This document shows, in pieces, positions 1 through 64,000 of a stretch of 64,000 bases of DNA. The DNA is from Syntrophales bacterium (GTDB lineage Bacteria > Desulfobacterota > Syntrophia > Syntrophales > PHBD01): positions 2,400,001 through 2,464,000 of the forward strand of contig OY764159.1 of the NCBI GenBank assembly GCA_963668175.1, in the 5' to 3' direction. The position numbers and the translations under genes were made by a program. Numbering within the stretch: the first letter of the stretch is position 1; each line of letters begins with the position of its first letter. The notes below the pieces were generated by a model. The model made no database searches and was not told where the DNA came from. It saw only the letters and a list, made by a program, of their open reading frames with translations.

Positions 1-138
1 CACGTGCGCGTACATCGCGGCGCTGGCCGCGGATGTCCTTGCCGTGCTTACAGCCCCGACCAGGCCGCCGAGGGCGATGATGGTCGCCACCAGAATGAAT
101 CCCGTCAGAAATTTCGTACTTAATTTAAGATGTGCCAT
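1..138 (-). CDS. 5' end of a probable methyl-accepting chemotaxis protein (runs off the window)
   Basis: Manual translation MAHLKLSTKFLTGFILVATIIALGGLVGAVSTARTSAASAAMYAHV with a GAAAGGA RBS. Same N-terminal pattern as the MCP at 58758-60389. Confidence 0.6.
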   Translation of the reverse strand, partial: MAHLKLSTKFLTGFILVATIIALGGLVGAVSTARTSAASAAMYAHV

Positions 139-1058
139 GAGAATGTCCTTTCAATCGGTAACAAATGTCTGTCGTTCCAGGCAATGGCCGGCGTCTTTTC
201 GGGCCTGTCCGGTGTCACGGCCGGTTGATGAAGGCGGCTTCCCCGTCGACGTCGGAAAACGGTCGCGGCCGATCGCATGCATTGTGGAAACCGGGATAAA
301 CGGAAGATGAGAAGGACGTAAGGCCTGTCCGGCCGCCGGATGCCGGACTGCAGAGGCAGCCGGGCCGATGCGGAGGCCGCTTTCATGGACGAAGCCCCCG
401 GGCGATCCGTCGTATCCCCGGCCGTTGCCGGCAGCCTTGCCGGCGGAAAGACGGCCGTGACGCCCGGGACCGAAGAAGCGGAACCGGTCTGTCTGTGGAA
501 TTGTGCGGCGCTTGTTCCGGAAAACGCTTACGGATTTCGGCGGCGCATGCTGGAACCTCTCTCTTTCTGATCATCCTGCCGGGGAATTACCCGTACCATC
601 GTCTAACCGTAATCTCAGGTCGTCCACCCCCCCCCGATTCCGGATCGTAATGCCGGAGCGTGGAATACTCATCGCCCTAAAATAGCGTCTATTATATCAC
701 AAGATGGAAGAAATTGCAGCCGCAGGATGGTCAAAATCGTATGGCCGGAATCCTGAAAAGGCCGCTCTTAATGAACAATGTTATAAATCGTCGACAGGAT
801 GTTCGGAACGGTCATAGCCCGGGTTGCGAATCAGAGTCTTCGATAACTTTTGACTGAAATACGCTTCCTGTCAAGTGTGACGTGAACCGGTCCATTGTAT
901 ATTTTTGACATACGGAGAGGGAGAGCCCATCGTCGGTCGCCGGCGGCTTTCCTGAAATGCAATGAACGGCGATACGGGCTTCCCGGCGCGCGGATTTAAT
1001 CCGTTTCCAGCGTCGACAGGGGCGAAAAATTGTTGTACATTTTAACGGGAGGATTCTT

Positions 1059-2777
1059 ATGGGTATAGCCGGGGATATCGTCATCGTCGTCGTCGCCGCC
1101 CTGCTCGGCGGGCTTGCCGCCCATGCGCTGAGATTGCCGCTCCTCTTCGGGTACATCCTCGCGGGCATCGTCGTTGGTCCCCATACGGGCGGCGTGACGG
1201 TGGGGGACGTCCATTCGATCGAGAAGCTCGCCGAGATCGGCGTCGCGCTGCTCCTGTTCGCCTTGGGGCTCGAATTCTCCTTCCGGGAGTTGCGGCCGGT
1301 CCGCGCCGTCGCCATGATCGGCACCCCCATCCAGATCGCCCTGACGGTGGCGTTCGGCTACGGCATAGGGCAGTGGCTCGGCTGGGGCTGGGTCGCGTCT
1401 CTCTGGTTCGGGGCGCTGATTTCCCTTTCCAGCACGATGGTGATCCTGAAGACCCTGCAGAACCAGGGCATGATGGGGACGCTGTCGAGCCGGGTCATGA
1501 TCGGCATGCTCATCGTCCAGGACCTGGCCGTCGTGCCGATGATGATCATCCTGCCCCAGTTGAGCGACCCGCAGGCCGGGTTCCGCGTTCTCGCCGTCGC
1601 CGCCGTGAAGGCCGCGGTCTTCCTCGTCTTCATGATCGTCCTCGGCACGCGCCTCATCCCGGGCATTATGAGGGGCATCGCCGGGCGGAATTCGCGGGAG
1701 CTGTTCCTCATTGCGACGGCGGCCCTGGGTCTGGGCATCGGCTACGGGACGTACCTTTTCGGCCTGTCGTTTGCGTTCGGCGCGTTCGTCGCGGGCATGA
1801 TCATGAGCGAATCGGATTTCGGCTACCAGGCCCTGAGCGACATCATCCCGCTCCGCGACGTCTTCAGCCTCCTCTTCTTCACGTCCATCGGCATGCTCCT
1901 CGATCCCCGGTTCCTGTGGGACAAGCTCGGTTTTATCCTGCTGCTGGTCGCCGTCGTCATGCTGGGCAAGAGCGCGATCTTCGCGGTGTTATGCAGGCTC
2001 TTCCGCTACCGCAACGTGGTCCCGCTGGCGGCGGGACTGGGACTCTCGCAGGTCGGGGAATTCTCGTTCGTCCTCGGTCGCGTCGGCGTCGAAACGCAGT
2101 CCATTTCGGCGGAATTCTACGCCCTGGTCCTCACCGTGACGATCGTGACCATGCTGTTCACGCCCGTGCTCTCGGGGTTCACCTCGCCGCTGTACGCCCT
2201 CGTCCGCCGGTGGCGCAGGGCCGCGGTTTCGGAGCCCCTCCATTTCCCGAAGATGGATTTGAAGGACCATATCGTCATTGCCGGGGGAGGGCGCGTCGGC
2301 CGGCATGTCGCCGCCGTCCTGAACAAGCTGGACGTTCCCTTCGTCGTGATCGAATACGACATCCGGCGGGTGGAGGCGCTGAAGGCGTCGGCTTTTCCCG
2401 TTCTTTTCGGCGACGCGGAAAAGGATGTCATCCTGGAGGCGGCAAGGGTGGACAAGGCGAGGCTCCTGATCGTCACGACGCCCGTGACGATCGTCGTCCG
2501 GGCCGTCGTGGCGGCGGCGAAGAAGCACAATCCGTCGATCCACATCATCGGCCGGGCCGACGGCATCGAGGATATGCAGGTCCTTCACGACGGGGGCGTC
2601 GACCACGTCGTTCAACCCGAATTCGAGGCGGGCCTGGAATTCGCGCGACAGGCGCTCCTCCATCTCGACATCCCCCTGGACCAGATCGAGACGTACGCCG
2701 AAGGCGTGCGGAGCGAGCTTTACCGTCCTCTCTACGAGGCGGACGCCCGGGAAGACGATCCGCCGCGTCCCTCGTGA
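1059..2777 (+). CDS. CPA2/Kef-type cation:proton antiporter with C-terminal TrkA-N (RCK) domain
   Basis: Many TM segments, [39 protein letters not shown]-terminal GGGRVG Rossmann motif. GGGAGG RBS. Confidence 0.92.
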
Positions 2778-2951
2778 ACGCTTCCAATATGACCCGCGCT
2801 CGCTCAGACCACATTCGATAATTCCGGGGATGCGGCACTTATTTATAGATTGACTCTGAAGTAGCCCCCAATTGAACCGGACACTTTGAATCTGGAAATA
2901 AGTTGTAGGAATAGATATAGAGATATTACTACAACCAGAAAGAAGGTGTTT

Positions 2952-3329
2952 ATGGTTCCTGTAGAAGTGATCGTCGGTGTACAGAGGCGACGTCGCTGGT
3001 CGGCTGCCGAGAAGAAGTCGATGGTGCGGGAGGCGGAGCAGCCGGGAATGAGCATCTCGGCTGTAGCCCGGAAGTATGACATCCATCCGAACCAGTTGTT
3101 CCACTGGCGCAGGCTTGCCGAAGAAGGGGCTCTGTCGGCGGTTGGTGCAGATGAAGGCGTCGTTCCTGCATCGGAAGCCAGAGAACTGAAAAAGCAGATC
3201 CGGGAGTTGGAGCGTCTTCTGGGCAAAAAGACAATGGAGGTGGAGATATTAAGAGAGGCTGTCCGGATTGCCCGTGAAAAAAAACTGATCTCGCGGTTGC
3301 CGTTGTTGCCGGAGGACGATTCCCGATGA
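2952..3329 (+). CDS. IS3-family transposase OrfA (HTH)
   Basis: RRRRWSAAEK...SISAVARKYDIHPNQLFHWR HTH followed by a coiled coil. A8C slippery run at 3277-3285 fits a -1 frameshift to OrfAB. Confidence 0.92.
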   Translation: MVPVEVIVGVQRRRRWSAAEKKSMVREAEQPGMSISAVARKYDIHPNQLFHWRRLAEEGALSAVGADEGVVPASEARELKKQIRELERLLGKKTMEVEILREAVRIAREKKLISRLPLLPEDDSR

Positions 3330-4174
3330 AGACGGTTGTCGATACGCTGGGCGTTTCCCGTTCCCGGCAATACGAAAGGCAAGGGACGGAAGCCGATTCG
3401 AGAAGCCGCCATTACAGGAGAAGCGACGATGGCAGATATCTTCTTCTGATCAGGCAGATTATTGATAATCGTCCCAGTTACGGTTATCGGAGAGTAACGG
3501 CAAGAATCAACAGGTTTCTGGAACGTCAGGGGCATCCGGGAGTTAATCCCAAACGGATTTATCGTCTCATGAAGATGCACAATCTGCTTCTTCAGCGGCA
3601 TACGGGTAGGCCGGCAAGGCTTCACGAGGGCAAGGTCACGACGAGACGGAGCGATCTTCGTTGGTGTTCCGATGCGTTTGAGATTGCCTGCTGGAATGGG
3701 GACCGTCTCCGGGTAGCGTTCAGCATGGATTGTTGCGACAGGGAAATCATGAGTTATGTAGCCACGACAGGGGGCGTATCCGGCGACATGGTCAGGGACT
3801 TGATGGCGGAAGCCATTGAAGCCCGTTTCGGTATGATCAATCGGCTGCCCCACAGAATCCAGTGGCTGAGCGATAATGGTCCTGCGTATACCGCCAGGGA
3901 AACGAAAAGCTTTGGGCAGATGATGGGGCTTGAGGTTTGCACGACCCCGTTCTATAGCCCGGAATCGAACGGAATGGCCGAATCCTTTGTCAAGACCTTC
4001 AAGAGGGATTATGTTCATCTGAATATCCTGACTGATGCCGAAACGGTCATGAAGCAACTGCCCGGATGGTTCGTAGACTACAATGAAAACCATCCGCACA
4101 AGGGATTGAAAATGATGTCGCCCAGGGAGTATAGGAGACATCAAAATAAGTTAGAACAGTGTCCGGTGAAATAG
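3326..4174 (+). CDS. IS3-family transposase OrfB (DDE integrase core)
   Basis: YGYRRV, WCSD, DCCDRE, LSDNG, SPESNGMAESFVKTFKRD, YNENHPHKGL motifs, IS2 InsD-like. Confidence 0.95.
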   Translation: MKTVVDTLGVSRSRQYERQGTEADSRSRHYRRSDDGRYLLLIRQIIDNRPSYGYRRVTARINRFLERQGHPGVNPKRIYRLMKMHNLLLQRHTGRPARLHEGKVTTRRSDLRWCSDAFEIACWNGDRLRVAFSMDCCDREIMSYVATTGGVSGDMVRDLMAEAIEARFGMINRLPHRIQWLSDNGPAYTARETKSFGQMMGLEVCTTPFYSPESNGMAESFVKTFKRDYVHLNILTDAETVMKQLPGWFVDYNENHPHKGLKMMSPREYRRHQNKLEQCPVK

Positions 4175-4227
4175 GGGCAACTCCAGACTCCTGAGAAAGA
4201 TAACTAATTTGTAAAAGTTAATATCTT

Positions 4228-4257
4228 CCCGGAATTCCAGACCCCGGAATTCCAGAC
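4228..4257. repeat. Perfect 15-bp tandem duplication CCCGGAATTCCAGAC x2
   Basis: Copies at 4228-4242 and 4243-4257. Confidence 0.9.
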
Positions 4258-4290
4258 GTGTTGTAAATTCGTGATGTTATGCAATGTTTG

Positions 4291-4471
4291 TGTAAATATT
4301 CTATACATTATCAAGACAGCCATCAATAATACGTAATTATTGTTTTAATATAGAGAATATTATCAGAAATAGCACCTGCTTATTTGTAAAGAATCGGTAC
4401 ACTTACCTTTTCATAGACATTCCTCTTTGTACGTCATTTCAAGCCATTAGAGTAATGGCATTGTTTATGCA
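4291..4471 (+). promoter_or_regulatory. Sigma-54 promoter with two upstream TGT-N11-ACA enhancer boxes
   Basis: TGGCATTGTTTATGCA (GG-N10-GC) at 4456-4471; TGTAAATATTCTATACA at 4291-4307; TGTAAAGAATCGGTACA at 4385-4401. Same design before the PEP-CTERM gene at 43060. Confidence 0.75.
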
Positions 4472-4516
4472 AAAATTTTTACGTCGAATCTCATCTGCAT
4501 GGAAAGGGGGATATCT

Positions 4517-5245
4517 ATGAGACGGTCTATATTCTTTTCTGTTGTTATATTTATATTTATTCCAGGTATTGTTGCAGCAGAAACCTATTTTTACGAAAGT
4601 GCCTATTATGACGCGAATACTTTGAATATTGTCTCTGACCCAAGCTTAACACTCGACTTGCACATGGCGACCCTAAGTGATTATTCGAATACATTGACAT
4701 TCACGGGAGGATACAGAAGCTATTGGGTGAATAATGGTCAAATAGGGGCTTCACAATTTATTGCTGCTTCAAACGCCAACAATTACGGCGGTGGTATAAG
4801 TTTCTACCAAACGCTCGCAACTTTCACCGTTTTAAGTGGATCTGGATCAGTTACACCATCAATTTTTTTTCATAAAGCGTTTGATATCTATACTGACTCC
4901 GTAGGAGATAAAACCGCAAATGGTGATTTCGTGACAAGTATTTGTATAAATAATATCACTAAAGGATTAAATGCGTGTCAGGTAAAACATTCACATGCAT
5001 CATCGGGCGAGATAGATGGGCAGGCAAATCAATTTGTGTTTAATGGTATTGTTTTTGTAGATACATCTCCGGATAGAAAATTCTTTGAAGTAGGTGATAT
5101 CGGAGAAATTTTCGTTGGGCTTAATGATGAGGGTTTATATGCGATAGATATTTCCCCGGTCCCCGAACCATCTACTCTTTTTCTCCTCGGTATCGGGTGC
5201 GCAGGTGTCTTCGGTGTTAAGAGAAGTTTAAGAAGGAGACACTAA
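4517..5245 (+). CDS. PEP-CTERM sorting-domain exported protein
   Basis: Signal peptide; C-terminal VPEPSTLFLLGIGCAGVFGVKRSLRRRH. Low GC. Alternative start at 4499. Confidence 0.9.
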   Translation: MRRSIFFSVVIFIFIPGIVAAETYFYESAYYDANTLNIVSDPSLTLDLHMATLSDYSNTLTFTGGYRSYWVNNGQIGASQFIAASNANNYGGGISFYQTLATFTVLSGSGSVTPSIFFHKAFDIYTDSVGDKTANGDFVTSICINNITKGLNACQVKHSHASSGEIDGQANQFVFNGIVFVDTSPDRKFFEVGDIGEIFVGLNDEGLYAIDISPVPEPSTLFLLGIGCAGVFGVKRSLRRRH

Positions 5246-5285
5246 TTCAATTACTTGATCAAATATCATAAAAAGGGAGGGGATC

Positions 5286-5837
5286 ATGAAAATCAAAATG
5301 TTAATAATTGCCATCTTGGTATTTTGCACTACTTCGCTTTCTTATGCAGTCGTCGTGGATCAAACTCAAAGGCCATTCCACGGAACTTTCACGTGGTATT
5401 CCGTGTCACAACCAGGAATCATACTAGGGACAGCCCAAATATATGGTTTAATAGATTTACGGTTGAATGACTTTGGGCCACACTATGACCCAAATCAGCT
5501 AGGGTATAAAGGAAGTACGTATGATGGACGATTATCTTTTGAAGATGACTATTATGAACCCGGATCCGTCGTCTTTGTGACAGAAAACTACTCATCTGAA
5601 ATCACCTCGTTTATGAGGATGGGAAGCGCGGGCGGATGGGGGTCTCGCCCTGATATTTTTGAGTACAACAATCCTTTTGAAATAGACGTTTACCACCTCT
5701 ACAGTATTGATCACTTGTTGAAAGGAGATTTAATCCTCTGCGTTGACCCTGCCCCTGTTCCTGAACCTACTTCAATGCTTCTTTTAGGCCTTGGCCTTGC
5801 GGGTGCGGCCGCTATAAGAAGAAAATTAAAGAAATAG
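5286..5837 (+). CDS. PEP-CTERM sorting-domain exported protein
   Basis: Signal peptide; C-terminal VPEPTSMLLLGLGLAGAAAIRRKLKK; GGGAGG RBS. Confidence 0.92.
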   Translation: MKIKMLIIAILVFCTTSLSYAVVVDQTQRPFHGTFTWYSVSQPGIILGTAQIYGLIDLRLNDFGPHYDPNQLGYKGSTYDGRLSFEDDYYEPGSVVFVTENYSSEITSFMRMGSAGGWGSRPDIFEYNNPFEIDVYHLYSIDHLLKGDLILCVDPAPVPEPTSMLLLGLGLAGAAAIRRKLKK

Positions 5838-5857
5838 ATGTTTGAGATCAACAGAAA

Positions 5858-5889
5858 GCAGAGTCATAAACGGCTCTGCCTTATTTTTT
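5858..5889 (+). terminator. Probable intrinsic terminator
   Basis: GCAGAGTC-ataaac-GGCTCTGC hairpin followed by a T-rich tract. Confidence 0.55.
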
Positions 5890-6050
5890 GCCTTTCTTTG
5901 TCGTCTTCTCATACCTTTCAAGCGATTCTTCAATAAGCCGCCGGATGGCCTCTGACTTGGATTCAATGCGGTTCCCAAAGCGGTAATCATTGATCCGTTC
6001 GCTAGTTCTTGGTCAAGAATGATTAAGAATCTGGGCTTTTCCGTCGGCAT
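5881..6050 (-). pseudogene. Frameshifted ribbon-helix-helix (CopG/Arc-like) DNA-binding protein
   Basis: Adding one base near 6000 gives MPTEKPRFLIILDQELAERINDYRFGNRIESKSEAIRRLIEESLERYEKTTKKGKK*, a typical RHH pattern. Confidence 0.7.
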
Positions 6051-6316
6051 TATTTTTTCCTGATCTCCACCGCCAGTGGCTCGTCGATGTTCGACCCATG
6101 GATATATCGGGATGTTACTTCACTCCTACTATTGTATCCTAAAATAATTTTTTTGTCATTATAGATGTAATATGCTGTACAGGCGAAGGTCTTAGGGCTT
6201 TTGCACTAGCTGTCGATACTATTCTAGCTGATCGCCTTCGACACCCTGCGCTTGAAGTGGGCGTAGGCAAACTGCCTGCCCTGATTGTTCTGATTGATCT
6301 ATATCCCCGTCAGGTC

Positions 6317-8599
6317 CTATTTCGCCCGGCCGGTCAGTTGGAAGGCCGACCAGTAGTAAGGATGGGGGTACTTCTTCCTCGTCTCCAATTGGGCCTTGCG
6401 CAGGGCGTCGAGCTTGTCCGTCTGCTGCATCCCCTTGTAAAACCGGATCATGAGTTCGGCCGTCGCCAGGTCGTCCACCTTCCAGAGGCTCGCGACGATG
6501 GAACTCGCGCCCGCATAAAGGAATCCCCGCGTCAGGCCCACGAGGTCGTCGCCGTTGGCCACCTTGCTCAGGCCCGTTTCGCAGGCGCTTAGGGTGATGA
6601 GGTTGGCGTCGAGCTTCATGGCGTAGAGCTTGTCCACCGTCAGCATGCCGTCGGACGGGCCGTCGGGGGAAAGCAGGAGCGCCGACTGCAAAGGGTTCTC
6701 CGGCGAAAACTGGCCGTGCGTGGCGAAGTGGAGGTAACGGTAATCCCCGCCGTACCGGCGGACGATCTCCTCCGTGGCCTCCTTGCGCACATAGACCTTG
6801 GAGCCCGGCCATATCTTGGCGACCTCGACCGCCTCCTTCTGGGCAAAGGCCAGGTCATTGGCCGGATTGCCGAGATCGGGATTGCCCAGGGCCATGATGC
6901 CCCCTGTCTTGGCGTCCTTCCTGTCCCTGAGGTACTTCATGGCGCTGGCGCTGGGCATCAGGCGGATATGGTAACGGTCGATGAGGTACTCTTTCCCGTC
7001 GTGGAGGGCGTTGAAGGGGATGTAATGGAGCACCCCGTGGGAGACGACGACGAGGTCGCGTCCGGAGAGTGCCCCTTCGAGGGGCGCGAACAGGCGGCGG
7101 TACAGCTTCGCGGCCAGCGCCTGGGCGTCCGGCGAATTGGGCGTCTCCAGCGATTTCCTGAAGGCCGCGACGTCGCCGGCCAGGCCCGAGGGGTCGATTT
7201 TCACGCCCTGCAGGCCCTTGGCGGAAAGGACGAAGGCGAACATGTCGCTTCCGGAATAGTAGTATTCGACGAGCGATTCCCCCGGCGAGAGCAACGCCGT
7301 CATGTCGGCAACGGGCGTGGCGTCGACGGTGACGAGGGAGGCCAGTTCCGGCGCGTCATGCTGGAGATCCTGCCGCGCCTTGACGGCGACGGACCGGACC
7401 TGCGGCCGGTTGACGTTCCGGTCCATGGTCATGATCTCCGTCTCCGACTTGTCGCCGTCGGCAATCGCCCGGCGGACCTGCTCTTCGCGTCCCGCCGCCT
7501 TCACTGCGAAGTCCTTCTTCCCCGCCAGGAGATCGACCAGGGCGCGGGATTTCGACCGCTCCACGTACTCGAAGGACTTCGCGTATTGTTTATCCTTATA
7601 GAGCGCCGCGATAAGTCCGTGATAGACGGCCTGCTTGTCCCCGACAAAGCCGATCTTCCCCGCCTCGACCTTGATGGTGGAGCGATGCTGCTCGATTACC
7701 GCCACGGCCTTTTCGTAGAAGCCGATGGCCTCTTTCAGGTTCCCCTCCTTTTCGGCGATGCGGCCGCGGTCGTACAGGGCGATCCAGTACATCTCCCCGC
7801 GGTCGTGGATATAGGGATACTTCAGGAGCGCGTCGTAGCCCTGCTTGGCCTCGGCGGTGCGCCCCACCTCGAAGAGGCTCTTGTCCTTCATGAACTCGAA
7901 GGAGAGCTTGTTGTTGGTGAAGACGTCCCAGCCGCTGATCGATTTGAGGAAGGTGTTGGAATCCTCGAACTTGTAGGAGACGGCGTCGATGGCGTCGTTG
8001 TATTTCTTCAGGATGATGTAGATTCTGGCGAGGCCGATGTTGCGGTCGTCCTTGACGAGCATATAGGGGTATCCGAGGTAGAGCCCCTTGAGCTGCGCGG
8101 CGGCGGCCTCGGCCTTGTCCGTCCTGCCCGCCAGCGCATAGGCGATGCCCAGGGTTTCCAGGACCTTGACCTCGTCGAAGCGGGTCAGACCGCTATCGAC
8201 GACGGTCTTGTTCGAGAGTTCGGCCGCCTTGACGGCCTCTTCGTACTGGCCGAGCTCGATCAGGGCATTCGCCCGGTAGCGGGAAGGCGTCGCCGAATGG
8301 TTCCACGCGTCGGCGGTGTAATCACCGGCGTCCACCTTGGCCTGGGCCTCATTCAGGCAGGGAAAGAGCTTCTCGTAATTCTTCAACTCGCCGTAGGCGG
8401 AACAGAGGTAGATCAGGTCCTGGAAGACGAGGCCCGAATATTTCCCCGAAGGGGGCTCGAATTCCCGGACGATCTGCGTGTAATTCGCCTCGGCTGCGAG
8501 ATTCATCCCCTTGCTGTTGAACGACGACGCGCACCCGGAAACGACCAGCACCGCCGCCAGAACGGCAAACCACGTGTACCTTCTTGCTCCCGCCATCAT
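6317..8599 (-). CDS. TPR + CHAT-domain (caspase-fold) protease, predicted lipoprotein
   Basis: Lipobox VVSGC, TPR-like helices, ERSKSRAL, HGVLHYIPFNAL, LHFATHG (His), LSACETG (Cys), SLWKVDD, HPYYWSAF. Confidence 0.92.
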   Translation of the reverse strand: MMAGARRYTWFAVLAAVLVVSGCASSFNSKGMNLAAEANYTQIVREFEPPSGKYSGLVFQDLIYLCSAYGELKNYEKLFPCLNEAQAKVDAGDYTADAWNHSATPSRYRANALIELGQYEEAVKAAELSNKTVVDSGLTRFDEVKVLETLGIAYALAGRTDKAEAAAAQLKGLYLGYPYMLVKDDRNIGLARIYIILKKYNDAIDAVSYKFEDSNTFLKSISGWDVFTNNKLSFEFMKDKSLFEVGRTAEAKQGYDALLKYPYIHDRGEMYWIALYDRGRIAEKEGNLKEAIGFYEKAVAVIEQHRSTIKVEAGKIGFVGDKQAVYHGLIAALYKDKQYAKSFEYVERSKSRALVDLLAGKKDFAVKAAGREEQVRRAIADGDKSETEIMTMDRNVNRPQVRSVAVKARQDLQHDAPELASLVTVDATPVADMTALLSPGESLVEYYYSGSDMFAFVLSAKGLQGVKIDPSGLAGDVAAFRKSLETPNSPDAQALAAKLYRRLFAPLEGALSGRDLVVVSHGVLHYIPFNALHDGKEYLIDRYHIRLMPSASAMKYLRDRKDAKTGGIMALGNPDLGNPANDLAFAQKEAVEVAKIWPGSKVYVRKEATEEIVRRYGGDYRYLHFATHGQFSPENPLQSALLLSPDGPSDGMLTVDKLYAMKLDANLITLSACETGLSKVANGDDLVGLTRGFLYAGASSIVASLWKVDDLATAELMIRFYKGMQQTDKLDALRKAQLETRKKYPHPYYWSAFQLTGRAK

Positions 8600-8721
8600 G
8601 AACACCCCTTAGCGTTTTCTTCGCTTATACCACAACGGCGGGGGAAACGGAAACATACGATAAGGGCGGCCGGGGGACGATCAGGTTCTCCGTCCGGAAT
8701 ACGCCGTCAATGGGCGGTCTC

Positions 8722-9315
8722 TCACTTCTTTCCGTCCGGCTTGCCGGCGTAGAAAGGCATCCACCGCCCGATCATTCTCAGATCGGGTTCCGGGCGCCCG
8801 GAAATATCCGCCAGGAGGCGGAAAAAGCGCTTCTTGTCCTCTTCCGTAAAGAGATTGATATGGATGGCGATATGCCGTCCCATCGTCGACCTGAAGAAAA
8901 GCAGGAGTTTGTTCGCCGTCGCTTCGCTTTCCATGATCGTCATGGGCGTGCGCTGCGGCGTGGCCCCGCCGTAAGGCGTGGTGGACGAGCCGAATTGGTA
9001 GGCGGCGTTTGCGAAGGGGATAACCGTCTCGCCGAAGAGGCGGGATACGGAAATCCTGTCCGGATGGACGGTTATCTTCCTGGCGAGATAACTGTCGAGG
9101 ACCCGGAGGAAAGCCGCCACGCCTAACGTGGCGATGACGATCATGGACGTATTCCAGGCGATGGACCCGCCGGCGGCGAGCCTGGCGGCATTTCCCATGA
9201 TCATGCTGAGGAAGAACAGACATACAACGGAGTAGAGAAAAATACCGACGGCCCTGGGAAGCCGTTTGGCGCGGTAGTCGAAATCGGCGGTTGGCCGTGC
9301 ATCGTTATCGGTCAT
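8722..9315 (-). CDS. Hypothetical membrane protein (2 TM + bacterial PH-like segment)
   Basis: Two hydrophobic helices then KITVHPDRISVSRLFGETVIPF. Confidence 0.6.
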   Translation of the reverse strand: MTDNDARPTADFDYRAKRLPRAVGIFLYSVVCLFFLSMIMGNAARLAAGGSIAWNTSMIVIATLGVAAFLRVLDSYLARKITVHPDRISVSRLFGETVIPFANAAYQFGSSTTPYGGATPQRTPMTIMESEATANKLLLFFRSTMGRHIAIHINLFTEEDKKRFFRLLADISGRPEPDLRMIGRWMPFYAGKPDGKK

Positions 9316-9479
9316 GGTTTCACACTCGCGGGGGATTGCGGCCCCTGTTTATTTGGCATGGATGGTACATGGTTACGCATCAACTGTCAAATGGGTTTCA
9401 TTCATGGCAGGGAGACCGCGAACGGCGGAAACATCCCGATTTCCCCTTGACACCGGTTCGGCTATAGAGATAATATATA

Positions 9480-9506
9480 TAAATACGTATGTCTTAACAC
9501 CGATAT
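9480..9506 (+). promoter_or_regulatory. Putative sigma-28 (FliA) promoter for the kinase
   Basis: TAAA-N15-ACCGATAT versus consensus TAAA-N15-GCCGATAA. Confidence 0.5.
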
Positions 9507-9553
9507 AGAAACCGGTTTTGTCCGGAAACGGTTTCGCCGGGAAAGGAAGCGCC

Positions 9554-11176
9554 ATGCCCAAAGTCAGCGCGCTGGAAGCCCAGGTCTATACCAAGATCGT
9601 GGGCGGTCACGGCAAATACGAGAAGACCACCCTGTACATGGCGTGGGACGCCGACTGCCTCCAGTACAAGAAGGGCGTCTTCTGGCACAAGCTCCATTTC
9701 GAAAAGGTGGTGAGCTGGGAAGCAAGGATCGTCGGCGAAAACGTCGATCCCTTCGACAAATCCAGGGATACCCGCTTTCTGCCCTGCATCGCCCTCACGA
9801 CCGGATCGTCCCGCCACGCGACGGAAGAACGGGCGTTCGTCTTCCCTTATTTAAGCTTCGAAAACTGGCTCTACTGGATCGTCCGCGGCCTCGCCAAGTA
9901 TTCGAAGGCCCCCATGCCCGAAGAGAGCCTCTCCGTCCTGTCGCCCAAGCACCAGACCAAGGTGATCAACAGCCGCTCGCTTTCGACGTTCGACAATTCG
10001 CACGAAATCTTCATCTCCATCCTGGAGACGCTGCGGAAGGAGGATGAGACCGATAAAGGCAGGGACTTCAAACTCGGTCCGGGTAAGAAGCTCCCCAGCC
10101 CGCCCCCGGGCGGTCCCCAGATCGAAGGCGTGACAAAGGGCGGCGTCATGTTCGGGAAGGTGACGAAGAAACTCGGCCAGGGCGGAAGCGGCACGATGAT
10201 CTACGAGATCGAAAAACTCCTGCAGCCCGTCATGCAGAAAGACGGGAAGACCGGGGGCGATTGGAAGACGGAACCCATGGTGGTCAAGGTGCCTTCGATC
10301 GACCGGGACGTCGATACCAAGGTCGTCAAGAACGCCGGGGTCCTGAAAGACCTTGTCAAGGAGGCCCGCGTCCTCGCCATCCTCGGCAAGCACCCGAATA
10401 TCGTGGGCCTCATCGACGCCCATGTCCACGGGAAGAGCCGCATATACCTTTTCCTGCAGAAGGGGTACTGCGACCTCAGCGACTACAGGAAGAAGAATCT
10501 GGAGCTGAGCCCGTCCGAGATCAGGAAATACGCCGTGGACATCATGTCCGGCGTCGCCCATATGCACGGGCTCCGGGTTTACCACTGCGACATGAAGCCG
10601 GACAACGTCATGATCTTCGAGGGCGACATCGCCAAGATCATCGACTTCGGCACGGCGAAGACCAGGGTCCTGGATTCGAAGGAAGATATGTTCGGGGAGA
10701 CGTGGTCGCAGTTCGGCACGAAAGGCTACATCTCCCCCGAATCTCGGGACCCCAGGGGCATCGCGACGGAAGACGACCTGGTCAGGAGGGACGCCTTCGC
10801 CGTCGGTATAACGATTCTGTACGGCCTCCTCTCCCATTATTACGGATGGGAAGGGTTGGAGCCTCTGGACGGGATGGTCGAGCCGAAGAAGATCATCCTG
10901 GAGCGGATCAAGAAATACCATAAATTCCTCCGGGACGAGAAGAACCGCAAGCGCATGACCGGCGACCGGCTGCTGGTCCTGGCCGATGCGGCGAGCGGGC
11001 TGATCGAGGCGGACCCCAAAACCAGGCTGACCGTCGCCGATGCGCTGATGTTCGTCAAAGAGGACATGAAGCAGTTCCGGAAGGACCAGATGTCGCGCTC
11101 CCAGGGGGACCTGAACACCTTCAAGGACCTCCAGTTCGTGAAAGAGACGCTCCAGAAATCGACCAGTCCGGAATGA
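9554..11176 (+). CDS. Hanks-type Ser/Thr protein kinase with an N-terminal PH-like domain
   Basis: LGQGGSG, VVK, KE, HPNIV, HCDMKPDN, DFG, GTKGYISPE, DAFAVG. ATG at 9554 with an AAAGGA RBS. No TM segment. Confidence 0.9.
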   Translation: MPKVSALEAQVYTKIVGGHGKYEKTTLYMAWDADCLQYKKGVFWHKLHFEKVVSWEARIVGENVDPFDKSRDTRFLPCIALTTGSSRHATEERAFVFPYLSFENWLYWIVRGLAKYSKAPMPEESLSVLSPKHQTKVINSRSLSTFDNSHEIFISILETLRKEDETDKGRDFKLGPGKKLPSPPPGGPQIEGVTKGGVMFGKVTKKLGQGGSGTMIYEIEKLLQPVMQKDGKTGGDWKTEPMVVKVPSIDRDVDTKVVKNAGVLKDLVKEARVLAILGKHPNIVGLIDAHVHGKSRIYLFLQKGYCDLSDYRKKNLELSPSEIRKYAVDIMSGVAHMHGLRVYHCDMKPDNVMIFEGDIAKIIDFGTAKTRVLDSKEDMFGETWSQFGTKGYISPESRDPRGIATEDDLVRRDAFAVGITILYGLLSHYYGWEGLEPLDGMVEPKKIILERIKKYHKFLRDEKNRKRMTGDRLLVLADAASGLIEADPKTRLTVADALMFVKEDMKQFRKDQMSRSQGDLNTFKDLQFVKETLQKSTSPE

Positions 11177-11230
11177 GACCCTTCGCGCAGCCGCCATCCC
11201 TCAGGCCGGTGAGCTTCTCGTCAAAAAAAT

Positions 11231-11845
11231 ATGAAATTTATGAGAATTGGAAAACATAATATTCTAATCGCCCCAATCCTTTCATTCATTAGCATCATTT
11301 GTTTGGTGGGATGCGATAAATCGTTTGATAAGAAACCAAAAGATTATCCCGATGCTCTTATACAGTTGCCGAATGCGAAGGAGGTAAAATACCAAGAGTT
11401 TCAAGGTACGTTCCAGTTAACATACAGGATTGCGGCTGATTATCCTGCGAAAGAAGCGATTGCAGCGATTTCAGATCAGTTGAAACAAAGCAACTGGTAT
11501 GCCTTGCAGGAAGACTTTATGAATCCGGGGCTGCAATCAAGCCATGTTAGCGGATGGACATCATTTGAAGATTCAACTAAGGGACCCCTACAGATGGTTC
11601 ATCAATGGCTAGCCAATTGGGAGAATCAAAACGGGGAGGTCGTAACATACGGGTTTCGTTATCAATACGAAAGCAGGAACACCAATGATGTTATGAAAGC
11701 CAATGCCCTTAGAAATCTGACAGTTGTAGCCGTATTCATGCCGGCACCTCTGGCAAAACAGATTCGTGAACAAGTTAAAGAATTCAGCAAGAAATCTAAT
11801 AGGGCGAAAAAAAATAGTTCATTCAAGCTTCTTGATGACCTTTAA
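11231..11845 (+). CDS. Hypothetical lipoprotein (low GC)
   Basis: Lipobox CLVGC. AT-rich ORF directly after the kinase. Confidence 0.7.
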   Translation: MKFMRIGKHNILIAPILSFISIICLVGCDKSFDKKPKDYPDALIQLPNAKEVKYQEFQGTFQLTYRIAADYPAKEAIAAISDQLKQSNWYALQEDFMNPGLQSSHVSGWTSFEDSTKGPLQMVHQWLANWENQNGEVVTYGFRYQYESRNTNDVMKANALRNLTVVAVFMPAPLAKQIREQVKEFSKKSNRAKKNSSFKLLDDL

Positions 11846-12039
11846 CTTTAACCAACCTTGTCCTTCCTGTGCATCGTCACTTATTGTATTAACAAAGATA
11901 TTTCAATCATCAATTGATCTCGATTCCCATGCCCGCCCGCCGCGTCGCAGCCCGCCCGAATTTCCCTGACAGCGCTTTTTTTACACAGATAATATCCGAG
12001 CATACTCAAGTCTAAATAGTGATATTGGAAACACACGGC

Positions 12040-13209
12040 TTAAGGCAGAAACCGCTGGCTGATCCTGTTCAGATAGCCGTCCAGTCCGTCCGGGTCGTCC
12101 CACTGCTGCCTGCCGAGGGCTTCCCTGAGCTTGTTGTAGGTTTCCCTGTTCGCGAGGTCGTCCAGGCGCTGGTAGATGCCGCGCCGCGCCCCCAGGCGGA
12201 AAATGACGCGGTCCTCGTCGGACAAACCCAGGTAGCGGTCGATGATGCCGAGGAGCCTCTCCCTCTCTTCGGGCAGTTTCCCTTCCAGTTCCAGAAGCAG
12301 GTTGAGGACGTGGTCGCTCACGACGCGGCTTTCCACGCCTTCGAGGTGTTCGAGGAAGAGGCGAAGCTCCCGGATGACGTCGTCTTCGCCGAGCGGCTGG
12401 AATTCCCCCTTCCGCATCCGGTCGTACAGGTCGGTCCCCTGGCGGAGCAGAAACTGGCGGGGCCGGATGGTGTCGGGGTTGATGGCGTTGATCACTTTGG
12501 CCGTCTCCAGGGCGTGTTCGCGGGACCAGCGGCTGCCGCCGAGCCCAGGCATGACGAACTCGCACAGCGATATCCCCGCCGCCTTGATGCGCAGGCCGCC
12601 CTCGATGTGGTCGGCCGCCGTTTCTCCCTTGCGGACAAACTTGAGCAGGGGGTCGTATCCCGATTCCAGGCCGACGTGGACGCTGTTCAGCCCCGCTTTT
12701 CTGATCCGGACGAGGTCTTCGACCGATTTACGGCAGGCCGTCTTCGACCGGCAGTAGGACGTGATCCGTTCGACGGCCGGAAACTTCTCCATGAGAAAGT
12801 CGAGGACCTCCACGAGGTCGTCGGTCTTCATGATCATCGTGTCGCCGTCCTGGAGGAAGACGGTCCGGCCGCCGAAATAGAGCCAGGCCGCGACGTGCCC
12901 GATCTGCTCTTCGGCGGAGCTCTCGAACTCCCGGTTGAGGAGGGCGGAGAGGACTTCGCCGCTGACGCGGCCGCCCTGGCCAAGTTTCCACGAAAGCTCG
13001 ACGATGCCGTCCGCCATGTCGCGGACGGCCGTAATGTCCCGCTTGATTTCGTCAACGGTCCGAAGCTCGAAACGGGTGTCCTTGTAAGAGTGGCAGAAGG
13101 CGCACTTGTTCCAGGGGCAGTTGCGCGTCGGCCGGATGATGAGACTTCTCGCTTCGCTGGGCGGCCGGATGGGGCCCTGCTCGAAGCATGCGTTTTCCGT
13201 CATGGGCAT
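12040..13209 (-). CDS. Radical SAM protein
   Basis: IRPPSEA..RNCPWNKCAFC cluster motif, FLQDGD, VGLESG, VMPGLGG, SDH. Confidence 0.9.
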   Translation of the reverse strand: MPMTENACFEQGPIRPPSEARSLIIRPTRNCPWNKCAFCHSYKDTRFELRTVDEIKRDITAVRDMADGIVELSWKLGQGGRVSGEVLSALLNREFESSAEEQIGHVAAWLYFGGRTVFLQDGDTMIMKTDDLVEVLDFLMEKFPAVERITSYCRSKTACRKSVEDLVRIRKAGLNSVHVGLESGYDPLLKFVRKGETAADHIEGGLRIKAAGISLCEFVMPGLGGSRWSREHALETAKVINAINPDTIRPRQFLLRQGTDLYDRMRKGEFQPLGEDDVIRELRLFLEHLEGVESRVVSDHVLNLLLELEGKLPEERERLLGIIDRYLGLSDEDRVIFRLGARRGIYQRLDDLANRETYNKLREALGRQQWDDPDGLDGYLNRISQRFLP

Positions 13210-13445
13210 TTTCCTTGTTTTGAGCAGAAAGTCACAAACCGGAAGGGGTCCGGGGATGTCCTTGGGTTGTTCGCGCCGTCTGCGAAGATCGGCGACTTGA
13301 GGTTATTGTACACGGACGTAAAGTCCCTGTCAATTGTCGCTTCGGGGGAGGGGCGGGGGCGGGGCGGCCGCCTTGACGAAGGCGCCGGGACATCGGATAT
13401 TCTCCGGCTTGAGACGGGGCGGAGACAGGAATGCCCGGCGTCCGG

Positions 13446-14276
13446 TTATTTTTTCAGGGTATAGGCCGCCTGGGCCTCCGTCCAGTCCCCGGGGTCGAGC
13501 CGGTTGAGCCGTCTCACCAGGTCGCCGATCATTTCCGTCGATCTGGCATCGAAGACCTGGAAGACGCCTTCCCGAAAACCGAGGGCGATGAGCGGTTCCT
13601 TCCTGACCGTGGCGACGATCTTAATCCTTTCCTCCGCCGAATCGTTCCGGTAGTCCGGGAGGAACATGGCCGTGAGGCGGACGGGGCCGCCCGGCGGCGG
13701 GAAAGTGCGCGCCTCGCCTGCGGCGACGTAATGGTCCTTCATGTGCGCGTTGGGGAAGAGAAGCGTCACGGAGCCGTCGGCGGCGACGGAGAAGATGTAG
13801 ACGTAGGCGTCTTTGCTCACCTGGTAGACGATCTCGACCTCGTCGCCCTGCTTCAGGTCCGTTTTGGACAGGTGCATTTGGACGGACAGGCCTTCCCCTT
13901 TTTCCGGATAGACGGGTTCGACCAGGGCCTTGATCCGGACGCGGTAGAGGTTCCTCTCCTTGCCTTCCCAGCCGTAAGAGAGGGTCAGCTCCTTGACGAT
14001 CTTTCCCCGGACGGCCGCGTAGACCAGGTCTTCGGCGATCTGGCCGTTGGAGACCAGTGTGTGGGCCTTGACGAACGTCCCCACGGCCTCGGCCACGGCC
14101 TTGATCCTGGCATCCTGCCTGGCCCGGCCCTGGACCTCCTTCGGCGTGTCCAGGTCGCCCTGGCGCGATTCGCCGTCGGCCGTCACCCAGACGGGTTTCT
14201 CGGCGGCCGCCGTAAGCGGCAGGAGGGCGAAGGCGATGGCGAGGAGCAGGTGTTTTATTTGCATGGGACCCTTCAC
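13446..14276 (-). CDS. Exported DUF4384-like protein, translationally coupled to the caspase gene
   Basis: Signal peptide; GDEVEIVYQVSKDAYVYIFSVAADGSVTLLFPN. ATGA overlap at 14273-14276. Confidence 0.8.
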   Translation of the reverse strand: MKGPMQIKHLLLAIAFALLPLTAAAEKPVWVTADGESRQGDLDTPKEVQGRARQDARIKAVAEAVGTFVKAHTLVSNGQIAEDLVYAAVRGKIVKELTLSYGWEGKERNLYRVRIKALVEPVYPEKGEGLSVQMHLSKTDLKQGDEVEIVYQVSKDAYVYIFSVAADGSVTLLFPNAHMKDHYVAAGEARTFPPPGGPVRLTAMFLPDYRNDSAEERIKIVATVRKEPLIALGFREGVFQVFDARSTEMIGDLVRRLNRLDPGDWTEAQAAYTLKK

Positions 14277-15592
14277 GGCTTTTTCGGCGCAATCAACTGC
14301 GGCGTCTGTTCGTTGTTGAACTGCCTCCGGGCGATGCGCTCCACCTGGGGCTTCAGATAGCCGTACAGGTCCTGGACGGCAAGCGACCCGTCCCGCTTCA
14401 CGACGTCCTCGTTCCTGATGCCCTTGAGGAGGAAATAGGTGAAGAGGCCGTGCCCCTTCTCCTTATAGGCGGAGCTGATCTGGCTCCCCGACGACGCCGC
14501 CAGGACGGTCACGTTGCCGGGGATGCGGGCGGACTTGTCCATCTGTAAAACCAAGGGCCTTGCCCCCTCGGCGAGGACCGACCGCTCCCCCGCGCCGGAG
14601 AAGCACGAATCGAGGGCGACGATGATATCCTTCGCCGGCAGCCTCCCCAGGGCTTCGTACATCCTCTTCAGCGGATAGCCGGTCTGATCGATGAAGGACG
14701 GATCGCCGTCGTAGGGCACCAGGAAGGCGTCGCCCGTTTTCGGGTTTGGGGCGCCGTGGCCGGAATAATAAACGAAGACCGTCGCACCCTTTTCGACATT
14801 GTTGGCAAGCCACTGTTCGAAATACTTCTCGAAATCGCTTTTCGCCGCATGCTCGTCGGTCAGTAAGACGATGTGCTCGACGGGGTAACCCATGACCCTG
14901 GCCAGGTAGTCGCCGACGAGCGTGGCGTCGCGGATGGCGAAATCGACGTTGGGAAGTTTCTGGCGGTACCGCTCGATGCCGATCACGATGGCGTAAGCGT
15001 TCCTGTTGGTTATGTTTCCGGCCGCGGGCAATTCGTCCACGTCGGAGACGATGCCGGAGGGCGCCGCAACGGGTTGCCGCCTGTCCGGCAGGAATGTCTT
15101 CGCGGCGGAATCTTCCTTCTGCTGTTTCAGCCTGCCCAGGCGGAGTTTCCGTTCTTCGAGCATCCGCGACCGCAGGGCCGTTCCCTCCGCGAGAGCCGCA
15201 AACACGCCGGAAACGACCTTGTCGGCGGGGCTCGCGATGAAAAATCCCTTTTCTTCCACGGCGGCGAGCCTTTCCTTCGTTGCGGCGGAGAATATCTCGG
15301 CGCGGACCGACCACGTGTCCGGCTGGCTGATGCGGACGGCGACGTCGCAGCGGTCGGCCTCGTCGAGGGAGTTCGCCTCATGGACGGAGAGGAAATAGGC
15401 CGATTTGAGGAGTTTGTCGTAGGCGGAGGATATCCAGGCGGCGGCTTTCGGGTCGTACCGGCCCATGACGAGACAGGCATCCGCGGGGATATCCTTGGAA
15501 ACGCCGGGTTGAGGCGAGAAGGCGGAAGCCGTGCCATAACCGGCAAAGAACGGGACGAGAACGATCGTAACGATGCAGGCTAGCCGTTTCAT
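14273..15592 (-). CDS. Exported caspase-family (peptidase C14) protein
   Basis: Signal peptide; YAIVIGIERY, YYSGHG (His), LDSCFSG (Cys), HGLFTYFLLKG, QTPQ. Confidence 0.9.
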   Translation of the reverse strand: MKRLACIVTIVLVPFFAGYGTASAFSPQPGVSKDIPADACLVMGRYDPKAAAWISSAYDKLLKSAYFLSVHEANSLDEADRCDVAVRISQPDTWSVRAEIFSAATKERLAAVEEKGFFIASPADKVVSGVFAALAEGTALRSRMLEERKLRLGRLKQQKEDSAAKTFLPDRRQPVAAPSGIVSDVDELPAAGNITNRNAYAIVIGIERYRQKLPNVDFAIRDATLVGDYLARVMGYPVEHIVLLTDEHAAKSDFEKYFEQWLANNVEKGATVFVYYSGHGAPNPKTGDAFLVPYDGDPSFIDQTGYPLKRMYEALGRLPAKDIIVALDSCFSGAGERSVLAEGARPLVLQMDKSARIPGNVTVLAASSGSQISSAYKEKGHGLFTYFLLKGIRNEDVVKRDGSLAVQDLYGYLKPQVERIARRQFNNEQTPQLIAPKKP

Positions 15593-15746
15593 AAAAACAT
15601 CCTCGATGTTATATTGCGCCGGATCGACGAAGCGGCGGCTAATGACGGTCTTGTTCCGTATTCCCATGTGTAACGAGTAAGGCGCCGCTTGTCAAGGGCA
15701 ATCGCGGATCCGTCCAAGTCCCTCCAACGGCTGCATCGCATTTTAT

Positions 15747-15777
15747 AAAAAAGGCAGGGGCGCGATGCCCCTGCCTT
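15747..15777 (-). terminator. Intrinsic terminator
   Basis: AAGGCAGGGGC-loop-GCCCCTGCCTT + T run on the minus strand. Confidence 0.8.
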
Positions 15778-15809
15778 CCGGTTGTTCATGAATCCGCAGG
15801 CGACTGCGA

Positions 15810-17345
15810 TCAAGCCAGCGGTTTTTCCTTGGCGGCGTTGATGCCGGCGTTCCTGCCGAAGACGATGCAGTCCACCGTGGCGTTCCCGCCGACACGGTTG
15901 GTGCCGTGGACGCCGCCGGTGACTTCGCCCGCAGCATAAAGCCTCGGGATGATCTTGTCGTCCCGGCCGATGACCTGGGCGGTCGTCCCCTCGGTCTGGA
16001 CGCCTCCCATCGTGTGGTGCACGCCGGCCTGGGTCGGGCTGGCGTAGAAGGGACCTTTGGTGACGGGCTTCAGGTTGTCCGGTTTCTTGCCGAACGCGTC
16101 GTCCTTCCCCTTCACGACGGCGTCGTTGTATTTCGCCACCGATTCGAGGAAGGTCGTTTCCGGCACCTGGAGTTTATCGTTTAAGATTTTCGCGAGGCCT
16201 TCCAGCGTGTCCGCCCGGAAGGCGAGGCCGTCCTTGATGATCTCCTCGGTGATTTTCGCGTTGAACCGCTTGGCGCACTGCTCGTCGGCGACCCAGAGAA
16301 GCACCTTCTTGGTCTGCTTCAGGACGGCTTCGGCCATGACGTCGCGGCGCTGGTCCTCGGCCACGAAACGCTTGCCTTCGAGGTTGACGAAGAGGGCGTG
16401 GTCCACGCCGAGGTTCGTCAGGGAGCCGTACTGCTTGGTGTAGTAGTTGCACGCGATCAGCATCTGGATGTAGTCCATCCCGATGACGTCGGCCCCTTCG
16501 TTTTCGGCGATAACGATCGATTCGCCCGTGGCCGTCGCCACGTTGGTCGTCGGCACGTCGGCCGTAAGGCGCGGGTCGTGCTTCATGCGCATCGCGACAT
16601 CCGCGCCGAAGCCTCCCGTTGCGAGGATGACGGCCCGGCGCGCCTTGATAAAGACGTCTTTCTTCTTCTCGACGACGACGGCCCCGAGGATGTCTCCCTC
16701 CAGGGGCTTCTGACGGACGAGGGCCTTGAGCTTCACGTTCATGAGGATGGGGATCTTCCTCTTGTCCACCTGATCCTTGAGCACCTTGATGATCAGACCG
16801 CCCCGGCCCTTGTCGACGGGGTCGAAGCTCCGGGCCCACAGCGCGCCGACGGCCGTGTAGGGCTTCGGATCGAAAGCGACGCCCAGCTGTTCCAGCCATT
16901 TGCGGCCCGCCAGGGCGTTGAACGTCATGTATTTCACCTTCTCCGGATCGCCGCGGTAGTCGCCGCCGGCAAGCGTCTGCGAGTAGTGCAGCTCCGGCGA
17001 ATCCTTAATCCCGTACTTCGCCTGGACGTCCGGCTCCGAACAATTGTAGATGCCGCTCGCGATCGCCGAGTTGCCGCCGATGATCGCCGCCTTCTCGACG
17101 ATGACGACCTTCGCCCCCGCGTCGTGGGCCTCGATGGCGGCGGCCAGGCCCGCATAGCCCGTCCCCACGATGAGGACGTCCGTCGTTTTGTCCCATTTCT
17201 TCGGCGGGGCCACCGCCTCGACCCTGCCCGGAAGCAGCGCGCCCGCCGCCAGGGTCCCGGCCATGGCCGCGCCTGTGCCTGCTATGAATTTACGTCTGCT
17301 GATGCCTTGTTCCCCTGCATCGTTCTTCCTTTCGTTATTTTCCAT
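15810..17345 (-). CDS. Tat-exported flavocytochrome c flavin subunit (FccA/UrdA superfamily, no heme domain)
   Basis: SRRKF Tat motif, GTGYAGLAAA, ILATGGF, GKRFVAE, HHTMGG, AAGEVTGGVHGTNRVGGNA. Confidence 0.9.
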   Translation of the reverse strand: MENNERKNDAGEQGISRRKFIAGTGAAMAGTLAAGALLPGRVEAVAPPKKWDKTTDVLIVGTGYAGLAAAIEAHDAGAKVVIVEKAAIIGGNSAIASGIYNCSEPDVQAKYGIKDSPELHYSQTLAGGDYRGDPEKVKYMTFNALAGRKWLEQLGVAFDPKPYTAVGALWARSFDPVDKGRGGLIIKVLKDQVDKRKIPILMNVKLKALVRQKPLEGDILGAVVVEKKKDVFIKARRAVILATGGFGADVAMRMKHDPRLTADVPTTNVATATGESIVIAENEGADVIGMDYIQMLIACNYYTKQYGSLTNLGVDHALFVNLEGKRFVAEDQRRDVMAEAVLKQTKKVLLWVADEQCAKRFNAKITEEIIKDGLAFRADTLEGLAKILNDKLQVPETTFLESVAKYNDAVVKGKDDAFGKKPDNLKPVTKGPFYASPTQAGVHHTMGGVQTEGTTAQVIGRDDKIIPRLYAAGEVTGGVHGTNRVGGNATVDCIVFGRNAGINAAKEKPLA

Positions 17346-17660
17346 GATGCTGCTCCTTTCTTCCACAAGTGACCGTGCTTATACCAGGTTTTCGATTCTT
17401 TGTCTTCGGAAATGTCATACAATCATGTATTCATGAAAGACGGACCTTTTCTATGATACGGCAAATCGCCGGCGGCGGTCCATGAAAAAAATCAGGGCAA
17501 GCTTCCAGGCAGGACGTAGTCGGCCCGGTTGCGTTTTCCCGGATTTGTCGGTTTGCTCCGGGCATGCCCGGCGTCCCGCGATGCCGGGGCGACGCTCGAA
17601 AAGAGGTCGGCCCTCCCGGACTGCCGTTGCCGCCCCGGGGAAGAGACTCGCGGCGCATCC

Positions 17661-20600
17661 TCATGCGCCGTCCAGGGCCTTCCGCACCTTGGACGCCATC
17701 TCTTTCAGGGAAAAAGGTTTCTGCATATAATGGACGCCCTCGTTCAGGATGCCGTGATGGGAGATGATATCGGCCGTATAGCCCGACATGAAGAGGGATT
17801 TCATATCCGGAAAGAGGACCTTCAGCCTGTCCGCCAGTTCCTTGCCGTTCATCTCGGGCATGACGACGTCGGTCATGAGCAGATGTATCGTTCCGGCATG
17901 CGCTTCAGCCTTCCGGACGGCCTCGCCCGGTGTTCCGGCAATCAGGACGGCGTATCCGAGTTTTTCGAGCATGAGCCCGCTCATGGCGAGAAGAGACGGT
18001 TCGTCTTCCACGACGAGGACCGTCTCCCTTCCTCCCGCCGCCGGTTCCCGGGAGTCTCCCGCCGCGGCCGGCTCCTCAGCGCCCATGTACCTCGGCAGGT
18101 ATACCTTGAAGGTCGTTCCCCGGCCGGGTTCGCTGTCGACGCCGACGAACCCGCCGTTCTGCTTCACGATGCCGTAAATCGTCGCGAGCCCCAGACCGGT
18201 TCCCTTGCCTGTCTCCTTCGTCGTGAAGAAAGGGTCGAAGATGTTGGCGAGGGTCTCCCTGCTCATGCCGCAGCCGTCGTCGGAGACGGCGAGCAGGACA
18301 TACGCCCCGGGTATATACCCGGCATGGCTGCTGCAATAGTCTTCGTCGAAGGCGACATTGCCCGTTTCGATGGCGACGCGGCCCACGCCGGCGATGGCGT
18401 CCCGGGCATTGACGCAGAGGTTCGCCAGGATCTGGTCGATCTGGGACGGGTCCATGAGCACGGTCCACAGATCGCTTCCGGGCAGCCAGTTCAGGTGGAT
18501 ATCCTCGCCGATGAGCCTTTGCAGCATTTTGAGCATGCCGTCGACGGTTTCGTTCAGGTCGAGCAGCCGGGGGGCGGCGGTCTGCTTGCGGGCAAAGGCC
18601 AGAAGCTGGCTGACCAGGGCCGTCGATCGCCGGGCGGCCTTGGCGATCTCTTCCAGGTTGGTCCGGAAGGGCTGCCCGGGCTTGACCCGTTCCATGACGA
18701 TTTCCGTATGGCCGAGAATCACCCCCAGCATATTGTTGAAATCGTGGGCCACGCCTCCCGCCAGCCTGCCCACGGATTCCATCTTCTGGGCCTGGAGGAA
18801 CTGGGCCTGGAGACTTTCACGATCCGCCTGGGCCTGCATACGCTCCGTCACGTCGATGATCTGGACGATGTATCCGATCTTCCGGGAGACGGTGTCCGGA
18901 ATCGGTGTTGTGATGATATCGTAGAAGGCCGTGCCGGTCTTGCGCGTTTCGTAGGGCAGACGGGCGAAATCGACCGGAATGATTTGCCTGACTTCTTCGC
19001 CCCGATCGAGTCTTTCCCATATGTCGCGGTACCCGTAATTGGGGTCGTCTTTCAGGCCGAATTTGCCGATCAGGGCATCGGCGTCCACGCCGAACATCTC
19101 GCCGACCCGGCGGTTGCAGCCGATCAGGACGGCCTCCTTGTCGTAAATTTCAACGGCTATCGGCGAATTGTCGAAAATCGTTTTCAACATCTCCCCGCTC
19201 TCCCTCAGGGCTTCTTCCGCGCGGATGAAATCGGTCAGGTCGTGGAAATACCAGACGCGGCCGAAGTATTGCCCCTCCGGGCCGAGAAGCGGCGCCGAGT
19301 AGCGCTCGAAGACGCGGCCGTCGACGAGGGCGATGACGTCCCGGCCGATCTCCTCCTTATGCTCGTAGAGGTACCGGACCCTCTCCTGGAATTGGTCGGG
19401 ATCCGCTATCTGGGAGGCGACGGATTGCAGGACGGGTTCGTCGTACTTGGCCTCGACGAGGGCGGGCTGGATCCGCCACATGTCGACGAACCGCCGGTTG
19501 TAAGAAACGATCCGGTCTTCCTCGTCGACCACCAGGATACCGTCGATGGACACGTCCTGCTGGGTGGAAAGCAGGACATTCCGGTATTGCAGGTCCCTTT
19601 CCGCCCGCTTCTGGTCGGTGATGTCCGTCCAGACCGCCGCCCAGTAAGCGCGGCCGCCGATGCGCAGCTCCTTGACGCTGACGCGGACGTCGCGGATGTC
19701 GCCGCTGCGGTGGCGGTGCGTCGTCTCGAAGGCGACGCCGCGAACCGGGTCCTCTTCCAGTATCCGGCTGATGGGTTCGGGCGTCATTTCCGTCCGGATG
19801 TCGTGTACGGTGAGGGCGGCAAATTCCTCGCGCGAATAACCGAGCCCCTCATGGGCCGCTTCGTTGAATTCGACGAAACGGTCGTTCGTGCGGTCGATGA
19901 GGGCGATGGCGTCAACGGCCTGGCCGACGATGCTCGAGAATATCTCCTCCCGCGTCTTCAGGGCCTCTTCCGCGCGCCTGCGGTCGGCGATTTCGTCTTT
20001 GAACTCCTCGTTGAGCCTCGTCAGGGCTTCCGTCCGGTCCCGGACGCGCTGCTCCAGATCGTCGTGGGCGCGCTGGAGCGCCTCTTCCGTCCGCTTCCGT
20101 TCGGTGATGTCCTCCAGTATCCACAGCGTGCCGGCGGAAAGGTCGGAGGGATCGACGGCCCTGCCGTTGTATTTGACCCAGATATGGGCCCCGTCGCGGC
20201 GCACCAGTTCCTGGACCGTCACGTAGGTTTCGCCCCGGGCGAGGACAGGGTAGGCGTCGCTGCCGAGTCGGTTATAGGCCTCCTTCGATACGTAAAACTT
20301 CTCCGTGGTCTGCCCGATCAGTTCCTCTTTCGGGTACTGGAACATCGCTTCCGTTTTTTTGTTGATCCAGACCTGCTTGCGGTCGCGCACGAGGGAGATG
20401 GCGACATCGGCGGTGTCGAGGATGATGCGCTGCTCGCGCAGCACGCTCTGAAGTTCTTCCCTGATCCTTCGCTGCTCCGTGATATCGGCGATAAACCCTT
20501 CCATGAAGAGGGGGATGCCCTTGGCGTCGCCGATCGTCCGGCAATCTGCGGAAAGCAGGCGGGTGGCGCCGTCCCGGCGGCGTGTTTCCAGTTCGAGATT

Positions 20601-20867
20601 CTGCGTACTATTCTGTCCGGCCAGCCTGTGGAGTTCGCGCCGATAGGCTTCGGGGGACCCGAAGATCCGGCCGCCGAAGTCGCCCGCGTCCGCCGACATA
20701 TCTTCGCACGATGCGTAGCCCATGATGCGCGCGAGGGCGGGATTGCCCGTCAGGAGCCTGCCGTCGGCGTCGATGCGGCAGATGCCGATCGTCGCGTTCT
20801 CGAAGAGGGACCGGAAGATTTCGTTTTCCCTGAGCAGTTCCTCGTATGTTTTTGTCGAATCGTGCAT
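17661..20867 (-). CDS. Cytoplasmic multi-PAS hybrid histidine kinase (HisKA-HATPase-REC)
   Basis: PAS repeats, LAGGVAHDFNN, NLCVNARDA, FDPFFTTK..GTGLGL, receiver VEDE/TDVVMP. Confidence 0.93.
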   Translation of the reverse strand: MHDSTKTYEELLRENEIFRSLFENATIGICRIDADGRLLTGNPALARIMGYASCEDMSADAGDFGGRIFGSPEAYRRELHRLAGQNSTQNLELETRRRDGATRLLSADCRTIGDAKGIPLFMEGFIADITEQRRIREELQSVLREQRIILDTADVAISLVRDRKQVWINKKTEAMFQYPKEELIGQTTEKFYVSKEAYNRLGSDAYPVLARGETYVTVQELVRRDGAHIWVKYNGRAVDPSDLSAGTLWILEDITERKRTEEALQRAHDDLEQRVRDRTEALTRLNEEFKDEIADRRRAEEALKTREEIFSSIVGQAVDAIALIDRTNDRFVEFNEAAHEGLGYSREEFAALTVHDIRTEMTPEPISRILEEDPVRGVAFETTHRHRSGDIRDVRVSVKELRIGGRAYWAAVWTDITDQKRAERDLQYRNVLLSTQQDVSIDGILVVDEEDRIVSYNRRFVDMWRIQPALVEAKYDEPVLQSVASQIADPDQFQERVRYLYEHKEEIGRDVIALVDGRVFERYSAPLLGPEGQYFGRVWYFHDLTDFIRAEEALRESGEMLKTIFDNSPIAVEIYDKEAVLIGCNRRVGEMFGVDADALIGKFGLKDDPNYGYRDIWERLDRGEEVRQIIPVDFARLPYETRKTGTAFYDIITTPIPDTVSRKIGYIVQIIDVTERMQAQADRESLQAQFLQAQKMESVGRLAGGVAHDFNNMLGVILGHTEIVMERVKPGQPFRTNLEEIAKAARRSTALVSQLLAFARKQTAAPRLLDLNETVDGMLKMLQRLIGEDIHLNWLPGSDLWTVLMDPSQIDQILANLCVNARDAIAGVGRVAIETGNVAFDEDYCSSHAGYIPGAYVLLAVSDDGCGMSRETLANIFDPFFTTKETGKGTGLGLATIYGIVKQNGGFVGVDSEPGRGTTFKVYLPRYMGAEEPAAAGDSREPAAGGRETVLVVEDEPSLLAMSGLMLEKLGYAVLIAGTPGEAVRKAEAHAGTIHLLMTDVVMPEMNGKELADRLKVLFPDMKSLFMSGYTADIISHHGILNEGVHYMQKPFSLKEMASKVRKALDGA

Positions 20868-20939
20868 GCTTGATCCCTGCCGGTAAAAGATGCCGTTTGA
20901 ATACTGCGACGATGTTTCAGGCCGGGATATGATAAAAGA

Positions 20940-21091
20940 TCAATATTCATGCCAGGGGTGACGGTTCCGGGGTGGATTTCATAATGTTCATCATAATCAA
21001 CGGTTTACGGGACATGGGAGGGAGATACGCCGGTCGCGCTTCCCGTCTCCGGCGCGTCCGTTTTGGCGGAATCCGTCCGAAGGGAACGGAC
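20940..21091 (-). promoter_or_regulatory. Sigma-54-like promoter plus GTCCG-N6/7-CGGA(C) upstream sites
   Basis: CTGGCATGAATATTGA at 20940-20955; sites at 21056-21071 and 21075-21091. Confidence 0.6.
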
Positions 21092-21236
21092 AGGGAAAAG
21101 CGATGCGGGCCGTCGGTAAGGCGCCAGGAGGCGGAAAAGAAGCGGGCGGAACACGGGGTTCCGCCTGCAATCTCTGTCGGGTCCCGCCTAGCCCCGGTCA
21201 TGGCGGGGGCCGGCGGCCTCGTTCAAAAAACGTCCG

Positions 21237-21605
21237 TCAGCGGGAGCAGCGGCTGTAGTCGCCTTTCCAGCGGAACGTCCCGTCCAGGTTGTAGGAATCG
21301 TACGACAGGCTGTTGCCCGATACCTTCATCACGGCATGGACGATGGTCGGCGACGTTTTGCTCTTGAGCGTCGCCGTGAAGGTATTGCCGACAGCGGAGC
21401 CGACACCCGCCGAATAGACCGGTTTGTCCCAGCCTTCCTTGAGTTCCACGATGCTGACGGCGCCCTTGGGCGTCAGGGTGATGATGTCGCCCACGGCTCC
21501 GCCCACGTTCCGGCAGAAGCTCCCGCTCATGTCCGCCGCGGACGCCGCGCCCGCCCAGCACAGGACGGCCAGGGCCGCCGCCGTTACGATCAAACGTTTC
21601 TTCAC
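21237..21605 (-). CDS. Small secreted hypothetical protein
   Basis: GTG start with a GGAGGA RBS, signal peptide ending ASA-A, beta-rich mature region. Confidence 0.75.
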   Translation of the reverse strand: MKKRLIVTAAALAVLCWAGAASAADMSGSFCRNVGGAVGDIITLTPKGAVSIVELKEGWDKPVYSAGVGSAVGNTFTATLKSKTSPTIVHAVMKVSGNSLSYDSYNLDGTFRWKGDYSRCSR

Positions 21606-21805
21606 GATACATCCTCCTTCGAATTTTGATGATTTGCTTTCCGGCGCACCGACTATAAAGCATAGGAATCCCGCCTGTCAAAGGATATCCGGCAGCGGGG
21701 CCGCCCGACCGGAAAAAAGCGGGTAGGCCGGGTCGGTTCCGCATCCCGTCCGGGACATGGCAAACGATCGGACGCGCAGGAAAGTACCCTCGCCATACCT
21801 GCGGC

Positions 21806-22671
21806 TCAATATGTCTTGACGACGCCGCCGTCGAAGAGGAGATCGCTGCCGTCGAGGTACTTGCCGTGCTTCGAGAAGCCGAAGACGAAGAGGTTCGCGA
21901 CCTCGACGGGATTCATCATCTCCTTGACCCGCGATTTGCCGAGCATGACGTCGACGACGACCTCTTCCTCGGTTATGCCCCTCTGGCGGGCCTGGTCGGG
22001 GATCTGTTTCGTCGCCAGCGGCGTTTTGATGAAGCCGGTGCTGACCGAGAAGGACCTGATCTTTCCCTGGCCCTCGGCGGCGATGGACTGGCTCAAACCC
22101 CGCAGTCCGAATTTCGTGATGTTGTAGACCGGCTTGTTCATCGTGCAGATGTGGGCGTGGATCGACGTCATGTTGCCGATGGCGCCGAAGCCGTTTTTGG
22201 TCTTCCGGATGCGGGGGATGACCAGCTTCGAGAGATAGAACGGGGCGCGGAGCATGATCGCCTGCATGAGGTCGTATTTGGCCATGGGGAAGTTCTCGAT
22301 GGCGTCGATATGCTGGAGGCCGGCGATATTGGCGAGGAACTTGATGCCTCCCAGCTTTGCCGACTCCCTGACGGCGCTTTCGATATCGGCGTCGCTCGTG
22401 AGGTCCGTCTTGATGAACTGGACCCGGCCGCCCATCTTCTTCGCCAGCGCCGCGGTTTCCTTGCCGCCGGCCTCGTCCATGTCGAGCGCAGCGACGGAGA
22501 CGCCGTTTGCGGCCATGGCGAGCGCCGTCGCCCGGCCGATGCCGCTCGCCGCACCGGTTACGAGGCATACGAATTCCCGCTTAAAGTTGTCGTCCTTGAC
22601 GATCAGTATGTCCGATTTTTGATGTCCGGCGGCTCCAGCTCGAATTTCGGCTTCTTGACTGCTTTCTTCAT
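21806..22671 (-). pseudogene. Short-chain dehydrogenase (3-hydroxybutyrate dehydrogenase-like) with a 1-nt frameshift near the 5' end
   Basis: TGAASGIG, NIAGLQH, SIH, YNITKFG. The RBS-led start MKKAVKKPKFELEPPDIK joins KSDILIVKDDNF only if the A5 run at 22616-22620 is A6. Confidence 0.75.
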
Positions 22672-22921
22672 CGTGTTTCTCCTTTTTTGAAACATTGCTG
22701 ACGGGTTGACGGTTACCGCGGCCGTAAACGAACGCTGTGAAACGACGGTAAATGAAGGGATGCGGGATAAGACGGGATATCGGGACCGTGATCGCTCCGC
22801 CGGATGCGGCAAGCGGTGCGCCGTCGAGGAACTGCCGTCGGGAGCGGCACCGGCATTGCGCGGCGCAGGCAAGACCGGGGAAGGGTGTGCGTTTTGATCC
22901 TGAGAAATCCAACAATTACCT

Positions 22922-22956
22922 TGTAAAATTTTACATCATCGGCGGCGGCTTGTCAA
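22922..22956 (-). promoter_or_regulatory. Sigma-70 promoter with a palindromic operator over the -10 element
   Basis: TTGACA-N17-TAAAAT; perfect palindrome TGTAAAATTTTACA at 22922-22935. Confidence 0.65.
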
Positions 22957-23047
22957 ATGCGGGAGGCCGGAAAACGGCGGCGGGGGCATGGAAAGGGGAG
23001 GATAAAGGGGCGGCGGAAGAACCGGCGGGAAATCGTTTTCCCGTATC

Positions 23048-23533
23048 CTATTCCGCGATCTTCGATACGGCGTAAATATCGGTCCGGCGCGTCCAGCCTG
23101 CGGCCTCCCAGAAGGCGAGGCCCGCGGCGTTCGTTGTATAGACGAAGACGTGGACTTTTTGAATGCCGGCCGCCTTCAGGGCGTTCAGACACGCGTCCGC
23201 GAGCCCCCGGCCGATGCCCCGTTTCCGCCAGGCGGCGTCGACCGCCAGATGGTACATGTAGCCGCGCCTGCCGTCGTGGCCGCCGAGGATTGTACCCACG
23301 ATCCTGCCGCCGGCCGCGGCCGCGAAGCTCATGCCGGGGTTCCGCGCGAGGAAGGACCGGATGACCTCTTCCGTGTCGGCATCGGTCAGGTTGACGCCCT
23401 CGCAGCGGAGCCACAGTCCCCGGGCCTCGTCGTAGGCCCCGATGTCGAAGGGAACGATTTCGGCGGTAAGGGCGGAGGCGTCCTCCTCTTTCCCGCCGGG
23501 CGGCCGCGAAAAAGCCAGTATCGGTTTGCGCAT
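23048..23533 (-). CDS. GNAT family N-acetyltransferase
   Basis: GHDGRRGYMYHLAV..WRKRGIG, N..GLAFWEAAGW. Confidence 0.88.
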   Translation of the reverse strand: MRKPILAFSRPPGGKEEDASALTAEIVPFDIGAYDEARGLWLRCEGVNLTDADTEEVIRSFLARNPGMSFAAAAGGRIVGTILGGHDGRRGYMYHLAVDAAWRKRGIGRGLADACLNALKAAGIQKVHVFVYTTNAAGLAFWEAAGWTRRTDIYAVSKIAE

Positions 23534-23782
23534 GGTCGTTTGTCTCCTGTCCTGTTCAATTCTTGCGGCCGGGTCCGGAAAACATCCTCGTGCATTCGCA
23601 TCGATCCCGGCCGGTACGGGGCGGAGGATATTAAATTGCGCCGGCTCTTCACGCGGCCGGGGACTCCAAATTGCCCCGGCTTCCGAAAATAGTCAAGGTC
23701 ATGTTTGCGGCGCCACCGTTTTAGCCTTGACAAAATGCGGGAGGAGGAGCAACCTTCACACCCTGACAGCCTAGGAGGTATG

Positions 23783-24907
23783 ATGTCCCTGAAAAATCGT
23801 TTGCGGGAAAAGGCGCTGGAGTTGGGGTTCGCCGCCGCCGGTTTCACCGATGTTTCGCCCCTCGACCTGTACATTAAAGAGTACGAATCCCGGCCGCCGG
23901 AGATGTACGGCTGGCGGTCGAGCAGTCCCTTCGATCTTCGCAGGGGCGCCCGGCTGGGCGAAACGCATCCCGAGGCCCGGTCGCTCCTCGTCCTCATCCG
24001 CAACTATCACCGATACCGTTTCCCGGCTTCCCTCACGGGGCGGATCGGCCGCCTCTATCAGGTGGATGAGCGCATGGAGAAGGGGAGCGAACACAAGCGG
24101 ATGGAGAATTATCTCGGATTCCTGAAAGAGGAGGGCGTCCGCGCCTGGATCGATCCGTCCGTTCCTGCCCGCATGTCGGCGGCCAGGGCCGGCCTCGTCA
24201 CGTATGGGAAGAACTGCTTCGCCTACGCCCGGGGCTTCATGCAGGGGGCGTCCTGGATGGAGATCCACCCCGTCCTCCTCGACGCCGCCGTGGAACCCGA
24301 CGAGCCGTCGATCCGCTACGGATGCCCGTCGTGGTGCCGGAACGCATGCATGGCGGCATGTCCCACCAAGGCCATCTACGCGCCGGGCAGGATGAACCCG
24401 ACGCGATGCATCGCCTACCTGTCCTATTACGGTGCGGGCATTACGCCGCGGGAGTTCCGCGAACCCATGGGCCTCTGGGTGTACGGGTGCGACCGGTGCC
24501 AGCAGGTCTGCCCCCGGAACGACCTCTACCGGAGCCGGGAATTGCCGGTCAACGAACCGCTGGAGGCGCGCGCGGGGGATTTCGATCCTTCGACACTCCT
24601 CACCATGTCGGACGAGCATTACACAACCAGGGTCTGGCCGCTCTGTTTTTACATCGCGAAGGAGAACAAGGCCAAGTGGCAGATGAACGCCGCCCGGGCC
24701 CTGGGAAACCTCGGGGACCGGAGTTCCGTTCCGCTTCTGGCGGAGGCGCTTGCCGGAAACCCGAGCGACATGGTCCGGGGGATGTGCGCATGGGCGCTGG
24801 GAAGGATCGGCGGCAGGCAGTCCAGGGATGTCCTGGAGCGCAGGTGCGGCGGCGAAGACGGCCCGGTGCGCGGGGAGATCGTCCTCGCCCTGGCGGAGGC
24901 AGGCTGA
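23783..24907 (+). CDS. Epoxyqueuosine reductase (QueG)-like Fe-S protein with C-terminal HEAT repeats
   Basis: ALELGF, AARAGL..YGKN, C..CMAACPTKAI, RCIAY, YGCDRCQQVCPRN, VRGMCAWALG. AGGAGG RBS. Confidence 0.82.
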   Translation: MSLKNRLREKALELGFAAAGFTDVSPLDLYIKEYESRPPEMYGWRSSSPFDLRRGARLGETHPEARSLLVLIRNYHRYRFPASLTGRIGRLYQVDERMEKGSEHKRMENYLGFLKEEGVRAWIDPSVPARMSAARAGLVTYGKNCFAYARGFMQGASWMEIHPVLLDAAVEPDEPSIRYGCPSWCRNACMAACPTKAIYAPGRMNPTRCIAYLSYYGAGITPREFREPMGLWVYGCDRCQQVCPRNDLYRSRELPVNEPLEARAGDFDPSTLLTMSDEHYTTRVWPLCFYIAKENKAKWQMNAARALGNLGDRSSVPLLAEALAGNPSDMVRGMCAWALGRIGGRQSRDVLERRCGGEDGPVRGEIVLALAEAG

Positions 24908-24967
24908 AAAGAATATCGGCCGTACGATCGAAGGCTACGGATCGGCGGTTGCGCGGTTCCGCGGCCG

Positions 24968-27034
24968 TTATCGGTTCCTGCCCAGCTCTTTCTTCACGGC
25001 AAGCCCGAGCGCTTCCATGAGGTAGGGCTTCCTGACATAGGCGCCCGCCCCGGCTGCCTGCGCGGCGCGCACCCTGTCCGTTTCCGAATAACCGCTCACG
25101 ATAATCGCCTTCTGCCCCGGGCGCACGGCGAGCACGCTCCGGTAGGTATCCAGCCCGTCCATGCCGGGGTCCATGATCATATCGAGAATCATCAGGTCGA
25201 CGGGGCGATCCATCAGGTACGCCACCGCCTCTTCGCCGCTGGCGACGCTCTCCACGCGATAATTCAGTTTCGTGAGCATCCGGGTCGCCAGTTTGCGCTG
25301 CCCCTCCACGTCGTCTACGACGAGAATGGATTCTCCTTTTCCCATGTATTCGGACATGGGAACGGCTGCCGTCCCCGCAGCGACGTCTTCCCTGGATGCG
25401 GGAAGATGGATGGTGAAGGTGCTTCCCTTGCCTTCTTCGCTCTCCACGTCGATGTAGCCGTCGTGGTCCTTCACCGTTCCCCAGACCACCGACAGACCCA
25501 GCCCCGTGCCGCTTCGCCCCATGACCTTTTTCGTATAGAACGGCTCGAAGATGCGTTTGAGATCGGCGGCGGGTATGCCTTCGCCCGTGTCGGAAACGGA
25601 AAGAACGACATAGTCCCCCTCGCGGACTTCTTCGTAGCCGTGAACCGGCCTGTCGAGGTAGCGGTTGCCGGTCCTGACGGTCAGGACGCCGCCGTTCGGC
25701 ATGGCCTCGTTGGCGTTGCTCATCAGGTTGAAGATCGTCTTCGTGAGATGGACGGAAGACCCGGAAACGTTCAGAAGCCCGGACTCGAGGTCGATCCTGA
25801 CCTTAACCGATGGATGGCGGGCAAGGAGTTTCAGAAATTCCGGGGAATTTTGAGAATCGCGGATGAGCGCGTTCAGATTGAGGACGGTCTTGCCGGCCAC
25901 CCCTCTCCTGGCCAGGGTCAGGAGGTCCTGGACAATGGCTGCCGCCCCCTCGCTGCCGGTCTTGATGCTGGTCAGGTAGGATCTCATGGCGCTCGTAATC
26001 CCCGGTTCGTGAAGGAGCAATTCCGAATAACCGACGACGATGCCCAGGACGTTGTTGAGGTCGTGGGCCACGCCGCCCGCCAGCGTCCCCAGCGCCTCCA
26101 TCTTTTCGGCGCGGTTCAGGCGCTCTTCCAGCATGCGCCTCTCCTCTTCCGCCTGCTTGCGGCTGGTGACGTCCCGGATGGAGATGAGGTCCGCCGGCAC
26201 GCCTTCGTACGTGATCAGCTTGCCGATGCACTCCACGCAGAGTTTCTTCCCCGAATTCGCTATCGTATAATACTGTGCCAGGTAGCCGCCGTTGCCCTGC
26301 GCCACGTCCATGAAATCCCGGACCACATCGTTCACCGATTCCGGCGCGATGAACTCCATCATGTTCCTGCCGATAAGTGCGGCGCGGTCTTCGGCTTCGA
26401 GCGCCCGGACGACGATATCGTTGACAAACAGGAGCTTGCCCTGCATGTCGATGATCATGATGCCTTCCAGGGAGTATTCGACGAGGGACCGGAACTTCGC
26501 CTCGCTGTCGCGGAGGGTTTTGGCCAGTAAGATTTGCTCCGCTTCCGACCTTTTGCGGGCGGTGATATCCCGGGACACCATGAGAATGCCCGACGGCCTG
26601 CCGTCGCCGCCGCGCAGGAAGGAAAGGCCGGCCTCCACCCAGATGACGGAGCCGTCCTTCGTGTATTCTTCCACTTCCACGATGCGCATTCTGCCGGGAT
26701 CGGCCGTGCCGCTCGCCTCCAGCTTCATCTCCTCGTCGTAGACGGCCAGGGCGAGCCGATAGGATTCCGGCGTCAGGACCCGGTCCAGGGGCTGATACAT
26801 GACTTCCTCGACGGTGAAGCCGCGAAGCCGCATGATGGCCGGACTGACATAGGTGAAGCGCAGCTCCATGTCCATGATTGCTATGACGTCGGCCGTGCTC
26901 TCCGCGATGAGGCGGTATTTCGCCTCGCTCTCCCGCAGGGCGGCATCGGCCCGGTTGCTTTCGAACGACTCTTTTTCGAGTTCCCCGATTCTTCGTTCCA
27001 GCTCTTCGTAAGTGGGTTTCCCGGTCGCAGCCAA
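24968..27034 (-). CDS. Cytoplasmic PAS hybrid histidine kinase
   Basis: Two PAS domains, LAGGVAHDLNN, FEPFYTKK..GTGLGL, receiver VDD/LDMIMDP. TTG start with an AGGAGG RBS. Confidence 0.92.
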   Translation of the reverse strand: MAATGKPTYEELERRIGELEKESFESNRADAALRESEAKYRLIAESTADVIAIMDMELRFTYVSPAIMRLRGFTVEEVMYQPLDRVLTPESYRLALAVYDEEMKLEASGTADPGRMRIVEVEEYTKDGSVIWVEAGLSFLRGGDGRPSGILMVSRDITARKRSEAEQILLAKTLRDSEAKFRSLVEYSLEGIMIIDMQGKLLFVNDIVVRALEAEDRAALIGRNMMEFIAPESVNDVVRDFMDVAQGNGGYLAQYYTIANSGKKLCVECIGKLITYEGVPADLISIRDVTSRKQAEEERRMLEERLNRAEKMEALGTLAGGVAHDLNNVLGIVVGYSELLLHEPGITSAMRSYLTSIKTGSEGAAAIVQDLLTLARRGVAGKTVLNLNALIRDSQNSPEFLKLLARHPSVKVRIDLESGLLNVSGSSVHLTKTIFNLMSNANEAMPNGGVLTVRTGNRYLDRPVHGYEEVREGDYVVLSVSDTGEGIPAADLKRIFEPFYTKKVMGRSGTGLGLSVVWGTVKDHDGYIDVESEEGKGSTFTIHLPASREDVAAGTAAVPMSEYMGKGESILVVDDVEGQRKLATRMLTKLNYRVESVASGEEAVAYLMDRPVDLMILDMIMDPGMDGLDTYRSVLAVRPGQKAIIVSGYSETDRVRAAQAAGAGAYVRKPYLMEALGLAVKKELGRNR

Positions 27035-27248
27035 GTGGTCCTCCTTTTGAAGGGAAAGCGGGCCCCGTGACGGACATCCTTTCCCGTAGCCGTGTGTATC
27101 CCGCGGTTTGCGTCCTGTCGCCTGCCGGGGTGGAAAAGGGAGCCTTTCAGGGGCAATCGATCCGCCCGCTGCAACCCGTTTCCGAACCGGTCAAAAGGTC
27201 TGTTTCAGAAATTATCTCAAGGAGACAGGGCTCAAGATTGACGCCTAA

Positions 27249-27402
27249 CCAATTATCATGCCAGGCCGGTCTACGGAAAGATGAAAAATGATTCGTATAA
27301 TAATCGGCCGGTTACAGGACTGAAAAGGCCCAAGGCGGCGGTCGCGCCGGAAAGGGCGGTCCCGTGTGTCCATTTCGCCGGAATGCGTCCGGAATAACGG
27401 AC
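27249..27402 (-). promoter_or_regulatory. Sigma-54-like promoter plus GTCCG-N6-CGGAC upstream sites
   Basis: CTGGCATGATAATTGG at 27249-27264; sites at 27368-27383 and 27387-27402. Confidence 0.62.
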
Positions 27403-27563
27403 GGGCGCAAACCCTGCCGAACGACGGATCGGTTATTCAGGACGGGAATGATGTAAGGCTATGGCGTAACCGGGGCAGGGGAGGCCGGTTGAAACGGACT
27501 GCTTCGCCGGCGTCGCCCCGGGCGCGGCAAGACACCCGGGCGGACGTTCGATCTTCAATCGGG

Positions 27564-28085
27564 TTATTTCGCTTCGCCGCTGCCGATGTGCCACGCGCCG
27601 GTCTTCTGGTCGAGCTTATGGCAGCTGGTGCAGGTCCCCCTGCCGTTCGCCAGGAAATGGTTTTCCTGCCCGCCCACCAGGTGGATGGCATGAAGAAGCT
27701 TGGCGAACGGCGGCGCTTTCTGCGAATCCCGCTTGTGGCATGTCAGGCAGTCGTTCGGGATGACCTTGATCCACGATACGTCCGGGTGCTTGCCCGTGAG
27801 CACTGCGCCCGCCGGTGCAGCGGCCTTGGCTTTCGCGAATATGTCCGGGTCGGCGCCGTTTTTCCACTTGGCCAGGATGGAGGGCAGGCGGTAGTCCGCT
27901 TTACGCTCGGGAACGTTCACGTGGCAGTCCACGCAGGCGTGAGGCGTCTTGTCCGGCGTCGTGATGCCCGGAAGATCCGTAACCTTCACGCCGGATGCCT
28001 TTTCCTGTGCGGCGTTTGCCGACAAAGTAACCGCGCAGACGGCCGCTGTAAACATAACAATCACCCATATCGTTATCCGCTTCAT
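27564..28085 (-). CDS. Periplasmic tri-heme c-type cytochrome
   Basis: Signal peptide; CVDCH, CLTCH, CTSCH plus several additional His residues. Confidence 0.88.
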   Translation of the reverse strand: MKRITIWVIVMFTAAVCAVTLSANAAQEKASGVKVTDLPGITTPDKTPHACVDCHVNVPERKADYRLPSILAKWKNGADPDIFAKAKAAAPAGAVLTGKHPDVSWIKVIPNDCLTCHKRDSQKAPPFAKLLHAIHLVGGQENHFLANGRGTCTSCHKLDQKTGAWHIGSGEAK

Positions 28086-28571
28086 GATCGCCTCCTCGAC
28101 GTGATGTGCTCATGCCCGTACGGTGTTCTCTTCTTACCTTCTGGTCCAGACCGACCCGCCGAACCCGCCGCTCTTCTCCCTGGCCACGAATTTGCCGGGC
28201 GATTCCATCTCCAGCCTCAGGTGGCCGTGGTTCATGATATGCCCTTTGGGTCCGATTCAGCTTATATGATGCGCAATGACGATGTCAAGATGCTGTCCGA
28301 TGGGGAAAGCTGTTTGTTGCCGCCTTTCTGGCAATGACGGCGCGGTCATGTTCAACACGACGTCACCGGAAATTATTAAAGGGTGTTCTGTTTACGGAGA
28401 AATTCCTTTTCCTTTTTTCTCAATATGATGAATGGCTTGTAATCATTAATGAATTGACAACCAACTTAAAACATGGTAAAAGAACCGCTAAGAAAATCAA
28501 AAGGTATCGGGCCGCGTTTCAACGTGGTTATTGCGTCGTCTTTTGCCATCTTGAAGGATGTTTTCAATAAG

Positions 28572-28591
28572 ATGGTCACAAAATGGTCACA
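28572..28591. repeat. Tandem ATGGTCACA-aa-ATGGTCACA (integrase arm-type-site-like)
   Basis: 9-bp direct repeat with 11-bp period at the left edge of the low-GC islet. Confidence 0.55.
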
Positions 28592-28638
28592 GCACATCTT
28601 CATAAAATGAGTATCCTGTTCATCGAAAGGGGGCGGTT

Positions 28639-29385
28639 ATGAAAGATTTTGTGGCAATCGACTTTGAAACTGCGAATTCTCAGAGAGTGAGCGCCTGTGC
28701 TTTGGGGTACGCGAAAGTCTCTAATTCGGAAATTGTTGACACCAAAGGATACTTGATCAAGCCCATCGGGGGCCATACACCTTTTCAGTCAAAAATTCAC
28801 GGGATAAAAGAAGAACACACATTTGATAAGCCAGATTTCGGGGCACTCTTCCCAGAGATAAAAGATATATTCTATTATCCTTTGGTTGCTCACAGTTTAT
28901 TCGACAAGCAAGTCTTGCATGCGCTTTCCGAACATTTCGATTTAAAGCTGGTATTTGATTATACTGACTCAAGTTCAGTAGCTAAAGAAAAATTACCTAA
29001 TCTTATGAATTATAAATTGAAAACATGTGTTAAGTATTTCGACCTTCCGGAATTTAAACATCATGATGCCAAAGAGGATGCCATAGCTTGCGCCAAAGTC
29101 TTTTTAAAGCTTCATCTGCGTGACAACGAGCCACAAAAATTATCAAGTAGTAGTGAGCTTTCCGAGTTTAAGGGACTGCTAATCGGTATCCTCGCAGATA
29201 ATGAGGTAAATTATAAAGAGGCATATAGTCTTTTATACTGGCTTGAAGATCATCCGGGTGGTAAACAATCTCATAATGATCTTTATTGCTTACTTAAAAA
29301 CGTTCTAGCTGATGATCATCTTGACTCTATTGAAGCTATGAGAATCAAATTATCATTGGAACATACCTTAAAAGAGTTAAGATAA
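28639..29385 (+). CDS. DEDDh 3'-5' exonuclease (DnaQ-like) with an extra C-terminal helical domain
   Basis: FVAIDFETAN, LVAH..FD, HHDAKEDA. Low GC. Confidence 0.88.
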   Translation: MKDFVAIDFETANSQRVSACALGYAKVSNSEIVDTKGYLIKPIGGHTPFQSKIHGIKEEHTFDKPDFGALFPEIKDIFYYPLVAHSLFDKQVLHALSEHFDLKLVFDYTDSSSVAKEKLPNLMNYKLKTCVKYFDLPEFKHHDAKEDAIACAKVFLKLHLRDNEPQKLSSSSELSEFKGLLIGILADNEVNYKEAYSLLYWLEDHPGGKQSHNDLYCLLKNVLADDHLDSIEAMRIKLSLEHTLKELR

Positions 29386-29669
29386 ACAGATGCGTCGCGA
29401 TTGAAAGGGGTAGGGAGGCCACCTGAAAAGCCGGATACGTCCGCCGGTTTCCCCTTCATTAAACCACCGGGATGATTGCGAGGGCGGGCAATGGAAAATA
29501 AATAGCGAGGTTCATCTCACAGTCTTGTTCGATGATTTGAGCTTCCAAAATTACTTTTAATTCATTTTCTAGGGTATTTGATTTATCAATCATCTTGATC
29601 CCCCAATCACGACAATGATCCTTTCTGCAATGTATTTTGGCAGGAAGGGAAGTGTTAATTACGCTTGCT

Positions 29670-30356
29670 TTAGGGATTTATCCTGCTGACATACTTTTCG
29701 CAATACTCAAGAAAGGTTCTATAATTACCTTTACCGTGGGCTCTTTTCGTCCTGCCGAGGACAGTTTTGTCAATCCGAGACTGGACAAAAGTGCAGACTT
29801 CTTCAAATAGATGAAGTGGTATTGAATCCCATTTTGCTCCATACTTCCGCTTGATAGCACTATAAAAAATAGGAAATCTGTATTTCTCTCCTTTTTCAGC
29901 TCTGGCAAATTCATGATATCGATCTATAAGGTATTTCAAGTAATTCCGCTTTATTGCATTTGTCCCGATTGCGTCTCGCGGTATAAGTGCCGGTCTTCTG
30001 CCGTTCTTTCCGTGGATATGAACCTCATGAGCAATAGTACCGGTGTTAACGCTTCCCATAAAGTTCATGATATATGACTTACCAGTCATTTTTGCGTTAG
30101 GATTACCCTCGTACTTCAGTATTCTCTTCTGCAAAACAACATCTGATTGAGATATTTGACCAGCCGTTATCTTCCCATGGCAGTTCCTACAAACGTAAAT
30201 AAGATTTTCTTCCGCATGCGGATTCGGAATATTCTTACCGAGAATATGGTGAAATTCCAAAGTCGTCACATCATTTTCGCCGCAAAAACCGCAAAGCCCG
30301 GCAGCTTCCTGAATAATAAGCTTCTTCGTTTTTAAGGAGATATCTTTTAGAGGCAC
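29670..30356 (-). CDS. HNH endonuclease with an ORF6C-like C-terminal domain
   Basis: CGFC..LEFHHI..NLIYVCRNCH; C-terminal FYSAIKRKYGAKWDSIPLHLFEEV. Confidence 0.82.
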   Translation of the reverse strand: MPLKDISLKTKKLIIQEAAGLCGFCGENDVTTLEFHHILGKNIPNPHAEENLIYVCRNCHGKITAGQISQSDVVLQKRILKYEGNPNAKMTGKSYIMNFMGSVNTGTIAHEVHIHGKNGRRPALIPRDAIGTNAIKRNYLKYLIDRYHEFARAEKGEKYRFPIFYSAIKRKYGAKWDSIPLHLFEEVCTFVQSRIDKTVLGRTKRAHGKGNYRTFLEYCEKYVSRINP

Positions 30357-30434
30357 AGGGATCTTCTTTCAGCTAGATTTTAACGGTTTTCTTCCTTTCG
30401 CTGCTTAACCGACAAATCTTTGATGCCCAATTAT

Positions 30435-31289
30435 CTATCTCTTGTCTCTCTGTTTCTTTCTAGCCGCCCGCTCTACCATGCGTAACATCTTTTCGGAGTG
30501 ATTATTGTCTGAAAAAGCATTTCCACTATCTTCGTAATCAGCCCATGTGTGTCCTGAAATATCGGAAGGTGGTGTGGGGCAGTCTTTCATTTTAATCGGC
30601 AAGACTCTTATCCCCCATGTCAGGGCAACACCCATTTCTAACATTACATTTGGATTTAAGTCAGATGTATCAAATACAGCTATATCTGCAGATATGATGT
30701 CACGACAAATTTCATTGAACAAATGCGCGCCGTAACCAGCGGCTAAAGGACGAAAATCAAGAACAACAGATATTGCATTTCTCAAAGAGTTGTATTCACT
30801 AACAGCACGTTTAAAGCTGTTTTCCAAGTTATTCTTTAATTTTTCTGTATCGTAATAGGATGATTTAAATTGGTATCCAAAAACGACTGACAGTGTATTG
30901 CCTCTTGATTTTTTATCAGCAACAATTTCCCAGTCTTCGTCTTTGAAACCATATGGTGAGCCGACTGGCACAGCGGGCTCATAAATCATTGTCTTTGCGG
31001 TGGACAAACCTTGTTGATATTCTTTTTCAGCTTGTTCATATTCTATTTTACCTCTGGGGGTTATCCAAACACATGAAAAATCATATGGTGCTGTTCCAAA
31101 TTCCTGATCCCATTCAACATAAGTAGCATCAAGAAGAATACTGACTGCGTCATTGATCTCTTGGGGTGTAAGTTTGGTCAATTCTTGAAGACTTTTTCCA
31201 TCCAACTGAGGATTGTTCGATGATCCAAAAGCAGCACGATATAATTCTTCAAGAACCCTCGCCGCATTTTCTTCCACCGTCTTTGCCAT
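30435..31289 (-). CDS. Winged-helix + nucleoside 2-deoxyribosyltransferase/TIR-like domain protein
   Basis: N-terminal wHTH pattern (LQELTKLTPQEINDAVSILL..ITPRG); C-terminal ISADIAVFDTSDLNPNVMLEMG..PSDISG. ATG at 31289 with an AAGGA RBS. Confidence 0.7.
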   Translation of the reverse strand: MAKTVEENAARVLEELYRAAFGSSNNPQLDGKSLQELTKLTPQEINDAVSILLDATYVEWDQEFGTAPYDFSCVWITPRGKIEYEQAEKEYQQGLSTAKTMIYEPAVPVGSPYGFKDEDWEIVADKKSRGNTLSVVFGYQFKSSYYDTEKLKNNLENSFKRAVSEYNSLRNAISVVLDFRPLAAGYGAHLFNEICRDIISADIAVFDTSDLNPNVMLEMGVALTWGIRVLPIKMKDCPTPPSDISGHTWADYEDSGNAFSDNNHSEKMLRMVERAARKKQRDKR

Positions 31290-31713
31290 TTTTATTTCCT
31301 TCGTAGCCAGTGGGCAATAGGAGACTAATTTAAGGACGGTTCTTCTATCATATGATATTGTCGACAAATGAACCGACCCTAAAATACAATACAGCAAATC
31401 CAAGAAGAGAATATTTGGGATCAAGGGATTCAAAAAGTTTTCTGAACCTAAATATATCCTCTGTCAAGAAAAATATCAGTAAAGTTTAGTCAAAATAAAT
31501 AATCAGCCCGCAAACCATATGCAATCCTTTCTCAGCAGGCCATCGTCCGGGCATCGGCAGGATCGTGATGTTTTTCCTTGAAGGTTCGTTTTGATTCTTG
31601 GCGGATTGCGAGGGTGTTCAACGTGGCCGTTCGGCGGACGCCCATCTATCACGCGGTTTATCGCGTCAATAGCCTTTGCGTGGCTTGTCGTGCGGTTTGC
31701 AGCGTGCAGGGGA

Positions 31714-31875
31714 GGGGCGTTCAGTCTCTCGGGGCGTCTGCTTTTGCTGTGCCCGGAAGGCTGCGGTCCGCGAAGGGAAGTTCGCCCTGGTCCTTGCGCC
31801 GCCGGACGGTTCGCGCGGCCTTGACGGCCTTGTCCCCGTCGGGCTTCCGGTCTTCGTTGACGTAGACCGTCTGCG
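31714..31875 (-). repeat. Diverged duplicate of the mscS 3' end (copy of 34096-34257)
   Basis: Manual ungapped alignment of 162 bp with about 15 mismatches. Confidence 0.9.
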
Positions 31876-32051
31876 GCGGCAGGCCGCGGTCCGGCTAAGG
31901 GCGGTCCAGTTCCCTACGGACGGCGGGGCCGATGCTTTCCCGGCGGTAGGGCTTCCTGACAAAAGTCCCGCCGCCCGGGCACATCCCGCCTCGTGACGGT
32001 GTGATATCTATTCAAAAACGGCATGTCAAGAAGTTGCTTGATGTGGGAAGC

Positions 32052-33815
32052 CTAGGTTTTTTCGCTGTGGTCCGCATCTGTGTCCGGCAGGGTGAAATAG
32101 AAAGCCGCACCTTCGCCTTCTTTGCCTTCGGCCCACACCCGGCCGCCGTGACGGTGGACAATCCGCTGGACGATGGCCAGGCCGACGCCCGTCCCTTCGT
32201 ACTCGTCGGAATGCAGCCGCTCGAAGACGCTGAAGAGTTTATCGCAATATGCCATGTCGAAGCCGACGCCGTTGTCCCTGACTGCATAGACGATCTCGCC
32301 GCCGTCGCGATGGCCGGAAAATGCGATCACGGCGGGATTTTTATCCTTCGTGAACTTCGCGGCGTTGGAGAGCAGATTGAAAACGACCTGCCTTATAAGA
32401 GCGGAATCGCCGCGACCGGGAGGAAGTTCTCCAATGTCGCATTCGATCTCGCGCTGCGGGCATGTCTCCCGGATTCCCTGCCAAACGTTGTGGGCCAGGG
32501 CTTTCATATCGATGACATCCACGTCCATCCGCCTGCGGCTGTATCGGGAAAAGGAGAGCAAGTCTTCGATCAAATTGCCCATCGTCTGGGTGCTTTCCCG
32601 GATGACCTTGATGTGCCTTTGGGCATCTTCGGCCATGCTGTCGCCGTACTTGGACAGAAGCATCCGGGAAAACCCGTCTATGGCCCGCAGCGGCGCCTTG
32701 AGATCGTGGGAGACGGAATAGCTGAATCTCTCAAGTTCCTGAACGGTGTCTTCGAGTTGACGGGTACGTTCCTTCACCCGCAAATCCAGGTCTTCATTGA
32801 TCCTGGAAATCTCGTCCTTGGCCGAAACCAGCTCCGTGAGCGTCCGCTCTTCCCTGGCGACGCTCTTGTAAGCCTGCCTTGAGACCCACGCCAGCAAGAA
32901 AAGGGCGACGACCGCCGTCAGGGTGTAATATTTCGCGCGGCTGCGCCATTCCCTCAGGACCAAATCGACGGGGATGCCCGTCGTCACGATCAGCGGCAGA
33001 TCTTCTATCTTGCTGTAGGCGATAAGGCGCTTAGCGCCTTCCAACCCGGGAGATTCGAATGTTCCCGATGGGGAGGCGCCCGTAGCAAGCTTGAACAGAA
33101 CCAGGTCTTTGAAGTTTCTTCCCAACAAATCGCCCTGCATCGGCTGGCGGAGGACGAGGGCGCCGTCCGTGCGAAAGACCGTAACACGGCCTTCTTCACC
33201 GATATCGAGATTGCGGAGGAAATTCGTGAAATCGTCGGTTTCCACCGCCGCCAGGACAATACCGAGAAAACGTCCGTCCTTTCCGCTTATCCGGCGACTG
33301 ATGGTGAAGCTGTACTTCTCGGTGATTCTCCCTTTGACGAGAGGCCCGATGTAACTTTCAATCCCCTGGTCTCTTTGCGGGACAAAGTACTCGCGGTCGG
33401 CGAAGTTCATACGCCGCGACGGGTACATGGTCGAATCCATCAGCAGCTCGCCCTTGTCGTCCAGAAGCCAGATCGATCCCGCTTCCGGCAGCGATCTGGC
33501 GGCGCGTCGAAAGACTTCCCAATCTTCCTTCGAGGCCTTGATCCGGCCGATGCCCTTTTCCCGTATCCTCTCGGCGAGATTGTGCAGGATGACGTCCGTG
33601 GCCGTCGTAGTCCGTTTCATGCGCTCGTTCAGCGAAAGCGCCGTTTTCTGAAGGATGATCTTAGCCCGCTCGATGGTCCTGTCGCGGTCGGTGACGATGA
33701 CAAATCCCAGGACGAAAACATCGAGGAAAAACAGAAATGAGATAAGAGCGGCCAGATAGAACCTGGAAGATAATCTACGCAATGGTCGATAACTCCCATG
33801 ACGGGTGATTTTCAC
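32052..33815 (-). CDS. Membrane Cache-domain sensor histidine kinase
   Basis: Two TMs flanking NFADREYF (dCache-like); FSYSVSHDLKAPL, NLLSNAAKF, DNGVGF, GTGVGL. Confidence 0.92.
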   Translation of the reverse strand: MKITRHGSYRPLRRLSSRFYLAALISFLFFLDVFVLGFVIVTDRDRTIERAKIILQKTALSLNERMKRTTTATDVILHNLAERIREKGIGRIKASKEDWEVFRRAARSLPEAGSIWLLDDKGELLMDSTMYPSRRMNFADREYFVPQRDQGIESYIGPLVKGRITEKYSFTISRRISGKDGRFLGIVLAAVETDDFTNFLRNLDIGEEGRVTVFRTDGALVLRQPMQGDLLGRNFKDLVLFKLATGASPSGTFESPGLEGAKRLIAYSKIEDLPLIVTTGIPVDLVLREWRSRAKYYTLTAVVALFLLAWVSRQAYKSVAREERTLTELVSAKDEISRINEDLDLRVKERTRQLEDTVQELERFSYSVSHDLKAPLRAIDGFSRMLLSKYGDSMAEDAQRHIKVIRESTQTMGNLIEDLLSFSRYSRRRMDVDVIDMKALAHNVWQGIRETCPQREIECDIGELPPGRGDSALIRQVVFNLLSNAAKFTKDKNPAVIAFSGHRDGGEIVYAVRDNGVGFDMAYCDKLFSVFERLHSDEYEGTGVGLAIVQRIVHRHGGRVWAEGKEGEGAAFYFTLPDTDADHSEKT

Positions 33816-34102
33816 TCATCATCATAGTGGAACGGCTTGTCTCATGCAAATATAATTTACGGTCGTCGTTTTCCCGGGTGGTCTTCCGCAAAGACGACGC
33901 CGGACGCCTTTGAGCCGGAAACCGGGGGCTTAAACCGTTTTCCTGTCGAACTGGAACGGGTTCGGAAGGGCGTTGCCGGGAAAAGGGAGCGCTCCGGGCG
34001 GAGCACGCGCGGATGGCGCGGCGCAACCGTATCCGGCGTAAATCAGGCGGGATGCGGGGCCGTTCGGCGTCTGTTTTTATTTCTTATCCGGAGGCGGGGC
34101 GT

Positions 34103-35797
34103 TCAGTCCTTCGGAGTGTCTGCTTTTGCTGTGCCCGCAGGGCTGCCGTCCGCGAGGGGCAGTTCGCCCTGGTCCTTGCGCCGCCGCGCGGTCCGCGCGG
34201 CCTTCAGGGCCTTGTCCCCGTCGGGTTTCCGGTCTTCGTTGACGTAGACCGTCTGCGACGGGAAGGCGAAGCCGCCGCCGCACGACTCGACAAGGTCCAT
34301 GATCCTAAGGAGCAGTTCCTCCTGCACGGCCAGGAACCTCTCGTAGGTCGTTTCCAGGACATAGGCGAAGATCTTCACATCAAGGGACGACGCGCCGAGG
34401 GCGGCGAAATGGACGCGGGCGCCTTCGTCGTCCACGGCGGGGTGCGTTTTCAGGAGCGCGCGGACTTCCGCCGCGATGAGGCGGATCTGGTCGGCCGTCG
34501 TTTCGTAGCGCAGGTTCAGGGTATGGCGGAAGAGAAAGCGGTTCCGGAGGGTATAGTTTTCGACGCTGATCGACGAGAGCTGGCCGTTGGGAATGAAGAC
34601 GACCGTGCGGTTGATGGTGCGGATCTGTGTGGAGCGCAGGCCGATGTGTTCGACCGTGCCCTCGTATTCGCCCGCCTTGCAGTAATCGCCGACGCGGATC
34701 GGCTTGTCCCAGACGAGGAAAACCCCGCCGAAGAAATTCTCGATCGTCTTCTGGGCGGCGAAGGCCACGGCGAGGCCGCCGACGCCGAGGCCGGCGAACA
34801 CGGCCGTCAGGTTGATGCCGGCGAAGTAATAGAAGATCACGACGAGGCCCGCGACGATGACAAGGGCCTTGAGAAGCGTCGCCGACAGGCGGATGACGGC
34901 ATACGTGGCGGCGGGCTGGCGTCTTTCGATGATCCCGGCGCCGACGTCGATCAGGCGGATCAGGATCCACGTCAGGCCCGCGACGGCCAGGGTCGAGGCC
35001 AGGAACGTCCAGAAAAGGCGGCCCAGGAGCGACACCGTGCCGAGCGACAGGACATAGACCGCCCCCGCCGTGAAGAGGAGCATCAGGGGTTGCCGGGTCC
35101 CTTTGAATGCCGCCAGCGTCGGTTCATCGAAGCGGCGGCGGAGCGGCTCCCGCAGCAGGAAGAAAGAGATCAGGGTGCACAGCCAGCCGAGGAAGAGGGC
35201 CGCGGGCAGGATCACCAGGGGCAGAAGCCAGAAATAAAGCTGCCAGCCCGCAATCCGGGTTTCCGTCAGCGCGGCCGGAAGGTGCCGTTCCAGCCAGGTG
35301 ACGTCGAGCTCCTCGTATATCTCCGGGATGATTTTGAGCGTCTCGGAGGAGAAGAGCCAGACGGGCGGATTGTTCTCCTTGCGGACCCGTTCGAGGAGGA
35401 TCTTGAAATCGCCCTTGCTCGTCTTGACGACCCCCACAACCTCGCTGTTGACGGGCAGGCCGTCGTTGAGGTTCCCCTCGGGCTTGGAGCTCAGGGACGT
35501 TTGCGCGGTCGACAGGCCCTGGTCGAGGATCTTTTGCAGTTCCTGGGCGAGCTGCTGGGCCCGTTTTCCCGTCTGATAGGTGTCCAGGTAATCGACGGCC
35601 CGGTCCTCGTTCCCCTTTTCCATGGCCTTCAGGAAGCCGACGAACGTACCCTGGGGGGTGCTGCGGCCCAGGGGGTCGTCGTAGGTATCCGCGGCCTTCT
35701 TGGCGGCGGGCGTGTCCGCCTTCACGGCGGAAGGGGCCCCGGCGATGGCGATACAAACGGCGACTGCGACGGCGAACAGGATACGGAAAAACGGCAT
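34103..35797 (-). CDS. mscS: MscS family mechanosensitive channel with an N-terminal periplasmic domain
   Basis: GLGVGGLAVAFAAQKTIENFFGG, DKPIRVGD, GTVEHIGLRST, IPNGQL, FAFPSQT. Confidence 0.92.
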   Translation of the reverse strand: MPFFRILFAVAVAVCIAIAGAPSAVKADTPAAKKAADTYDDPLGRSTPQGTFVGFLKAMEKGNEDRAVDYLDTYQTGKRAQQLAQELQKILDQGLSTAQTSLSSKPEGNLNDGLPVNSEVVGVVKTSKGDFKILLERVRKENNPPVWLFSSETLKIIPEIYEELDVTWLERHLPAALTETRIAGWQLYFWLLPLVILPAALFLGWLCTLISFFLLREPLRRRFDEPTLAAFKGTRQPLMLLFTAGAVYVLSLGTVSLLGRLFWTFLASTLAVAGLTWILIRLIDVGAGIIERRQPAATYAVIRLSATLLKALVIVAGLVVIFYYFAGINLTAVFAGLGVGGLAVAFAAQKTIENFFGGVFLVWDKPIRVGDYCKAGEYEGTVEHIGLRSTQIRTINRTVVFIPNGQLSSISVENYTLRNRFLFRHTLNLRYETTADQIRLIAAEVRALLKTHPAVDDEGARVHFAALGASSLDVKIFAYVLETTYERFLAVQEELLLRIMDLVESCGGGFAFPSQTVYVNEDRKPDGDKALKAARTARRRKDQGELPLADGSPAGTAKADTPKD

Positions 35798-35914
35798 GAC
35801 GGCAACCTTCCTCAAAAATGGTCCGCTTTTCTTATCACATGTCGGGAAAGAAATCCGCTATTTGATTTTACCGGGTAGACGGCACCGAAGGGGGGTAAAA
35901 AGCCTGGATATCGT

Positions 35915-36086
35915 GAAGAGCGCTGCAATGCCCTTATGCATAAGCTGAACTCAGCTTGATCGAAACTGCCATTGAGGCAGTTTACCTTTACTGCAAAGAC
36001 CTGTCGTTTTCTTTTGACCTCACAGTATGGACATTTCACTTATCACGTCCCGCTGACGTGACCCGAGCATTGCAGCTGCTCCGCTT
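35915..36086 (-). ncRNA. Candidate structured RNA (closing stem + four internal hairpins)
   Basis: Long-range stem 36065-36081/35918-35933, four hairpins, and a sigma-70 promoter directly upstream (see findings). Confidence 0.55.
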
Positions 36087-36092
36087 AGGTTT

Positions 36093-36121
36093 AATTTATG
36101 GACGGTCCTTCCCTTTGTCAA
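36093..36121 (-). promoter_or_regulatory. Sigma-70 promoter
   Basis: TTGACA-N17-TAAATT on the minus strand. Confidence 0.7.
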
Positions 36122-36261
36122 GGAACGGGAAAAAATGAAGGATAATCAGGGGCTTCAAACGGCGGCAGCGGAAAACGGCGGGACGAATCGGGGAGGGGCG
36201 GCGGCCTCCGGGAAAGGACGGCCCGCGAAGGACGTCTCTTTCCGGAGGATGCGCCGGGCCG

Positions 36262-36498
36262 TCAGGCCGTCGTGTTCAGATTGTTCCCGACTTCGTTGTT
36301 TTCAATAAAAGGCGATTTTTGATTCTGCTGACTGCTTGCCGCCTCCAGGGGGTGCTTCTGCATGTACGCCGTTCTTTCCGCATCGGAAACGACGCCGTCC
36401 TTGTTGGTGTCCATCTTGTCGTAGACGCCGCTGCCCGATGAATCGGTGCTTCCCGACTGCAGGACATTGGTGCTGGATGTTACTGCCGATACCGTCAT
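36262..36498 (-). CDS. Small EF-hand protein
   Basis: DTNKDGVVSDAE EF-hand loop; AAGGAGAG RBS. Confidence 0.75.
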   Translation of the reverse strand: MTVSAVTSSTNVLQSGSTDSSGSGVYDKMDTNKDGVVSDAERTAYMQKHPLEAASSQQNQKSPFIENNEVGNNLNTTA

Positions 36499-36847
36499 GT
36501 CTTCTCTCCTTTCGCTGGCGCCGTACCTGCGGGCCGGATCTGCGCCGGTCCGCGCGGCCGGGCGTGTTGTCCGTTCTTCCGGCTGCCCGTTCGTTTACGG
36601 GCTGGGTCTCCTGCGGGAATACCCGGGCCGCCGTTTCCGCGGCCATGCCGGACAGTCCTCTGCTATGGCTATCGGCGTTCCGCCTTTACCGCTCAAGTTA
36701 AGGAGTGTTAAGTATTGAAAAGGAATCGACTACAATTTTTTCGGAAGCGTAAACAGTTTTATGGTACAAAGACCGGACGGGTTCCCCCGCCCCGTATCGT
36801 TGCGGGCGAGGAGCTGCATGAGCCGCGATGCGTCGAAAGGAGGCGTT

Positions 36848-38044
36848 ATGAAGAAGAGAGCGGGAACGGCCGTACTATTGGCGGCCTTGATCCTTTTGAG
36901 CCTGCCGGGGATGTTGTACGCCTATGAGCCGTTGGTGGAGAAAAAGGCGTTCGAGCTTAGGGAATACGTCACGGTCGGCGGGCAGCGGATCGCCCCGGTC
37001 CGCGTCGGCTACGAGACCTACGGCAAACTGAACGCAAGCAGGGACAACGTAATCCTCATCTGCCATTTCTTCGGCGGCACGTCCCATGCCGCCGGCCGTT
37101 ACGCCGCAACCGACAAGACGCCGGGCTACTGGGACGTCCTGGTCGGACCGGGAAGGGTCTTCGATACGGACAGGTACTTCGTCATCAGCATCGATACCCT
37201 GAACAATCTCAACACGAAGAACCCGACGGTGATCACGACGGGCCCCGCGACGATCGACCCCGCGACGGGCAAGCCTTACGGCATGTCCTTCCCAATCGTC
37301 ACGATCCGGGATTTCGTCCGGGTGCAGTACGAACTGCTGAAGTCGCTGGGGATCAAAAAGCTCAAATGCGTGACCGGCGCCTCCATGGGGGGCATGCAGG
37401 CCATCGAGTGGGCTGCGGCCTATCCGGACGTTGTCGAGAAGATCGTCCCCGTCGTCTCCGGGCCGCAGGCGCAGGCCTGGGCCATCGGCTGGATGAAAAT
37501 CTGGGCGGACGCCGTCAAGCAGGACCCGAAATGGAACGGCGGCGACTACTACGGCAGGGAGGAACCCCTCGACGGCATCGCCTTCTCGAACAAGATCATG
37601 CTCATGACGATATTCAGCCCCTGGCGGGCCGACCGGAACTTCGGCCGCAAGTGGGCGGACGAGGGCAAAAGCCCCCATGACGCCATGGAAAACAAGTTCC
37701 TCGTGGAGCAGTTCCTCGATAAGACCGCTTCCGCCTGGGCCGGGACGATCGACGCGAATGCCCTCATTTACATGGCGAAGGCCGTCGAGCTGCACGACAT
37801 CGGTTACGGCTTCGGCTCTTACGGCGAAGCGGTGAAGCGGATCAAGGCGGCCGTCCTTATGGTCCCGTCGCAGACCGACATCCTGATCTATCCCTACCAT
37901 GCGCGCCAGTTCGTCGAGGCAGTGAACAAAGCCGGGGGACGGGCGGCGGTGTTCGAGATTCCGTCGTGGGAGGGCCACATGGGCGGGATTGCGGGCGACA
38001 TCCTGAAGGCGGAAATCGACCTCCGCGCCTTCCTGGCCCGTTAG
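36848..38044 (+). CDS. Exported MetX-like alpha/beta hydrolase (homoserine acetyltransferase fold)
   Basis: Signal peptide; YETYGKLN, LICH, GYWD..GPG, GASMGG, GH. AGGAGG RBS. Confidence 0.88.
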   Translation: MKKRAGTAVLLAALILLSLPGMLYAYEPLVEKKAFELREYVTVGGQRIAPVRVGYETYGKLNASRDNVILICHFFGGTSHAAGRYAATDKTPGYWDVLVGPGRVFDTDRYFVISIDTLNNLNTKNPTVITTGPATIDPATGKPYGMSFPIVTIRDFVRVQYELLKSLGIKKLKCVTGASMGGMQAIEWAAAYPDVVEKIVPVVSGPQAQAWAIGWMKIWADAVKQDPKWNGGDYYGREEPLDGIAFSNKIMLMTIFSPWRADRNFGRKWADEGKSPHDAMENKFLVEQFLDKTASAWAGTIDANALIYMAKAVELHDIGYGFGSYGEAVKRIKAAVLMVPSQTDILIYPYHARQFVEAVNKAGGRAAVFEIPSWEGHMGGIAGDILKAEIDLRAFLAR

Positions 38045-38200
38045 GCGCGGTGCGGCGCCGTGAATCCGGAATGGAATAAGGCGTGATGGGGCGCGGCTTC
38101 CGCGATATGGTTCGCGCGGAAGACGGGGCGAAAACCAAGGGCGGCATTCGCAGCCGGCGCCGCCCGGACCGGGGCGTTCCTGCCGGGGATGCTTTTCCCG

Positions 38201-41200
38201 TCAATCGCCGTCCACCCGTGACGTTTTGCCGTCGAGCAGCTCGCGAACGGCCCTGGCGAGTATTTTCATGGGGGCCGGCTTCATGATCATACGGCCGATG
38301 CCCAGGGCGGCAAGCCTGGCCGGGTCTTCCTTTTCCTGAAATCCCGAACAGAGGAGAACGGGGATGTCGGCGCGGATCTCTTTCACGGCCTTCGTCAGAT
38401 CGAAACCCGTCATGTGCGGCATGGTCTTGTCCGTGATCACGAGATCGAAGGTATCGCGGCCTTCCCTGAACAGCTCTATCGCCCGGACGGGGTCCGTCTC
38501 CGCAACCACGGCATAACCAAGCTTTTCGAGGACTTCCCTGCTCAGCTCGACGATCATCTTTTCGTCGTCCACGAAGAGGATCTTTTCGCCGTTTCCCTTA
38601 TGGATGACTTTTTCGGTCTCTTTCTCCTTTTCACCGGCCTCGGCGACGGCCGGCAGGTAAACGCTGAAGGCGGTTCCCTTTCTTTCCTCGCTGTAGACCT
38701 TGATTTCGCCGCCGTGGTCCCTGACGATTCCGTGGACGACGGCGAGCCCCAGACCCGTGCCCTCTCCCTTTTCCTTGGTCGTAAAGTACGGCTCGAAGAT
38801 GCGCTCCAGGTTATCGCGGGAAATGCCGTGCCCCGTGTCGCGGACGAAGAGTTCCAGGTAGCGGCCCGGCTTCAGGGAGGAATGGTAGCCGATGTCCTCC
38901 TCGTCCAGGAACGTTTCTCTCAGTCCGATATCCAGGATGCCCCCCGTTTCCCTCATGGCGTGCCCGGCATTCGTGCAGAGATTCATCAGCACCTGATGAA
39001 TCTGCGTGGCGTCGGCCATGATCACGTCGGGGGTCTTGTCCACGGCCAGCCTTATGTCGATGGTCGAGGGCAGAGACGCCCGCAGGAACTTGGCCATTTC
39101 CTTCACGATGGGAATGAGCATCGTCGGCCTCTTTTCCGGCGTCGTCCGGCGGCTGAACGTCAGGATCTGCTGCACGAGGTCCCGCGCGCGGCTGGCGGCC
39201 TTGAGGATTTCGCCCATGCTGTTGTAGACCTCCAAACGGTCCTGCACCCGGTCCCTGTACAGTTCGGTATAACCCAGGATGACGCTGAGAATGTTGTTGA
39301 AGTCGTGGGCGATGCCGCCCGCGAGGTTGCCGATGGCCTCCATCTTCTGGGCCTCGCGCAGATGCAATTCCATCCGGACCGATTCCGTTACGTCCCTTTT
39401 CAGGGCTACGTAGCCCAGGAGCTTCCCCGATGAAGTCAAAAGCGGGCTGATGGTCGCATCCTCGTAGATGAGCCTGCCGTCCTTACACCGGTTGATGAAG
39501 CGGCCGGTCCAAATGTTCCCGTTCTTGATGGTCTCCCACAGGTCCTTGTAGAAAGCGGGTTCGTGGACCCCGCTTTTCAGAATCCTCGGTGTTGCGCCGA
39601 TGGCCTCCACCCTGGAGTAGCCGGTGATCTTCTCGAAAGCGGGGTTGGCGTATTGTATGATCCCTTCCGGATCGGTGATGATGATGTCCTCCGCGGCCTG
39701 CTCGATGGCGATGCTCAGGCGCCGCGATTCCTCTTCCGCCTTCCTCCGCTCGGTAATGTCCAGCATCGTGCCGATGACGGCCGGCTTTCCCTGATAGGAG
39801 GTCCGGGAACTGTGGACCTCCGCGGTCCTGATTTTTCCGTCCTTGGTGCGTATGCGGAATTCATACCGCAACGATTGAAGTTCTCCGGATATCCGCCGGT
39901 TGAGTCTGTCCTCCACCATGGGCAGATCGTCGGGATGGATCATATCACGCACATGCAGCTTGTTGACGATTTCGTCTATCGCGTATCCGAACGTGTTGGC
40001 GAATTCGGCATTGACGTAGCGGTAGCGTCCATCCTGTACCAGGTAGATGCCGACCATGGATTTTTCGGCCAGGTCCCGGAACTTGCGCTCCGATTCGCGC
40101 AGGGCCTCTTCGGCTTGCCTGCGCTGGGTGACATCCGAGTTTGTTCCCTCGAAGTAAAGGATGTTCCCCGAGTCGTCGTAGACGGCGTGGATATTGATGG
40201 AGATCCAGAACCGGCTCCCGTCCTTGCGATAACCCTCGATCTCGAACCCGTCAACCTGGCCGCGCTCGCGGAGCATTCGCAGAAGCTCCTCGCGTTCCGC
40301 GGGATTCACATAGAGTTGCCGGCCTATATCCGTGACGGCGTCCATCATCTCCTGCGGCGACGAATACCCGAACATTTTCGCAAAGGCCGGGTTGATGTTC
40401 AGGTAACGGCCCTCGGGCGTCGTCTGGTAGATGCCTTCGGTGGCGTTTTCAAAGATCTTGCGGTACTTCTCTTCGCTCTCCTTGAGCGCTTCCTCGGCGA
40501 TCCATTTGTCGGTGATGTCGATGCAGCTTCCCTCGATATAAAGCGGTTCGCCGTTTTCGTCCCGCACCATCCGGACGTTCAGCAGCACCTTGATCGTGCT
40601 TCCGTCCCTTTTTATGAAAAGGAATTCCTTCTTGGTGATCTTGTCTACTTGCATGAGAGCGTCGAGAAGCTGATGCCGCTCCAATGGAATGGCATAGGTT
40701 TGTGAACCGACGTCGCTTATCGTTTCCGAGACGTGTTGCGCGGAATCGTAGCCGAGTATTCCTGCCATGGCGTCGTTGACCATGAGAGGCCGCCCGTCCA
40801 GGGTGGTTCTGAATATGCCTTCCATGGCATCCTCGAAAAGCCGCCGGTACCGTTCCTCGCTTTCGTACAGCGCTTCCTCCGCCTGTTTGCGTCCGGCGAT
40901 GTCGCGGCAGATGAAAACGAGGCCGGAAGGCGCGCCGTCCCCTCCGCGCAGGACATCGCCGTTGGCTTCGAAGGGCGCGTCCGTCCCGTCTTTATATGTG
41001 ATCCGGTATTCCTGAGGGCCGAGTCTGCCAGCCATCATGTGTGCCATGTTCCGCTTGAGCCGGTCCCGGTCTTCGGGACATACGAACGCGAGGATGTTTT
41101 GACCTTCGATTTCGGCGCGGCTGTAACCGCCTATCCGGAGCGCATAGTCGTTGACGAAGACGATGCGGCCGTCGAGGTCCATGCGGAGAACGATATCGGG

Positions 41201-42094
41201 AATGGTATCGACCAGCCGGGCTTGAAGCTCCTTGCTTTCCCTCAGGGCCTCCGTGGCCCGTTTGCGGTCGGTGACGTCCAGAAGCGAAGCGATACTCTTG
41301 GCCGTGCCCGGGATCATGTCAACGGTGAGATGGATATCCTTTCTTGCGCCTCCTTTATCGACGATACGGAAGTCGTAACTTTTCTCGGCCGATGCCGGGT
41401 CGGCCCTTCGCATCCGGTGTTGGTTCATCATCCATGCGAGATCCTCCGGATCGGTGAATTCCGTCCAGGTCATCTTCCCTTCGATCTCCGCCTTGGAAAA
41501 GCCGGTCAACTTTTCGAACTCCGTATTGGCGAGGCTGATGGTTTTGTCGGCTTCGATGACGACGGTGGCGGTGCCCGTATTCTCAAAGATTGCGCGGTAC
41601 AGGTGTTCGGATTGCCTCAGGGCCTCTTCCGCCTTCTTTCTGGCGGAGATGTCCGTCACGACCGTGAGCAGGTAGTCCTCGTCGCCCAGGCTTATCTTGC
41701 TTGAGTTCAAAAGGACCGACTTGGTTTCTCCGCTCTTAGCGAAAATCGAAATCTCAAGATTGTCGACCCGCCCTTTTTCCTTGAACTCGCGAAGAAACGC
41801 CGATCGGTCCTCGCGGGTGATGGAGCCCACATTGATCGACGTTTTCCCGATGACATCCTCTCTCTGCAGGCCCACCATGGTCAGGAACGCCTCGTTGACG
41901 TCGATGAACCGGCCCTCCTGTCTCGAGCTGATGATCATGGGGGTGGCGTTTTGCAGGAAGGCCTTGGCGAATTTCTCCTGCCTGTCCTTCAGGAGGTCGA
42001 ACTCGGCCTCGGCTTTATCCGCTATGGCCGCCTGCCGCCGAAGGCCTTTCAGTTCGTCGATTAGCTGTTTTTTCGTCTTGGCTTCGTCTTTCAT
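38201..42094 (-). CDS. Large cytoplasmic multi-PAS hybrid histidine kinase
   Basis: About seven PAS repeats, [31 protein letters not shown], receiver VDDE/TDKTMP. Confidence 0.93.
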
Positions 42095-42129
42095 AGATGG
42101 GTTCCCTGCCCGGTTCATTCTCATAACAA

Positions 42130-42288
42130 CCAATTATCATGCCAGAATTGAGCCGGGAAAGACGGCAGGAGTGAAATGTCATATTATCGATTGGTTTCAC
42201 GGTCAAAGCGGCGTTTCAGGGACATCCTGAAAGAAATCGATCCGAGACGTAAGCCTGTTTCAGAAGAAATCTGTCCGGAATAGCGGAC
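42130..42288 (-). promoter_or_regulatory. Sigma-54-like promoter plus a GTCCG-N6-CGGAC site
   Basis: CTGGCATGATAATTGG at 42130-42145; GTCCGGAATAGCGGAC at 42273-42288. Confidence 0.62.
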
Positions 42289-42882
42289 GGGCGGGGCCTG
42301 CGGCAGGCGTCCGGAGAATGGCATATATGTCTGATATATAACGCAAATCGATGTTTGAGACAGTTGTTCCGGCCTATAGTCAGGTAAAACCTAACAGTGA
42401 AGGCTTTGTTTGCCGGGGAGCCTTCCCTCGTCGACTTCGAATCGATACCGGGTTGACTTCCGCCCTTCCGCTGGAACGACGTATCCTCATTTTTGGGTCA
42501 GGACGCCCTTCACCTCCGGCTTGTTCCATGTATAACAAATAGAAGGCTTCTGTGCGACACCTTTCGGCGACATGGGCGGCTGAGCGTCGCCGTATCGAGA
42601 TCGCAGAGACGGCGATTGCGCCGTATGTCCCGTGCAGAGCGGGTTTCGGGAGTCCACGCTCACGGAACGCGGAAAGCGTGTGGGTGTTTGGCGCTACGAA
42701 TTTCCTCCTGTTAAATTACCGTAATAATATTAGCGTCGTAAAGGGCATCGTGCTGTCGCGATGTGTAAAAAAAGGCATGTCCGGACGGTTTCTTTACATA
42801 TCTTTACAAACGGTCTTAAGCGATTGCTTATCCATGTATACAAACAGTTAGGGAATGTTCCGCATGCCGGGGTATCGTAGAT

Positions 42883-42982
42883 TGTAAGATTTGTTTACAA
42901 AATAGCAGGATGTCGAAAGGCCGTAAAACGTGAAAATACCTTATCGTATCCGGTTGTTATGATGAGTGGTATCGGGCTTGCA
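42883..42982 (+). promoter_or_regulatory. Sigma-54 promoter with a TGT-N11-ACA box
   Basis: TGTAAGATTTGTTTACA at 42883-42899; TGGTATCGGGCTTGCA at 42967-42982. Confidence 0.75.
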
Positions 42983-43059
42983 TTTTTGAGGCCTGAACCG
43001 GCGCATCGCGCAGGTCAGAAACAAGAGGCATCATGCCAAATAAAATCAAGGAGGAGCGT

Positions 43060-43710
43060 ATGAGTAAAAGATTGAAAATGGCCATTTGGGGGACTTTGGC
43101 GGCAGTAATCATCATGCTTGGCGGTACGGCCTTCGCCAGCAGTATCGAGCTTGAGGGGACCACGTCCGGGACTTTCGCGCCGGGAGTGAACGGCATGACC
43201 TTCACCGGCGTCAACTTCGACTGGACGACAATCGCCGCAGGTACGGCCACCGTCAAACTCGGCACACTCACGTATAACGGTCAGAGTTCGATTTACCAGG
43301 TTTACGATGCGTTTAGTCTGAAGCTTTCGTTCGGCGACCCGAAGACCGTGCCGACGACCAAGATTTTCACGGCGGAAATCTGGGCTTATAATAACGGCTT
43401 CTGGAGCACGAACGACGTCTGGTTCGACGACATCACGCCGACCCATTTTACATTTACGACCGACAACGGCTACGGGTCCTTCGATATCATGCTCGCCGGC
43501 AGGCTGTCGAACGGGATGTCCTGGCCGGGGCCGGAACAGTTCACGATACACAACTGGTTCGGAGGGTCGATTATCGACGTGATGGCCAACATTACGAATG
43601 CAACCTTCGTTGAATGCCCGCCCCAGGCTGTGCCTGAACCGTCCACGATGCTGCTTCTGGGATTCGGCCTGGCCGGCGCCGCCGCAGCACGGAGGAAATT
43701 CAGAAAATAG
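43060..43710 (+). CDS. PEP-CTERM sorting-domain exported protein
   Basis: Signal peptide; VPEPSTMLLLGFGLAGAAAARRKFRK; AGGAGG RBS. Confidence 0.93.
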   Translation: MSKRLKMAIWGTLAAVIIMLGGTAFASSIELEGTTSGTFAPGVNGMTFTGVNFDWTTIAAGTATVKLGTLTYNGQSSIYQVYDAFSLKLSFGDPKTVPTTKIFTAEIWAYNNGFWSTNDVWFDDITPTHFTFTTDNGYGSFDIMLAGRLSNGMSWPGPEQFTIHNWFGGSIIDVMANITNATFVECPPQAVPEPSTMLLLGFGLAGAAAARRKFRK

Positions 43711-43729
43711 GCATTTTTAAGGAAACGGG

Positions 43730-43763
43730 AAAAGGCAGGGCCGGCATGACCCTGCCTTTTTTT
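43730..43763 (+). terminator. Intrinsic (possibly bidirectional) terminator
   Basis: AAAAGGCAGGG-loop-CCCTGCCTTTT + T run between convergent genes. Confidence 0.8.
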
Positions 43764-43799
43764 ATTGGCTTCATTTCTTCCTGTCGAGGCGGGGCCGCA

Positions 43800-44456
43800 T
43801 CATTCGTCGCGCCGTCTCAGCGTCACGCGGAAGAGCATTCGAGGGAGTTCGCCTTCGGTGAACTCATCGACGCCCAGAATATCGAACCCGGAGGCCAGTT
43901 CGGCGACTTTTTCCCGGTTGAAAAAGTGGACGATGAAGCCGTCCTGCTCGTACAGGCCGTCGCCGTGACGGACGCCCTGGCCGTAATGGGCGTCGCCCGT
44001 GTGGCGGACCGTATAGACCGCAAGGCCCCCGGGTGCAAGGACGCGCCTCATCTCCCGCGAGAGAAAGGTCAGCTCGGGCGTCGTCAGGGCCATGCAGAAG
44101 AGCATGTGGGAGTAGCAGGCGTCGAAGGCCCCGTCGGGGTAGGGGAGCGGTTCCCGGACGTCGTGGCGGATGACCGACACCCGTTCGGAAAGGCCGTATC
44201 CGCGGATTTTTGTGTCGATTGCCGACACGGCCTCGGCGCTGTAGTCGAGGACGGAGACGGAAAGACCGCAGGCGGCGAAGTGGAGCGTATCGCGGCCCTG
44301 GCCCCCTCCCAGCTCCAGCAGACGTATCCTGCCCTCCCGACGGAACAGGGCGGCGGCAAAGCGCGACGGTTCGCTCGGTTCGCCGCCGAACAGGTCGGCC
44401 GTCCCGGCGAATGTCCTGTTCCACTGTTCCTGCTGGGCATTCCGTTTTTCGTTCAT
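43800..44456 (-). CDS. Class I SAM-dependent methyltransferase
   Basis: LLELGGGQGRD, FDACYSH, RVLAPGG. Confidence 0.85.
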   Translation of the reverse strand: MNEKRNAQQEQWNRTFAGTADLFGGEPSEPSRFAAALFRREGRIRLLELGGGQGRDTLHFAACGLSVSVLDYSAEAVSAIDTKIRGYGLSERVSVIRHDVREPLPYPDGAFDACYSHMLFCMALTTPELTFLSREMRRVLAPGGLAVYTVRHTGDAHYGQGVRHGDGLYEQDGFIVHFFNREKVAELASGFDILGVDEFTEGELPRMLFRVTLRRRDE

Positions 44457-44502
44457 GATGCGGTTCCTTTTCGGTGTGATCCTCCGCCCGGCGGCTTCCG
44501 CA

Positions 44503-45213
44503 TTACGGCGTTTCCGGCTCCGCCCGGAACCGGTAGCCGATGCCGGGCTCGTTGATAAGGAAGCGCGGGCGGGCCGAATCGGCCTCGATCTTCTTTCTCA
44601 GTTGGTTCATGAAGACGCGCAGGTAGTGGGTCTGCTCGATGTACGACGGGCCCCAGACCTCCTTGAGGATCTGCCGGTGGGTCATGACTCTGCCGGCGTT
44701 CCGGACGAGGACCGTAAGCAGCCGGTATTCGATGGGCGTCAGGTGGACCTCGGCCGTCCCGATGAAAACCTGCCGCTTGAGAAAATCGATCCTGAGATCG
44801 TCGGCCGTGAAGACGGCGTCCCCCGGTCCTCCGGCCCTGGGGGAGGCATGCCGGAGAGCGACGCGGATCCTGGCGAGGAGTTCGCCGGCGGCGAAGGGTT
44901 TTGTCAGGTAGTCGTCGGCCCCGCCGTCGAGGGCCTTGATCTTGTCCCCCTCTTGTTCCCGGGCCGAGATGACGATAACCGGCACGCCGGACCATTCCCG
45001 AAGCTTGGTTATGACGGCGAGGCCGTCCATATCCGGCAGCCCCAGGTCGAGAAGGACGACGTCGGGATTCCGCGTCGCCGCCTGGGTCAGACCGTCGGCG
45101 GCCGTCTCCGCCTCGATCACGGCGTAGTGTTCGCTGGCGAGGGTGACGCGCAGGTACCTTCGCATCTGCAACTCGTCTTCTATCAAGAGGATCGTGGCCC
45201 GGTTCTCCGTCAT
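44503..45213 (-). CDS. kdpE: Response regulator KdpE
   Basis: LDLGLPDMDG, LTPIEY, HYLRVFM. Follows kdpD. Confidence 0.95.
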   Translation of the reverse strand: MTENRATILLIEDELQMRRYLRVTLASEHYAVIEAETAADGLTQAATRNPDVVLLDLGLPDMDGLAVITKLREWSGVPVIVISAREQEGDKIKALDGGADDYLTKPFAAGELLARIRVALRHASPRAGGPGDAVFTADDLRIDFLKRQVFIGTAEVHLTPIEYRLLTVLVRNAGRVMTHRQILKEVWGPSYIEQTHYLRVFMNQLRKKIEADSARPRFLINEPGIGYRFRAEPETP

Positions 45214-47906
45214 GGCTCCTCCTTGCCGGCCGTCAGGGGCGGCGGCGACCCCTCGACGGGGATGGTGAATTTGAAGGCGGCGCCGCCGCCGGGCCGGTTT
45301 TCCGCCCAGATGCGGCCGCCGTGGGCGTCGACGACGGCGCGGCAGATGGCAAGCCCCAGTCCTGCGCCCATGCGCGTGCGGGTGCCGCGGATGAATTTTC
45401 TGAAGATCGCCTCTTCCTCGCCTGCCGGGATGCCCGGCCCGCGATCGGCGACGCTGACCAGGACCGCCGACGGCTGCGGCGCGACGGCGATTTCAATGGG
45501 CGTGCCGGGCGGCGTATGCCGGAGAACGTTCTCCATGAGATTCGCAAAGACCTGCCCCATGAGGAGCGTGTCGAAAGGCACAAGGGGCAGGTCGGGCGGC
45601 ATATCGAGCGTCAGCGGGCGGTCCTTGAGACGCCCTGCAAGGCGGTTCAGGACGGCGCCGACGATCTCTTCCAGGGGCTGCCACTCCTTGCGGACGGCGA
45701 CGGTTCCCGATTCCAGCCGCGTGAGATCGAGGACGTTGCGGATGACGCGCTCCAGGCGGTCCGCCTCCTCGCGGATGGTCCGGAGGAGCTCCATCCGGGA
45801 CGGACCGTCGAGGGCGGCGTCCTTTTCCAGCAGCGTGCTGGCTGCCCCCGCCACGACGGCAAGAGGCGACCGCAGGTCGTGGGAAACGGAACTTAAAAAC
45901 GTGTTCCGGACGTTCTGGGCTTCGGCCTTCAGGCGTTCTTCATGCGCCTCCTTCGCCAGCAGGACCCTTTCCATGGCGACAGCCGTCTGGTTCACGAAGC
46001 TCTCCAGGAAGTGGACGTCCTCGGGTGTGAACGCCTTTACGCCTTCTCCGGGAAGGACGCCGACGACCCCCAGGGCGCCGGAAGAGGCGACCATGGGCAG
46101 ATAGAGCGCCCTGGCGCCGGGAAGCGTATCGGTGCCCAGGCCCGCCGGCTGGCGGTTGTCGAAGACCCAGCGGGCGACGCCGGCTTCCTTTTCGTCGAAA
46201 GAGAAAGCGTCGTCGCCGGCGGACGAAGCGGCGAGTTCGCCCTTCTCGTCGGGGGCCAGGACGACGACGAAACTCTGAAAGACGTCGCGGATGTGCCTGG
46301 CCGCGGCGTCGAAAATACGCTCTTTCTTCCTTTCCCGGGCCAGCTCGCGGCTCAGGGCATACAGGGCCGCCGTGCCGCGCTCGCGCCTGCGCGAGGCCTC
46401 CGCCTGTTCGCGGATCTGAAGCGTGAGGCGCGAGATGACGTAGGCCACGGCGAACATGACGGCGAACGTGACGAAGAAACGGACGTCGCTTACGGCGAAG
46501 GTATAATAGGGCGGCACGAAGAAGAAGTCGAAAGCGGCTACGCTCAGCATGGTTGCGGCCAGGGCCGGCCAGCGCCCGGTCCGCGTCGATACGACGACGA
46601 TGCCCAGAAGGTAGAGCATGGCGATGTCCGCCCGGTCGAAATAGTCCCTCATGACGCCTCCGAGGGCGGTGCTCAACGCCACGGCGCCCGCGCTCCAGAG
46701 CCATTCCCTGAGGACAAGCGGCGTCGGACGCAGCGGCGGACGGGTTGTTTTTCGCGGGGGGGCCGCCGTGTCGCCCGTGATGACGTAAACGTCGATGTCG
46801 CCGCTCCCCCGGACGATCTCGTCGAGGGGCGATCCGAGGAGCTTGTCTTTCCAGCGGGGATGGGTCGGCTTGCCGACGATGATGCGGCTTACGTTCCGCT
46901 GCCTGGCGTAGTTCAGGATCTCTTCGCTCGCCTTGTGACCGCTCAGCGTAACGGTCTCGGCGCCCAGGCTTTCCGCGAGACGGATGTGCTCCGCCATCGT
47001 TTTCAGATCGTCGTCCGAGGCCCGGACGTGGGACGGGGCCTCGACGTGGACGGCGATCCACTCGGCCCGGAGCCCCGCCGCCATGCGGCGCGCGGCGCGG
47101 ATGAGGCGGATGGAGCGGGGGTTGGGGCCGATGCAGACGAGGATGCGTTCCGCCGCGGGCCAGATGTCGCGGACGCCCTTGTCGCGCCGGTAGACCTCCA
47201 TCTGCTCGTCCACCCGTTCGGCGGTGCGGCGGAGCGCCAGCTCGCGGAGGGCGATGAGGTTGCCCTTGCGGAAGAAATGGGATCGCGCCGCTTCGGCCTG
47301 TTCGGGGATGTAGACCTTGCCGTCTTTAAGGCGCTGGAGGAGATCGTCGGGCGGCAGGTCGATGAGTTCTATCTCGTCGGCCCGCTCCAGGAAGGAGTCG
47401 GGCAGGGTTTCCCGGACGATGACGCCCGTGATCTGGCGGACGATGTCGTTCAGGCTTTCCAGGTGCTGGACGTTGACGGTCGTGAATACGGAGATGCCCG
47501 CGTCGAGCAGCTCCCGGACGTCCTGCCACCTTTTCTTGTGCCGCGATCCGGGGGCGTTCGTGTGGGCGAGTTCGTCGACCACGATGACGGCGGGGTTCCG
47601 CGCCAATGCGGCGTCGATGTCGAATTCGGGAATATTGCGGCCCCGGTAGGCATAGAAGCGATGCGGGAGAATCTCCAGGCCGTCGAGGAGGGCCTCCGTT
47701 TCCGAGCGGCCGTGGGTCTCCGCAATGCCGACGACGATGTCGACGCCCTCGGCGCGCCTCGTCCGGGCGGCCTGGAGCATGGCGTAGGTCTTGCCCACGC
47801 CCGGGGCGGCGCCGAAGAAGATCTTCAACGCGCCCTGGCGGCGGCGCTTCTCTTCCGAGACGGCGCGGTGGAGAAGTTCATCGGGATCGGGTCTTTTCGC
47901 TTCCAT
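45210..47906 (-). CDS. kdpD: Sensor kinase KdpD
   Basis: GAAPGVGKTYAML, DELAHTN, USP, TM, GAF and SHDLRSPL domains. Confidence 0.96.
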   Translation of the reverse strand: MEAKRPDPDELLHRAVSEEKRRRQGALKIFFGAAPGVGKTYAMLQAARTRRAEGVDIVVGIAETHGRSETEALLDGLEILPHRFYAYRGRNIPEFDIDAALARNPAVIVVDELAHTNAPGSRHKKRWQDVRELLDAGISVFTTVNVQHLESLNDIVRQITGVIVRETLPDSFLERADEIELIDLPPDDLLQRLKDGKVYIPEQAEAARSHFFRKGNLIALRELALRRTAERVDEQMEVYRRDKGVRDIWPAAERILVCIGPNPRSIRLIRAARRMAAGLRAEWIAVHVEAPSHVRASDDDLKTMAEHIRLAESLGAETVTLSGHKASEEILNYARQRNVSRIIVGKPTHPRWKDKLLGSPLDEIVRGSGDIDVYVITGDTAAPPRKTTRPPLRPTPLVLREWLWSAGAVALSTALGGVMRDYFDRADIAMLYLLGIVVVSTRTGRWPALAATMLSVAAFDFFFVPPYYTFAVSDVRFFVTFAVMFAVAYVISRLTLQIREQAEASRRRERGTAALYALSRELARERKKERIFDAAARHIRDVFQSFVVVLAPDEKGELAASSAGDDAFSFDEKEAGVARWVFDNRQPAGLGTDTLPGARALYLPMVASSGALGVVGVLPGEGVKAFTPEDVHFLESFVNQTAVAMERVLLAKEAHEERLKAEAQNVRNTFLSSVSHDLRSPLAVVAGAASTLLEKDAALDGPSRMELLRTIREEADRLERVIRNVLDLTRLESGTVAVRKEWQPLEEIVGAVLNRLAGRLKDRPLTLDMPPDLPLVPFDTLLMGQVFANLMENVLRHTPPGTPIEIAVAPQPSAVLVSVADRGPGIPAGEEEAIFRKFIRGTRTRMGAGLGLAICRAVVDAHGGRIWAENRPGGGAAFKFTIPVEGSPPPLTAGKEEP

Positions 47907-47962
47907 GGATTCGGTATCCCGGCGTTCGCGTTTTGACGGCTGCTGCCTCTATCATAGCAGAA

Positions 47963-48535
47963 TCACCGCACGGCATCCAGCGCCATGTTCAGTTCCAGGA
48001 CGTTGACGGTCGGCTCCCCGAGGATGCCGAACGCCCGGTCCCGGACGTGGCGGCGGACGAGGTTTTCAACCGTCCCTTCCGCAAGGCCGCGGGCCTTCGC
48101 CACGCGGTGCGCCTGGTACAGGGCGGCCGCCGGGCTGATGTGCGGATCGAGACCGCTTCCCGAGGCGGTGACGAGGTCCACGGGAATGAGACTTTCGTTT
48201 TCGGGATCGGCGGCTTTCAGCGCGGCGATGCGCTTCTGTAACGTTTCGATCAGGACGGGGTTCGACGGACCGAGGTTCGATCCGCCGGACGAGGCCGCAT
48301 TGTAGGGATACGGTGCCGTCGCGGACGGCCTTCCCCAGAAATAGCGCGGCGAGCCGAACGGCTGGCCGATGAGTGTCGATACCGTCCTGCCGTCCGCCGT
48401 CCTGATCATGCTGCCGTTCGCCTGCCCCGGAAAAAGCGCCTGGGCCAGGCCCGTCACGGCGAGGGGGTAGACGACGCCGAGTAAAATCGTCATGGCGGCA
48501 AAGAACAGAATGGCGGTTCTTAATAGCTTGATCAT
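47963..48535 (-). CDS. kdpC: K+-transporting ATPase subunit C
   Basis: YFWGRPSA, SGGSNLGPSN, DLVTASGSGLDPHIS. Confidence 0.96.
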   Translation of the reverse strand: MIKLLRTAILFFAAMTILLGVVYPLAVTGLAQALFPGQANGSMIRTADGRTVSTLIGQPFGSPRYFWGRPSATAPYPYNAASSGGSNLGPSNPVLIETLQKRIAALKAADPENESLIPVDLVTASGSGLDPHISPAAALYQAHRVAKARGLAEGTVENLVRRHVRDRAFGILGEPTVNVLELNMALDAVR

Positions 48536-48550
48536 GGCTGTCGCCTTTCT

Positions 48551-50620
<2,070 letters not shown>

Positions 50621-50634
50621 ATGGCGTTCTCCTT

Positions 50635-52377
50635 TCATCGCATCCAGGTCATTTGCTCGGCGATGGGTCCCAGGGCCAGGGCGGGCACGAACGTGAGCGC
50701 CCCGACGAGGCAGACGACCGCCACGAGAAAGAGGACGAAGAGCGGCGTGTGCGTGGGAAGCGTCCCGGGACTTGCCGGGACGTATTTCTTCCCGGCCAGG
50801 GACCCGGCCGCCGCCAGCACCGGCACGATGACCCAGAACCGCCCGACGAGCATGGCGAACCCCAGGACGGCATTGTAGAAGAGCGTGTTGGCGGAAAGCC
50901 CCGCGAAGGCGCTGCCGTTGTTGTTCGCCGCCGAGGAGAAGGCGTAGAGGATTTCCGAGAAGCCGTGGGGACCGGGATTGAGGATGCCGGCGAGCCCCGG
51001 TTTGACGACGACGGCGACGGCCGTGCCGACCAGGACCGCCGCGGCCGGGACAAGGATGACGAGGGAGGCCATCTTGACCTCGAAGGCCTCGATCTTTTTG
51101 CCCAGGTATTCGGGCGTCCGCCCCACCATGAGGCCCGCGATAAAAACGGTCACGACGACGAACATGAGCATGCCGTATAGCCCGGACCCCGCGCCGCCGA
51201 AGACGATCTCGCCCAGCTCCATGAGCCACAGGGGGACAAGGCCGCCCAGGGGCGTGAACGAATCGTGCATGGCGTTGACGCTGCCGTTGGAGGCGGCTGT
51301 TGTCACGGCGGCCCAGAGGGCGGAGTTGGCGATGCCGAACCGGGACTCCTTGCCCTCCATGTTGCCGCCGGCCTGAAGGCTGCTTGCAGCCTGATCGACG
51401 GGCAGATGATGAAAAGCGGCGTTCCCTGCCTGCTCGCTCCAGAGGCAAAGGCCGAGGAGCGGCAGGAGGATGATGACCATGGCGGCGAGGAGGGCCCATC
51501 CCTGCCTCGTATCCCCCATCATCCGGCCGAAGGTTATGCAGAGGGCCGCCGGGATGAGGAGGATGGCGAGCATCTCGACGAAGTTGGACAGGGCCGTCGG
51601 GTTCTCCAGAGGATGGGCCGAGTTGGCGTTATAGAACCCGCCGCCGTTCGTCCCGAGCTGTTTGATCGCCACCTGGCTCGCCGCCGGACCCAGGGGAATC
51701 TCCTGCTCCGATACGGTCCTGCCCTGGTCGTCCTTGACCGTGTCCATGAACGCGGCCTTCGCGGGGCCTTGGAACGTCTGCACAACGCCCTGCGAAACGA
51801 GAAAGACGGCCATGACGAGCGACAGGGGCAGGAGGATATAGACGATGGAGCGCGTCAGGTCGACCCAGCAGTTGCCCACGGTGCGGGAGAGCGTCCGCTT
51901 CAGGCCCCGGATAAGGGCGACGAGCACGGCCATGGCCGAGGCCGCCGAGGCGAAGTTCTGGACGGCGAGCCCCGCCATTTGCGTAAGGTAACTCATCGTC
52001 GCCTCGCCGCCGTAGGCCTGCCAGTTCGTGTTCGTGACGAAGCTGACGGCCGTGTTGAAGGCCAGGTCCGGCGGCACGGCGGGCAGTCCCTGCGGGTTCA
52101 TCGGCAGCACGCCCTGGAGTCTCTGTAGGGCGTAGACGGCGGCGAACCCCGTCAGGCTGAAGGCGAGTATCCCCGCAGCGTAGGCCTTCCACGTCATCTC
52201 CTCGCCGGGATCGACGCGGCAGAGGCGGTAGATCGCACGCTCCAGAGGGGCTGCGACCCGGCTTAAGAAAACGCTCTCTCCCGTGTACACCTTCGCCATG
52301 TATAGCCCCAGCGGCACCGCTGCGGCGACGAGGACGGCGAAGTAGAGGATAATCTGAAAGAGTCCGGCGGCGCTCAT
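50635..52377 (-). CDS. kdpA: K+-transporting ATPase subunit A
   Basis: [23 protein letters not shown] filter motifs. Confidence 0.96.
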
Positions 52378-52466
52378 GAGAACATCTCCGGCTTCAGCAG
52401 GGCGGCGAGGAGATAAAAGGCTATCCCCACGGCCGCGACGAGACCCAGAATATAGACGATGGACAT
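52374..52466 (-). CDS. kdpF: K+-transporting ATPase subunit F
   Basis: [38 protein letters not shown], overlaps the kdpA start. Confidence 0.88.
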   Translation of the reverse strand: MSIVYILGLVAAVGIAFYLLAALLKPEMFS

Positions 52467-52478
52467 GGTGCGACCCTC

Positions 52479-52559
52479 CTATAAAAAGGCGATCCCCTCG
52501 GCGAGGAGCCAGGTTAATACGAAGAAGAGAACGGCTGCGGCTGTAAACAGGATATCCAT
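52479..52559 (-). CDS. 26-aa hydrophobic peptide upstream of kdpF
   Basis: MDILFTAAAVLFFVLTWLLAEGIAFL*, strong AAGGAGG RBS; its stop codon abuts the kdpF RBS. Confidence 0.7.
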   Translation of the reverse strand: MDILFTAAAVLFFVLTWLLAEGIAFL

Positions 52560-52635
52560 GGTTGCGTTTCCTCCTTTCTTCATGACGAATATAACACCGG
52601 AAATGTCAGAATGGCGTCAAGAAGCAGATGGAAGG

Positions 52636-52656
52636 CGTAAAGATTTCGTAAAAAAA
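52636..52656 (-). promoter_or_regulatory. Putative KdpE binding site
   Basis: T-rich direct repeat TTTACG-N5-TTTACG upstream of the kdp operon. Confidence 0.55.
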
Positions 52657-52779
52657 TACGCGGAAAGACGGGGGTTCAATGGAAAGAGATTCAGGGCGTC
52701 ACGCCCGTTGTCGGGGATCGACGATTCCCTTCCGGTTTCATGAGCGGAGGACAGATGATGTATCCGTACCTCGACTGCT

Positions 52780-53463
52780 TTATTGTTGCGCCAGGATGGC
52801 GGCAAGGGAGACCGCCAGGATACCGGTGAGGAAGATGCCGTCGAAGGTGCCGGCGCCGCCGATGGAGGCGACGGGAGCCCCCAGGCGGCCGATTTTCTTC
52901 ACGTTGAGGATGTCCGCCCCGATAAGGGTGCCGAGCGTCCCGGAGATGTAGGCGATGACGGGGGCATGGGCGGCGTCGACGACGAGGGCCGCGAAGGCCG
53001 CGACGACCGGGGGGATGAAGAAGGGCAAAACGATCCCGACGCCCTGCATGGGGCGGGCGAGACGGTGGGTGACGACGGCCATGACAACGGTGGCAAAGAG
53101 CGCCGGGACGATAACGCCGGTCTTCACGAGAAGATAGGCCGAGATGAGGACGGGAACGACGGCGCCCCCAAGATTGACGGCGAGGACGGTCTCTTTCGTC
53201 CGCGGCTCGGGGATGATGTACCGGAAGCCGAAAAAGCGGACGGTGCCGCCCTCCGTCATGTCCTCCTGGGGGATGCGCTTCAGGGGGATGTTGACGGCGC
53301 TTCCCAGAAGGCAGAGCAAAAGCGCGCTCATGACGTAATGGGGCGGGATGCCGATCTTTACGAAGACGAGGGCCACCATGTCGATCTGGACGACGACGAA
53401 GAAGAAGGCGAGAAGGATGTAGAGGATCGCCATGAACAATCGTGTCAGGGGATGAAAGAACAT
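52780..53463 (-). CDS. DUF1614-family membrane protein
   Basis: GSAVNIP, AVNLGGAVVP, GTLIGAD, SIGGAGTFDGIFL. Confidence 0.85.
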   Translation of the reverse strand: MFFHPLTRLFMAILYILLAFFFVVVQIDMVALVFVKIGIPPHYVMSALLLCLLGSAVNIPLKRIPQEDMTEGGTVRFFGFRYIIPEPRTKETVLAVNLGGAVVPVLISAYLLVKTGVIVPALFATVVMAVVTHRLARPMQGVGIVLPFFIPPVVAAFAALVVDAAHAPVIAYISGTLGTLIGADILNVKKIGRLGAPVASIGGAGTFDGIFLTGILAVSLAAILAQQ

Positions 53464-53550
53464 GATGTAAGCTCCACGGGGGATATAGCCCTGAACGGGC
53501 CGGCCGCGACCGGCGCGATGCCGGACACGCCGCCCGGATGTCTGTTCCTC

Positions 53551-53580
53551 AAAAAAGGGGGACGGCTTGCCGTCCCCCCT
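53551..53580 (-). terminator. Intrinsic terminator
   Basis: GGGGGACGG-caag-CCGTCCCCC + T6 on the minus strand. Confidence 0.82.
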
Positions 53581-53612
53581 ATGGTCCCTCCGCGGGGAAG
53601 GGGATCTGTCCG

Positions 53613-55052
53613 CTACATCGTTATATACAGGGTCGAGCCGTTCCTGTAAACGAGAACGAGGGCCCGCTGTCCGGATTTGACCGCATTAACGGCGGCGCCG
53701 TAGTCGGAGACGCCGCCGATTTTCTTCCGGTTGATCTCCATGATGACGTCCCCCTGAGCGAGCACGCCCGCCGCCGGGCTTTCCTCGGCGACATCGGTCA
53801 CGACGACTCCCCTGAGCCTTCCGGGAATGCCGAGTTGCCGCCGGATATCAGGCGTCAGATCCCGGACGGAAACGCCCTTGAACTGGTTCTCCGCCTGGCC
53901 GAGCATCTTCTGCTGCTGCCCTGTCATCTCCGCAATGGTCACCGCGGCCGTCTTCGTCTCGCCGCCGCGCAGGTATTCGACCTTTACCGCCCGGCCCGGA
54001 GGGATGGAGGCGACGATATTCTTCAGGGCCGACACGTCCGTGATGTCCTTGCCGTCGATCTTCGTGACGACATCGCCTCTCTGGAGGCCCGCCCTGGCCG
54101 CCGGCCCGTCCTCGACGACATCGGCGATCAGCGCGCCCTTGTCGCTCTTGACGCCCAGTTCCTTGGACAGTTCAGGCGTGAGCGGCTGGATCGAGACCCC
54201 CAGCCACCCCCTCACGACCTTGCCCTTCTTGATGAGGCTTTCCATGACGGTCTTCACCATGTTGGACGGGATGGCGAAGCCGACGCCCTGGTAACCTCCG
54301 GACGAACTGACGATGGCCGTGTTGATACCGATCAGTTCGCCCATAATGTTGACGAGCGCCCCCCCGGAATTCCCCGGGTTGATCGCCGCGTCGGTCTGGA
54401 TGAAGTCCTCGTAGTCGGCGAGCCCTACGTCGGCCCGGCCCTTGGCGCTGACGATACCCGATGTCACCGTCTGGTTAAGCCCGAAGGGGTTGCCGACGGC
54501 GATCACCGTGTCGCCTACCCTGATCTTCTCCGAATCGCCGAGCGGCAGGACCGGAAGATTTGAAGCGTCGATCTTGACCACGGCCAGGTCGGTCTTGGCG
54601 TCGGCGCCGACGACTTTGCCCTTGAATTCGCGCTTGTCGGACAGGCGGACCCTGATCTCGTCGGCGTCCCTGACGACATGGTAGTTGGTGACGATGAAGC
54701 CGTCCTTCGCCACGATGACGCCGGACCCCAGGCCGTACTGCTTATAGTCCCTGGGCCTGCCCCGATCGCCGAAGAATTGTTTGAAGAAGGGATCGTCGAA
54801 GAACGGCATATTCCGCATGTGCACCGTCTGGGACATGGAAATGTTGACGACGGCGGGTCTGACGGCCGCCGCCACCTCGGACATGGCCTGGTTCGTCCTG
54901 CTCAGGATGTCTACGGAATCCTTCGATATTTTGACTTCCTGGCCGTAGCCTTTGTTGAAGATATTCAGGTTGGAAGATACGGCCAAACCCGCGATGATCC
55001 CGACGACGATGAAGAATACGGCAAACGCCGTTGCCTTTCTTCTGTGTTCCAT
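53613..55052 (-). CDS. DegP/DegQ (HtrA) serine endoprotease with two PDZ domains
   Basis: [27 protein letters not shown]. Confidence 0.95.
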
Positions 55053-55273
55053 GATGGCACCTCCTGCATGGTATTGCGACTCATGATCTTTATCATGGTA
55101 TCCCGGTTACAAGCGGGCAATGCTTAAAAAAGGGGATGGAAACGGTAGGGCGAAGCTACCGGTGCGGGAAACGGGGCGGAGCTGCGGCCGACGGCCCGAT
55201 TGCGGCCGGGAGAAGGCGCTTCGACGATCGGCGGCGAAAGCGGCACGCGGCGAACGGACGCCCTGTTTGCCGC

Positions 55274-56719
55274 CTAGAGCTTTTCCATGTCCGCATAGAA
55301 TTGCGCGGCGCATTCGGGGCAGATGCCGTGGCTGAATTCGGCCTCGGAGTGGTCCCGGATATACGATTCGATCTGGTTCCAGTAGCCCCTGTCGTCGCGG
55401 ATCTTCTTGCAGGAGGCGCATATGGGGATCAACCCGCTCAGGGTCTTGACCCTGGAGAGGGCCTTTTGCAGCTCGGCGATCAGTTTCTCCCGTTCATCCT
55501 CCGCCTGCCTGCGAAGGGTGATGTCGCGGTCGAAGGCGCAGGCGAGCCATTGTTCGCCGTACTCGAAATAGTTGGACCGGATTTCGACGGGAAAGATGCG
55601 CCCGTCTTTCGCGATATGGCGGGATTCGAATGTCAGCATGCCTTTCGTCCGCATCTCCCGCTTGTGTTCCTCCCAGAGATCGGGATTGAAGTCCGGGTCG
55701 ATATCGAAGACCTTCATGGCCAACATCTCCTCGCTGGTATAGCCCAGCCAGGCGCAGGCCGACTTGTTGGCGTATATGATGCGGCACGCATCGTCGACCC
55801 AAAGGACACTGTCCGGCGCGCGGTCCATGGCGAACTGCGTCCGGAGAAGCTGTTCCCGTTCCTGTCTCATCTTGGTGATGTCGATGATCAGGCCGTCCCA
55901 CAGGGTGCCGCCGCCGGGCAGGCGTTCCGGTGTCGACCAGATTTCCAGCCAGAGATAACCGTCCCCTTTGCGGAACCGGAAAGTGCCGTGATAGGGGGTC
56001 AGCGCCTCCGCCGATGTCCGTGCAGCTTCATGGAATACCGGCAGGTCGTCCGGGTGAATCCTGTCGAGCGCGGCGGATGCGTCGCGCATCGCTTCCCGCG
56101 ACGGTACCCCCGTGACCGCCGTCAGGGCTTCGTTGATATAGGGGAACGAGTAACGGCCCTCGCGGTCCATCGTGAATTGGAAGACGACGCCGGGAGAGTT
56201 TTCGGCAAGCCTCCTGTACTTGGCTTCGCTTTCCCGCAGCGCCTCTTCTTTCTGCTTGCGGTCGGTGATGTCGCGGACGATCGCCCACATGAGGATAGGG
56301 ATGCCGTTCGCGTCCCGGAGAAGCGTCGTCCGCAGTTCCACGGGAAAGACCGTCCCGTCTTTCCGGATATATTCCTTTTCGTATATCCGCGAGTATCCCC
56401 TGGCGAGAACCTCGTCCCTGACGATGTCGGTTTCCATGCCGTGCCATCTCTCCGGCGTGATGTTCTGGTAGGTGAGCCTGCCGATTTCAGCCTCCGTGTA
56501 GCCCAGCATCGTCAGGTAGGCTTCGTTCCAGTCGAGGAGGCGGCCCGTCATATCGACGGCGGCAAAGGCGTCCGTCATGCTCCGGTGCAGCACGCGGAAT
56601 TTCATCTCCGAGGCCCGCAACGCTTCCTCCGCCTCCCGCAGTCTGGATTCGGAACGCTCCAGTTCCGCGATTCTCCGTTTTAACAAATCGTTTTCTTGCT
56701 GCAATTTCCTGTCAGTCAA
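55274..56719 (-). CDS. Triple-PAS protein with a C-terminal Cys-rich (IPICASCK...HGICPEC) domain
   Basis: Three PAS domains, no kinase motifs. Likely TTG start at 56719 with a GGAAGGA RBS. Confidence 0.85.
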   Translation of the reverse strand: MTDRKLQQENDLLKRRIAELERSESRLREAEEALRASEMKFRVLHRSMTDAFAAVDMTGRLLDWNEAYLTMLGYTEAEIGRLTYQNITPERWHGMETDIVRDEVLARGYSRIYEKEYIRKDGTVFPVELRTTLLRDANGIPILMWAIVRDITDRKQKEEALRESEAKYRRLAENSPGVVFQFTMDREGRYSFPYINEALTAVTGVPSREAMRDASAALDRIHPDDLPVFHEAARTSAEALTPYHGTFRFRKGDGYLWLEIWSTPERLPGGGTLWDGLIIDITKMRQEREQLLRTQFAMDRAPDSVLWVDDACRIIYANKSACAWLGYTSEEMLAMKVFDIDPDFNPDLWEEHKREMRTKGMLTFESRHIAKDGRIFPVEIRSNYFEYGEQWLACAFDRDITLRRQAEDEREKLIAELQKALSRVKTLSGLIPICASCKKIRDDRGYWNQIESYIRDHSEAEFSHGICPECAAQFYADMEKL

Positions 56720-56891
56720 TGAATTCGTCCTTCCATGACGTATACGGCGTCCGGCGGCGCAGGATTGTTGAACGCCGTCCAATCGTCTTCCCGTGCGGCC
56801 GTTCTTTCCCTGCATCGTGTGACGGGATGTGCGTCTCCTGTTGACCGGGCAATTCGCCTGCCGGCGATATTCCCTCGTATTGTGAGCGATT

Positions 56892-56999
56892 TGCAAGAAA
56901 CAGACCAAACGAAGGGATCGTCATAATGCCAGCGGATAGAGGTAAGAATATCAGGCGGAAGCTGCAAGTCGGGAAAGGGTTTTGTGCGGAATAGTGGAC
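56892..56999 (-). promoter_or_regulatory. Sigma-54 promoter with a degenerate GTCCG-N6-CGGAC site
   Basis: TGGTCTGTTTCTTGCA at 56892-56907; GTGCGGAATAGTGGAC at 56984-56999. Confidence 0.5.
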
Positions 57000-57015
57000 A
57001 TGCCCGTGATCGGAT

Positions 57016-57786
57016 TTAAAGCCTTTTCGCATCGCCCTTGACGGCGGCGGCGATGACAAACCAGTGGTCGGTGTACGTTTCGCCGTCTATTGCGACGATG
57101 TTCATGGCGGCGCGCTGCGATGCGGCGAGGCCGGCGACGGTCCGGAGGATCTCTTCGGCGTCTTCCGGTTGGGCGTTCCCCGTGAGGGAGCTGAGCGGCC
57201 GGTGCTTCGTGTACGTCTCCATCGCTTCGACGGCGAGGGAGGCATCTTCCAGCATGCGGGCCCATTCGCTCGGCCGGTACTCGCGCACGTGCGACCGGTC
57301 GTGAAGGACGTCGAGGCGGTTCATCGTCGCCGCAACGAATTCGTCTTCGGGTACGCTGCGATCGTTAACGACCAGTCTGCCGCCGGTCTTGAGCACCCGC
57401 TTCATTTCCCGCAGGGCCCTGCCGATGTCCCGGAAATGGTGGGCCGCCAGGCGGCAGGTCACGATGTCGAACGTTTCGCCGGGGAAGGGCAGGTCGTGGG
57501 CGTCCGCCAGGCCGAAGCGGACGTTCGCCGCTTTCTTTCCTTCCTGAAGCTTCCGTCCCTCGTCGATCATCTCCGGCGTAACGTCGACGGCGGCGACGAG
57601 ATTCACGTGCGGCGCCAGGGCCAGGGCCGTATGCCCCGTTCCTGTGGCGACGTCCAGGATCATCATATCGGGACGGAGCCGGGCCAATTCGACGAGCCGC
57701 CCCAGGACGGCCTCGTCCTTATGGTTGGCGCTTGTCGTGTAATAGGCCGCGCGCCGGCCGAATATCTCCCTGACATCGTCGGACAT
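57016..57786 (-). CDS. UbiE-like class I SAM methyltransferase
   Basis: LDVATGTGH, DAHDLPF, FDIVTCRLAAHHF, RVLKTGG. Confidence 0.88.
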   Translation of the reverse strand: MSDDVREIFGRRAAYYTTSANHKDEAVLGRLVELARLRPDMMILDVATGTGHTALALAPHVNLVAAVDVTPEMIDEGRKLQEGKKAANVRFGLADAHDLPFPGETFDIVTCRLAAHHFRDIGRALREMKRVLKTGGRLVVNDRSVPEDEFVAATMNRLDVLHDRSHVREYRPSEWARMLEDASLAVEAMETYTKHRPLSSLTGNAQPEDAEEILRTVAGLAASQRAAMNIVAIDGETYTDHWFVIAAAVKGDAKRL

Positions 57787-57954
57787 AAAACAACCCCCTT
57801 GGCCGCCGAGGGTCTTCATGACGGCCCCTTAAACGCATGATACCACATTCCGGGCAAGTGTGTCTTTTTTTAGCGACCCCCCGAAGACCCGTCGGGCCGT
57901 CGGGGGGCGCTGTCTCGTCGTTGGATATGAATCCCGGCGTTTCGCGCGCGGCGC

Positions 57955-58518
57955 TTACTTGGCCCCGAGGGGCAGGACGGTGCGGCCGAAGCTTTCGTTG
58001 ATCACCTGCGCCATGGCGCAATAGATCGCCAGGAAGCCGCAGACGACACCCTCACAGCCCGTGAGGACCGCCCAGGTGCCCTTCCAGCCGAAACCGTCGC
58101 GGGCAGCCAGCATCCAGAAAAGGATCGTCAGGGTAAGGAACACGGTCTGGAGAACGCGGTTGGCCTTCCAGGTCCCGATCCACATGAAGAAGGTGAACAA
58201 ACCCCACATGAAGAGATAGGCCGCCATGAAGCACTCGCTGTTGGCCTGGATGCCGAGTTTCCCGTTGAAATAGATCAGGTAGACCAGGGTCATCCAGAAG
58301 AAACCGTACGACGTGAAAGCGGTGGTGCCGAAAGTATTGCCTTTCTTGAATTCCATGATCCCGGCGACAACCTGCGCCAGGCCTCCGTAGAAGATCCCCA
58401 TGGCCAGAATGCCGGCGCCCAGTTCGAACATTCCGGCATTGTGCAGATTCAGGAGAACGGTGGTCATTCCGAAACCCATAAGACCCAGCGGAGCAGGATT
58501 GGCTAAATTGTCTGACAT
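57955..58518 (-). CDS. satP: Acetate uptake transporter (GPR1/FUN34/YaaH family)
   Basis: LANPAPLGLMGFGMTT signature, GNTFG..AFTSYG. Confidence 0.93.
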   Translation of the reverse strand: MSDNLANPAPLGLMGFGMTTVLLNLHNAGMFELGAGILAMGIFYGGLAQVVAGIMEFKKGNTFGTTAFTSYGFFWMTLVYLIYFNGKLGIQANSECFMAAYLFMWGLFTFFMWIGTWKANRVLQTVFLTLTILFWMLAARDGFGWKGTWAVLTGCEGVVCGFLAIYCAMAQVINESFGRTVLPLGAK

Positions 58519-58757
58519 GATGAACCTCCTAGAAAATATTGATTTTTTACAGGATAAGACAACTCCTTTCTTGACGGGGATGGTCTCCCTTTCGTCTGCC
58601 GGGCCGGTTTAAGGCTGCCTGGCCCGGTACGCAAACGAGAGAGGAACGCTTCGCCCCCGTTGAGGGCGAAGCGATGATTTTTACGTCAGCTGCGATACAG
58701 GGATACGAAGCTACGACGGGCAATCCGTTTCCGCCGCCTTTCGGCGGCGGTATGTTT

Positions 58758-60389
58758 TCAGAAGTCCTTGAAGTCGTCTTCGAGCGGGATGATCTGCTCG
58801 GGGGTTTTTTGACCCGGGGTCTTGGCCGGGGCGCGCCCGACCCTACGGGCGGCCGGTACAGGCTTAGCGGCCGCGCCGATCATTTTGCGGCTGCCGCCGT
58901 TGCCGTTGTTGCCGCCGCTGACGGCGGCTTCTTCAGCCGGGGCGTCGGCGATCTTATGGCCCGTGATGATGGCGTTCAGATCCGACACAAATCCCTTCAT
59001 TCCCAAGGCCTGCGCGTTCAGTTCTTCGGAGGCGCTGGCCGATTCCTCGGAGGTGGCCGCCTGGGACTGGGTCACCTTGTCCATTTCGTTGATGGCCGTG
59101 TTGATCTGGCCGATGCCCTGGGCCTGCTCGCTGGAGGCGGCGGCGATCTCGTCGATCAGCCCGGCGATCTTGTTCGACATTTCGATATTTTCCCGGAAGG
59201 CCTCCTGGGTGATCTGCGTCGCCTCGTAGCCGGTCTTGACGTTCTTGATGGTGCTTTCGATGAGGCCGCTGGTGTTCCTGGCCGCTTCGGCCGCGCGCAT
59301 GGCGAGGTTCCGGACCTCGTCGGCGACGACGGCGAATCCCGCCCCGGCTTCTCCGGCGCGGGCCGCTTCCACCGCGGCGTTGAGGGCCAGGAGGTTCGTC
59401 TGGAAGGCGATTTCGTCGATGGTCTTGATGATCTTGCTCGTCTCGTCGCTCGATTTCATCGCTTCCATGATCGCGACGGACATGCTGTCCATGTGCTTGT
59501 TCACGTTGGAGATGATCTTGCCGGCCTCGGCCACCATGCCTTTCGCCGTTTGGGCGTTGTCGGCGTTTTGTTTCGTCATCGAAGAGAGCTCCTCCACCGA
59601 GGCGGATGTCTCCTCCAGCGAGGCCGCCTGCTGCGTGGCGCCTTCCGCCAGGGACTGGCTCGACGCGGCCACCTGGGCCGAGGCCGCCGCGACTTGGGCG
59701 GCGCCGTCGCTGATGCCGGTGATGACGCGGACGATGGGCTTGGTGATCATGTGGGCGAAGACGAAGCCGAAGGCCAGGGAAACGACGACGCCGATTCCCG
59801 TGCCGCTGAGGGCCAGGATCTTGAATGTGGCCGCGGCGTGTTCGGTATTGGCGGCGTTTTCCTTCACTTCCTTCGTGTTCAGGGCCATGAGTTCGTCAAG
59901 GTCCTTGGACGTCGCGTAGTAGCTGTCCCTGAGTTTGTTGTTCGACAGGTTGGCCGCATCCTCCCGGTTGGCGGCCTTGATCATGTCGATGTACTGGAGG
60001 TAATCGCGTTTCCAGATATCCATCGACTTCTTGGTCTTTTCCCATTGGGCCGCCTGCGCCTCGCTTTTGGGCAGGGCCGAGAAGACTTTCGACCCCTCGT
60101 CGATACGCTTCCAGGTGGCGTCGATGTTCTCGTACTGGCGTTTTCTGAGATCTTCGTTCATGGTGATCTCGGGAACGAGAAGCGAACGTTCGGGGATGCG
60201 GGCGAAAGTCTGGGCTTCCTTGATGTCCGCCAGGGCCTTGAGACCGGGCATGCGGTTGTTGTTGGTGTCCACAAGGGCCTTTTCCGTCTGGTGGACTCCG
60301 AAAGTGCCGATGGCTCCCCCTACGATGAGCATGGCCGCAAGGCAGGAAAAACCGAAAATCAACTTGGTTCTCAACGTCAGATTCTTCAT
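58758..60389 (-). CDS. Methyl-accepting chemotaxis protein
   Basis: Two TMs, helical sensor domain, [37 protein letters not shown]. Confidence 0.95.
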
Positions 60390-60635
60390 AAAACTCCCCC
60401 CAACATGAGTATTTGACAGAGCTAGCGATACAGGCAGCGGTCGCAGCCGGGAGAAATCCGGGCTCTCACCGCTCCGCTCCTTAGCAGATGCTTATCCAAA
60501 AAGCAAAAGATAAATTCAATAAACTGGAATTCAGCGTCAGTCCAGGTTGTGGAGCTACGAACTTTGTGAACCCCTTCTCCTGCCGCCACAGAGAAAAATA
60601 GTTAGGGCAAATTGGCTAGTGCACTGATATTTTCC

Positions 60636-60664
60636 TTGCATCATGATGACGGTCCTTATATAGT
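60636..60664 (+). promoter_or_regulatory. Putative sigma-70 promoter
   Basis: TTGCAT-N17-TATAGT upstream of the DUF3300 gene. Confidence 0.5.
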
Positions 60665-60721
60665 GAGCATCGGTGAGATGGTTACAATTTCGTTTCGACC
60701 TCCACAGAGTTACCGGACGAT

Positions 60722-62404
60722 ATGAAAAAGACGGTATGGACAGCCATTCTCTTTCTGTTCCTTCTTAGCGCCTTCCCCGCGTGCGCCGCCGCGGCCGATT
60801 CCGGTGCGCTTCTCTTCAGCGAGGCGGACCTCGATCAACTCCTGGCGCCCATCGCCCTCTACCCGGACCCGCTTCTGGCCGTGATGCTCCCGGCCGCAAC
60901 CTATCCGGCGGAAATCGAAGACGCCGAATCGTGGTTTGAAGGAGGAGGAACCGTTGCGGGCATCGACGGGAAGAACTGGGACGATTCCGTCAAGGCCGTG
61001 GCCTATTACCGCGACGTCCTCAAATTGATGGCCGACAATCCCGACTGGACCGCCGACATCGGCGACGCTTTCCTCAACCAGCCGGACGACGTGACGCGTT
61101 CGATACAACGGCTCCGGTGGCAGGCGAGGGACAAGGGCAGCCTCGACAGCAACGACCGGCAGCAGGTGATCGTCGAGGGGGACACGATCGCCATCGACCC
61201 GGCGCAGCCGCAGTATATCTATGTCCCCGAGTACGATCCCGCCGTTGTCTATACGGAAAGCTGGGTCTACGGCATGCCCCCCGTCATTTTCTTCGGCCCG
61301 CGGCTTCCCATCGGCGGCTGGCTTTGCCTCGATTTCGACTGGCCGCACCGCCATGTGATCTATCACGGATGGAACAGGCCCGGCTGGGTCAGCCAGGCGA
61401 GGCCGTATGTCCGCGTGCCGAACGTCTACGTCAACAGGAGCCGGCCCTCCATCAATCAGACATGGCGGCACGACCGGTCCCGCGGCGATCCGGAGAAATT
61501 CCGGGCGACATGGACGGGACGCGCAAAAACGCCGGGCCGCGTCCAGATGCCGGCTGCCGGGGGCAGGGCGCCCGAAGCGGCGCGACCGGCGGGGACCGTC
61601 TTCGGCCCCCGGGGCGACGCCCGGACGTTCAGCGACCGCGGTCGTCAGAGTTTAGGCACTATCGGCAACCGGCAGCAATCGCAGCCGGGTACGGGCAACC
61701 GGCCGCATTCACCGACGGGAACAGGCATCCGCCAGCAGTCGCCGGCAGGAACAGGCATCCGCCAACAGTCGCCGACGGGTGAAAGCGTCGGCCAGCAGAC
61801 CCAGCCGCGTGCAGGCATCAGGACGCCTTCGCCCGCTCCGGCCTTCGGACGCCGCGACGCGGCTTCGCCCGACGTAAGTCGACGGACGCCGTCGACGCCT
61901 GACCTAAGCGGGCGGCCATCGCCCGCGCCTGATACAGCCAGGCGGCCATCGCCTTCGTCCGAGACGGCCAGGCGGCCATCGCCTTCGTCCGAGACGGCCA
62001 GGCGGACATCGCCTGCGCCCGAGACAGCCAGGCGGACATCGCCGGCACCGGATACGTCGCCACGCCCGCAAGCACCGTCCTTTACGGGAACCCCGAGGGT
62101 TTCGACGCCTTCGCCCGCCCGGGAAAGCGTGCAGCCGCCCCGGACGTCTTCCGGCGTCTTCGGCGGATACCGGGGGAACAACGAAGCGGCGGCGCAGAGC
62201 GAACGCGGCCGGACGAGCCGCCAGAGCATGACGGAATCCAGGCCGTCCCCCGCGCCGGAGAGACCCGCCCGTGTGGAGTCACGGCCTGCGCCGGCCCCGA
62301 GCCGGCCCGCCCAGGTGGAGTCGCGGCCGTCGCCGGCACCGAGCCGTCCGGCCCCGCCCGAACAGAGGCGTCCGGAGCCTTCGGGCAAGCCGGGGCGCAG
62401 ATAA
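60722..62404 (+). CDS. DUF3300 protein with a long Pro/Ser/Arg-rich repetitive tail
   Basis: LDQLLAPIALYPDPLL, WDDSVKA, IYVPEYDP..VY. Confidence 0.9.
   Translation: MKKTVWTAILFLFLLSAFPACAAAADSGALLFSEADLDQLLAPIALYPDPLLAVMLPAATYPAEIEDAESWFEGGGTVAGIDGKNWDDSVKAVAYYRDVLKLMADNPDWTADIGDAFLNQPDDVTRSIQRLRWQARDKGSLDSNDRQQVIVEGDTIAIDPAQPQYIYVPEYDPAVVYTESWVYGMPPVIFFGPRLPIGGWLCLDFDWPHRHVIYHGWNRPGWVSQARPYVRVPNVYVNRSRPSINQTWRHDRSRGDPEKFRATWTGRAKTPGRVQMPAAGGRAPEAARPAGTVFGPRGDARTFSDRGRQSLGTIGNRQQSQPGTGNRPHSPTGTGIRQQSPAGTGIRQQSPTGESVGQQTQPRAGIRTPSPAPAFGRRDAASPDVSRRTPSTPDLSGRPSPAPDTARRPSPSSETARRPSPSSETARRTSPAPETARRTSPAPDTSPRPQAPSFTGTPRVSTPSPARESVQPPRTSSGVFGGYRGNNEAAAQSERGRTSRQSMTESRPSPAPERPARVESRPAPAPSRPAQVESRPSPAPSRPAPPEQRRPEPSGKPGRR
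61664..62358 (+). repeat. Coding tandem repeats (30-bp and 42-bp periods)
   Basis: 30-bp units from 61664 (G(N/I)RQQSPxGT) and 61913 (RPSPSSETAR); 42-bp units from 62234 (ESRPSPAPxRPAxV). Confidence 0.85.
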
Positions 62405-62431
62405 CCGGCGTATAGACACGGGATTTATGGG

Positions 62432-63442
62432 ATGAAATATAACAAGATCAGGGAAAGGTCGAAAAACATGGATGGAATCAAGGATCAGCGTGCCCGTCTC
62501 CCCTGGCGGGTGGCGGCGTTCGTTGCACTGCTTCTCCTGGCCGCTTCGGCCGTCTACGCCTTAAGCGCCCGGGCGGATACGGCGCCTGCACAGCAGTCTT
62601 TCGCCTCTCCCGAGGAGGCCATGAACGCCCTGGCGGCGGCGGTAAAGGCGAAAGACCGGGCGGCATTCCCGCGGATATTCGGGCCCGCCGGGAAGGACCT
62701 CCGTTCCGGCGACGAGGTGCAGGACAGGGCCGAGTTCGAGGAGATGGCCCGTCACATGGCTGAAAAGACGAGCATCGCGAAAGAGGGCGACGCCAGGGCC
62801 ATTATCCGCTTCGGCAAGGAAGACTGGCCCTTTCCCATCCCCATCGTCCGGAAGGAGAAAGGATGGTACTTCGACACGGCGGCCGGCAAGGAGGAGATCC
62901 TGAACCGCCGCATCGGCGAGAACGAACTGACGGCCATCCTGGTCTGCCGCGCTTACGTGAAGGCGCAGCGCGAATACGTCCTCAAGGACTGGGACGGCGA
63001 CGAGATTCTCGCCTACGCGCAGAAACTGCGGAGCGACAAGGGGAAGCGCAACGGCCTCTTCTGGCGGAGCAAGCCGGGCGAGGAAGTGAGCCCCCTGGGC
63101 GAACTCGTCGCGAAGGCCTGGCACGAAGGCTACCAGAAGAAAAAGGCCGCCTTCCGCGAGGAGGAGCCGTCGCCCTTCCACGGCTACTATTTCAGGATAC
63201 TCACCCGGCAGGGAAAGAACGCACCGGGCGGGAAGTACGACTATATCGCGAACGGAAACATGGTCGGGGGCTTTGCGCTGGTGGCCTACCCGTCGAACTG
63301 GGGGAAGTCCGGCGTCATGACCTTCGTCGTCAACCAGCAGGGAAAGGTCTTCGAGAAGAACCTGGGGCCCGACACGGCCAAAATAGCCCAACGGATGAAA
63401 CGCTACAACCCGGACGCCACGTGGACGCCGTCGAAGGATTGA
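62432..63442 (+). CDS. DUF2950 exported protein
   Basis: WPFPIPIV, RRIGENE, PFHGYYFRIL, GFALVAYP, SGVMTF. Typical DUF3300 partner; start may be 62468. Confidence 0.9.
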   Translation: MKYNKIRERSKNMDGIKDQRARLPWRVAAFVALLLLAASAVYALSARADTAPAQQSFASPEEAMNALAAAVKAKDRAAFPRIFGPAGKDLRSGDEVQDRAEFEEMARHMAEKTSIAKEGDARAIIRFGKEDWPFPIPIVRKEKGWYFDTAAGKEEILNRRIGENELTAILVCRAYVKAQREYVLKDWDGDEILAYAQKLRSDKGKRNGLFWRSKPGEEVSPLGELVAKAWHEGYQKKKAAFREEEPSPFHGYYFRILTRQGKNAPGGKYDYIANGNMVGGFALVAYPSNWGKSGVMTFVVNQQGKVFEKNLGPDTAKIAQRMKRYNPDATWTPSKD

Positions 63443-63587
63443 TCGTTGTCGGAAACGGAAAAAAGTAGTTACGGAAAGGAAAATCTCGCCGGTATTTCCG
63501 GCTGCCGACGGTGCAAACAGATCGGGTATCGGTCGCGGCGGCCCGCGATCGGGGGTGTTTATTACAAAGTGATATGTCTGTTGGTGC

Positions 63588-63734
63588 TTACGAGGCCTTC
63601 TGCAGCCTGAGCCTGGCGATCTTCAGGGCCAGGTTCACGGCCTGCCGCTCTTCCTCCAAAACGGCGGCGATATTGGGCTCCTTGTCTTCCTTCTTGAGCC
63701 GGTTCAGGAATGTCAAAACTTTGCCTTCGTCCAT
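63588..63734 (-). CDS. 48-aa small hypothetical protein
   Basis: MDEGKVLTFLNRLKKEDKEPNIAAVLEEERQAVNLALKIARLRLQKAS*, GGGAG RBS, upstream TTGACA-N18-TAGTAT at 63833-63862. Confidence 0.6.
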   Translation of the reverse strand: MDEGKVLTFLNRLKKEDKEPNIAAVLEEERQAVNLALKIARLRLQKAS

Positions 63735-64000
63735 CGTTCAACTCCCGCGTGAAAATACTGCTTTTGAAATGCGATAATCGTTAAGCCGACTTTGAACCCC
63801 GATGCACAGTCAAACACTCTTTATGCAATGTCATACTACTGTTTTTGGGATAGATTTGTCAAGGGATTATTCCGGGAAATTTTTGACGGACCGGCGGGCA
63901 TGACTAGTAGAAGGACGACAGCGGCGGTTAATTCAGGCGTGGACAATTCACATGCAAATCATTATTCCTAATATTTGTTTGATATCCATGATTATAACTT

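What the first reader, a model, noticed from the sequence alone, without database searches (positions are those of the whole stretch)
35915..36121. Candidate novel ~170-nt multi-branched RNA with its own sigma-70 promoter, upstream of mscS
Seen on the minus strand: TTGACA-N17-TAAATT places the TSS near 36086, immediately before GAGCAGCUGCAAUGCUC, which pairs with GGGCAUUGCAGCGCUC (35933-35918). This stem encloses four hairpins: UCACGUC/GACGUGA (36061-36043), UACUGUGAGG/CUUUGCAGUA (36027-35989, three G-U pairs that work only on this strand), AAACUGCC/GGCAGUUU (35983-35963) and AAGCUG/CAGCUU (35957-35942). The region is less GC-rich than its flanks, so chance GC pairing is an unlikely explanation. 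By eye it does not match lysine, cobalamin, c-di-AMP, c-di-GMP, SRP or tRNA consensus; a divergent 6S is not excluded. Inference: a stand-alone sRNA or a riboswitch-like leader for the channel. An overlapping 75-codon ORF (MKCPYC, 35812-36039) is an alternative reading.
Basis: partly seen in the sequence, partly recalled or inferred. Interest (0 to 1): 0.75.

Follow-up and report, generated by a model that had tools for sequence, protein, structure and literature searches.

The report
Orphan structured leader RNA before mscS
A very stable, four-hairpin RNA fold sits right after a good promoter at the start of the long leader of a mechanosensitive-channel gene in a Syntrophales bacterium; it matches no known RNA family, and no relative could be found, so its function is untested.

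Summary
On the minus strand, 36081-35918 folds into a 16-17 bp closing stem around four hairpins (-69.2 kcal/mol, z -4.8 to -5.1). This fold is more stable for its composition than all 2554 background windows of the 64-kb window, and its ensemble is unusually well defined. A TTGACA-17-TAAATT promoter ends 12 nt before the closing stem. The fold has six G-U pairs and no A-C mismatches, which favours an RNA read from this strand.

No Rfam family matches, even at E<=10. The overlapping 75-codon ORF is not a gene: GC3 is 0.44 against 0.71-0.88 in real genes, and it has no credible homologue. No terminator lies between the element and the MscS-type gene (ATG at 35797). The best reading is therefore the 5' domain of a ~290-nt leader, not a discrete sRNA.

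The test that would establish a new RNA family could not be passed. nhmmer and a covariance model found no relative in 58 loci (1.01 Mb), which include 29 Syntrophales mscS orthologues with upstream DNA (57-67% identity). It remains a strong but orphan candidate.

The parts
36093..36121 (-). Sigma-70-type promoter: -35 TTGACA (36121-36116), 17-nt spacer, -10 TAAATT (36098-36093). The inferred TSS is near 36086.
   Evidence: the only promoter-like site in 35500-36600, 10 of 12 matches; matches of >=10/12 are concentrated in non-coding DNA of this window (12 of 14 hits in about 25% of the bases), so this promoter type appears to be used here. The TSS is inferred, not measured.
36065..36081 (-). 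P1, 5' strand of the closing stem (GAGCAGCUGCAAUGCUC).
   Evidence: inverted repeat I4.
36042..36062 (-). Hairpin H1: 8 pairs, 5-nt loop AGCGG.
35985..36030 (-). Hairpin H2: 10-pair core 36027-35989 with three G-U pairs, extended by CC/GG, and a 19-nt A-rich loop.
35963..35983 (-). Hairpin H3: 8 Watson-Crick pairs, loop UCAAU.
35942..35957 (-). Hairpin H4: 6 pairs, loop AGUU.
35918..35933 (-). P1, 3' strand of the closing stem (GGGCAUUGCAGCGCUC).
35798..35917 (-). Rest of the leader (120 nt). It has no terminator. SD GAGGAAGG lies at 35813-35806.
   Evidence: no minus-strand terminator-like site; full-leader fold; the 3' half of the SD is mostly unpaired.
34103..35797 (-). MscS-family (YnaI-like) mechanosensitive channel gene, 564 aa from the ATG at 35797.
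   Evidence: Pfam MS_channel_2nd / 3rd / 1st. Orthologues align from residue 1. The two closest homologues are also 564 aa. GC3 is 0.87.
35812..36039 (-). 75-codon ORF (MKCPYC...), judged non-coding.
   Evidence: GC3 is 0.44 against 0.71-0.88 in real genes. No Pfam match. No hit in the word-index search. Only repeat-inflated matches to two MBG_2-repeat giant proteins. No tblastn hit in 58 loci.

Best explanation
The element is a real, strand-specific, highly structured non-coding RNA domain. It has a five-way junction: closing stem P1 plus hairpins H1-H4, about 165 nt. It starts about 5 nt after the transcription start of a sigma-70-type promoter and forms the 5' part of a ~290-nt leader of an MscS-type (YnaI-like) channel mRNA. 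It most likely acts in cis on that mRNA. It could be a 5'-terminal structure that sets mRNA stability or translation, or a docking or sensing platform for a protein or small ligand. It belongs to no curated RNA family and, as far as could be searched, is confined to this sparsely sampled Syntrophales lineage. Shown here: the fold, its statistical exceptionality, the promoter match, the non-coding nature of the region, and the lack of a terminator. Inferred: the transcription start, read-through into mscS, and any regulatory action.
For: Fold and its statistics:
- The fold is both MFE and centroid, with z -4.79 and z -5.06.
- It is the lowest composition-corrected energy of 2554 windows.
- Ensemble diversity is 10.8 against 40.2 +/- 14.5, with 0 of 200 shuffles as low.
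- The fold is unchanged in 309-nt and 481-nt contexts.

Strand:
- There are six G-U pairs and no A-C 1x1 mismatches on the minus strand, and the minus strand is 8.8 kcal/mol more stable than the plus strand.

Promoter and leader:
- The promoter (10 of 12) ends 12 nt before P1 and is the only promoter-like site before mscS.
- This promoter type is concentrated in non-coding DNA (12 of 14 hits).
- Five other such promoters with a same-strand gene directly downstream start 41-124 nt from the start codon. This one starts 324 nt away.
- No terminator-like site lies on the minus strand before the ATG, while a canonical terminator is seen elsewhere in the window.

Coding:
- The region is non-coding.
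Against: - No relative was found. nhmmer gave 0 hits in 58 loci. The covariance model with default filters hit only itself in 1,013,577 bases.
- With filters off, the model found only short hairpin-only matches in 14 of the 58 loci (171,233 bases) and in the window. The best was 22.9 bits, inside GC-rich coding-looking DNA.
- The best-folding windows upstream of the 29 Syntrophales orthologues differ in shape and sequence.
- There is therefore no covariation and no evidence of conservation.
- The hairpins are almost perfect, as in young palindromic DNA.
- The plus strand also folds significantly.
- No expression platform was recognised: no terminator, and the SD is only partly paired.
- There are no transcript data.
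Confidence: 0.45

Rival explanations
1. A cluster of DNA palindromes or a decayed small mobile or repeat element (MITE-, REP- or BIME-like, with the P1 arms as terminal inverted repeats). It happens to lie in the leader and has no RNA function of its own.
For: The hairpins are near-perfect and a 10-nt exact inverted repeat flanks 135 nt. The plus strand folds nearly as significantly (z -4.50). The element is absent from all orthologous loci, as a recent insertion would be.
Against: It is single-copy in the 64-kb window by BLAST and by the filter-off model. It has no copy in 58 loci and no match in plasmids or phages. I saw no target-site duplication at the P1 flanks in the sequence. Mismatches are strand-biased (6 G-U, 0 A-C), which DNA-level symmetry does not predict. 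No transposase lies next to it.
Confidence: 0.2
2. A stand-alone sRNA, or a 5'-UTR-derived sRNA of about 170-190 nt released by processing or Rho-dependent termination, that acts in trans.
For: It has its own promoter, and its compact closed architecture brings the 5' and 3' ends together in P1. An A-rich 19-nt loop and single-stranded junctions could serve as seed regions.
Against: No intrinsic terminator follows P1, although the organism has canonical terminators. mscS has no other promoter-like site.
Confidence: 0.15
3. A chance or functionless structure in AT-richer intergenic DNA.
For: There is no conservation evidence of any kind.
Against: 0 of 200 shuffles reach its energy. It is the lowest of 2554 background windows. 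Its ensemble is exceptionally well defined. The promoter sits exactly at its 5' edge.
Confidence: 0.1
4. A multi-hairpin terminator or insulator for the upstream 78-codon gene, of the kind described as a hairpin-cluster terminator.
For: Clusters of hairpins have been proposed as intrinsic terminators (PMC8355165, abstract and outline seen). The element lies downstream of a co-oriented ORF that ends at 36262.
Against: That abstract places 98% of such sites within 80 bases of the stop codon, whereas P1 starts 181 nt after the stop. A separate GC-rich hairpin (36248-36205) lies directly after the stop. The element is downstream of a promoter, not upstream of it.
Confidence: 0.05
5. The 75-codon ORF (35812-36039, minus strand) encodes a small protein and the pairing is incidental.
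For: The frame is open with a zinc-ribbon-like MKCPYC start. Its stop overlaps the mscS ribosome-binding site.
Against: GC3 is 0.44 against 0.71-0.88 in 30-odd real genes of the window. It has a GTG start with no SD, no Pfam match and no word-index hit. The full HMMER scan of 1.84 billion representatives gave only two hits, both to >2000-aa proteins with 16-21 MBG_2 repeats, where many weak repeat matches add up. There was no tblastn hit in 58 loci.
Confidence: 0.02

Closest known systems
Lysine riboswitch (L-box, Rfam RF00168)
   Same: The overall topology is the same, recalled from the published structure: a five-way junction with a closing P1 and four hairpins, about 170-180 nt, at the 5' end of a leader for a membrane transport gene.
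   Different: No match to the Rfam model even at E<=10 with permissive filters. No terminator or SD-sequestering platform was found. No conserved core could be tested.
6S RNA
   Same: Similar length (~170-180 nt), its own promoter, and a long closing stem formed by the two ends.
   Different: The fold is a multi-branch of four hairpins, not a rod with a central bubble. No 6S-type Rfam model matched at E<=10. No terminator follows it.
c-di-AMP (ydaO/kimA) riboswitch and other osmotic or ion-linked riboswitches
   Same: The genetic context is osmotic or ion homeostasis. The literature searches returned only c-di-AMP riboswitches in connection with MscS.
   Different: No Rfam match. In the one paper opened, the riboswitch passages seen concern a kimA reporter plasmid, not a leader of mscS.
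5'-terminal stabilising stem-loops of mRNAs (for example the ompA leader; recalled, not searched)
   Same: A stable structure at the extreme 5' end of a long leader of an envelope-protein mRNA, with no obvious ligand-switch platform.
   Different: Those elements are simple hairpins within a few nucleotides of the 5' end. This one is a 165-nt five-way junction about 5 nt from the inferred start.
MITE / REP-type palindromic repeats
   Same: Terminal inverted repeat arms, near-perfect internal palindromes, an intergenic position, and absence from orthologous loci.
   Different: Single copy in everything searched. No target-site duplication was seen. Mismatches are strand-biased towards G-U.

Membership tests
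Any curated Rfam family (release 15, 4227 models) | Score at or above the family's gathering threshold | tested here: not met
   0 matches in the whole window at gathering thresholds. At E<=10 on 35700-36400 there were only four weak chance-level hits (ROSE_2 15.6 bits against a gathering score of 65, and three others).
Lysine riboswitch | Conserved L-box core sequence and structure (RF00168) | tested here: not met
   No RF00168 hit at E<=10. Only the five-way topology is shared.
6S RNA | Rod-like fold with a large central bubble; match to 6S models | tested here: not met
   The MFE and centroid are a four-hairpin multiloop. No 6S model matched at E<=10.
Riboswitch (generic) | Aptamer conserved with covariation across species | tested here: inconclusive
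   No homologue in 58 loci. The nearest available orthologues have only 57-67% MscS identity. The DNA of the 96% and 88% homologues could not be reached.
Riboswitch (generic) | Expression platform: terminator/antiterminator or SD sequestration that alternates with P1 | tested here: not met
   No terminator-like site on the minus strand. In the full-leader fold the 3' half of the SD is 86-94% unpaired. When the 5' strand of P1 is blocked, its 3' strand re-pairs inside the element and not with the SD region.
Riboswitch (generic) | Direct ligand binding | not testable with these tools
   This needs in-line probing, SHAPE or ITC.
MITE / REP repeat element | Multiple copies per genome | tested here: inconclusive
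   Single copy in the 64-kb window and none in 58 loci. The rest of the source genome is not available.
MITE / REP repeat element | Target-site duplication flanking the terminal inverted repeats | tested here: not met
   By inspection, the flanks ...CTAAGCG | P1 ... P1 | TTCACGA... share no direct repeat.
Protein-coding small ORF | Codon composition like the genome's genes; homologues | tested here: not met
   GC3 is 0.44 against 0.71-0.88. No credible homologue.
Hairpin-cluster intrinsic terminator | Located within about 80 nt downstream of a stop codon (abstract of PMC8355165) | tested here: not met
   P1 starts 181 nt after the stop of the 78-codon ORF and lies downstream of a promoter.

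The most novel reading that the evidence does not exclude
A previously undescribed, lineage-restricted riboswitch-like RNA with a five-way junction. It would sense an ion, an osmolyte or a second messenger and control a mechanosensitive channel directly at the mRNA level. That would be the first RNA sensor dedicated to an MscS-type channel. It may work together with the neighbouring single-EF-hand-like small protein, or with a protein that binds the four AGCGG(G)A motifs in the leader.
Probability: 0.08. Interest if true: 0.8.

Novelty: new member of a known kind. Interest (0 to 1): 0.4.

Why it matters
None of the papers my searches returned describes an RNA-level regulator of a mechanosensitive channel. 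The listed hits concern c-di-AMP riboswitches on other genes (listing; passages of one paper). If this leader senses a signal, it would link osmotic or ionic state directly to channel synthesis in a syntrophic anaerobe, and it would add a new five-way-junction RNA fold. If it is only a stabilising 5' structure or a decayed palindromic insertion, it is ordinary. At present it is one sequence with excellent thermodynamic statistics and no evolutionary support, like many orphan candidates.

Tried and rejected
Searches that found no relative:
- Rfam at gathering thresholds and at E<=10: nothing credible.
- BLAST of the element against the window, plasmids and phages: no copy.
- nhmmer against 58 loci: 0 hits.
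- Single-sequence covariance model R1 with default filters over the window plus 58 loci: only itself.
- R1 with filters off over 10 small Syntrophales loci, over L003/L004/L007/L014 and over the window: only hairpin-only matches with the interior of the model deleted. The best (L004 12151-12208, 22.9 bits) lies in GC-rich coding-looking DNA. The remaining 15 Syntrophales loci with upstream DNA were searched with default filters only.

Context in related loci:
- Synteny: none of the window's neighbours (78-aa ORF, alpha/beta hydrolase, histidine kinases) is conserved next to the orthologues.
- A simple stem finder for closing stems upstream of orthologues returned only chance-level stems.
- Of the best-folding upstream windows, those in L014, L021 and L005 were folded individually. 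They are unrelated structures.

Other tests:
- ORF75 as a gene: rejected.
- A switch model: no terminator and no SD-sequestering alternative.
- AGCGG(G)A occurs four times in the leader. The exact hexamer AGCGGA occurs 3 times against 0.10 expected (P about 1.6e-4, post hoc). In the 29 orthologue upstream regions it is not enriched: 4 loci have one copy each.

Literature:
- mscS + riboswitch (passages of one preprint): nothing about an mscS leader.
- Syntrophus + small RNA terms: badly targeted and uninformative.
- Syntrophus + riboswitch: 3 papers, none on this.

Not checked:
- The source genome beyond the window is unavailable.

Full report
**The observation.**
- closing stem P1, 36081-36065 with 35933-35918
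- H1, 36061-36043
- H2, 36027-35989
- H3, 35983-35963
- H4, 35957-35942

RNAfold recovers this architecture without constraints as both MFE and centroid for 36090-35910. The energy is -69.2 kcal/mol, z -4.79, with 0 of 200 dinucleotide shuffles as stable. A repeat with my own shuffler gave z -5.06. The same fold survives when the sequence is embedded in 309 nt and in the whole 481-nt intergenic region. The ensemble is unusually well defined: mean base-pair distance is 10.8 against 40.2 +/- 14.5 in shuffles, with 0 of 200 as low.

As an empirical control I folded 2554 windows of 175 nt from the whole 64-kb window (both strands, step 50) and regressed energy on composition. The element's residual (z -4.65) is below all 2554. 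The caveat is that the element was taken in its optimal register and the background windows were not.

**Strand and promoter.** The plus strand also folds significantly (-60.4 kcal/mol, z -4.50), because most helices are Watson-Crick palindromes. Three things favour the minus strand. It is 8.8 kcal/mol more stable. It contains six G-U pairs, three of them in H2. No A-C 1x1 mismatch interrupts a helix; an A-C mismatch would be the G-U equivalent for the other strand. A decaying DNA palindrome should collect both kinds equally, so 6:0 is modest evidence (about 1 in 64) for constraint on a minus-strand RNA.

The promoter TTGACA-17-TAAATT (36121-36093) is the only promoter-like site on either strand in 35500-36600. 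Across the window, matches of 10 or more out of 12 to this consensus fall in non-coding DNA in 12 of 14 cases, although only about 25% of the bases are non-coding. The organism therefore seems to use this promoter type. The -10 hexamer ends 12 nt before P1, which puts the inferred start about 5 nt before the structure. Five other such promoters that have a same-strand gene directly downstream start 41-124 nt from the start codon. This one starts 324 nt away. The leader is therefore unusually long for this window.

**Surroundings.** The gene downstream is an MscS-family channel (Pfam MS_channel_2nd, 3rd and 1st). Several sources name its relatives YnaI-like or MscS family. Its start is the ATG at 35797, preceded by GAGGAAGG. 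Orthologues align from residue 1, and the two closest homologues are also 564 aa.

Upstream on the same strand lies a 78-codon ORF (36262-36498). Its GC3 of 0.71 looks coding. It contains a loop, DTNKDGVVSDAE, that fits the EF-hand pattern as I recall it, but it has no Pfam match. The organism belongs to the Syntrophales, because all close MscS relatives come from that order.

**Is it a known RNA?** No. Rfam release 15 gives no match in the whole window at gathering thresholds. A permissive scan of 35700-36400 at E<=10 gives four chance-level hits, the nearest being ROSE_2 at 15.6 bits against a threshold of 65. Lysine, 6S, c-di-AMP, cobalamin, SRP and the other curated families are therefore excluded as far as Rfam models can tell. 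The topology of P1 plus four hairpins is that of the lysine riboswitch as I recall it, but that is only a resemblance.

**Is it a gene?** No.
- The 75-codon ORF has GC3 0.44, against 0.71-0.88 in the real genes of the window.
- It has a GTG start with no SD.
- It has no Pfam match.
- It has no hit in the 5.8-billion-protein word-index search.
- It has no tblastn hit in 58 loci.
- A full HMMER scan of 1.84 billion representatives gave two hits (E 2e-6 and 7.5e-4). Both are proteins of more than 2000 aa with 16-21 copies of the MBG_2 repeat, where many weak matches of about 26 bits to identical repeats add up. I regard these as repeat-inflated noise.

**Is it conserved?** This is the test that matters, and it could not be passed. 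It returned 58 loci, of which 30 are Syntrophales (29 with upstream DNA) at 57-67% identity. The window's own species is not in that collection.
- nhmmer found nothing.
- A covariance model built from the single sequence and its structure (177 positions, 49 pairs) found only itself in 1,013,577 bases with default filters.
- With filters off, the same model found only short hairpins, with the interior of the model deleted, in 14 loci and in the window. The best was 22.9 bits in L004, inside GC-rich coding-looking DNA.
- Neighbouring genes are not syntenic.
- The best-folding windows upstream of the orthologues have other shapes and sequences.

The protein search shows why. Only two clusters are close to the window's channel (96% and 88% identity), and everything else is at 70% or below. 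The element is therefore not a general leader of this channel family in Syntrophales. Whether it is conserved in its own lineage remains open.

**Leader, sRNA or DNA element?** There is no terminator-like site on the minus strand between P1 and the ATG, although a textbook terminator occurs elsewhere in the window (about 15780-15740, minus strand). There is no second promoter-like site for mscS. Read-through into mscS is thus the simplest expectation, and I favour a leader over a discrete sRNA.

A classical riboswitch is not evident. In the full-leader fold the 3' half of the SD is 86-94% unpaired. When the 5' strand of P1 is blocked, its 3' strand re-pairs within the element and not with the ribosome-binding region.

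The main rival is a DNA-level palindrome cluster or a decayed MITE-like insertion. The near-perfect hairpins and the absence from orthologous loci fit it. Against it stand single-copy status in everything searchable, the lack of a target-site duplication, the G-U bias and the precise fit to the promoter. A hairpin-cluster terminator for the upstream ORF is unlikely. According to the abstract of PMC8355165, such sites lie within 80 nt of the stop. This element starts 181 nt after the stop and lies behind a promoter.

**Verdict.** The element is real and is probably an RNA-level structure at the 5' end of the mscS-type leader (confidence 0.45 for the cis-acting leader reading). It is unknown to Rfam and has no evolutionary support, so it remains an orphan candidate. 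I rate interest at 0.4. The statistics are unusually good and the context of a channel gene is new for a structured leader, but a single sequence cannot establish a family or a function.

Noticed in passing
window 36085, 36054, 35859, 35827 (minus strand, first base of each motif): The motif AGCGG(G)A occurs four times in the ~290-nt leader: at the inferred 5' end, in the H1 loop, and twice in the 60 nt before the SD. The exact hexamer AGCGGA occurs 3 times against 0.10 expected (P about 1.6e-4, post hoc). Only 3 of 12,742 sliding windows in the 64 kb hold three copies. The motif is not enriched upstream of the 29 orthologues. It could be a protein-binding motif.
   Followed up: partly
window 36262-36498 (-): A 78-codon ORF with coding-like GC3 (0.71). 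Its loop DTNKDGVVSDAE fits the EF-hand calcium-binding pattern as I recall it. It has no Pfam match and no tblastn hit in 58 loci. It lies directly upstream of the structured leader and the channel gene.
   Followed up: partly
window 58510-58770 (-): A second strongly structured intergenic region (-98.2 kcal/mol, z -4.82, 0 of 200 shuffles). It has several GC-rich hairpins and lies upstream of the ORF 57955-58518 (-), which has an AGGAGG ribosome-binding site. It ranked top of the background scan. Rfam at E<=1 gave only a weak plus-strand cold-seep-1 hit (20.9 bits against a threshold of 125.8).
   Followed up: partly
window 36224-36211 and 36113-36100 (minus strand): The 14-nt sequence GGGCCGTCCTTTCC, in the hairpin after the 78-codon ORF, is complementary to GGGAAGGACCGTCC in the spacer of the promoter (13 of 14 pairs). 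In a read-through transcript the two could pair and compete with the hairpin 36248-36205.
   Followed up: no
window about 15780-15740 (-): A canonical intrinsic terminator (13-bp GC-rich stem, 5-nt loop, U6 tail) lies after the gene 15810-17366. It shows that this organism uses U-tract terminators.
   Followed up: no
window 8351-9125 (+): Several windows with unusually low composition-corrected folding energy (z -3.2 to -4.1) overlap or lie antisense to the ORFs 6317-8605 (-) and 8722-9315 (-). A 201-nt piece folds with z -2.99.
   Followed up: no
L005 9700-9745: A perfect 17-bp GC-rich hairpin lies upstream of the MscS orthologue of another Syntrophales genome, inside a 175-nt window with z -5.34. 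It is unrelated in sequence to the element studied here.
   Followed up: no
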